Virus record (IMG/VR): IMGVR_UViG_3300031228_000023
Span: 1-32,182 of that record
Length of the DNA stretch: 32,182 bases
From: a virus
Taxonomy: Duplodnaviria > Caudoviricetes
Direction: 5' to 3' (one strand)
This document shows positions 1 to 32,182 of this stretch, in pieces. A model generated the notes under the pieces. It did no database searches and was not told the origin of the DNA. It saw only the letters and a list, made by a program, of their open reading frames with translations. Each line of letters starts with the position of its first letter. Within the stretch, counting starts at the first letter, position 1. The position numbers and the translations under genes are program-made.

Positions 1-1
1 T

Positions 2-214
2 ATCGTAGGCTATGGCCTCGACATTAAGACCTACGCTTACCACGGAGGCTTCGCCGGCAAGAACGAAGCTATGGGTGAGTCGGTGGACCAGTTCCTCAAA
101 TCCTTCCCCCACCACAGCATCCGCTCCGTCGCCGCCCACGACATCACCGCCAACGTCCGCAATTTCGTGGCGGCGAACCCTGAGCCTCCGCCCTCCACTG
201 AGGACCCCCGCTAA
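2..214 (+). CDS. Hypothetical protein, 5'-truncated by the window edge
   Basis: Open frame from position 2 (IVGYGLDIKTYAY...STEDPR*). Its TAA overlaps the next ATG (TAATG, 212-216). C-ending codon bias matches neighbouring genes. Confidence 0.7.
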   Translation: MVGYGLDIKTYAYHGGFAGKNEAMGESVDQFLKSFPHHSIRSVAAHDITANVRNFVAANPEPPPSTEDPR

Positions 215-675
215 TGCCCCGCACTTCCGGCATCTCCTACCTATCCAGCCCCGAGGCTGTGGCCCTGGCCGACACCTACGTCGCCAACGTCCGCGCTCTC
301 ATGGCCCAACGCGGCTGGTCCACCAAGAAACTGTCGGCCGAAACCTCCATCAACGACAGTACCATCCGCAACATCCTGTGCAGCTCGGTGACCCCCAGCC
401 TGATCGGCGCGGCCGCAATCGCCGCCGCCTTGGGCACGACCGTTGACCGCCTCCTGGGCCTGCCCCCCGAGGCCGACCTCCGGGACGAGCGCCTGTTCTG
501 CCTCCACACAGCGGTGTGGGTCGAAGGCACCACCGCCTGCCCGAACTGCCTCACCGCGTGGCGGAGGATACAGGACGCCAAACAGCGCCTGTATGTCGAG
601 AACCGCGCCGCCAACGCCCCGCCCCTCCTCTCCGCCGTCACCGGCCAACCCCTCGCCACGGACCCTCCAGCATGA
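214..675 (+). CDS. XRE/Cro-like helix-turn-helix regulator with a C-terminal Cys/His cluster
   Basis: NVRALMAQRGWSTKKLSAETSINDSTIRNIL...PSLIGAAAIAAALGTTVDRLLG fits the HTH_XRE pattern. It is followed by CLH...CPNC. Coupled to both neighbours. Confidence 0.8.
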   Translation: MPRTSGISYLSSPEAVALADTYVANVRALMAQRGWSTKKLSAETSINDSTIRNILCSSVTPSLIGAAAIAAALGTTVDRLLGLPPEADLRDERLFCLHTAVWVEGTTACPNCLTAWRRIQDAKQRLYVENRAANAPPLLSAVTGQPLATDPPA

Positions 676-1175
676 CCCACTGCCTCTTCTGCAACGCGCG
701 TGCGGATAACCCGCACAGCTTCGGCTGCCCCTACCGCAAACCGACCTACGCCCCCGACGAACGGTCGCCCCCACGGGCGGGCCGCACCGAACCCCGGATG
801 GAGGTAGGGGTTCGCCTTGCCAGCGGTGAGACGGGGCTGGACACGGGCGGCCACGTAACCAACTGGGAGCTGGCTTTCTTCACCATGCGCACCCGGGCCG
901 AGACGGCCGAGGCTGCCCTTGCCGACAAGACGACCCTCCACGAGAACTGCCTCAAGGTCATCGACCAATTGACGGAACAAGTCAATGCCAAGGAGTCCCA
1001 CCGCCGCGCCAACGAGAAGGCTATGGTCGAAGCCCAGCGCCAAGTCACCGAGCTGGAGGGCATCAACACCGAATACACCACCAAGATCGACAGCCTCACC
1101 CGTGCCATCCGTGCCCTCGCCCCCTACCGCGACTTCTTCGAGGTCATCCAAGCCGTCATCTCCGCCCGCACCTAA
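672..1175 (+). CDS. Hypothetical protein with N-terminal CxxC...HxxxC motif and coiled coil
   Basis: ATGA overlap with the upstream gene gives start 672 (MTHCLFCNARADNPHSFGCP). The C-terminal half is heptad-rich. Confidence 0.7.
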   Translation: MTHCLFCNARADNPHSFGCPYRKPTYAPDERSPPRAGRTEPRMEVGVRLASGETGLDTGGHVTNWELAFFTMRTRAETAEAALADKTTLHENCLKVIDQLTEQVNAKESHRRANEKAMVEAQRQVTELEGINTEYTTKIDSLTRAIRALAPYRDFFEVIQAVISART

Positions 1176-1200
1176 CCCCCAACCCAAGGACCCTCCTGCC

Positions 1201-1383
1201 ATGACCCCCGACCTGCCCGGCCTTCCGCTTCCCGGTGACCCCTGCTCCGAGGACCTCACCGACGACAACTCCCTCGATGACGACGACTTCGACCCAGACC
1301 TCGAAGACATGGAGGACGACGAGGACCCCGACGACGACACCTTCGACGACCTGGGCCTCGATGACCTCGGCGAGGAGGACTGA
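1201..1383 (+). CDS. 60-aa extremely acidic protein
   Basis: AAGGA upstream of ATG 1201. MTPDLPG...LGEED* has 29 of 60 residues D/E and no K/R/H. It fills the gap between flanking genes. Confidence 0.7.
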   Translation: MTPDLPGLPLPGDPCSEDLTDDNSLDDDDFDPDLEDMEDDEDPDDDTFDDLGLDDLGEED

Positions 1384-1386
1384 CCC

Positions 1387-1782
1387 ATGGCCAAGTTCCG
1401 CCCAGCCACAACCGGCCCGACCCTCAACGACTACGCCCAGGACATCCACGCCCACAACGTGGCGGTGGGTTGGTGGGACGACTCCATCCGTTACGGCGGC
1501 TGCATCCCCGACAAGTACCTCGTCCCCACCAAACTGGCCTTGATCCACAGCGAGGTGTCCGAGGGTCTTGAAGGGTTCCGCAAGTCCCTGCCCGACAACC
1601 ATCTGCCTCACCGCACCATGGCGGAGGTTGAATGCGGCGACCAGCTCATCCGTATCTTCGACCTCGCAGGCTACATGGGCTGGGACCTCGACGCCGCCGT
1701 GGCGGAGAAGCTAGCCTACAACGCCACCCGCGAGGACCACAAGCGCGAAGCCCGGGACGCTCCCGGGGGAAAGTCCGTCTAA
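1387..1782 (+). CDS. MazG-like all-alpha NTP pyrophosphohydrolase
   Basis: KLALIHSEVSEGLE...EVECGDQLIRIFDLAG...EKLAYNATR carries the ExxE...ExxD metal-binding pattern of phage MazG-like proteins. Confidence 0.8.
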   Translation: MAKFRPATTGPTLNDYAQDIHAHNVAVGWWDDSIRYGGCIPDKYLVPTKLALIHSEVSEGLEGFRKSLPDNHLPHRTMAEVECGDQLIRIFDLAGYMGWDLDAAVAEKLAYNATREDHKREARDAPGGKSV

Positions 1783-2726
1783 TGCCAGCAGCTAGTGCCT
1801 TCCCCACCACCTCAATCAAGATGCTCCTCGTCGGCAAGCCAGGCACCGGCAAAACCGGTGGGCTCATCTCGATCCTCCTCGACGACCCGGAAGCCCGCCT
1901 GTTCGTCCTCAACTACGACGGCGCAAACTTCGGGACCCTCGTCAACGTGGCCACCTACGACCCGGCCACCAAAGCCCGCCGACCCAACGCCGACGAACTC
2001 CTGTCCCGCATCCAATACTACTCCTTCCGGGACAAGATCGGCCAGATCAACGGCGTGCCCTGGGTGACCGGCATACCTACCGCCTTCCAAGAGTTGGGCC
2101 GCAAACTCAACGATTGGGGCGATGGGTTCGGCGGCCTCATGTCCTGGGGTCCCAAGGACTGGCTCATCATCGACTCCGTCTCCGCCCTGTGCGAGTGTGC
2201 CCTCCGGTACGCGGCCCAACAGGGCGGCCGCCTCAACAAGCGCCTGTCCTTCGAAGACTACGGCGAGGCGATCGGTCGCCTCTCCCTGATCCTCGAGATG
2301 ATAAACGACGAGGCGGTGACCGCGAACGTCTGCGCCATCACCCACATTCGCTACATCGGCGACTTGGAAAGCGGCAAGGATGACAAGACCGGCAAGCCCA
2401 AAGAACTCGAAGCCCTCCCCAACGCCCTGGGCCAGAAGCTCCCCCAGGAAATCGGGCGGTACTTCAACAACATCATCCAGGTCGGAACCCTCGGCGAAGG
2501 CCCCGGCACCCAGCGCTGGATTTTCACCAAACCCCAGGGCCAGTTGCAGCTCCGCAACTCCAACCCTGGCGCGGTCAAGGATCGGTACCCTCTGGCTACC
2601 GGCATGGCCGAACTCGTGCGGGACTTGCGGTCTCTCCCCTCCGGGGCGAAGCCTGCAACCCCACCACCGGGGGCTCCCGCTCCCACCCCGGCGACGGGCA
2701 ATCCCGCCCCCGCCCCAACCGTGTAA
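1782..2726 (+). CDS. Sak4/AAA_24-like P-loop ATPase (putative ssDNA-annealing protein)
   Basis: TAATG coupling gives start 1782. Walker A GKPGTGKT, Walker B LIIDS. Next to an SSB-like gene. Pro-rich C-terminal tail. Confidence 0.75.
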   Translation: MPAASAFPTTSIKMLLVGKPGTGKTGGLISILLDDPEARLFVLNYDGANFGTLVNVATYDPATKARRPNADELLSRIQYYSFRDKIGQINGVPWVTGIPTAFQELGRKLNDWGDGFGGLMSWGPKDWLIIDSVSALCECALRYAAQQGGRLNKRLSFEDYGEAIGRLSLILEMINDEAVTANVCAITHIRYIGDLESGKDDKTGKPKELEALPNALGQKLPQEIGRYFNNIIQVGTLGEGPGTQRWIFTKPQGQLQLRNSNPGAVKDRYPLATGMAELVRDLRSLPSGAKPATPPPGAPAPTPATGNPAPAPTV

Positions 2727-2735
2727 GGAACACGC

Positions 2736-3179
2736 ATGTCCAACGTTGACTTTTCCGAATACCTCTCCAAGCCCGTGGGGGAGATGAAGCGCATCCTGCT
2801 TCCCCCGGGCCACTACCACGCGACCTTCAAGAATTGGACCACCAAAGAGTCCGCCTCGAACAAGCCCATGTTGGTCATCGACTTCGCTTTGGTCGCCGCC
2901 GGCGAGGACGTCCCGCCGGACCAACTCCCGGAGAACGGGGTCGGCAACAAGAAGCTGTCGAACTTCTACATGCTGGCGGAGGACTTCGGCCAGGACGACA
3001 TCCGGAAGACCCTCGAAGCGACCGGCCAGGAAATGGACCCGGCCGCCCCGTTTGGCCAATACCTCGATCCGGCCAAGGGTCTGCCCGTCCTCCTGCTCGT
3101 GGAACATCGGCGCCGGGACAAGGACAACCCGAACTCCGAACTGACGGAGTCGATCTCCAAGGTTCTCCCTGCCGCCTAA
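2736..3179 (+). CDS. DUF669-like putative single-stranded DNA-binding protein
   Basis: AAGGA RBS. LLPPGHYHATF...SASNKPMLVIDF beta-rich pattern typical of phage OB-fold SSBs that follow Sak4-like ATPases. Confidence 0.6.
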   Translation: MSNVDFSEYLSKPVGEMKRILLPPGHYHATFKNWTTKESASNKPMLVIDFALVAAGEDVPPDQLPENGVGNKKLSNFYMLAEDFGQDDIRKTLEATGQEMDPAAPFGQYLDPAKGLPVLLLVEHRRRDKDNPNSELTESISKVLPAA

Positions 3180-3204
3180 GTCGGCGCCGGCACCTACGGA
3201 CTGC

Positions 3205-3233
3205 GGGGAGGGGCTTCGGTCCCTCCCCTTCTT
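3205..3233 (+). terminator. Probable intrinsic terminator
   Basis: GGGGAGGGGC-TTCG-GTCCCTCCCC is a 10-bp stem (one G-U) with a cUUCGg tetraloop, followed by TTCTT, just after the SSB-like gene. Confidence 0.75.
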
Positions 3234-3247
3234 CCCGTTGAGTTACA

Positions 3248-3322
3248 TGGAAGCGTGGGGTGGTTAAGCTCCCTTCGCGGAGGGATGAAGCCCATCGTGA
3301 GACGGCTTGCCTCACGCTTCCA
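3248..3322 (+). ncRNA. Putative structured RNA element (three-way junction) in an intergenic leader
   Basis: 3248-3261 pairs with 3309-3322 (14 bp, two G-U). It encloses hairpin TCCCTT-CGCG-GAGGGA and hairpin AAGCC..TC-GTGA-GA..GGCTT with a GNRA loop. Confidence 0.45.
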
Positions 3323-3353
3323 CCTAACCCAACCCCGCCTAAAGGAACCCATC

Positions 3354-3893
3354 ATGACCAAGCGCAAGCTTCCCTCCGTCTTAGACGAGCTGGACAAGAA
3401 TATGGTGAATACCACCTCGCCCCAGTCCCGCCGCAAGTCCACCGCCACGATCGCCGCCGCCCAACAGGAGGCCCAACAGAACGTCCTGGGCCAGATCGAA
3501 GCGGACCACGTCCTCGCCATGGCGGAGAAGGACAAGACCATCAAGGACTTGCAAGAGGAGGTTCGCCTCCTCACCAACGCCCGCGACTCCCTCGCCGACC
3601 AAGTGGCCCGGCTGAACACCCGCCTCAACGGCACCGCCTCCATCGTGGCCCGTGCCTTCAACCTCGCCCACGAAGCCGGCGCTGTGGTCAACGCGCTCCG
3701 CCGCCACCGCTGGTACTCCCAGCTCAACGCCCAGGACCTAGCGGCCCGCCTCAACGCAGCGGCCAACAACTTCAACCTCGCCTACGAGAGCAAGGACCTC
3801 CCGCCCGCCGGCGACGGTAACATTCCCGGCCTTGCGCGCCAGTCCAACAACCTCGAACGCGCCCGCCAACAATACACCGGCCACCGTCCCTAA
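3354..3893 (+). CDS. Hypothetical coiled-coil protein
   Basis: AAAGGA RBS before ATG 3354 (MTKRKLPS). Heptad-rich middle. C-ending codon bias. Confidence 0.75.
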   Translation: MTKRKLPSVLDELDKNMVNTTSPQSRRKSTATIAAAQQEAQQNVLGQIEADHVLAMAEKDKTIKDLQEEVRLLTNARDSLADQVARLNTRLNGTASIVARAFNLAHEAGAVVNALRRHRWYSQLNAQDLAARLNAAANNFNLAYESKDLPPAGDGNIPGLARQSNNLERARQQYTGHRP

Positions 3894-3902
3894 GGCCCGC
3901 CC

Positions 3903-5033
3903 ATGTCCCGCGTCCCTCCGTCCTGGCCCACCGGCCGACCCGGCCCTTGCCGTATAGCGATCGTTGGCGAAGCCCCGGGCCAGGATGAGGTTTGGGCGGG
4001 CGCGCCCTTCGTCGGTATGTCCGGCCAGGAGCTGACCTCCCAACTCGCCCAGGCCGGCATCGACCGCTCCGAGTGTCTGCTGACGAACGTCCTGTCCGTC
4101 CGCCCCGCCGACAACAACCTCGCCTCGCTCTGCGTCCGCAAGGAGGACCTCCCCAGTGACTACCCCATTCATATTGGTCCTATGGTTACTCACGGCGGGA
4201 ACTTCTACCTACGGCCTGATCTGCTGGCTGAAGGTGCTAGGCTACGCGAGGAGCTTGCCGCAGCCCAACCAAACGTGGTTATCGCTCTTGGCGCTACTGC
4301 TTGCTGGGCTCTGCTTGGCGACACTGGCATCGGCAACCTGCGGGGCGTGGTCCATCGTTCTGTCACAAGCGTACCCTACAAGGTAGTCCCCACCTGGCAC
4401 CCGGCCGCGATCCTCCGCACCTGGCAGTGGCGGCCCATAGCCATCGCCGACCTGGCCAAAGCCAAGCGAGAGTCGGCCTACCCGGAGTTCCGCTATGACA
4501 ACTTCGAACTCTGGCTGGAGCCCGAGCTTCCCGACCTCCACGAATTTGAGAGGCTCCATATACCCCCGGGTTCTGTCGTGGCACCTGACGTCGAGACAGC
4601 CAATGGCGAGATTACCTGTATCGGCTTTGGTGTCGGCGAAACTGCCCGCCGAGGTTTGGTCATTCCTTTTAGGACGGACCCTGTCACCGTGGGAAAAGGC
4701 GATAGTCGACGTACTCTCTACACTGGCAACTACTGGCCGTCCTTCGCCCACGAACGCGCCGCTTGGCTCTGGGTCAAGCGCATCCTCGAAGACCGGAAGG
4801 ACCTTCAGTTAGTCTGGCAGAACGGATTGTATGATATCCAGTACCTAATCAAGCATGGCATCTTCGCAACCAATTCGACCCACGACTGTATGTTGATGCA
4901 CCACTCAATGTACCCGGAGATGGACAAGAGCCTCGGCTTCCTGGGCTCGATCTACCTCAACACCCAGAGCTGGAAACAGTTCGGCGGCAAGCGGGGCCAG
5001 AAGTTCGCCGACGACTTGAAGAAGGACGCCTAG
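3903..5033 (+). CDS. UDG-like domain fused to the N-terminal part of a DnaQ-like 3'-5' exonuclease (first subunit of a split PolA)
   Basis: Family-4-like UDG motifs IAIVGEAPG, LTNV, VIALGATA and PTWHPAAILR. Then ExoI (APDVET), ExoII (QNGLYDIQYL) and HDCMLMHH...SLGFLGSIY. No ExoIII before the stop. Confidence 0.85.
   Translation: MSRVPPSWPTGRPGPCRIAIVGEAPGQDEVWAGAPFVGMSGQELTSQLAQAGIDRSECLLTNVLSVRPADNNLASLCVRKEDLPSDYPIHIGPMVTHGGNFYLRPDLLAEGARLREELAAAQPNVVIALGATACWALLGDTGIGNLRGVVHRSVTSVPYKVVPTWHPAAILRTWQWRPIAIADLAKAKRESAYPEFRYDNFELWLEPELPDLHEFERLHIPPGSVVAPDVETANGEITCIGFGVGETARRGLVIPFRTDPVTVGKGDSRRTLYTGNYWPSFAHERAAWLWVKRILEDRKDLQLVWQNGLYDIQYLIKHGIFATNSTHDCMLMHHSMYPEMDKSLGFLGSIYLNTQSWKQFGGKRGQKFADDLKKDA
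4156..4386 (+). CDS. Candidate overprinted (+1 frame) 76-aa membrane protein inside the UDG-like gene
   Basis: AGGAGG (4141-4146) lies 9 nt before GTG 4156. Two hydrophobic stretches. ORF limits coincide with a T-ending codon patch of the host gene. Confidence 0.55.
   Translation: MTTPFILVLWLLTAGTSTYGLICWLKVLGYARSLPQPNQTWLSLLALLLAGLCLATLASATCGAWSIVLSQAYPTR
4495..4812 (+). CDS. Candidate overprinted (+1 frame) 105-aa protein inside the exonuclease part
   Basis: GGAG 7 nt before ATG 4495. The stop is formed by the rare host codon TTA. Host codons are T/A-ending-rich within the ORF. Confidence 0.4.
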   Translation: MTTSNSGWSPSFPTSTNLRGSIYPRVLSWHLTSRQPMARLPVSALVSAKLPAEVWSFLLGRTLSPWEKAIVDVLSTLATTGRPSPTNAPLGSGSSASSKTGRTFS

Positions 5034-5036
5034 CCC

Positions 5037-5246
5037 ATGACCGCCACCGACCGCACCAAGCCCGCCTGGGAACCCATCAGCCAAGCCCGGATGATCGCCG
5101 ATAACATCCACAAGGACCTCGCGGACGCTGACCGGGCGACCGAACCTTGGGCTCGTCTCCACCATGTCGAGGTCGCCCAGGATCGCATCAACGGATTGAA
5201 GGCTCGCCTTGACACAGCGGCGAAGGAACTCGGAGCCCGCCAATGA
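5037..5246 (+). CDS. Small hypothetical helical protein
   Basis: AAGGA upstream. 69 aa. ATGA overlap with the RNase H gene. Confidence 0.65.
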   Translation: MTATDRTKPAWEPISQARMIADNIHKDLADADRATEPWARLHHVEVAQDRINGLKARLDTAAKELGARQ

Positions 5247-5764
5247 GCGTAGCCAACATCATCTGTGACGCATCGGTCCTCCAGCCCGGCCGCGAAGCCT
5301 GGGGTTGGGCCTGTGCCATCATCACCGACCGAACCCGTCACTACACCTCCGGGCAGGGACGGGTCCCCGTCGCCTCCTCCAACGACGCCGAGTTCTTCGC
5401 CATCACCAACAGCCTTGACTTCGCCTTCCGCCGCGGCATGATCGCTCCCAACGAAGTCGTCCTGATCCAATCCGACAGCCTCCATGCCGCCGGTGTCTTC
5501 AACTATCACTTCCGTTCGCGCCACTATCGAGGCGCCCCGGTAGGTCGGACCTGCCCGACCGTTAGCCCGGCCCAAGCCCAAGCCATCGTCCACCTGACCG
5601 GCCTCCTGTCTCGCCACCCCTACCGTTCCATCTATGTCCGCCACGTCAAAGCCCACCTCGCCTTCGCCAACCGCGCCGCCCGGAACCACGTCCACGAACG
5701 GGTGGACGAGCTGGCCGGCATCGCCGCCCGCAAGGCCTATGGAGCCCTCGCCCATGTCCGCTAA
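5243..5764 (+). CDS. rnhA: Ribonuclease HI-like protein
   Basis: Catalytic D-E-D-D pattern: IICDAS, SNDAEFFAI, IQSDSL, HVKAH...HERVDELA. Confidence 0.85.
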   Translation: MSVANIICDASVLQPGREAWGWACAIITDRTRHYTSGQGRVPVASSNDAEFFAITNSLDFAFRRGMIAPNEVVLIQSDSLHAAGVFNYHFRSRHYRGAPVGRTCPTVSPAQAQAIVHLTGLLSRHPYRSIYVRHVKAHLAFANRAARNHVHERVDELAGIAARKAYGALAHVR

Positions 5765-6083
5765 CTCTCCCGACGACCGCGACCCCCTAACCGAGGCCAA
5801 GAACGCCATCTGCCAAAAGGTCGGCTACTCCATCGGCGGCGCGTTGGTGTCCATGCTCCGCGAACACTCCCCCTGCGCCTGTGTCTCCTGCCAATACCAA
5901 GCCATCGCCCACCTCTGCGACTGGACCGCCAATGGGGAAGACGTTCGGCACAGCTTGCCGGCGGTCCTTGCTCTCATCACTGCGTTGGAGTCCCTTCGCG
6001 ACGAACTGGGTGCGGTCCAGGCCTTCGGCGAAGCTCTGGCCGCAGCCGGGGTCAGCCCCAACACAGACTTCGGCACCGCCTAA
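5754..6083 (+). CDS. Hypothetical protein with a CxCxxC motif
   Basis: GGAG upstream of ATG 5754 (MSANSPDDRD). Contains PCACVSC. Ends 3 nt before the polymerase start. Confidence 0.65.
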   Translation: MSANSPDDRDPLTEAKNAICQKVGYSIGGALVSMLREHSPCACVSCQYQAIAHLCDWTANGEDVRHSLPAVLALITALESLRDELGAVQAFGEALAAAGVSPNTDFGTA

Positions 6084-6086
6084 CTG

Positions 6087-7805
6087 ATGGCCCGCATCCT
6101 CCATACCGCGAACCTCGACTCGTCCAGCCCACTCCTAGCCGACCCTAACACCCGACTTTGGATATACAACGGCTACGACGTGTGCGGCACCCGAGCCATC
6201 TTCGACGCCCTCCTGCCCGAGGTCGCCCGCGCCTCCACCTCCTACAACTTCGTCCGTGCCATGCAAGGTCCGGCCCTGGACATGATGCTTCGCGGCATTT
6301 GGGTCAACCCTCTCCAACGCAGCCGAGAGCGGGCGAGGCTCAACGCCGCCAGGGACCGCTGCCAAGCCCTGCTGGACGAACTGGCCCACGCGGTGTGGGG
6401 CCGAGGGTTGAATGCCAACTCCAGCAAGCAACTCCTAGCCTTCTTCTACATCGCGCTCGGAGCCCCGGTCCAGTACGCCCTCCGCAAGACCCCCGAGGGC
6501 AAGAAGAAAACCCCCTCGTGCGACCACAAAGCCCTAGAGAAGCTTGCTCAGTGGAAGAACAAGGGTCCCGCCATCAGCCCATGGGATCGCCATGTCACCT
6601 CCGTCCACCTCGCCAAACCCTTCGTCACCCTCATCACGAACATCCGCGAATACACCAAGAAACTCGGGGTGGTTAACAGTGGTATTTCAGCTGACGGACG
6701 GCTCCGTTGTAGCTATAACGTCGTCGGCACGGTTACGGGGCGATGGTCATCGAGTAGCAATGTATGGGGGTCCGGCACTAACCTCCAGAACATTACAGAG
6801 TCTATGCGACGCATGGCCTGCGCAGATGCTGGCTATAAGCTGGGGACACCCGACCTTGAGCAAGCGGAGTCCCGTTTGGTTGCGGGACTTACTTGGCTTG
6901 CCACAGGCGATGATACCTATTGGCGAGCTTGTGAGTCCGGTGACCTACATACAATCGTTTGTACCATGGCGTACCCGGAACATTTTGAGGAAGTGGGGGG
7001 TTGGGATCATAGCCTCGGTGCTTTCGTCGGAGACCTAGCCGCTTGCCGGGTCATCGCCGACCGTAAGTTCTACCGCCACCTGTCCATGCGGGACCTCGCG
7101 AAGCGGATTGGGCATGGGTCCAACTACTACGGCCCGCCCCTCGGCATCGCCGGAATGATCGGCATCGAGGTTGCCGTCGTGGAAGAGTTCCAGCGCCGGT
7201 ACTTCCGCGCCTTCCCGGCTATCCGCCAGTGGCACGCCGCCACCATCCGCCAACTCCAAACCACCTCCTGCCTGATCACCCCCTTGGGCCGCATCCGGTT
7301 CTTCTTCAAGCGCACCTCCGAAGACACCGTCCAGCGCGAAGCCATCGCCCACGTCCCCCAATCCACCATCGGGGAACTCCTGAACTGTATGCTCTACCGG
7401 GTGTGGGACTACGGGATGAAAGGCGGAAAGGTCGCCCACCGCCCCTGGACCGCCGCCTGCCAACTCCTCCTCCAGAACCACGACTCCATCCTATTCCAAT
7501 ACCCCGAGGCTCTCGAAGACACGGTACTCGCCAAGGTCCGCGAGCTGATGACCATGACCCTCCCGCTGACCCGTGTCGACCCCGACACCGGCCTCAGCGA
7601 AACCCGACACCTCGCCCTTCCCCTGGAGTTCAAGACCGGGTGGAATTGGGCCAAACAAGACAAGCGTAAGGACTTCTTCGATGACGGAAACCCCGACGGC
7701 CTCCGTGACTACGCCGGACCCGGAAGCGACGCCCGACGTCGATGCGACCCCGCTCGGCCCGACCCCACCCATTACCTCGGACTGCCCTCCGGGTTCGGGA
7801 AGTGA
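6087..7805 (+). CDS. polA: Family A DNA polymerase (polymerase domain preceded by the ExoIII helix)
   Basis: YNGYD (ExoIII), NANSSKQL, GTVTGRWSS, NLQNI, motif A DLEQAESR, motif B RDLAKRIGHGSNYYG, TPLGRIR, PQSTIG, motif C LLQNHDS. Confidence 0.95.
   Translation: MARILHTANLDSSSPLLADPNTRLWIYNGYDVCGTRAIFDALLPEVARASTSYNFVRAMQGPALDMMLRGIWVNPLQRSRERARLNAARDRCQALLDELAHAVWGRGLNANSSKQLLAFFYIALGAPVQYALRKTPEGKKKTPSCDHKALEKLAQWKNKGPAISPWDRHVTSVHLAKPFVTLITNIREYTKKLGVVNSGISADGRLRCSYNVVGTVTGRWSSSSNVWGSGTNLQNITESMRRMACADAGYKLGTPDLEQAESRLVAGLTWLATGDDTYWRACESGDLHTIVCTMAYPEHFEEVGGWDHSLGAFVGDLAACRVIADRKFYRHLSMRDLAKRIGHGSNYYGPPLGIAGMIGIEVAVVEEFQRRYFRAFPAIRQWHAATIRQLQTTSCLITPLGRIRFFFKRTSEDTVQREAIAHVPQSTIGELLNCMLYRVWDYGMKGGKVAHRPWTAACQLLLQNHDSILFQYPEALEDTVLAKVRELMTMTLPLTRVDPDTGLSETRHLALPLEFKTGWNWAKQDKRKDFFDDGNPDGLRDYAGPGSDARRRCDPARPDPTHYLGLPSGFGK
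6679..7038 (+). CDS. Candidate overprinted (+1 frame) ~119-aa protein inside polA
   Basis: The +1 frame is open from 6544 to 7038. GTG 6679 follows GGGGTGG; ATG 6592 is an alternative start. The T-ending codon patch ends at the TAG formed by the rare host codon CTA. Confidence 0.45.
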   Translation: MVFQLTDGSVVAITSSARLRGDGHRVAMYGGPALTSRTLQSLCDAWPAQMLAISWGHPTLSKRSPVWLRDLLGLPQAMIPIGELVSPVTYIQSFVPWRTRNILRKWGVGIIASVLSSET

Positions 7806-9024
7806 CGGCCAGGGCGGCTTCATCGAGAGGCACATCGCCTGGATGGAAGGCACCCCGACCCCCGACATCTTCAAGCTGTGGTCCGCGATCTTCGCGGTCG
7901 GGTCCGCCGTCCGTCGCCGGGTCTGGACCGAGCTGCTGGGGGGCCGTCCCATCTACCCAAACCTCTTCGTCTGGCTGGTCGGCCCGCCGGGCACCGGGAA
8001 GACTGAAGCTATCGTCCCCATGTCCCTGCACCTCCGGAAGTCCAAGACCGCCCGCCTCGCCCCGAATGACGTGTCCAAGCAATCCCTCCTCGACGCCCTC
8101 AAGGGTTGCGGCGACGTTCTGATCCTCGGCCCGAACGCGGTCCCCGTCGAATACCACTACATGGCGATCGTGGTCCGCGAACTCTCCAACTTCATGTCCG
8201 CGTATGACGGCGCTCTAACCGGCATCCTCACCGACCTCTTCGACAACCCGCCGGAGAACGACGAACTCAAGCGTACCACCAAGTCCGCCGGCCCGATCAT
8301 CCGCCCCTCCGTGTCCATGATCGCCGGCACCGCCACCAAGAACCTCGGCTCGACAGTCAAGGAGACCTGGGGCCAGGGCTTCATGTCCCGGATGATCCTG
8401 GTGTATTCCGCCGAACAACAGATGGTCCAGTTCTTCAACGAAGACTTGGCGGAGCGGCAAGAGTGGGATGATGGACTGGTCCGCCAACTGTCGCGGATTG
8501 GCTCCCTCAAGGGCCGGATGCGCTGGACCCCCGAAGCGGTGGCCGCCTTCCAAGCCTGGCAGGCCAAGGGCTATGCGCCGGTCCCGACCCACGCCAAGCT
8601 CCTCGAATACACCGCCCGGCGCTTCCTCCACGTCTCGAAGCTGGCGATGATCAGCGCCCTCAGCGACGAGAGGGTCCGCATCGAAGAGGGCGACTTCCTC
8701 CGGGGCCTGCGGTGGCTAGAGCACGCCGAGTCCGCCATGCCGGAAATCTTCAAAGAAATGGTAGTCCACGAGGACGGGGAAATTCTCCGGGAGCTGCACA
8801 TGCACCTCTGGGCCATGTGGTCCGCTCAACCGAAGGACGCCAAGCGCCCGTTCCCCTCGGTGGTGCTCTGGTCCTTCCTCAAGGACAAAGTCGCCGCCCG
8901 CCTCATCCCCGGCCTAATCGAGTCGGGGCTGAACTCGGGCCTCTGGGCGCGGATGGCAGGAACCTCCGGCTCGGACGCCAAGTACAAACCCCTCCCGAAC
9001 TTCGGCCAAATCAAATCGGACTAA
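7681..9024 (+). CDS. DUF3987-like P-loop NTPase, putative replicative helicase
   Basis: TAAGGA before ATG 7681. IYPNLFVWLVGPPGTGKT Walker A, IVVRELS Walker B-like, GFMSRMILVY. Overlaps the polA 3' end by 125 nt. Confidence 0.75.
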   Translation: MTETPTASVTTPDPEATPDVDATPLGPTPPITSDCPPGSGSDGQGGFIERHIAWMEGTPTPDIFKLWSAIFAVGSAVRRRVWTELLGGRPIYPNLFVWLVGPPGTGKTEAIVPMSLHLRKSKTARLAPNDVSKQSLLDALKGCGDVLILGPNAVPVEYHYMAIVVRELSNFMSAYDGALTGILTDLFDNPPENDELKRTTKSAGPIIRPSVSMIAGTATKNLGSTVKETWGQGFMSRMILVYSAEQQMVQFFNEDLAERQEWDDGLVRQLSRIGSLKGRMRWTPEAVAAFQAWQAKGYAPVPTHAKLLEYTARRFLHVSKLAMISALSDERVRIEEGDFLRGLRWLEHAESAMPEIFKEMVVHEDGEILRELHMHLWAMWSAQPKDAKRPFPSVVLWSFLKDKVAARLIPGLIESGLNSGLWARMAGTSGSDAKYKPLPNFGQIKSD

Positions 9025-9161
9025 AGGCGGCCATGGCGGAGAAAATCCAACACCCCCGCCGCAATGATGAACGCAATGGCGATCCCCGACAAGAACACAA
9101 GAGCCGCCGAGAACCCGCACAGGAACGGAGGGACCGTCGGCTCAATTTTCCCCCGAGGCAT
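9021..9161 (-). CDS. 46-aa single-pass membrane protein at the end of the lysis cassette (absent from the ORF track)
   Basis: GGAG RBS then ATG 9161. MPRGKIEPTVPPFLCGFSAALVFLSGIAIAFIIAAGVLDFLRHGRL*. Its TAG overlaps the helicase TAA on the other strand. Confidence 0.6.
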   Translation of the reverse strand: MPRGKIEPTVPPFLCGFSAALVFLSGIAIAFIIAAGVLDFLRHGRL

Positions 9162-9164
9162 GGC

Positions 9165-9515
9165 CTACTCCCGCCACGGAGTAAGCTGTTGCCAGAAGGT
9201 GCGGGGCGCGAGGGCCTTGGCGACCTCCGCCTCCCGCGCGTTACACTTCTCCACGATGGAGATGGTGTCCCGGGTCCGTCCGTTGGCTAGGTCCAACTGG
9301 CCCGTCTGTCGAATACCAAACTCCTGCCAGTCGACCCTCGGACCCTCCGGGTCAGGCATGGGCGCGCTAGGGACGCCCGCCCTCCACGCCTCGGGAACGT
9401 TCTCGGCGCAGTTGAACGCAGCGAGGGTCGTCCTTGGCGCTGTCGTACATGCACATGCGAGCAACAGCAAGAGCGCCGCGCTGCTCATCCTCAATGTCGT
9501 GTAGGTCTTTGACAT
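9165..9515 (-). CDS. o-spanin (Rz1-like outer-membrane lipoprotein)
   Basis: MSKTYTTLRMSSAALLLLLACAC is a lipoprotein signal with a lipobox Cys. Pro-rich mature part. Starts inside the i-spanin gene in the +1 frame. Confidence 0.8.
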   Translation of the reverse strand: MSKTYTTLRMSSAALLLLLACACTTAPRTTLAAFNCAENVPEAWRAGVPSAPMPDPEGPRVDWQEFGIRQTGQLDLANGRTRDTISIVEKCNAREAEVAKALAPRTFWQQLTPWRE

Positions 9516-9753
9516 CTGCGTCCACCTTCTTTCGTGTATCCAGCCCGTCCTGGGCGTTGCCGATGATAACCCCCGCCGCATCCTCGGCCGCAGCGGCTTG
9601 GCCCTTAGCTTCCTCCGCCTCCACCGAGGCGCGCCTCGCCCGTTCCTCCGCCTGGCCCGGCCGTATCACCACGAACCACACGGCGAACGCGAACAGGGCC
9701 ACAAGCAGCCCCGCCACGATCGCCCTGAACATCAGCTCCTGCGTCCACTTCAT
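9367..9753 (-). CDS. i-spanin (Rz-like inner-membrane protein)
   Basis: N-terminal TM (AIVAGLLVALFAFAVWFVVI), Ala/Glu-rich coiled coil, C-terminal Cys residues. ATGA-coupled to the endolysin. Confidence 0.8.
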   Translation of the reverse strand: MKWTQELMFRAIVAGLLVALFAFAVWFVVIRPGQAEERARRASVEAEEAKGQAAAAEDAAGVIIGNAQDGLDTRKKVDADVKDLHDIEDEQRGALAVARMCMYDSAKDDPRCVQLRRERSRGVEGGRP

Positions 9754-10490
9754 TTGTAGTCTCCTTCAATCAGGCCTTGCTGGAACACCGCCGCATACCC
9801 GGCGATCAGCGCATCCTTGTCCGTGCCGTTGACGATGCGTCGGGCGTCCTTGAACTGTTCGAAGGACCCAAGCCGGGTAGGGAGGAATTTCCCCAACCCA
9901 ACCCCGGTGAATATCCCATCGCGCATCCCGGCCACCATAATGTCGGCGCTGATCACCGGGTCCAGGGCGAGGTCATAGTCGGCCAGGAGGCGGCCCCCGA
10001 GCCCCAGCGCCGCATCCATCTTCTCGTAGTTACTGGCCCAGGTGAGCTGCACGTCTCCCCGCCCGTAAGGCACCTGATCCCCGTGCCTGCCCGGAACCCC
10101 GTACTTCTTCCCCCTTCCCTTACCGTATTCTCGGATGGGGGACATAGTACCCGCCGTCTCATGGTAGGAAGTGGCAAGACAATACGCGGCCCAAGATATC
10201 GGGAACCTCGCCTTTCCACAAGCGTTGATGATCCGGTTACACCCGTCCACCTCCGCCTGGGTTAGGGTCGGCCCCAGAGGCGGCTTGGCCTTGACGTAGT
10301 CAAAGAACTTCGCCGGGAGGCGGAGGCTTGTCGCCGGGGCTGAGACCGGCGTGGGTGGGGTCGGCACCGTCGGCGGGTCCGGTTGCACCGGGTTGGTCGC
10401 CATCAACACCTGCGCCGAAGTAAGGCGTTCTTGCGCTTCTCCCAGCAACCGGATAAGCTCTTGCGTCTTCTGCTCGTTCGTCAGTGCCAT
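9750..10490 (-). CDS. Endolysin, glycoside hydrolase family 19-like
   Basis: AYCLATSYHET, PIREYG, YGRGDVQLTWASNY, ARRIVNGTD. N-terminal helix plus Pro-rich linker. GGAG RBS. Confidence 0.85.
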   Translation of the reverse strand: MALTNEQKTQELIRLLGEAQERLTSAQVLMATNPVQPDPPTVPTPPTPVSAPATSLRLPAKFFDYVKAKPPLGPTLTQAEVDGCNRIINACGKARFPISWAAYCLATSYHETAGTMSPIREYGKGRGKKYGVPGRHGDQVPYGRGDVQLTWASNYEKMDAALGLGGRLLADYDLALDPVISADIMVAGMRDGIFTGVGLGKFLPTRLGSFEQFKDARRIVNGTDKDALIAGYAAVFQQGLIEGDYK

Positions 10491-10785
10491 CAGTCCGCTC
10501 CATTGTCGTCGTCGTTGTCGTGGTCAAGGGCGCGGATTGTGCCTCCGCCAACGTGTTGATAGTCCGGTTCTTCTGGGCCGCCTCGGCATTGTCCCCGAAG
10601 TAATACCCGTAGGCATCACTGAGCCGGGTCAGCAGCGCACCTACGATCAGTAGGAACGCGTCCATCATAGGTTCCGGCACGACCGCCCGGAAGAAGAGGA
10701 TTGCCCCGATGATCAGGAGGATCGTCGCGACCATGGCCAAGGCGAGGAGCGCCTTAACCCATTCATTGCTTATGCCCAAATGCAT
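10300..10785 (-). CDS. Putative holin (two TM segments, long polar tail)
   Basis: AGGAG 8 nt before ATG 10785. TM segments ALLALAMVATILLIIGAILFF and AFLLIVGALL, then YYFG. Directly upstream of the endolysin. Confidence 0.7.
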   Translation of the reverse strand: MHLGISNEWVKALLALAMVATILLIIGAILFFRAVVPEPMMDAFLLIVGALLTRLSDAYGYYFGDNAEAAQKNRTINTLAEAQSAPLTTTTTTTMERTDGTDERAEDARAYPVAGRSARTPYFGAGVDGDQPGATGPADGADPTHAGLSPGDKPPPPGEVL

Positions 10786-10796
10786 TCCGCCATCTC

Positions 10797-13700
10797 CTAA
10801 TCCACCGCGAAGGCCCACTCTGCGGCGGCCTCCCCGCTTCTGTCCCGACCCACCGCGAAGTCCAGCTGCGTCACCTCGCTCCGTTCCGCCCGCGCCTTGG
10901 CGCTCCGGAGGACACTCGACGTGTCGATCCCCATTGCCATCGCCCGGGTGAAGATTGTCGTCGCCGCCTGGTTATCGCCGGCTTCCCAAGCCTCCGCCAT
11001 CTGGCGACCCATCTCGGTCACCGTCTCGCGCTTGCGGTTCTGGTCCTTCCGCACGTCCTCATAGGCGGCATAGCTCTTATCCAAATCCACCGGATTGAAC
11101 CCCATCGCGTACAACAGGCTGGACCCCATACTAACATTGTCCACCACCCGATAGCCGCTGTTGAGGCTCCGAATAGCGTTGTCCTCCCCGGCACTCATGG
11201 CTCGATAGACCGTCCGTGGGGCCAGGGCTCGGGCCATCCCATCGCGTATCCCCGCATCCTCCCAGGGGCTGACCCCCGTGGCCTTATACGCGGTGATGGC
11301 GTCGCCGGCCGTCCGCCCGAACGCCCGCATCCGGTCGTACACCGCGAACCCAAACAGCATCGAGGCGTCCCGCTCCGGGTCACTCCCCGGGCTACTCGCC
11401 TGTGCGGCTAGACTCAACCCCAGCGTGCCCGGCAACCCGTACATCACCCCATCCGCAACCCACTCATTATCCGGGAACACATCATTGTACAAAGTGTCCA
11501 TGAAGGACTTATCGGTGGCCCATTTGGAGAACCCATCCGCCATCGGTTTCAGGAGGGGGAGGGCCGCCCCTCCGCCCAGGGCCGCAGTGGCTGCCGTCTG
11601 CCACAGCAGAGGAGCCAACGTGTCCCTCCCTCCGCCCGCATACTTCGCCATATTCGCCATGTAGTGGAAGGACCACGTCTTGAACGTGCCCATGAGGCTC
11701 CCGACCGGCGTGGTGAAGATGGTCGGCCGGTCCACCGTGGAGTAGTTGAACGCCGTCTTGGCCAGGAATTCGCGGGTGAACCGCTGCATCCGGTAGGCGT
11801 CCTTGATCCCCAGCGCCTTGGTGAGTTCGTAGGCGGTGCTCACCCCTACCAAGCGGTTGAACTCCTCACTCTTGGCCAAGAGGATTTCGTTCGCCGCTCC
11901 CGCCCACCGGACGAAGCTTCGCCCATCCTGAAACGCGCCCCGAAGGTCCTTGACAATCGTCCCCGTGGAGCCGAAGTGTTCCTCCGCATATCGCGGCGAG
12001 ATCAGCTTCTCCTGGATGGCGAACTGGAGGAGGTCCCGGAACTCCGGGTCGAGGTCCTTCTCATTCCGCATCACGTTCTTGAGGGAGTTTGAGAACAGCT
12101 TGACGTCGGAGAGAACCCCCACGCTGTCCACAATCCGGCCGCCCCCGTCCGTCAGCGGCACGGTGATGTAGTTACTCGTGTCCTTCCCAGCGGTTCGTAG
12201 GAGGAAGCTGGCCTCCGGGAACATCGTCTGGAACATCGTCACCGCATTGAGGACGTAGTGGCTCAGGTTCCCGAACCCGAATTGGAATGCGTTGAGGGTC
12301 TGCTGCGCCGTGCGAACGATCGTGCTCGCACTGTCCTTCCCGAGGATACCCCCAAGCGCCTTGTCCAGCGCAGTGTTCTGGAACCGGGCAAAGTCGCCCT
12401 CGTCCCCCTGAAGGATCGCGAGGCGCTTCTCCACCGCGGTCGCCGCCAGAGGGTCCTCGTTCCGCAACCGCGTCAGCACGTCCCACAGCTTCTCCTGGAG
12501 AACGACATTAGTCTTCAGCCGTTCCCGGGCCTTGAGGTTCCGCTCCACCAACCCGGCGAACCGTTCGGCGTCCAACGGCTGTTTCATCAAGTCATATCCA
12601 AGCAGCTCTCCGCGTTCCTTGAGGAACCCGGGCTTCCTGACCGCCGCCTGATACCTCGTAACCATCCCCGCGTCTTCGAAGATGTCCGTGCCGACCCCAC
12701 CCAGCTTCAAGGGTCGGCCGGTCTTCTTCGCCTCCCTCGCGATCAGTGCAACGGCATTGTCCCGCGCCTCACGGGCGGTCCCTCCGGCAACGATCCCGGC
12801 AAGCTCGCCGGTTTGCTCATCGTCAAGGAGCGCATAAAAGCCTCCGTCACGCTGGCGAGATAGCCCATAGTGACCGGCTCGTGCGTTGAAGTCTTCGATG
12901 AGTTGCGCGGCATTGCTCGACCCCACTTGCGCCTTGAGTTTCTCGAACGCGGCCACATTGGCGCGGCTGATATCCTCAAGGCCGCGCAGAACCTCGAAGG
13001 CTTTGGGGGTGACATGCCCGTCCAGGGCCACCTGTTGGAGCTTCTCGAACGGCAGGGCCATTTCCAAGATGTCTTGCACGCTGGCCCAATCCTCAGGCGC
13101 GAGGGTCTTGTAGAACTCCCGGAGCCCGCCCCCGCTCGGCTCGTTCAGGGTGACCACCTGACGCCACAGCGGCGCGTTCCGGTTGGCGATGGCAGCACGG
13201 GCGCCGTCCATGATGGCGGAAACCCGACCCTCTTCGAAGTCCGTCATGGACTTGATGAGGTTCACCGCATAGTTAGCCTTGTTGTTTCGGCTGGCTAGGT
13301 TGGCGGTCGGGGCGAGGTACGCCTCCGCCAGCTCGCTGACGTCCCGGCCCAAGGCACGGAGCGCGGAGGCAGTGGGTCGGACTCCTTTGGGGAGGAACTG
13401 GACCGCCTCAAACTCCCGCTCGAACATGTTCGCGGTGTCGAAGAACTCCTCCCCGATGTTCGGGGCCGGACCCTTCTGCGGCCAATAGGCGCTCCGGTTG
13501 ATAGTCAGCTCGCGGAACGCGGCGGCCCGAGGGTCGATCAGGTCCGGCTGATGGGTCTTAAACGCGAACCATTCGTCCCCTGCCTTGGGCGCGCCAATGG
13601 TCCCGTTGACCTTCTTCGCGAACCCCCAGAGCCCATCCTGCTCCCGCCACATATGCCACCCATCGCCCACCTGGCGAACGGGGTTGCCGCTGCGGACTGT

Positions 13701-14861
13701 GCCCGGCCGCCGCCCGGTAAACGTATTCTCGATCGCAGCGGCGGCGCGGTCGCCCTGGCCCGCATTCGCGCCGGTCCCTTCCTGTACCTTGACCGCGCGG
13801 AAGTCCTGCCCCATCAGGGGGAGTTTGTCCCGATCCAACCCCAGCCGCCCCATGAAGTCGTCCAGCTCCCGAGTGGTCGGGAACCCCACATGGTATTCCG
13901 GGCTATTTGGCGCGAGCGTCCGGGTAACCGTAAGCTGGCCCGGCTTGACCCCCGGGGTCATGATGGCATTGATCGCCTCCCCGTAGTTCCGGCCGCTCCG
14001 GGGCGTCACGTCCCCCTCCAGCGCGCCGAACACCTTTCCCTTCTCCCAGGTGAACCGGCCGCCCTCTTCCCGGCCCAGACGCACCGACCCATCCGGCATA
14101 TACGCGGGGTCGATCCCCGCCAAGCTGGCCCGCTTGAGTTGGTCCCGTTGCCAGGTAATGGACTGAAGCTGTTCGGGCGTATAGCGAACCTCGCCATAGC
14201 CGCCCATATCCGCCGCTTCCTCCAACGCATTCACCCGGACCACTAGGGGTTGGCTCGGGTGCGCGCCCGGCACGTAGTCAGAGATACGCGGACCCCGACC
14301 AAGGACACCCTTCAGCGCGCCCGCCCCAGCGCCGAGCACCCCCCCGAACGCCACGTTGAGAGCGGCCTCACCGGCCAGTTCCCCAAGGCTCTCGTCCCTC
14401 TCCTTCCCGAAGATCGCGCCAGGCACAGGCGAGGCGGCGAGTGCGAGCCTTCCCGTCTCCAACATCGCGGCCTCGGTCGCCCACTTGGTCGCCATCGACC
14501 TAATCGGCGCGTCCGCCAGCCCGAAGAACTTCGGCGCGGCGTTGACCACGGACATAGCCTTCGGGCTCATGGACAGCGCCTTAGCGCCCGCCCCATAGCC
14601 GACCCCCATCCCGAGCACCTCGCTGACGAACCCACTGACGGGATTGGCGGCCCGGAACGCTTGGGTTTCCTGGCTGGTCTCCAACCCAAACATCTCCGGG
14701 AAAGCCTCCAACGCGGATTGGGTAAACCCTTGTATTTTCCCATAGGCGTTCGTGGCGACCCCATTCCCACCGGGTCGGCCCAACCCCATGCTCGGCCGCC
14801 CCAACGAAGGCCCACCCAGCCCCGTTTCCGGGACGATTTCCGGCCTACCGAGCCCCGCCAT
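10797..14861 (-). CDS. Large internal virion/DNA ejection protein (~1,354 aa)
   Basis: AAGGAGG before ATG 14861. Very long Ala/Gly-rich helical protein. Last of three increasing-size ORFs after the tail genes, as in podovirus ejection protein sets. Confidence 0.7.
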   Translation of the reverse strand: MAGLGRPEIVPETGLGGPSLGRPSMGLGRPGGNGVATNAYGKIQGFTQSALEAFPEMFGLETSQETQAFRAANPVSGFVSEVLGMGVGYGAGAKALSMSPKAMSVVNAAPKFFGLADAPIRSMATKWATEAAMLETGRLALAASPVPGAIFGKERDESLGELAGEAALNVAFGGVLGAGAGALKGVLGRGPRISDYVPGAHPSQPLVVRVNALEEAADMGGYGEVRYTPEQLQSITWQRDQLKRASLAGIDPAYMPDGSVRLGREEGGRFTWEKGKVFGALEGDVTPRSGRNYGEAINAIMTPGVKPGQLTVTRTLAPNSPEYHVGFPTTRELDDFMGRLGLDRDKLPLMGQDFRAVKVQEGTGANAGQGDRAAAAIENTFTGRRPGTVRSGNPVRQVGDGWHMWREQDGLWGFAKKVNGTIGAPKAGDEWFAFKTHQPDLIDPRAAAFRELTINRSAYWPQKGPAPNIGEEFFDTANMFEREFEAVQFLPKGVRPTASALRALGRDVSELAEAYLAPTANLASRNNKANYAVNLIKSMTDFEEGRVSAIMDGARAAIANRNAPLWRQVVTLNEPSGGGLREFYKTLAPEDWASVQDILEMALPFEKLQQVALDGHVTPKAFEVLRGLEDISRANVAAFEKLKAQVGSSNAAQLIEDFNARAGHYGLSRQRDGGFYALLDDEQTGELAGIVAGGTAREARDNAVALIAREAKKTGRPLKLGGVGTDIFEDAGMVTRYQAAVRKPGFLKERGELLGYDLMKQPLDAERFAGLVERNLKARERLKTNVVLQEKLWDVLTRLRNEDPLAATAVEKRLAILQGDEGDFARFQNTALDKALGGILGKDSASTIVRTAQQTLNAFQFGFGNLSHYVLNAVTMFQTMFPEASFLLRTAGKDTSNYITVPLTDGGGRIVDSVGVLSDVKLFSNSLKNVMRNEKDLDPEFRDLLQFAIQEKLISPRYAEEHFGSTGTIVKDLRGAFQDGRSFVRWAGAANEILLAKSEEFNRLVGVSTAYELTKALGIKDAYRMQRFTREFLAKTAFNYSTVDRPTIFTTPVGSLMGTFKTWSFHYMANMAKYAGGGRDTLAPLLWQTAATAALGGGAALPLLKPMADGFSKWATDKSFMDTLYNDVFPDNEWVADGVMYGLPGTLGLSLAAQASSPGSDPERDASMLFGFAVYDRMRAFGRTAGDAITAYKATGVSPWEDAGIRDGMARALAPRTVYRAMSAGEDNAIRSLNSGYRVVDNVSMGSSLLYAMGFNPVDLDKSYAAYEDVRKDQNRKRETVTEMGRQMAEAWEAGDNQAATTIFTRAMAMGIDTSSVLRSAKARAERSEVTQLDFAVGRDRSGEAAAEWAFAVD

Positions 14862-16665
14862 TGGTGCCTCCTTGGCCAGCCGCACTGGCCGGCTCCTTCA
14901 AGTGCCGAAGGAACAACTGTCCCACCGGAAGTCCCTGTGCCGCACTGGTCTTGGCCCACGCCAGAGCGGAGCCAGGGTCGGCCCGCTCCCCCTCGTTTAG
15001 GAGTCGGCCCAGCGCCGCTGCGGCCAGCTCGGGGTCCTGCTTCGCCAACATGGCGATCTCGTTCCTGATCTTCTCGTCCGGGAGCGTCGAGTAGGTCCCC
15101 GCGTAAGCCATCTCCCGACCCAGCGCGTTGATGGCGGCTGTCTTGTTGTTCGCCGCGATATACAGCGCACCCTGAGCCGCGTTCAGACCCACCGGGTCCT
15201 TGTTCGCTGCAGCGACCTTCGGGTCCACTCCGATTGCGGACAGCATCCCGCTCACCGTGCGGATTTGGTCGTCCGTCGCGGCCTTGGCGGAGCGCTCTTC
15301 CTGGAACAAGAACCGCTTGAGGTCGAGGTCCCGCTGTCCCAGGATTTGCTGGCTGGTAATGTCCACGTTCTGCTCGATACTCCGCATCGCCGCCTGGGCC
15401 CTGGCATACTTCGCCTGGTCCACGTCGCGGAGATACTGATTGTCGAGACCAAGGTTCGTGACCGCCTCCCTTGTGGCGACTTCCCACGCGGATTGTTTGT
15501 TGGTGAAGTCGGTGGTGAGCCGGTCCCGCTGGTCCTGCCACTTCCGATCCGCGTTGGCGTTCCGCGTCCCTCGGTTCGTGGACTCAAGGTCGATGCCCAG
15601 CCGGGCGAGGCTAAGGTCGAACAGCCGGGTAGCCTCGGCGGCGGCCTTCTCGTCCTGGCGGGCCTCGCGGTCCCACGCGGTCGCCGCGCCGCTGGCCCCT
15701 GCACCGATGGCCGCCAGCATAGCGCCGACCCCATCCCGCACATCAGCCCGCGCAGCCCCTGCCCCAATGCCCGCGAGTACCTCCTTGAGCCGCCCCTTCT
15801 GCGCCTTCTCTTTGTCATACCCCGGCGGGGCGAACTCCCGAAGCATCTCCAAGGTCTTCTGAACGTCCACCTCCTCCGCCGCCGGCCTGTCAGGCGCGAA
15901 CCCCATCTGGGGTGCGTCCGGTAGGTCCAGATGGCTCGGCCGGCTGGGGTCCGGGATCATCCCAGACATATCCGGCATACCCGGCAAGTTAGGCATGGTG
16001 AAGACATCGGGCTTGGCCGACCATGCCACATGGACATGGTCCCCTTCGTTGATGACTTCCTCGAACGCCCCGGTAGCCTTCAGCAGGTCCGCCGCCTGCT
16101 TCATCGACATACCCTTCGGCGGGATGAAGTCCCGGGCTTGGTCCGCCAGATGGAGGCTATTCTTCGCCCCGCCCACCCGCCTGTTGTCCTCAGGCGTCCG
16201 CTTCCCGGAGGTGTACGTCGCCGCCCCGCCCAAGAGGCTGTCGATCAGCACTTCCGGTTGGTTCCAGGGAGTCTGGGCCGGAATGGCCGTGGGATCAGCC
16301 GCACCCGCACGGGGCACGTTGAACTCCCACCCCTGCATCAGCGAGGCGGCGTCGGTCGGAGCCGCCGGTGCAGGCGCACCCTTCGGCCCAAATTTGTCGA
16401 ACAGCCCCTGCGCCACGAACCGGGGACCGAACACGTTCGGCGCGGCCATAGCCATCTGTTGGGTTGGGGCCATGAACTGCGGCAAGAGGTTCTGCGCGGC
16501 TCCTGCCGCACCGGCAACCACCGGGCTCGTGGCCACGGTGCCGACAGCCTGACTCGCCCCCGGCCAAGTGGTCGGGTCAGCCAGCTTCGGCCGAACCTGC
16601 CACCAGGGGGTCGTCTCCCACCACGGCGGAGCGGGCGAGGTCGGGTTGTTTTGCGGACCGGCCAT
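14845..16665 (-). CDS. Internal virion protein with an M15-like Zn peptidase domain
   Basis: YTSGKRTPEDNRRVGGAKNSLHLADQARDF...GDHVHVAW matches the peptidase M15 H-x6-D...HxH signature. The remainder is helical. Confidence 0.7.
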   Translation of the reverse strand: MAGPQNNPTSPAPPWWETTPWWQVRPKLADPTTWPGASQAVGTVATSPVVAGAAGAAQNLLPQFMAPTQQMAMAAPNVFGPRFVAQGLFDKFGPKGAPAPAAPTDAASLMQGWEFNVPRAGAADPTAIPAQTPWNQPEVLIDSLLGGAATYTSGKRTPEDNRRVGGAKNSLHLADQARDFIPPKGMSMKQAADLLKATGAFEEVINEGDHVHVAWSAKPDVFTMPNLPGMPDMSGMIPDPSRPSHLDLPDAPQMGFAPDRPAAEEVDVQKTLEMLREFAPPGYDKEKAQKGRLKEVLAGIGAGAARADVRDGVGAMLAAIGAGASGAATAWDREARQDEKAAAEATRLFDLSLARLGIDLESTNRGTRNANADRKWQDQRDRLTTDFTNKQSAWEVATREAVTNLGLDNQYLRDVDQAKYARAQAAMRSIEQNVDITSQQILGQRDLDLKRFLFQEERSAKAATDDQIRTVSGMLSAIGVDPKVAAANKDPVGLNAAQGALYIAANNKTAAINALGREMAYAGTYSTLPDEKIRNEIAMLAKQDPELAAAALGRLLNEGERADPGSALAWAKTSAAQGLPVGQLFLRHLKEPASAAGQGGTNGGAR

Positions 16666-17637
16666 CTAGGAACCTCCGCCCCAGGACGGGGACCAAACGG
16701 TAGGGCTGCCTGCCCCCTTAAGCCCGGAGGACAGCGCCCCCAAGCCAGCGCTCATCATCGGCCCGACCCCCGGGATAAACGCGGATGCCAAACTGGCCGC
16801 TCCCGCCAAACCCTGGAGGATGCCCGAAGCGCCCGGCTTGGTCTGGGTCGTGCTCGTCCCGGTGCTATTCGTCTCGTTGAACCCGCCGGCGGTGAGGATG
16901 CTCGCCATGTTGTCCAGGCCAGCCCAAGGCGTTTGCTGGTTCAGGAGGTACTTCTTCAGCTCCGCGTCCAACGCCGATTGCGCCCACCCTTGCTCGGCCT
17001 CCCCCGCCATCGCCATGAGCTGCGCCGGCATGAGGTTCTGAGCCGTCCCGGTTTGGTTCAGCGCTGCCGCCTGAGCGGCGATGGTCGGCGCCTGCATCTG
17101 CCGGTCCCGCTCCGCCTGGTAGTTCTCGCTGTATGTCCGGTTCGCCATGTCCAACGCTTGCTGGGTGAAATCCGACATAGCGAGCCCCTGCGCCGTGCCA
17201 TAGCCGGACCCTCCATACGCACCCTGTGCGATGGATTGGTCCTGAATGCCGGGCAGGAGGACCCGTGTCAGTTGGTTCTCCAGGGGTCGACGGGCCGCCT
17301 CAACCGCAGCGGCAAGCCACTGGTTCTTGGCCGGGTCCATGTACTTCCCCGCCATCGTCTCCGCAGCGAGGCTCGCCGCAAGCTGGCCGTTCCGCCACGT
17401 AGAGTCGCCGCCGGAAGCGATATTGGGGTTATTCGCCGCCCCCTTCAACATATCTGTCGCGGCAAGCTGTGCGGCAGTCGGGCCCGCATGGAGGGCCCCT
17501 TCATAGGGTCCCCTCGGCGTGGCCGCAAGCGCCTTACTCGCCTCCGCGTAAAGGTCGTCGAAATAGGGCCTAGCCGCGGACCACGGCTCAACCTTCTGCG
17601 TCTGCTGTGAGGTCTGCGTCTGCTTCGATCCGCCCAT
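16666..17637 (-). CDS. DNA ejection/pilot-type virion protein
   Basis: GAGGAG RBS. MGGSKQTQTSQQTQKVEPW start, Q/A-rich body, AQGAYGGS, and a hydrophobic Gly-rich C-terminus. Confidence 0.65.
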   Translation of the reverse strand: MGGSKQTQTSQQTQKVEPWSAARPYFDDLYAEASKALAATPRGPYEGALHAGPTAAQLAATDMLKGAANNPNIASGGDSTWRNGQLAASLAAETMAGKYMDPAKNQWLAAAVEAARRPLENQLTRVLLPGIQDQSIAQGAYGGSGYGTAQGLAMSDFTQQALDMANRTYSENYQAERDRQMQAPTIAAQAAALNQTGTAQNLMPAQLMAMAGEAEQGWAQSALDAELKKYLLNQQTPWAGLDNMASILTAGGFNETNSTGTSTTQTKPGASGILQGLAGAASLASAFIPGVGPMMSAGLGALSSGLKGAGSPTVWSPSWGGGS

Positions 17638-18106
17638 CTTGGGGCTCCTCTTGGTCAATGTCCATCGTGTACGTCACAGCCAGAGGCTGAAACCCGAACC
17701 GCTCGAAGAGTACCTCAAAGGCACCCCGGATACTTGAGGCGCGAACCTGGGTACACCCGTATTCGCGGCCAATGGTCCGGAGGTCGGCCACAATGGCCTC
17801 CGCCCTCGCCATAATCCCATCTCCCGCGATCCCATCGAGCCACAGAATACGATCACCCTCGCCCACAATCCGGGTGAGCACCACCGCGTGGTCCGTACCC
17901 TCGACCTCCCACACATGAAGAAGGCCGTCATAGACTTCTTTCGCCATGGTGAACGGGGTCTGCCCGTCCCACATCATCGGGGCAAGCCGCTGAAGTTGCT
18001 GGAAGTGCGTGGCGGTGAAGCCAGCAATCGGAAGGTAGCGCAACACACGGAGTATCGGCCGTCCATTCTCGTCATAGGCAGGGTCGATTTCATATGCATC
18101 AGTCAT
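17588..18106 (-). CDS. Hypothetical protein, possibly GNAT-like virion assembly factor
   Basis: Start MTDAYEID at 18106. LRTIGREYGCTQVRASSIRGAFEVLFERFGF resembles acetyltransferase-like genes found before podovirus ejection genes. Confidence 0.5.
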   Translation of the reverse strand: MTDAYEIDPAYDENGRPILRVLRYLPIAGFTATHFQQLQRLAPMMWDGQTPFTMAKEVYDGLLHVWEVEGTDHAVVLTRIVGEGDRILWLDGIAGDGIMARAEAIVADLRTIGREYGCTQVRASSIRGAFEVLFERFGFQPLAVTYTMDIDQEEPQDGRIEADADLTADAEG

Positions 18107-18452
18107 GGCGGATGATCCTTTTCCTGCCGGCAACCCCGGCAATGGTGACAGTTTCGTTCGGGACCCGGAACGTATCGGCCGGCTCCCCTCCCGTGTTGTA
18201 GTCCGTGCCCAACAGGGAATAGAGTTGGGGATACGAAACGATGGCCACAGCCGAGCCGTCGCACAGCAGCCACCCGGACGGAGCCGAGGCACTGGCGGTC
18301 GCCCAATCAAGCACGGTGCCCACCGGAGCGTCCCCCGTAGCCAGAGCGTCGCTCACCTCCTGTTCGAAGTAGACGACAATTCGCTCCGCCCAATCGAGAA
18401 GGTTCTCTAGGGTCCGCCCATACAGCTTGGGAAGGTTCGGACTGGTAGTCAT
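18099..18452 (-). CDS. Small tail-collar domain protein
   Basis: PVGTVLDWA...APSGWLLCDGSAV...YPQLYSLLGTDY...TFRVPN is the phage tail collar motif. ATGA coupling at 18449-18452. Confidence 0.75.
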   Translation of the reverse strand: MTTSPNLPKLYGRTLENLLDWAERIVVYFEQEVSDALATGDAPVGTVLDWATASASAPSGWLLCDGSAVAIVSYPQLYSLLGTDYNTGGEPADTFRVPNETVTIAGVAGRKRIIRHD

Positions 18453-19894
18453 TCGGTCCACCCTGCCGGCTCACCCCAGACAGCAACGCCGCCCACCCGG
18501 AACGTCGTGTCCAGGCCCGTCGAGCGGATTTCCATCGTGAGATACACGGACTCTTGTTGTATCCAGTTCACCCGGGCCAGGGAAGTCCAATCCGTCCACC
18601 GATCGCCGGGGTCGTCGCCGAACGTCTCGTGGCGGTGCAGGCCGAACCTCACCTCCGGGGCCGCCCCGGTCCAGTGGACCTCGACCTGATCCCACCACTT
18701 GTACATCCCAACCTCGCCTCCGTCGAACGGAGCGGATTGGAGGGTCGCGACGAGCGGGTCCGGCCCGAGGTTCACCCCCGTATCGTAGAGGCCGAAGAAC
18801 TGGCCCAGCGCGACCAAAGGTTTGGCGAACGCCTCCTGAGCGGCGACCGCAGTCACCGGCATCTTCAGCGCGTGCCACGTCCCCTTGGCGTAGTTATAGC
18901 CAACCCCCCTCCTCACCGGCTCCGGGGGGTCCCCTACCGTCTCATTGCTGTCGTAGAACCACTGCACCATCCCCTTGTCCTTGACGTGCAGCCCGGCCAC
19001 AGAGTCGGTCAGGTCCGGGTCCATGGACCAGGGGTAGGCAACCTGAGTTACCGGGTCCCGCCCATCGAGGTATCGGTTCACGGCCGGTTGGTCGACATAC
19101 TGGAAACTGGACCCGTCGCTGACCCAGATGCCATCCCGAGACATACCGTAGTGCTTGGCCCCAACCGGAACCACCGCATTCAGTGCAATCGCACCGATCC
19201 CCTCCAACCGAACCTTGAACCCATAGACGGACGTCCCCCCGATGAAGGAGAGCAGACCCATCTTGTTCTGGGTGTAGACAGCGAGTTGTTCCCCGAACGG
19301 CTCGACGGCAACAATGTCGGAGTCCAGGTCCCGGAAGTTGAGGTTCCCGGCATTTCCGGTCGGGTCCGGCAAGGTCCAGTATTCGATGTCGGTGACCCGG
19401 GGCCAGTGTGCCTCCTGACCCACGAACAACACCGGGCGATTGGCGAGCTTCCGCACAATATGGGCGGTGAGGGCCGCGGTCGGCACCCCAGGCCAGTCCA
19501 CCATACTGTTTGGCGTGTCGACATTCTTCCAAATCTGGGGCGCCTCGACCCCGTTCACCGCCAACAGCCACGTGCCCCAAGGCACGAAACTCCACGAAGC
19601 GCCCGTGAACCCCGTCCGCAGGAGGAGTTCGCCATCGGCCGCCGACCACTTATAGAGGGTATCGGACTTGCCGAAATAGGCCCGAGCCTCACCGTCCGCA
19701 TAGGCCTGGGTCATCGCGATAATCGGCGCGCCGACGCTGTGGAGCTGGCTGGCCCCGGTGGACTTCTCGGCCGCCCCATCCACAAACAGCACGTTCTCCG
19801 CTGTCCGCCACAGCACAGTTTGGTTCGGTGCGAGGGACGGGAAGATACCGCTTTCGAGGACGGCAGGGTCTTTGATCTCCGCAAGCTTCCGCAT
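18449..19894 (-). CDS. Tail nozzle / DNA stabilisation protein (beta-propeller-like)
   Basis: TAATG coupling gives start 19894 (MRKLAEIKD). Beta-rich, ~481 aa, follows the adaptor gene. Confidence 0.7.
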   Translation of the reverse strand: MRKLAEIKDPAVLESGIFPSLAPNQTVLWRTAENVLFVDGAAEKSTGASQLHSVGAPIIAMTQAYADGEARAYFGKSDTLYKWSAADGELLLRTGFTGASWSFVPWGTWLLAVNGVEAPQIWKNVDTPNSMVDWPGVPTAALTAHIVRKLANRPVLFVGQEAHWPRVTDIEYWTLPDPTGNAGNLNFRDLDSDIVAVEPFGEQLAVYTQNKMGLLSFIGGTSVYGFKVRLEGIGAIALNAVVPVGAKHYGMSRDGIWVSDGSSFQYVDQPAVNRYLDGRDPVTQVAYPWSMDPDLTDSVAGLHVKDKGMVQWFYDSNETVGDPPEPVRRGVGYNYAKGTWHALKMPVTAVAAQEAFAKPLVALGQFFGLYDTGVNLGPDPLVATLQSAPFDGGEVGMYKWWDQVEVHWTGAAPEVRFGLHRHETFGDDPGDRWTDWTSLARVNWIQQESVYLTMEIRSTGLDTTFRVGGVAVWGEPAGWTE

Positions 19895-20544
19895 TAGCTG
19901 GCCTCTCGCTGCGCCAAGCCTCGGCGATGCTTGAACTCGAACTGACCGTCCGCCATCCACATCGCGATCTTGGCTTGGCTTGCAGCGGAGTTCCACACCT
20001 GGGCCAACCGGTCGTCCCGGAGGTTCCGCGCCGCCACCATCATGGCAGCCGCTTTGAACCCAGCGTAATGCCTCGCGAGGACCGGCGGGGTCGACGTATC
20101 CGCCAAGGAAGCCGGCCACTCCGTGTATTCCCAGTAGGAAAGCTGCACAGCAAGGGCAGACGCGGGTATGGCGTCAAGGACCAAGTACGTAACGCCGTCC
20201 AGGTAAAAACCCTCGGGGGCAACCCCCTCCCCCACAGAGCCGAACTCAAGAGGAGTGACACCCACCAACGCCGTATCATAGAGGATCGCTCCGTTCGTTC
20301 CTTCCGGGGTTCCGGTTCGGGCCCAATCAATGGCCTTTACCCGAGTGTTGGGCAGGGCCAGCCGGTTGCCATCCAAGCCCGTGTTCGCGGTTAGGGTCGC
20401 GGTCTTCCGCATCCAAGCGAAGGTCGCCTCGGTCTCGATTTCGTTGATGGCCTCAGCCGCCCACTCCGGGAGGTTGGCGTCATTGGCCGTGCCCCGCCCC
20501 AGGGCAGTGCGCATCGCAGCATAGAGAGCAGACACATTGGGCAT
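19894..20544 (-). CDS. Putative head-tail adaptor (tail tubular protein A-like)
   Basis: 216 aa. N-terminal helices (AEAINEIE...FAWMR), beta middle, C-terminal helices. Position upstream of the nozzle gene. Confidence 0.6.
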   Translation of the reverse strand: MPNVSALYAAMRTALGRGTANDANLPEWAAEAINEIETEATFAWMRKTATLTANTGLDGNRLALPNTRVKAIDWARTGTPEGTNGAILYDTALVGVTPLEFGSVGEGVAPEGFYLDGVTYLVLDAIPASALAVQLSYWEYTEWPASLADTSTPPVLARHYAGFKAAAMMVAARNLRDDRLAQVWNSAASQAKIAMWMADGQFEFKHRRGLAQREAS

Positions 20545-20553
20545 GAGAGAGTC

Positions 20554-20961
20554 CTATTGAGTGGAGACGAACGCCAGGCCGCTGTTGGCCAAGCCGGTTC
20601 GTCCCGGATTGCTGGTGTCATTGACATTGACAGAGATACTTGAATTGACGTTCTCTCCGTCCGAGACAGTCCGGGTAAAGCTGACGCTCGGCGTCCCTTG
20701 TCCGTTGATGGTGGTCCCGGCGTTAAGCGGGGCTGAGACAATCCAGTTATAGGTCCAGGTGCCGGGGACCCCCATGTTGTCGATAACCGCGCTCACGGTG
20801 TTAGTGGTGACGGAGGACGAGGACCCGCCCGACCCGTCAGAGCGTATCCCTACCGCATTACTGGAAATGCTGACGGAGAACGCTGGAGGTGGCGGCGGCG
20901 GGGGAGGAGGCGGAGCGGCCGTCGAACCTCGAAGCGCCAGGAGGGATGAGCGCGGCCACAT
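20554..20961 (-). CDS. Tail-associated beta-rich protein with a poly-Pro linker
   Basis: ATG directly after the upstream TAG. A run of 10 Pro, then a Ser/Thr/Val/Asn-rich Ig-like region. Confidence 0.55.
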   Translation of the reverse strand: MWPRSSLLALRGSTAAPPPPPPPPPPAFSVSISSNAVGIRSDGSGGSSSSVTTNTVSAVIDNMGVPGTWTYNWIVSAPLNAGTTINGQGTPSVSFTRTVSDGENVNSSISVNVNDTSNPGRTGLANSGLAFVSTQ

Positions 20962-21747
20962 CTACGCGGACTTCGTGAGTCGCGCCCACGCCTTGTCGGC
21001 CGCGTAGCAGAACAGGGAGATGGTGTTCCTCTTGTTCGCCCCTGTGGCAAACGAGGAGGGAAACCCCTCGCTGGTCCAGTCATAGGCGGCGTTCCAGTTC
21101 CCGGAGGTCGGGATGGTCCGGCTCCCCGTGGCGTCCTCGATGAGGTCCAACACGTAAGATTGGCCGATCTTCATCCCAACCGGCGCACCCACAGAGGTCA
21201 CGTTCCCCGTGAGGACCATAGTCCGGTAGGAGGTGGCGGTGAAGTCGGGCGCAGGGGTGGCGGTGAAGGTGATCTCGACCGGATCGGTGGTTCCCTTCAG
21301 CGCCAAGGCTGTAGCGAACTTCGCGTTGTCCGCACCGGCCAGAAGTTCGGTCGACGTGGCGGCGACCGGAGCCACCGCCTCGAAGTCGGCGACGATCTGG
21401 GCCGCGTCCAACTTGGATTGGTTCGCCGCAGCGGCAGATGTGGCCGCATTCCCAGCCGACGTGCCGGCCGCCGCCGCCGAGAGGGCCGCAGCGGCCACTG
21501 ACGCGTCAATCGCCGCCGTATAGCCCGCCATGGCAGCGTCCACCAACGGGTCCACAAGGATTGCCAAATCCCCGACAATCTCATCCACGGGTGCGCGGAG
21601 CCACGCGGCGAACTCCAAGGCTCCGCTATTCGCCGGGAGCAGGCCAGCCTGGACCACGAGGTCAAGCGCGGAGAGACCCTTGACGATCCCACCCGGCCCG
21701 TACCCCGTGTGTCGGTTCCGCGCACCGTATGCGTTGTTAATAGCCAT
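20962..21747 (-). CDS. Putative tail fibre protein
   Basis: AGGA before ATG 21747. GLSALDLVVQAG motif, Ala-rich stalk, and a C-terminal beta domain (LTGNVT...DATGSRTI...W) common in phage fibres. Confidence 0.6.
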   Translation of the reverse strand: MAINNAYGARNRHTGYGPGGIVKGLSALDLVVQAGLLPANSGALEFAAWLRAPVDEIVGDLAILVDPLVDAAMAGYTAAIDASVAAAALSAAAAGTSAGNAATSAAAANQSKLDAAQIVADFEAVAPVAATSTELLAGADNAKFATALALKGTTDPVEITFTATPAPDFTATSYRTMVLTGNVTSVGAPVGMKIGQSYVLDLIEDATGSRTIPTSGNWNAAYDWTSEGFPSSFATGANKRNTISLFCYAADKAWARLTKSA

Positions 21748-21767
21748 GTCCGGTTTCCTGCTGAAGG

Positions 21768-23753
21768 CTAAGTGGGTGTTCGCCAACTGCCATCGACGTT
21801 AAACACGCCGCCGACAGTCTCTATCGCTCCACCGACCTTCGGCGCAAAGTTCAAGTTGAAGTCAAGATGGTTGTCCATGTCGACCGTGAGGGTCTTTTTG
21901 AACAACGGATCGGCAAACAGTGCTTGATATGCGGTGAGGTTGTCGCTGATCACGGTGTTGTTTGTCAGGGTCAACCCAGTCGGATCAGCTGGTGCGGTAC
22001 TGGGGTTGCTATCTGCCGCCCCATCCTCATTGGCATCCAGATACACGTCATCCACCAGAGAATGATAGACGCTATCCACAATCGTCCGTGTGCCGCAGGA
22101 AATGAAGCGCATCGCCGGGCGCACATACTTCTTCGTGCTGTCCGAGGAACCCTGTGCGGCCAGCTCCGCCTTAGCTGTAAGGTCCCCGAGGCATACACAG
22201 TTGCGGATCAGCACTATGTCGGTCTTGTCGACGTGTATCCCGTTGCCCATCGTGCCGATACCGATAACATTCTGGATCAGGATGTAGTCAAACCGAACGT
22301 TGAGTTTGGCTTTACCCTCGATGAACAAAAGTTGCCCGTCAATCCACCCGGTTCGCCCGTTGTTACGGATAAGGACAAGGTTCTCGAACACCCCGCCGAC
22401 CTTGGTTCCGTCAGTGGGATTGCCTGCGGAGGTATTGAGCTGAAGGAAGTCGGGGTGTCCGGGAGCCGGCGTCGAGCCATAGTTGTCGCTGTGTTTCTTG
22501 TCCGCGATGATGGTGTAGCCGAAGTACCAGTTGGTTGGGAGAGTGTATTTGATCCCATCCTCCCAGGTCCCGAGAATAGTGCATTGGCTGACATAGGCGT
22601 CGGCACCATAGAGGTTGAGGCCGACAAACACATCATGGATGTAGCTGTTGGTTACCCGGAGTCCGCTAGAGTTGGCGGACATAACCAAGCCTGACCGCAT
22701 GTCAAGCCCGGTCACACCATCCGGGTTAGAGCTGATCTCGCACCGATCTACGTGTCCGGTTGTGGCTCCGTTGACTATCGCAAGACAGCCGGCGGCTTGT
22801 TCCGAACCCGTGGTACTGGCTCCCGTGTATTGCCGGTTGAAGTGTATGCCTTGGACCTTCCACTCAAAACCAGGCTGGTTCGAACCATCCACGCTGATGC
22901 GCTTGATGATGACCGAGCCTTCAACCTCAGCTTTGAGGACCACCGGGTTGGTTTCGTCATAGGTCCCGGTAGGTGCGGCGACCCGCTGAAGGCGCCAGTC
23001 ATACTCGGTGCCCGCGTTGTAGGTTCCGGCGCGCATGACAATCTCATCGCCATAAGCCGCGGCCTTCCACGCCGTCCCTGCCTGGAACGTGCTTGAGTTC
23101 TCGTTGCTGGGGGCCGAGGCCACGTCATACCGATTGGCGACCCGAGTAACCTCGACCGTCCCGGTCACCCCCGTAGCGATCGTCTTTTCGGCGTCGGAAT
23201 ACTCTGTGAGGGTCAGCGTGTAGTCGTCAAGCATTCCCGAAGGCGCGCCACCATAGGTCCCTGCCTTGACAAAGCGGTTCCGCTCGTTGATAGCAAATTG
23301 GGTGAGAGTGTTCCCTGCAGTGATCCCGAGGTATCCGTCTCCGGTATAGCCGAGGTCATGCTCTCCGTGGCCCAGAAAAGTCTTCGCACCAACGTCCACA
23401 AGTTGAAGAGTCGGCAAGATGGGGCTGGACGCGGTGATCGGACCAACAGCCGCAGAGATTGCGACCGTATCAGTCAGGACCCCAACCGCCCGCACCTCGA
23501 AGGCAATCTCAGCCTCCACCTCAGCGACGGTCGGGGTGAAGGTTAGTCCGATCGCGCCATCAACAGGAACACCGTCCGCCAGCCACCGATAGGCATAGCC
23601 GATAATCCCACCGCCCCACATGCCGGGGTTGCCGGTTAGGGTTTGCCCCTGGACAGTAAGCCCAGAGATTGACGGAGGCACGATGTTGAATGGGGCGATG
23701 GGTGAGGTCTGCTCGGCCCCCCGCACCAACCTAAGGAGCTGGCCCTTGTTCAT
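21768..23753 (-). CDS. Tailspike-like protein: Ig-like domain plus right-handed beta-helix (putative depolymerase)
   Basis: PPSISGLTVQGQTLTGNPGMW...YAYRWLADG Ig-like repeat. GDEIVMRAGTY, VTNSYIHDV, GHPDFLQ and GNGIHV are pectin-lyase-like coils. Confidence 0.75.
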   Translation of the reverse strand: MNKGQLLRLVRGAEQTSPIAPFNIVPPSISGLTVQGQTLTGNPGMWGGGIIGYAYRWLADGVPVDGAIGLTFTPTVAEVEAEIAFEVRAVGVLTDTVAISAAVGPITASSPILPTLQLVDVGAKTFLGHGEHDLGYTGDGYLGITAGNTLTQFAINERNRFVKAGTYGGAPSGMLDDYTLTLTEYSDAEKTIATGVTGTVEVTRVANRYDVASAPSNENSSTFQAGTAWKAAAYGDEIVMRAGTYNAGTEYDWRLQRVAAPTGTYDETNPVVLKAEVEGSVIIKRISVDGSNQPGFEWKVQGIHFNRQYTGASTTGSEQAAGCLAIVNGATTGHVDRCEISSNPDGVTGLDMRSGLVMSANSSGLRVTNSYIHDVFVGLNLYGADAYVSQCTILGTWEDGIKYTLPTNWYFGYTIIADKKHSDNYGSTPAPGHPDFLQLNTSAGNPTDGTKVGGVFENLVLIRNNGRTGWIDGQLLFIEGKAKLNVRFDYILIQNVIGIGTMGNGIHVDKTDIVLIRNCVCLGDLTAKAELAAQGSSDSTKKYVRPAMRFISCGTRTIVDSVYHSLVDDVYLDANEDGAADSNPSTAPADPTGLTLTNNTVISDNLTAYQALFADPLFKKTLTVDMDNHLDFNLNFAPKVGGAIETVGGVFNVDGSWRTPT

Positions 23754-23760
23754 CGCCGGT

Positions 23761-24360
23761 TTACCTTGCTCGCAGCGCGGCAATGCCTGCGCGATATACG
23801 CTCTCTTCCGTGAAGGAGTGTCCCGTCAGGTCCGGGAGCGTTCCGTAGGTAGTGCCAGTAACGTAGCGCACCGCCGCCCCCACCGCCGCACCCATGCCGT
23901 TCGCGGCCGAAGCCCCCACCAATCGCGGCGTGTAGGGAAAGCTGGCGGTCAGGGCCATCAGCCGAATGGTGGCGTCGCTTACCTGCACGGCGAGCCAATA
24001 AAGGCCGATGTCTGGGGTCCAATCGCCCGAGCTGAAGTCCGCCTCATACACCGTGGCGGCGGCGACAGCCGTACTCGCGATTTCCGCCAACGGGTTGCCG
24101 GTCGCCTTCCCTGCCGCATGTGCATACCATCCCAGCTTGACGTTCCCCGCCCCGGCAGATATGCGGAATACCGATCCGCGCCAAGCCTGGACCCGATCTA
24201 TCCTAACTGGGAGTAGATAGGTTCGCGTAATATCCGGCGTGTTCGAGTGCGTCGCCATCTGTACGTCATAAGGGTTCCACGTCTCCCCGGCGGGAATGGC
24301 GGGATACATGGCGGAGAAGGCGGCGTCACCGCCAGCCGCAGGGTTCTGATAGATGCCCAT
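23761..24360 (-). CDS. Hypothetical virion-associated protein
   Basis: GGAGG upstream. 199 aa, beta-rich (NVKLGWY, GLYWLAVQ). Lies in the structural cluster. Confidence 0.6.
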   Translation of the reverse strand: MGIYQNPAAGGDAAFSAMYPAIPAGETWNPYDVQMATHSNTPDITRTYLLPVRIDRVQAWRGSVFRISAGAGNVKLGWYAHAAGKATGNPLAEIASTAVAAATVYEADFSSGDWTPDIGLYWLAVQVSDATIRLMALTASFPYTPRLVGASAANGMGAAVGAAVRYVTGTTYGTLPDLTGHSFTEESVYRAGIAALRAR

Positions 24361-24364
24361 GCGC

Positions 24365-25144
24365 CTAGGCCTCCGTCTTGGTTTCGAAGGTCGCGGTGAG
24401 TCGAACCGACGCAGAGGTTTCGATGGTCAAGGCTTCGTTGGCCGCGGTCTTGAAGTAAGGCCGTTCCCGGAACTCGAAGCTTCCACCACCGCCAGCAGTC
24501 CCGAAGAACTTCGGCCCGTAGATGACGGTCGCCCCGCTCTTGACCGTTACGTCGCAGGCACCGTCGACCTGGAACTCCCAGGCGTGGACGCGGCAAGCCT
24601 CGCCCGGCACTGCCGCCACGACTTCGCGGGAGCCGGTGGCTGTGCTGTCGATGTGGATCGTCGCGTCCATATCGGTCGCTGCCAAGGCGGGCGTTTTCGG
24701 GAGTTCTGGAACCGCTTCAGCAAGGCGGTCATATATCCCACCAAGAACACCGCGAATAGAAGCCGACCCCGAGCCCTCATAAGAAGTGTCGTCCAACGCT
24801 CCCAAACGGGTATTGGTGGTGTTCTGGTTGGCTGCTGTAGCGTCACCGCCACCTCCGCTTCCACCTCCGAGCTGGCCCGCGATGATCGAGTCAACCTGGG
24901 CGATGCCAAAGAGGATCGAGTCCCCTTCGGAGATGGTATCCGCATGCAGCCATGTAATGGTAGCTTGCCCGTTTCCGTTAAGCACGATGGTAAAGTCGGT
25001 GTCGGCTTTGTAGTAATCCGCGCCCGCCACAGCCACATGCTGTCCCGAGCGGGGCGTCCGAAGCTTGTCGAACACTCCCGGTAGAACCAAAGTACCAGAC
25101 GTTACCAGATCAGCTTCGAGGACAACAGGCACTGCGCGAAACAT
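24365..25144 (-). CDS. Hypothetical virion-associated protein
   Basis: GGAG RBS. 259 aa, two beta domains joined by a Gly linker. First gene after the capsid gene. Confidence 0.65.
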   Translation of the reverse strand: MFRAVPVVLEADLVTSGTLVLPGVFDKLRTPRSGQHVAVAGADYYKADTDFTIVLNGNGQATITWLHADTISEGDSILFGIAQVDSIIAGQLGGGSGGGGDATAANQNTTNTRLGALDDTSYEGSGSASIRGVLGGIYDRLAEAVPELPKTPALAATDMDATIHIDSTATGSREVVAAVPGEACRVHAWEFQVDGACDVTVKSGATVIYGPKFFGTAGGGGSFEFRERPYFKTAANEALTIETSASVRLTATFETKTEA

Positions 25145-25178
25145 GGTAGGCTCTCCGGGTAGGGTGGCTAGGTATGGC

Positions 25179-25210
25179 TAAGGGGGCCCGGCGTTGTAGC
25201 CAGACCCCCC
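25179..25210 (-). terminator. Hairpin after the major capsid gene, probable leaky terminator
   Basis: Minus strand GGGGGTCTGGC-TACAAC-GCCGGGCCCCC is an 11-bp stem with two G-U pairs that form only on this strand. The U tail is short. Confidence 0.6.
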
Positions 25211-25238
25211 AACCGAGACTTGTACTTGCGCCGCCAGG

Positions 25239-26507
25239 CTACTCGTCCTTGGTCCCGCCCCAAACGCCGGTGATCAGCGTGTGGGTTTCCGGGTGGTGCA
25301 GTTCCAACCCGCACTCGGCGATGTAGCCGGCGAGCATCCCGTCGACGCCCGGAAGCTGCATGTTGGGTTGGTAGGTGACGTCGGAGTCGGTGAGGTACCG
25401 ATACCGCAGGTTCGTCATGTCGAGGATCAGGATCGCGTTGTCGAAGGACGAGTAGCGAACGTTCCCCGCGCCGTTGGTCCCGCCGGTCATCTGGCCGAAC
25501 AGAGGGTGCATCATCAGGACCAAGGTGCCCATCGGCGTCATCAGCCGCTGGACGGTCATCCCGTATTCCTTGACCTGGGCGCCGAGACTCCAGTTGAGCT
25601 GGGTGTTCATCCGAACCATCTGGGTGATGGCCAGGAGGGCGGTCAGGCCGCACCACGCGATCTTCTCGGAAGCCCCATAGCGGAAGATGTTTGCGATGAG
25701 GGTCTCCCAATAGGACAGCGACAGCAGACCCTGCTGGGCTGCGAGGCTGATCTTCCGTTCCGTCGGCAGCATGTTGATGATGCCATCGGACATACGGAGC
25801 GGCTGGTTGTTCCGGCTGGTAGTCCGCTTCTTCCCGAAGATGAAGGCCTTCTCCAGCCCGACCGTGAAGGCCTCCAGGCAGTCCGCCTTGCTCTCGCGGA
25901 CCTCGTCGCCCGTCCGGGTCTTGGTCTTCATCGCCGTCCGGGTGAGCGCGAACGCTTCCCGGTGGATTTGGGTCTGGTTGGAGGTTTCCTCCGGGTCCCA
26001 CCCGATCGGGTCAGGCGCCGCGGACCCTTCCTCGTTGGCCGAGCCGATCTTCAGGACCCACGGGTTGATGCCGTCACCGTCATGGTCGACCGCGGTGGAG
26101 AGGGTGTTCTCGAAGCCCCGGAGGACCGCGATGCCCGTCGCCGTGTTGGGGGTGGTGGTCACGAAGAGTAGCTCGGAGGTCTGTTCGACCATGAGGATAT
26201 CGCCGGCCTTCACGCCATAGGCATTACCTTCGGCGTCGTCGATGGTGATGGTCTGCGCCGTCCCCGCCGCGTCGCCGCCGCTGAGGTCAGCGTCCAGCTT
26301 AAAGCGGTGGGTGTTGGTCGACTTGGACCACCAGTGGTAAATGGGGCTCTGGGTGGCCTCGGACTTCATCCGTGCTGTGAGGGCGGCGAGCGGAGCCTGC
26401 TTGGTCCCATACGGGAACATGCGGAGGATCGTCTCCCGCCAGGTGTCGGGGGTCCGCCCGGAGGGCGAAGTCAGGTCGTCAGAGCCGCGGAGGCCGGGAA
26501 TGGCCAT
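25239..26507 (-). CDS. Major capsid protein (HK97 fold, SU10/DUF5309-like)
   Basis: TAAGGA RBS. IYHWWSK, GSANEEGS, NQTQIHRE...LTRTA, LEKAFIFG, YIAECGLELHHPETH. Follows the scaffold gene. Confidence 0.85.
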   Translation of the reverse strand: MAIPGLRGSDDLTSPSGRTPDTWRETILRMFPYGTKQAPLAALTARMKSEATQSPIYHWWSKSTNTHRFKLDADLSGGDAAGTAQTITIDDAEGNAYGVKAGDILMVEQTSELLFVTTTPNTATGIAVLRGFENTLSTAVDHDGDGINPWVLKIGSANEEGSAAPDPIGWDPEETSNQTQIHREAFALTRTAMKTKTRTGDEVRESKADCLEAFTVGLEKAFIFGKKRTTSRNNQPLRMSDGIINMLPTERKISLAAQQGLLSLSYWETLIANIFRYGASEKIAWCGLTALLAITQMVRMNTQLNWSLGAQVKEYGMTVQRLMTPMGTLVLMMHPLFGQMTGGTNGAGNVRYSSFDNAILILDMTNLRYRYLTDSDVTYQPNMQLPGVDGMLAGYIAECGLELHHPETHTLITGVWGGTKDE

Positions 26508-26540
26508 GGGGGTGTGTCCTTATGAGGAGAGGAACGGGCC

Positions 26541-27836
26541 CTAGTTCCAACCACCGTTGGCCTGGAAGTCCGCCCATTCGCTGGCGGGGGTCGCGATAGC
26601 CGGTTGGGGCATACCGAAACCACTGGCCGGGGACCCGGAGGTCCAAGGAACGGGGGCAGGCGCTTGGGGATGGTAGGCGACGGGAGCCGGGGCCGTATAG
26701 GGAGCCCACTGACCGTCGGACATCTTGACATACCAACGACCGTCCTGGCCCTGTTCGGGCTGGGTGACGGGATAGGGTTGGCCGGCAGGAGGTCCGGGCG
26801 GCGCATAGGCGGGTTGCGGGGGCATGGGAGGCAAGGCCTGCGGTTGAGGAGCGAACTGCGGGCTCTGGCCACTGGCCATCGCCTGAAGTGCCGCCACCGC
26901 GTAGGACTGAACCCTCTTGCCGATGTCTTTGGTCCAAACCGCACCCGGGTTACGGGCCAGTTCGTCCCGCTTGACCACGTCCAGGCATTGCTGGACAAGC
27001 TGGGGCGAGGCAAACCGAAGCTGGGGGGCGCCGTCGAAGATGTCCTCCATCATGCGATCTTGCGCGATGGATGAGCGGGTGGTGTTGACGGTTGCCGCAG
27101 CCATGGACGGCAGGATATTCTGCACGACATGGGCCAAGACTCGCTTGGCAGTCTCATTGGCGGCGGCACCGATGGTCGCCTCCAACGCACTGTGGCGCGT
27201 GTTGGTATCGTCGTGCTCCAGAGCGGCCCGAACGTTCGGCGGAAGTCCGAACCCTTGCGGAAAGGGCACGAAGTCCGTGGGATCGGCGGTCTGGGGTTGC
27301 GGAGTCTGTGCCTGGGGGGCCACAGCCGGCTGTTGCGGTTGTCCCGGAGGAACGTAGGCAACGGGGGCCGGAGGCTGAGGGGCCGGTGACAGAACTTGCT
27401 GAAGGAGACGAGGGTCAATCGTCCCCGGGGCCGCGGGCGGCAGAGCATTTGTCGGAGCGGGCGGTTGGCCGACCCCATTGACAGCTTGCGGTTGCACGGG
27501 CGCAGTCCCGGCCGCTTGGGCCGGGGGCGAGGTGGGAGCCTGGGGAGCGGCGGGAGCGGCGGGAGCCAGCTCAATGTCCTGGTCCCCGAACAACTCCTTG
27601 AGGAAATTGCCGGGACTCTCGTCCGCGAACGCGGCCAGACCCTCCGCGCCACTGGCCTCCGGGGTCGGGCCGTCGCCCTCGGGCGCGTTCACGGGCGCAG
27701 AGGGGTTCGTGGAGGGGTCGTTAAAGGGGTTGCCCGAACCCGGCTGAACCGGAGCGTTCGGGGGCACCGGGCCGCCGTCCTGGGGAACCGGGGTCGGGCC
27801 GGGTTGCGGGTTCGCTGCGAGAGTTCCGTCAGCCAT
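26541..27836 (-). CDS. Putative capsid scaffolding protein (Pro/Gln/Ala-rich)
   Basis: Low-complexity ends with a helical core. Lies between portal and capsid genes. Confidence 0.6.
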   Translation of the reverse strand: MADGTLAANPQPGPTPVPQDGGPVPPNAPVQPGSGNPFNDPSTNPSAPVNAPEGDGPTPEASGAEGLAAFADESPGNFLKELFGDQDIELAPAAPAAPQAPTSPPAQAAGTAPVQPQAVNGVGQPPAPTNALPPAAPGTIDPRLLQQVLSPAPQPPAPVAYVPPGQPQQPAVAPQAQTPQPQTADPTDFVPFPQGFGLPPNVRAALEHDDTNTRHSALEATIGAAANETAKRVLAHVVQNILPSMAAATVNTTRSSIAQDRMMEDIFDGAPQLRFASPQLVQQCLDVVKRDELARNPGAVWTKDIGKRVQSYAVAALQAMASGQSPQFAPQPQALPPMPPQPAYAPPGPPAGQPYPVTQPEQGQDGRWYVKMSDGQWAPYTAPAPVAYHPQAPAPVPWTSGSPASGFGMPQPAIATPASEWADFQANGGWN

Positions 27837-28161
27837 TGGAAGGGTCCTTGGGCTTGGGGTTGGGGGGAGCGTTGCCAGTAGCGTAGGAGAAGATGTGTTC
27901 CACCAAACGGTGGGTAGCCTCGCGGACTGCTTGCTGTTGGCGGGCCAAGGCGATAGCCTCTGGGCGGGACAAGTCCGCCTCGGCGATATGATCCCTCAAG
28001 AGGTCCGAATAGTCAACCCCCGCCTTGAGAATTTTATAGAACGGCGTGCCCGGCTGAAGCACCTGGACAAGCCACTCGCGTTCCGCCTCATCCAACACCG
28101 GAGCCTTCGGAAAGCTCCTCAATTCCGCCAATACCTGTCCGATCGGCTGTAGATGGTTCAT
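27829..28161 (-). CDS. Small hypothetical head-associated protein
   Basis: AAGGA upstream. 110 aa, helical. Directly after the portal gene and overlapping the scaffold start. Confidence 0.65.
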   Translation of the reverse strand: MNHLQPIGQVLAELRSFPKAPVLDEAEREWLVQVLQPGTPFYKILKAGVDYSDLLRDHIAEADLSRPEAIALARQQQAVREATHRLVEHIFSYATGNAPPNPKPKDPSNG

Positions 28162-28164
28162 GGG

Positions 28165-30249
28165 TCAAAATCCTTGTGGCGGGAGGGGAGGCAACGCGCC
28201 GCCAGGCGGACCTGAGGGACCTGCCCCGGCGACTTGGGGGATTTCGCTAAGCGGGACGAGGTTCCCGGCCTGGGCCTGTTGGGCGATACCCTCGGCCGGC
28301 GCTAGCTTGAACTGGTCGATGTTCTGGGCTCCGCCGAGTTGGGCCATGAATCGGAAGATCGCCTGGGCATCGTAGGTCTGCTGCATCTGGCCAGAGGGGT
28401 CCTGAACCACCATCCCCCAGATTTCGCGCCACACGTCGAGCTGGGCGACCCGGTCGAGCGGAAGGGTCCCGTCGTGGATGGGGAAATAGTAGTCCCCCTC
28501 GATACCCTCGGGGGTGATGATGACGGAGTCCATGGTGCCGTTCGCGCCGAGCACTCGGGCTTCGAACTCGCCGGTCATGAACTGTTGGTAGTTCGACGCC
28601 CACTGTGCCGCGCCCCGACTCAGCCCCATGGAAGAGTAGAGCATGGCCCGGGAGGCCAGTCGGGACCCACCCGCCTCGAAGCTGGTGCGGACCTCGGTGG
28701 CGGTTTTCCGGCCCCCGGAGTCTTGGATACCTCGCATGTTGTCGGACGCGCCCGTTAGGTCGTTGCCCATCCGCTGCATGAGTTGGTAGTCGGCCAGATG
28801 GCTCCGGGTAATGTCGGACACCGCTTGCTGCTGGATGGCCGCCCGAGCGTCAGCCGGAGCCCACGGGGTGGACTTCAGGCGGATCAGACCCCCTGGCAGC
28901 GGATCGAGGAAGTCGTCCATCTCGACACGGTTGGGGTCCACCACGAAGATGTTGTTGAGGGACGCCCGAACGTTGTACATGTGGGAGTTGATCAGCCAGG
29001 ACATGGTGTCTTGGGTCGAGGCCAGGAGGTCGACGGTCGAGAGTTGGCCGAAGCTGTGGCCGAAGGCATTCGGCTCCGTCACGGAGATCGGGTGTTCGCC
29101 GTGATTGAGGTTGACGGGTTCGGCCTGGACGATCTGGGATTGGTTGAGGATGGTGAACAGCCACTTCTCGGGCCGCTTGGACGGGGACAATCCCAACTCC
29201 GCCGGGATGATTTCGACCGTCCCTTGGTCGACCTGGATATTCGGGGCCGCCGTAGAGGAGCCTTGGGTGCCCCCGGAGGTCAGAGGCTCGCCCAATGCAC
29301 GGAGGCCGGCGATGGAGTCACCGCCAGCACCTGAGTGGCCTCCCAGCCACGAGGGGCCGGAACCTGCCTTGACCGCGTCGACCCATTGAAGGAGACCGTC
29401 CGCCTGCGCGCGGAGGAGCATGTGGCGACCTTGGAAGTCCCGCCAGAAGACGAACTCGCCCTTCTCGGCGACCTCCACCATCGGGACCCTCGGGTCGGGG
29501 AAGAACATAAAGGGCGAGATGATGGAGACGGCGTTCCCTTCGAAGCACACGGCGCGTTGCTGGGACCGCACGGGCGGCGCATTCATCCCGGAGTACGCCA
29601 TGATTTGGGCGAGCTGGGGGGACGCCGGCCGGGTGACGGTCTTGGTGCGCTCGACGCGGGACCACATATTCCGCTGAACAGCGATCCCGTAGGCCTCACC
29701 GTTGGCGAAGTAGTTGTACAGGTGGTACACGTAACGCTGATAGTCCGCGTTGTACTGGAGGAGGGTCTCCATATTCTTGGCGCGCTTGACCTGCTCGCCA
29801 CGGTACGCGCCGACTTGGAAGATGGGCTTGCGTCCTCCGAACGTATGGAGGAGATAGGTGATGATCGTCTGCATGGTGGCCCAAGCATAGGGGACCACCA
29901 CCTCGTCGGGAGCCTTGACCTTCCCCGAATGCTGCATCTCCTTGAGGATCGCCTCGTACTTGGGGAGGGTCACGTAAGCTTGGAGCCGCATCTCGTTCGC
30001 CCGGAACCGGGGGTACATCGGCGCCATTTTGTCCTCAGACCACCGGAGCCGCTTGAGGAGGTAGTCGAGAACGAAGGCGTGCTGGGGGGACTGCGGGCGA
30101 AGGAAGTCGATCGGACGGGTAGCGCCACCGGCCCTGGCGGGCGGAGCGAACTTATACGGGCTCCACTGATCGAGCCCTAGACGCTCGCCACGGGGGAGGC
30201 TGTGGGGGGCCGGATCACCGACCATCGACGGTAGCGCGGTATCAGCCAT
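28165..30249 (-). CDS. Portal protein
   Basis: 694 aa downstream of terminase. SPFMFFPDP, GEHPISV, DLTGASDNMRG...KTATEV and a Q/P-rich tail resemble P22/SU10-type portals. Confidence 0.85.
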   Translation of the reverse strand: MADTALPSMVGDPAPHSLPRGERLGLDQWSPYKFAPPARAGGATRPIDFLRPQSPQHAFVLDYLLKRLRWSEDKMAPMYPRFRANEMRLQAYVTLPKYEAILKEMQHSGKVKAPDEVVVPYAWATMQTIITYLLHTFGGRKPIFQVGAYRGEQVKRAKNMETLLQYNADYQRYVYHLYNYFANGEAYGIAVQRNMWSRVERTKTVTRPASPQLAQIMAYSGMNAPPVRSQQRAVCFEGNAVSIISPFMFFPDPRVPMVEVAEKGEFVFWRDFQGRHMLLRAQADGLLQWVDAVKAGSGPSWLGGHSGAGGDSIAGLRALGEPLTSGGTQGSSTAAPNIQVDQGTVEIIPAELGLSPSKRPEKWLFTILNQSQIVQAEPVNLNHGEHPISVTEPNAFGHSFGQLSTVDLLASTQDTMSWLINSHMYNVRASLNNIFVVDPNRVEMDDFLDPLPGGLIRLKSTPWAPADARAAIQQQAVSDITRSHLADYQLMQRMGNDLTGASDNMRGIQDSGGRKTATEVRTSFEAGGSRLASRAMLYSSMGLSRGAAQWASNYQQFMTGEFEARVLGANGTMDSVIITPEGIEGDYYFPIHDGTLPLDRVAQLDVWREIWGMVVQDPSGQMQQTYDAQAIFRFMAQLGGAQNIDQFKLAPAEGIAQQAQAGNLVPLSEIPQVAGAGPSGPPGGALPPLPPQGF

Positions 30250-30601
30250 TGGAGGGGTCCGGGGTTTGGGGAAGGGAGTCGAGGATGAAGACGGGAGCTA
30301 CGACGGGCGGCGGAGGTACGGGTATGTCGTTGTCGCGGAGGATGCGGGCGAGGCTTTCGTTGTACTGTTGGAGGCCCCGGACCTTTACCTCCATTTGCTG
30401 GAGGCGCTCCTCGTTACGGGCGAGGATTTCGTCCTGGCGGTCGATGTGGAGCTTCATGGAGGCGTTGAGCTGGCCCTGAAGCTGGGCCTGGACCGACCCT
30501 CGACCGCCGAAGAAAGAGATGAGGCCGATCATCACGGAGGAGACGACCCCTAGGATGCCGGCCACGATGGTTTGGTTCAGCTCCGTGGCCATCTCGCTCA
30601 T
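30242..30601 (-). CDS. Single-TM coiled-coil protein
   Basis: ATGA coupling with the terminase stop. TM segment TIVAGILGVVSSVMIGLISFFG, then a coiled coil and Pro-rich end. Confidence 0.7.
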   Translation of the reverse strand: MSEMATELNQTIVAGILGVVSSVMIGLISFFGGRGSVQAQLQGQLNASMKLHIDRQDEILARNEERLQQMEVKVRGLQQYNESLARILRDNDIPVPPPPVVAPVFILDSLPQTPDPSNG

Positions 30602-32181
30602 GGTGCGCCGCCTACGCGGGAGAGCTTCGCCAGCTTCGGCCCGGTGGCGGAGAGGTTGTCCATGTCCGGTTCGCCCTCGGGGTTCTCGTTCGCGGCCAAG
30701 CCACCGGCGAATGGGTCCAGGAGACGGATGGCCATGGCGATAGCATCCGGTCCGTCCTTCTTGGCTTCCTTCTTGCCCCAATCCCGGAGCTGGCCCAGAA
30801 GGGTCTGGTAGGGGCGCTCCATCGAGAAGTGCCCCGTCCGTACCCGGGGGCTGAGGAAGCCCTGCACCCGCATAATCTTGGAGGGTTCGTGCCGCCCATG
30901 GAGGATCGGGATCACCTCGAAGTACGCGCGCTGGCCCCAGGTCTTGGACTTCTCGTGCTGCTTGGAGGTGATGAGGGAGATAAGGGCGCGCTGGTAGGCG
31001 ACTGCCTCGACCCCATGGCGGACTTGGTCGAAAGGAAGGTCCAGGCAATGGGCAAAGTGGAGTTCGAAGAACTTCTCCGCCTGGGCGTCGAACTCCATCC
31101 CAACCTCCGCGTGGAAGTCGATGACGTGGATGTCGCCGAACTTGCCCATGCCGACCGCAGCCAGGGTGCAGTAGTCGGCCTTGGGGTTGGCAGAGATGGC
31201 GGGGTCGCAGACCACGGACTTCGCGACGAACCACTCGGACGGACGGTTGACGTAGATGATCTTGTCCAGGGGGAACTGGACCCCGTCGGTGATCGGGAGT
31301 TGGGACATGTATTCGTAGTCGAAGGCATCGAGCTTGCCCATACGCTCGAACTCCGCCCGTTTGGCTTGGAGGCCGGCCATAGACAGCTTCGCGCCCCAGA
31401 GCATATCCCCCTGCCGGTCGATGGCACCGAACCGCACACGGTTCCAAGAGGAGTCGGTCATCAGCTGGGCGAGGATCGCCTGAGGTCCCAGGAGGGTCCC
31501 GATGACGTCGACAGCCATTTCCAGTTCCAGGGCTTCGAACTCTTCACCGGCGGGCAGGAGGGTCCCGATGAACCAGTCGATATCTTTCTCGATCTGGGCG
31601 GGGGACGCCATGGACTCCTTGGATTGGAAGTCGTCCACGACTATCCGGGTCGGCCGCTGCGCGTCCTTGGAGATACCGCGAACCTGTCCGCCGGACCCCA
31701 GCGCCGCGAGGATGCATTTCTTGCGGGGTTCGCCCGGCTCCGGCTCGGGACCGAGTACCTCGATGAACGCGTCCGTCCACTTCTCCGACTCCTGGCGGCC
31801 GGGCTTACGGTCGCCGAACACCGCAATGAGGAGGGTGTTCTCCTGGAGTTGATTGCGGACGGTCGAGACTTGGTTGGCAGCGTGGCCGGCTGTCTCACTG
31901 GTGTAGAGGATGAAGTCTTCCGTGCCGTAAACTACGTCGCGGAGGTTCAGCGCGTTGAGGAGGGTGGTCTTGGAGAAGCCCCGAGGAACCATGAAGGCAT
32001 TGCGCTTCTTGGGGGAACGGATCGTGCAGGAGGCAATGGTGCCATCGGGGTTGAAGCCAAGGTCGAACATAGGCTCCAGCACGGCGGGTTCGATGGTGAC
32101 CCCGTCCTTGACCACCGCCGGCTTGACCTCGATCACGAAGTTGGTGACGATCTTGATGAGGTCGTCGACCGTCCACTCGCT
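30598..32181 (-). CDS. terL: Terminase large subunit, 5'-truncated by the window edge
   Basis: VPRGFSKTT Walker A-like, GQVRG, RIVVDD Walker B, VIGT coupling motif, nuclease motifs VVCDPA, GVEAVAYQ and KDGPDA. The frame stays open to the window end. Confidence 0.92.
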   Translation of the reverse strand, partial: SEWTVDDLIKIVTNFVIEVKPAVVKDGVTIEPAVLEPMFDLGFNPDGTIASCTIRSPKKRNAFMVPRGFSKTTLLNALNLRDVVYGTEDFILYTSETAGHAANQVSTVRNQLQENTLLIAVFGDRKPGRQESEKWTDAFIEVLGPEPEPGEPRKKCILAALGSGGQVRGISKDAQRPTRIVVDDFQSKESMASPAQIEKDIDWFIGTLLPAGEEFEALELEMAVDVIGTLLGPQAILAQLMTDSSWNRVRFGAIDRQGDMLWGAKLSMAGLQAKRAEFERMGKLDAFDYEYMSQLPITDGVQFPLDKIIYVNRPSEWFVAKSVVCDPAISANPKADYCTLAAVGMGKFGDIHVIDFHAEVGMEFDAQAEKFFELHFAHCLDLPFDQVRHGVEAVAYQRALISLITSKQHEKSKTWGQRAYFEVIPILHGRHEPSKIMRVQGFLSPRVRTGHFSMERPYQTLLGQLRDWGKKEAKKDGPDAIAMAIRLLDPFAGGLAANENPEGEPDMDNLSATGPKLAKLSRVGGAP

Positions 32182-32182
32182 G

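Follow-up and report, generated by a model that had tools for sequence, protein, structure and literature searches.

Genes 4.1, 19.2, and 19.3 of phage T7 are overlapping genes. Lambda Rz1 is embedded in Rz, although embedded genes are called rare in Caudoviricetes and annotators are advised to treat them with great caution (PMC8785237). For phiX174, E in D is counted among de novo overlapping proteins (PMC8227390). Young de novo overprinted viral genes display atypical codon usage and rapid evolution under weak purifying or positive selection, and are perhaps strain-specific or functionless (PMC3494269). The closest described case is mycobacteriophage Patience, in which a 372-bp ORF is embedded in gene 91, coding for DNA polymerase III alpha (DnaE). 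Its product was detected by mass spectrometry with 7 peptides, and the ORF, which has no assigned function, occurs in one relative (30% identity) and is lost from another (PMC4324244).

The DNA analyzed here, a stretch of 32,182 nucleotides that we term the window, derives from a podophage relative of Caulobacter phage Kuura. Its polymerase is divided over two plus-strand genes. Host gene 1 (3903-5033, 376 aa) codes for a predicted family-4 UDG and a 3'-5' exonuclease, the N-terminal half of a split PolA (Pfam UDG, E 2.6e-20; PHROG 17 DNA polymerase, profile 557-788; 61% to Kuura_029). Host gene 2 (6087-7805, 572 aa) carries the PolA polymerase domain (Pfam DNA_pol_A, E 1e-26; 66% to the Kuura DNA polymerase), and longer versions of ~900 aa, e.g., P0068, exist among its homologues. 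With predicted UDG, exonuclease, and PolA domains in this order, the pair is a UDG-PolA phage polymerase as found in SPO1, SP-10, SP-15, and N4-like cluster 17, while T7-like PolAs with an exo/pol split are also known (PMC10201439; PMC13697223). As in these split enzymes, the exo/pol boundary divides the genes; in contrast to the UDG-PolA phages described there, three other genes separate UDG-exo from pol. Twelve text passages of PMC13697223 and PMC10201439 do not mention nested frames, and the word "overlap" occurs in them 0 and 2 times, respectively.

A two-state HMM run over 12 early genes places patches of T-ending codons at 4167-4361, 4545-4724, and 6672-7022, and a weaker fourth patch at 5127-5246. 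Such patches in both polymerase genes had been noted in a sequence-only reading and are real: T ends 25 of the 49 two-fold pyrimidine codons (51%) inside patches versus 53/487 (11%) outside (p = 1e-10). A sliding window over the third position agrees, since the highest count of T (T3) per 60 codons is 23, while 2000 shuffles peaked at 19. The change is not a pure gain of T, however, as C at the third position (C3) is lost and both T and A go up. Four-fold codons end in T in 50/152 versus 112/1420 and in A in 25/152 versus 78/1420 cases inside and outside, respectively, while two-fold purine codons are the same (8/20 versus 128/341).

The three +1 ORFs reported with these patches are present on the plus strand, each with a plausible ribosome binding site. 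Candidate ORF1 (4156-4386, GTG start, 76 aa) lies in the UDG-exo gene behind a Shine-Dalgarno (SD) site at 4139-4146 (plus strand), whose AAGGAGG core is encoded by host K-E-D codons. Its SD duplex energy of -11.4 kcal/mol compares with -1.7 to -11.8 kcal/mol for the 12 called early-gene starts. Candidate ORF2 (4495-4812, ATG start, 105 aa; -6.1 kcal/mol) runs over the ExoI motif and candidate ORF3 (6679-7038, GTG start, 119 aa; -7.3 kcal/mol) over polymerase motif A. The three are the top three A/T steps among 28 shifted-frame candidates from 32 window genes in two frames. Each start lies near the onset of a patch; patch 2 begins 50 nt past the ORF2 ATG and finishes 88 nt short of its stop. 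Jointly, the patches are free of +1 stops beyond chance (p = 0.0003 for within-patch shuffles, 0.002 for the patch codon pool, 0.014 for background codons), and singly with p = 0.045, 0.25, and 0.04 (within-patch shuffle), the second value being that of ORF2. An SD start at patch onset combined with an open frame yields p = 0.0015, 0.007, and 0.004, under criteria chosen after seeing the data. Codon permutation gave no such signal for ORF length, as no window frame is unusually long alone (longest-frame test, p = 0.35, 0.10). The stops are built from rare codons as claimed (the arm uses GTA 9, TTA 2, and CTA 16 times), but this argument is weak because 22/62 of the +1 stops in the arm derive from xTA codons anyway.

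Like the Patience ORF, these frames lie on the same strand, out of frame, and wholly within a phage DNA polymerase gene, on the scale of ~120 codons, having a strong site for ribosome binding and no database relatives. In Patience, a single ORF lies in a polymerase of family C and is proven by mass spectrometry (PMC4324244), whereas the split polymerase of the window belongs to family A and holds three candidate frames, recognized by family-wide statistics. The earlier statement of no described equivalent in phage PolA genes has to be narrowed in view of this published DnaE case. For phage PolA and UDG-PolA, a literature search with subscription journals mostly outside its range turned up no report of nested frames. 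With Rz1 and phiX174 E, the frames share the layout of a small shifted-frame gene with its own start inside another gene (PMC8785237; PMC8227390). Both of these have known lysis roles and conserved sequence features, while the window frames lie in replication genes, with shifting ends and no recognizable family. Atypical codons, together with the proposed fast evolution and weak selection, are shared with the young overprinted genes of PMC3494269, which are 12 experimentally validated viral genes, whereas the window frames are candidates.

The overlap of the predicted spanin genes serves as an internal control and bears out its earlier use as such. Both genes are on the minus strand, and the predicted o-spanin (9165-9515) is read in +1 relative to the predicted i-spanin (9367-9753; frame offset 1). 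The i-spanin codons GCT CTT GCT GTT GCT are present as quoted, and T3 changes from 6/78 before to 12/49 inside the overlap, the same third-position shift as in the nested frames. The pair is predicted because it neighbours a GH19-like lysin and shows an N-terminal TM as well as a lipobox-like motif; Pfam gave no spanin match for it.

ORF1 is the best-supported of the three candidates. The A/T third-position share rises from 0.06 to 0.48 at its start. The SD site, which Kuura has as well and with the same energy, sits in a ~28-residue insertion relative to the T. maritima UDG (alignment to 1l9g), and the host motif KE[DE]LP at this site is kept in 19/22 homologues. Moreover, the start site is ATG/GTG-compatible in 21/22 close homologues, and among 116 variable columns, only this one reaches at least 90% compatibility. 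Zero differences over 227 nt in run X3 were rejected as conservation evidence for ORF1, as other X3 pieces likewise have 0/293 and 0/238; 25/87 of the pieces are at least 99% alike, and identity there is therefore uninformative. We consider it very likely that ORF1 is translated and selected. Its product, with two long hydrophobic helices and zero acidic residues, is modeled as a helical hairpin (pLDDT 68, single-sequence prediction) and would be produced early in infection as an inner-membrane protein with two helices. The proposal that T at host position 3 yields hydrophobic +1 residues applies to ORF1 but not to ORF2 and ORF3 (maximum 19-residue hydropathy over the patches, 2.26 versus 1.23 and 1.23), and among relatives a TM-like stretch occurs at the ORF1 place in 4/48 open versus 3/73 broken frames. 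If ORF1 is functional, an envelope-level role, e.g., superinfection exclusion or counter-defence, is a tentative guess that we hold to be less probable than not. An Rz1-type o-spanin, a holin, or a phiX174 E-type lysis gene was considered and rejected because the separate predicted spanin pair occupies 9165-9753; further, ORF1 has no Pfam or PHROG match and lies in the replication arm.

ORF3 is likely translated and selected, and for ORF2, the weakest of the three candidates, the balance tips modestly the same way. At the DNA level, the window's own frames were compared with Kuura and one short contig from a relative: Kuura lacks the ORF2 ATG, while in the contig (X1 record 3, 173-nt piece, depth 2.4), 14/31 third positions differ from ORF3, with T3 at 8/31 versus 11/31 and no +1 stop gained (hand count from 17 differences listed of 31). 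Searches of Pfam, PHROG, the atlas, and other homologue sets gave no homologue or family for any of the three products; the best atlas match of ORF1 (0.89) is hypothetical, and ORF3 had no homologue among 7 candidates and none in the atlas search. A homing endonuclease or intein was rejected, as alignments of the host proteins show no inserted residues at the patches and searches gave no domain match. There was no Rfam match, and promoter-like and terminator-like sites occur at or below chance level.

Across the family, counted over 120-128 phylogenetically non-independent relatives with the window left out, the +1 frame is open more often at all three places than expected from within-region shuffles. 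At the place of ORF1 (UDG 89-153), it is open in 47/120 relatives versus 23.9 expected (z 7.3), at that of ORF2 (UDG 215-274) in 45/120 versus 28.2 (z 6.1), and at that of ORF3 in 53/128 versus 38.5 (PolA codons 196-255) and 56/126 versus 40.9 (codons 256-312). The excess survives thinning to <55% identity (UDG regions, 32/77 versus 15.2 and 30/77 versus 17.9; PolA regions, 25/63 versus 16.8 and 30/61 versus 17.2). Still, the frame is open in only 38-44% of relatives, and broken +1 frames in close relatives, named beforehand as the observation that would speak against nested genes, are found at the ORF3 position of Kuura, which is interrupted by a +1 stop. UDG 20-80, UDG 290-350, PolA 445-505, and four Sak4 regions display no open-frame excess. 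The controls are not clean, because helicase 140-200 is also over-open (17/103 versus 8.7) and the +2 start test in helicase and Sak4 gives p = 0.017.

Open regions are richer in A/T at codons unable to form +1 stops (p = 0.002, 0.004, 6e-6, and 3e-4). In UDG and PolA, strong-SD +1 starts coincide with upward steps (n = 201 versus 3877, p = 2e-4) and stops closing long frames with downward steps (n = 312 versus 2126, p = 1.5e-10), while neither effect occurs in the +1 frame of helicase and Sak4 (p = 0.33, 0.43). Candidate frames, with the window counted in, are found in 41/129 PolA and 25/121 UDG versus 8/104 helicase and 5/64 Sak4 genes; PHROGs matched 0 of the 61 searched out of 87 family candidates. 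Total +1 stops per gene are scarcely lowered (O/E 0.96-0.97), clustering of +1 hydrophobicity is weak (mean z 0.36 and -0.05), and a T/C shift by second base, the Pro-avoidance idea, does not distinguish open from broken windows. A strict HMM on stop-neutral codons finds patches in 3/87 PolA, 0/74 UDG, 1/75 helicase, and 0/36 Sak4 genes; it is underpowered, so tercile and region tests were used instead.

Two predictions on conservation did not hold. Host-synonymous variation, predicted to be reduced, is the same inside and outside shared candidate frames (0.38 versus 0.38, 19 relative pairs, p = 0.8), and in the pair L085/L087 it is higher inside (91/167 versus 84/295). The predicted conservation of ends likewise failed: exact starts are kept in 34/59 versus 224/466 other sites (p = 0.17), and for end stops the figures are 34/91 versus 447/1229 (p = 0.9). 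Host substitutions within frames show no preference for +1-silent positions. The +1 peptide similarity exceeds the control region in 14/18 scored pairs (p = 0.08), while the window and Kuura peptides are no better than control (0.29 versus 0.28, 0.32 versus 0.26, 0.26 versus 0.30). In the sister clade, shared T/A columns number 7 versus 3.7 in region B (p = 0.04) and 5 versus 3.6 in region A (p = 0.27).

These results have to be weighed against three other explanations. The patches could be recombined lower-GC DNA, or reflect relaxed codon selection in conserved cores, with +1 frames open by chance. Long open +1 stretches are indeed frequent (the 12 early genes contain 18 that span 55 codons or more), the patches sit in conserved cores, the easiest place for homologous recombination, and the T/C shift by codon class runs parallel to the between-genome trend. 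Yet shuffles retaining patch codons still leave the open-frame excess, and +2 stops are not depleted in the window patches (3, 4, and 13 versus 3.3, 4.7, and 8.6). Nearest protein neighbours are identical inside and outside the patches, and a DNA search, which matched 2 records, revealed no lower-GC phage as their source. Moreover, sister phages carry patches at the same place although their third positions have largely turned over, and the X1 record 3 piece keeps T3 in ORF3 despite its differences. At the family level, this origin is largely refuted already, and we regard it as quite improbable. Programmed frameshifting into the +1 frames, stimulated by the SD-like sites and yielding shortened polymerase variants with new tails, is highly improbable. 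Directly after its SD, ORF1 has CCC followed by the rare AGT (6/156 Ser codons), which we take to resemble +1 shift sites. But the 9-nt spacing from SD to GTG fits initiation, and a shift here would halve the UDG domain. The host residue at this site is S, R, N, H, D, or G, each allowing ATG or GTG, and the site thus points to a start codon.

The frames may also be translated while their peptides are irrelevant, with internal initiation and +1 ribosome traffic tuning polymerase mRNA output or stability, so that selection would act just on start, open frame, and translatable codons. This rather unlikely explanation accounts for stop avoidance and SD starts, and also for the findings that synonymous divergence is not reduced, that ends shift, and that peptides are not conserved; the Patience authors likewise doubted that the embedded ORFs they saw expressed have a function (PMC4324244). 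It does not say why codons should be altered over 200-350 nt. In the sister clade, it leaves unexplained why 8/8 phages have GTA or ATA, both rare, at a site where this preserves the Tyr of a +1 motif KL[WL]xYL; of some 60 Ile/Val codons in the genes concerned, 3-11 are xTA. Equally unexplained are +1 identities of 72% versus 41% and 58% versus 40% in two pairs, and two diverged 71-aa frames, L078 and L079, whose ends coincide and whose products are both strongly hydrophobic.

Patches and open frames are best explained by nested +1 genes, because stop avoidance at these positions is family-wide, strong-SD starts lie at patch onsets with drops at long-frame stops, and the start site is kept across ORF1 close homologues. 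The frames are open beyond chance given their codon content (joint p = 0.0003-0.014), carry their own SD and start codon, and are kept open in relatives above chance. Of the original proposal of accessory genes nested in the replicase, these parts stand, while conservation of synonymous sites and ends does not. The three frames are probably young, fast-evolving nested genes that annotation misses. Each would be translated from its own ribosome binding site on the polymerase mRNA into an accessory protein of 76, 105, or 119 residues. Since host codon position 3 is position 2 of the +1 frame, an all-C3 gene would give Pro/Ser/Thr-rich junk there. Selection for a usable product and against +1 stops may wear down C3 from start to stop only, thereby leaving a patch. 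Indel-poor catalytic cores might offer a stable substrate on which frames arise again and again, while their ends shift and their sequence is under weak selection.

Whether the catalytic cores of UDG-exo/PolA podophages are standing nurseries for new genes is, in our estimate, evenly poised. Between one fifth and one third of members would then carry unannotated +1 genes, repeatedly gained and lost at few hotspots, supplying hidden, fast-turnover small membrane and host-interaction proteins expressed alongside the replisome; the window phage would have three simultaneously, and cultured Kuura retains the ORF1 start. As embedded genes are taken as rare and caution is advised, such a family-wide layer, if true, would mean that genuine phage proteins are systematically overlooked. 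It would also provide a tractable prokaryotic case in which genes are born de novo again and again, and one of the start sites is testable in the cultured Kuura/Caulobacter pair. It would further caution that patches of local codon bias in marker genes of phages, commonly taken for recombination, can be second genes.

The virus record is that of a 32-kb podophage. Among named phages, its closest relative is Caulobacter phage Kuura, described as a podovirus on Caulobacter sp. B15 (PMC9959647). Kuura is 61% identical in the UDG-exonuclease and 66% in PolA, and its portal, capsid and terminase match as well. The replicase is split into UDG-exo (family-4 UDG plus exonuclease, 3903-5033) and PolA (6087-7805), while longer forms of ~900 aa are found among homologues. 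Three small genes lie between the halves (5037-6083), one of them RNase H-like (5243-5764); Kuura has two genes at this position, neither matching the three. A weak patch of T-ending codons occupies 5127-5246. At the helicase start (7573-7843), Kuura homology begins at 7813, where a standard start codon is missing, and the nearest upstream ATG (7684, SD -5.8) would overlap the last 40 codons of PolA in +1.

The T-rich patches noted in the sequence-only reading are real: they span 4167-4361 and 4545-4724 in UDG-exo and 6672-7022 in PolA, and two-fold pyrimidine codons end in T in 25 of 49 cases inside, compared with 53/487 elsewhere in 12 early genes. That reading took them as a gain of T, which holds, but A at four-fold sites climbs along with T, meaning that the genome's preference for C at codon position 3 (C3) is lost. 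As it also stated, every patch is covered by an open +1 frame with an SD-start site: ORF1 (4156-4386), ORF2 (4495-4812) and ORF3 (6679-7038). These sites lie near the patch onsets, and their SD duplex energies, computed with an assumed anti-SD sequence, are -11.4, -6.1 and -7.3 kcal/mol. The joint absence of +1 stops from the three patches has p 0.0003 under shuffling of each patch's own codons, 0.002 with pooled patch codons and 0.014 with background codons. In +2 the patches contain 3, 4 and 13 stops, where 3.3, 4.7 and 8.6 would be expected.

A scan of both shifted frames of the 32 called genes (SD <= -6, at least 45 codons) yields 28 candidate starts, among which ORF1-ORF3 have the largest upward A/T steps at third positions (+0.42, +0.26 and +0.24). 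Next come two further frames and then, at +0.15, the predicted o-spanin; its overlap with the predicted i-spanin, cited earlier as an internal control, is as claimed. On the minus strand, a 101-aa +1 frame (24547-24852, SD -10.8) within late gene 24365-25144 combines an A/T step from 0.29 to 0.47 with a hydrophobic stretch; a Pfam search gave no match, and it is possibly a fourth nested gene. Also on the minus strand, a +1 frame of 56-78 aa (12743-12979, ATG at 12913, SD -7.4) sits beneath a local T3 increase in the large virion gene 10797-14885.

Stop avoidance in +1 is also observed at the family level. Related loci were fetched, two of the fetches being the best 80 of 157 and the best 80 of 325; after removal of near-duplicates, of genes < 750 nt and of any containing N or internal stops, the set comprised, with the window counted, 121 UDG-exo, 129 PolA, 104 helicase and 64 Sak4 genes; best matches other than Kuura are < 50% identical. 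With test regions set from the window patches, the window then excluded and synonymous shuffles within regions as null, +1 is open under ORF1 in 47/120 relatives (23.9 expected), under ORF2 in 45/120 (28.2), and under the ORF3 halves in 53/128 (38.5) and 56/126 (40.9). This excess persists once relatives are thinned to < 55% identity and is absent from the control regions UDG 20-80 and 290-350, PolA 80-140 and 445-505, and all four Sak4 regions. It also appears beyond the tested patches, at PolA 325-385 (50/124 vs 36.1) and in the relatives' DUF3987 helicase at window-equivalent codons 140-200 (17/103 vs 8.7; e.g. L053:1826-2344), so nesting may reach past the polymerase. Moreover, open-frame relatives are richer in A/T at codons unable to make +1 stops. 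In UDG and PolA, +1 starts with SD <= -7 coincide with upward A/T steps (p 2e-4) and the frames they open are longer (median 47 vs 29 codons), while stops closing frames of at least 70 codons coincide with downward steps (p 1.5e-10), although common ancestry makes the family z and p values overstate certainty; in helicase and Sak4, both steps are absent in +1. Candidate nested frames occur in 41/129 PolA genes and 25/121 UDG-exo genes, counting the window.

A one-off import explains none of the following well. Nearest protein neighbours inside the patches are the same as those outside, and a DNA search, which hit two records, recovered no match to a lower-GC phage; such a match is what the sequence-only reading had named as refuting. 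Sister phages have patches in common despite third-position turnover; a relative's short, low-depth contig differs at 14/31 third positions inside ORF3, is still T-rich (8 vs 11 of 31) and adds no +1 stop (hand count, 17 listed of 31 differences).

Further evidence from sequence comparison favours ORF1. The earlier expectation that frames are intact in relatives holds in Kuura for ORF1, where the same SD and GTG are kept; AGT, a rare Ser codon, is used to build this GTG, from which 182 codons are read. ORF2 lacks its ATG in Kuura, and ORF3 lacks both start and open frame, patch 3 not being strong either. In 22 close homologues, judged from protein sequences alone, the ORF1 start site holds S, R, N, H, D, G or K and 21 could form ATG/GTG together with the codon that follows. 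No other of the 116 variable columns is start-compatible at >= 90%, and the site lies within a ~28-residue insertion relative to T. maritima UDG. The predicted product, with two hydrophobic stretches, is 24% Leu and lacks Asp/Glu; it is modelled as a helical hairpin with low confidence from a single sequence (pLDDT 68, pTM 0.37). Homologue searches recovered none for the three products.

Evidence for selection on the +1 proteins is mixed. In its favour, the +1 motif KL[WL]xYL of a sister clade requires GTA or ATA at one position, and 8/8 phages have one of these codons there, whereas three phages without the patch have GTC, ATT or ATC. This frame (L002, L006, L007, L008, L089, L090, L101 and L010; PolA codons ~349-465, L002 numbering), which the window lacks, has no stops in 7/8 phages, against 1.4-2.9 expected each, and its motif needs rare host codons. 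Identity in +1 exceeds shuffles for the phage pairs L004/L005 (72% vs 41%) and L081/L082 (58% vs 40%), and L078:3032-3244 and L079:5761-5973 agree in the start and the stop of a 71-aa strongly hydrophobic frame at 75% PolA identity with third positions near saturation. Other results speak against selection: overall similarity in +1 lies above controls in 14/18 pairs (p 0.08), between window and Kuura it does not, and few of the frames at the ORF1 place (4/48) are TM-like. Two expectations of the sequence-only reading failed: host-synonymous divergence inside shared frames equals that outside (19 pairs of relatives), and exact +1 starts and stops are kept no more than background (61 pairs). In the near-identical L095, L096, L098 and L099, a candidate frame (PolA codons 211-330) has synonymous differences at 0/~115 inside vs 22-24/~380 outside, through either constraint or recent exchange. 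In L010, a 57-aa +1 frame (3576-3746, SD -10.3) with one clear TM-like stretch begins right where T3 rises sharply in PolA. The mixed evidence on selection agrees with the published description of young overprinted viral genes (PMC3494269), but is also compatible with frames whose translated peptide has no use.

We propose that on early mRNA ribosomes would initiate inside the polymerase genes at the +1 starts, and that C3 would be eroded within the frames because the host third base is the middle base of the +1 codon. Such frames may have been born repeatedly on conserved, indel-poor cores, their products taking accessory roles, with that of ORF1 predicted as an inner-membrane protein. Embedded out-of-frame genes are known and are termed rare in tailed phages (PMC8785237). 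The closest case, a 372-bp ORF within the mycobacteriophage Patience gene for DNA polymerase III, was found by mass spectrometry and is described as having little conservation and no assigned function (PMC4324244); the earlier statement that no equivalent is described thus stands for phage PolA and UDG-PolA in the literature searched, but not for DNA polymerase generally. The present analysis adds a split PolA with three such frames, together with a map of nesting hotspots across the family.

Follow-up and report, generated by a model that had tools for sequence, protein, structure and literature searches.

A putative overprinted membrane-protein gene within the split UDG-polymerase gene of a Kuura-like podophage

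Genomic setting of the locus

The gene at 3903..5033 (+), referred to here as the host gene, raises the question of whether a phage polymerase gene also encodes, in its +1 frame, a small inner-membrane protein (ORF-A), as an earlier note on this DNA had claimed, and if so, what such a protein would do. The window, i.e., the whole stretch of 32,182 nucleotides that was analyzed, is a virus record of 71% completeness with an SU10-type capsid and portal, and the phage is a dsDNA podophage of ∼45 kb with a genomic GC content of 63%. It is a Kuura-like podophage, with Caulobacter phage Kuura as its nearest cultured relative and a shared gene order. Kuura itself is described as a podophage that forms turbid plaques and encodes a putative repressor (PMC9959647); statements on this and the other papers cited here refer to excerpts of those papers.

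The host gene product (376 aa) comprises a family-4 UDG-like domain and a 3'-5' exonuclease, i.e., the N-terminal half of a split family A DNA polymerase, and is 61% identical to Kuura_029, within which the Kuura record annotates no gene. The UDG-like domain that had been recognized around the locus was confirmed by Pfam (UDG, E=2.6e-20) and by matches to family-4 UDGs in PDB; PHROG 17 was also matched, and residues 73-112 form an insertion without counterpart in the solved family-4 UDG structures. The polymerase half (PolA; 6087..7805, +; Pfam DNA_pol_A) lies further downstream, and an RNase H-like gene (5243-5764, +) sits between both halves, where other small genes are found in Kuura.

Translation signals and codon bias of ORF-A

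All the signals described in the earlier note were present. The Shine-Dalgarno (SD) sequence AGGAGG (4141..4146, +), followed by a C-rich spacer of 9 nt and a GTG at 4156, resembles the AAGGA leaders of the phage's own genes, and the frame that it precedes (ORF-A; 4156..4386, +), overprinted on the host gene in +1, runs for 76 aa to a TAG at 4384-4386. By itself, AGGAGG is weak evidence because the window contains 46 copies, 23 of them with a start triplet 4-13 nt downstream, and because the conserved K-E-D codons of the host gene generate this hexamer. The copy at 4141-4146 is predicted to be partly paired, not significantly so (z 0.07).

All 26 host codons ahead of the ORF-A start end in C or G, 26 of the 78 under ORF-A end in T (a previous hand count had given about 26 of 77) and nine in A, and C/G-ending usage resumes after the TAG, where the first 16 host codons all end in C or G. 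The 26 T-ending codons compare with 10.7 expected from genome codon usage (z=5.2), a count reached by none of 1,000 synonymous shuffles, and an equally hydrophobic ORF in the +1 or +2 frame arose in 0 of 1,000 shuffles under genome usage and in 3 of 1,000 under the gene's own usage. Moreover, ORF-A holds the sole +1 segment with a Kyte-Doolittle (KD) value of ≥2 among 29 window genes (10,132 codons; heuristic gene calls), and no such segment was found in the 36 genes of Kuura, likewise called heuristically. Scanning of the patch for a promoter, a terminator, or an Rfam element returned none. None of the differences listed for Logan contig variants falls in ORF-A, these variants being sparse and shallow and of little use for judging constraint. 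Two other candidates were set aside: an antisense ORF (4242-4751), which is probably a codon-antiparallel frame of the kind commonly open in GC-rich genes, and a T-modified genome as the cause of the T patch, for which the excerpt available (PMC13697223) concerns SP15-like enzymes and which would leave the choice among codon classes unexplained.

Since any run of T at third codon positions (T3) turns the +1 frame hydrophobic, as in the phiX174 D/E overlap (Pavesi 2021, PMC8227390), host codons were split by class. Among host xCN codons, in which a terminal C creates Pro in +1, T is the last base in 12 of 19 across the whole of ORF-A and in 2 of 51 elsewhere; among xGN codons, in which a terminal C creates Ala, the figures are 4 of 16 and 4 of 32 (interaction of codon class and location, p=0.014). 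An o-spanin-like overlap in the same genome, serving as an internal positive control, splits likewise (T-ending in 4/7 xCN and 2/15 xGN codons). The interaction was also detected in ten T3-high relatives (p=0.011), a family-level result that is only modest because 26 T3-low controls gave p=0.045 as well. The preference for T is seen largely at codons in which C would put Pro in the +1 frame, and the codon bias of ORF-A exceeds chance and is specific to the +1 amino acid, with a weaker control at the family level.

Predicted structure and topology of the product

The two hydrophobic segments noticed earlier in the ORF-A product were recovered as 19-residue KD maxima of 1.76 (residues 5-23; predicted TM1, 4168..4224, +) and 2.26 (residues 42-60; predicted TM2, 4279..4335, +), the latter remaining hydrophobic to about residue 69. 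TM1 lies over the host insertion unmatched in family-4 UDG structures, and TM2 lies over host VIALGATACWALL and is the helix common to relatives. Hydropathy and an AF2 model, a helical hairpin of modest confidence (pLDDT 68-72, pTM 0.37), point to two TMs, with TM1 marginal. K26, R32, and R76 are the only charged residues, and by the positive-inside rule the loop is predicted to be cytoplasmic, with both termini outside and TM2 running from inside to outside, the direction also predicted for the single TM of most relatives. Searches with the product found no homologue in phages, the protein database, Pfam, or PHROGs and no fold match in BFVD or PDB, and the best Atlas score (0.89) is a lead only and not a homologue.

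Conservation in Kuura and its clade

At close range, DNA-level comparison was confined to Kuura. No close DNA relative emerged when viral sequences were scanned with the host protein and with a pair of motif patterns, nor from a metagenome scan, in which the one true match among seven loci was the window's own contig; neither of two matches in a genome scan was a relative, and a plasmid scan was blank. Kuura retains AAGGAGG and GTG at the equivalent site (P=0.012 by shuffle) and shows a T3 excess over the equivalent host codons (z=3.1). Its +1 frame, which stays open for about 183 codons (P=0.085 for an open run this long), lacks hydrophobicity (KD 0.07). The conservation proposed earlier as a check was found in part, the SD and GTG being kept and the TAG and the hydrophobicity not. 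A conserved product is argued against chiefly by the non-hydrophobic frame of Kuura, which fits either decay or divergence.

In a protein alignment of the best 27 of 120 listed matches to the host gene, 23 rows form a clade with the window and Kuura (SH-aLRT 93 in a quick tree) and four fall outside. At the start position, all 23 clade proteins carry [SRNHDG][DG], a dipeptide permitting ATG or GTG in +1, which is absent from all four outside rows (0/4), and the six different host residues found there are all start compatible. Two of the 118 columns in which at least five residue types occur are confined to S/R/N/H/D/G, and the start column is the only one in which the next residue is G-initial too. 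At the protein level, this pattern shows compatibility with a +1 start, not the codons themselves. A first-position substitution test, also based on proteins, had no power, the clade giving no signal and TM-negative controls giving one.

Recurrence of a +1 transmembrane segment in distant relatives

Of 503 relatives, 80 were retained; once the window and three phage records had been added, the set contained 66 distinct genes, which fell into 45 clusters at 70% identity. One truncated gene was excluded, so that 65 genes were analyzed. An excess of T3 runs through the family from host codon 111 to 150 (z 2.7-5.6 for each ten codons), and 22 of the 65 genes have a +1 segment over VIALGATACWALL that resembles a TM and contains no stop. 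Counted by cluster representative, this segment occurs at one common host helix in 8 of 45 (window included), compared with 0.31 expected, and 37 are without it. Hydrophobic +1 segments occur three to nine times per genome in six relatives, the relatives being near 50% GC, and hence it is the recurrence at one site, not the hydrophobicity, that carries the argument. With core codons fixed, an in-frame start is present in all eight TM-positive clusters (4.5 expected) and a start with an SD in seven of them (1.3 expected, P about 1e-5), the null being lenient because TM-negative clusters also show an excess (11/37 versus 5.6 expected, P=0.007).

Host-synonymous differences in five disjoint carrier pairs were fewer in the TM core than outside it (37/154 versus 408/1098, P=0.001), one pair (L023/L030, 15/33) being without this drop, and no drop was seen in the tail region of the carrier pairs (57/150) or in three TM-negative pairs (43/81 in the core versus 269/576 outside). 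This reduced divergence rests on distant carrier pairs, the window itself having no close DNA pair. Within the largest cluster, the putative start is a GTG in some members and an ATG one codon downstream in others, and two members of that cluster, L040 and L015, have neither the start nor the T3 bias. The carriers are scattered over the tree (8 changes, at least 6 of them forced by well-supported branches), a pattern that would fit gain or loss alike, and the two cannot be separated. The origin may lie in the host VIALGATACWALL helix, which would accept T at nearly every third position, so that a TM frame could be gained or lost without a change in the polymerase.

Most relatives' predicted products have a single N-terminal TM, a basic N-terminus, and a variable tail; the version in the window gains TM1 through a start about 30 codons earlier, inside the host insertion. 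ORF-A is probably a real gene. Several sequence tests support the proposed overprinted membrane-protein gene, of which only the second helix (TM2) recurs across the family.

Other T-rich patches in the window and in relatives

A second candidate +1 frame, ORF-B (4495..4812, +; 105 aa, or 69 aa from the ATG at 4603), lies over the exonuclease domain of the host gene, where T-ending codons rise at about host codons 225-285 (z=4.0, frame open), and has no TM (KD19 1.23). A z of ≥3 with an open frame at this site was found in 5 of the 45 representatives, and four of the five are ORF-A carriers (P about 0.002, from a table one row short). Counterparts occur in L060 (3162-3410), L081 (3150-3443), and L009 (3096-3296) and in the exonuclease region of L117 and L118; L060 and its near-twin have zero differences over about 80 codons of ORF-B and differ in the flanks.

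T3 enrichment in the window peaks in PolA (z=5.9, above the 5.2 of ORF-A), where a +1 frame is open under the patch (ORF-C, a candidate; 6544..7038, +), with no clear SD or TM and no equivalent in Kuura. In PolA of three ORF-A-negative relatives (L050, L061, and L063), a +1 frame ends in a TM segment, and the L050 genome has two such segments. In the L013 cluster, the PolA +1 frame is open for about 213 codons to a common stop in all ten long-enough members, the ORF-A-negative L015 included. Late-gene T3 patches at about 23606, 24940, and 27575 (−; z 4.1-5.1) cover no convincing +1 ORF and are possibly imported or low-complexity segments. Third positions are A/T rich over codons 100-250 of the polymerase gene in L003 (Microcystis phage Mel-JY34), with a long open +1 frame that is not hydrophobic.

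Possible function of ORF-A and alternative explanations

Our main reading, to which we assign a probability of roughly 0.4, is that ORF-A is a real overprinted gene for a two-helix inner-membrane protein that would be expressed with the replication genes and act in superinfection exclusion, one of several roles suggested earlier. Translation would start at AGGAGG-GTG on the replication-operon mRNA, the product would insert so that the K26/R32 loop faces inward and the two ends lie outside, and it would block DNA entry by a later-arriving podophage in the manner of T4 Imm. Counted in favor of exclusion were the location of ORF-A within the replication operon and the presence of a distinct cassette for late lysis. 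Superinfection exclusion would be the role best suited to an early inner-membrane protein that is small and turns over quickly; the protein would be Imm-like in its working and not homologous to Imm, with which ORF-A shares no Pfam, PHROG, or fold match. If the gene is real, exclusion is our best guess at its function, at a little under even odds.

The lysis cassette comprises a two-TM holin candidate (10300..10785, −; 30% over 88 aa to Kuura_022) directly upstream of a GH19-like endolysin (9750..10490, −; PHROG 181, E=1.1e-19, with Pfam GH19 below the cutoff), an i-spanin-like gene with an N-terminal TM and coil (9367..9753, −), and an o-spanin-like lipobox ORF that overlaps the latter in +1 (9165..9515, −). 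The holin candidate matched no holin family, and the holin and spanin labels, given from architecture and position, are those of candidates. Endolysin matches were obtained in 2 of 19 virus records searched, the lysis cassettes of these two not being resolved. A second holin-like candidate (30242-30601, −; 119 aa, a single TM at the N-terminus plus a coiled coil) follows the large terminase.

A role of ORF-A as the main holin is unlikely because the phage has this late cassette. It is also unlikely that ORF-A, as a real gene, tunes lysis timing as an antiholin or co-holin made ahead of the late holin: two TMs in 76 aa match the size of class II holins (PMC9636201) and the two-TM holin candidate could be its partner, yet ORF-A lies 5 kb from the cassette on the opposite strand, has neither a dual start nor a charged C-terminal tail, and is predicted to be N-out/C-out, whereas class II holins are described as N-in/C-in (PMC9636201).

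We regard it as quite unlikely that the helix of a real ORF-A product inhibits a host membrane protein, such as a cell-wall enzyme, a protease, or a membrane-bound defence, in the manner of phiX174 E and the leviviral Sgls. Such a target is favored by the shared architecture and origin, an SD and a TM having arisen in +1 within polymerase genes at numerous positions (PMC7693330, PMC8227390), and by the family versions, mostly one N-terminal TM with a variable tail and scattered on the tree; nevertheless, the phage already has an endolysin cassette, inhibition of the wall early in infection would lower the burst, and no known protein in the databases searched is similar to the ORF-A product.

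Absence of translation is improbable. Under this explanation, the T3 patch would act at the nucleotide level (codon pausing, an RNA or DNA element, or an imported segment), with the SD and GTG as by-products of the host K-E-D and S-D codons, and it draws on the frequency of AGGAGG in the window, on the hydrophobicity that any T3 run confers on +1 (PMC8227390), on the non-hydrophobic frame of Kuura and the further T3 patches in the window, and on the low synonymous divergence, which a nucleotide element would also explain. Against it stand the choice of T mainly where C would give Pro, the coincidence of the patch edges with the start and stop of ORF-A, the start compatibility maintained through six different host residues, and the lack of any promoter, terminator, or Rfam match at the patch. 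Tethering of phage replication to the membrane, for which phi29 p16.7 is the model, is very improbable even with ORF-B as a possible soluble partner, since ORF-A has no soluble domain and ORF-B is absent from the largest TM-positive cluster, despite the position of ORF-A inside a polymerase gene and its presence in four of the five clusters having ORF-B (P about 0.002).

Comparison with known systems

Gene E of phiX174, nested in gene D, resembles ORF-A in that T-ending host codons supply the second positions of a Leu-rich TM (Pavesi 2021, PMC8227390). In contrast, phiX174 is T3 rich genome-wide, whereas T3 richness in the window phage is local, within a genome of 63% GC, and E is a lysis gene and has no sequence match to ORF-A. 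Genes of the Sgl and phiX174 E type are the sole lysis genes of endolysin-free genomes, and the window phage has an endolysin. The leviviral sgl genes within rep are likewise small ORFs with an SD and a TM in the +1 frame of a polymerase gene, and they arise repeatedly at many sites within rep (Chamakura 2020, PMC7693330); these phages have ssRNA genomes under strong size limits and their lytic activity has been shown, while ORF-A belongs to a ∼45-kb dsDNA podophage, in which its role is putative.

T4 Imm (9.3 kDa) is an early inner-membrane protein with a periplasmic N-terminus (bioRxiv 10.64898/2026.03.06.709160), to which the ORF-A product, small and predicted to be early, located in the inner membrane, and periplasmic at its N-terminus, is similar; unlike ORF-A, Imm is encoded by a stand-alone gene, has four helices, and targets a myovirus tape measure protein (same source). 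Class II holins and antiholins such as S21 share with ORF-A the two TMs and a similar length and differ from it in the opposite predicted topology, the dual start, and the location in a lysis cassette (PMC9636201). The type of the host gene itself, a family-4 UDG fused to the exonuclease with exonuclease and polymerase split, matches the UDG-fused and split family A polymerases of Czernecki 2023 (PMC10201439), in which the exo/pol split concerns T7-like enzymes and the account, in the excerpt available, deals with enzymes rather than internal overlaps.

Overprinted TM genes are thus already known from phiX174 and leviviruses, and the instance in UDG-PolA genes is unreported in the literature searched, in which no overlapping gene in such genes was described (supplements lay outside the search, and Table S1 of Kuura may bear on lysis genes). 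Standard gene callers drop nested genes, and if ORF-A is real, hidden early membrane proteins sit inside the polymerase of a widespread phage family. Carriers and noncarrier sisters, such as L040 and L015 within a carrier cluster, provide natural material for comparing lineages before and after a gene arises de novo, and Kuura is cultured and retains the start site, so translation is directly testable there. A broader and rather speculative proposal is that split UDG-PolA genes act as a breeding ground for newly arising membrane effectors. A +1 TM gene would have emerged over one host helix repeatedly and in different lineages, in many cases accompanied by another hidden gene over the exonuclease domain, and the two would form an unannotated module for exclusion or counter-defence. 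If true, this module would have been missed by every annotation pipeline, and the process would be the dsDNA counterpart of the repeated birth of sgl genes in RNA phages.
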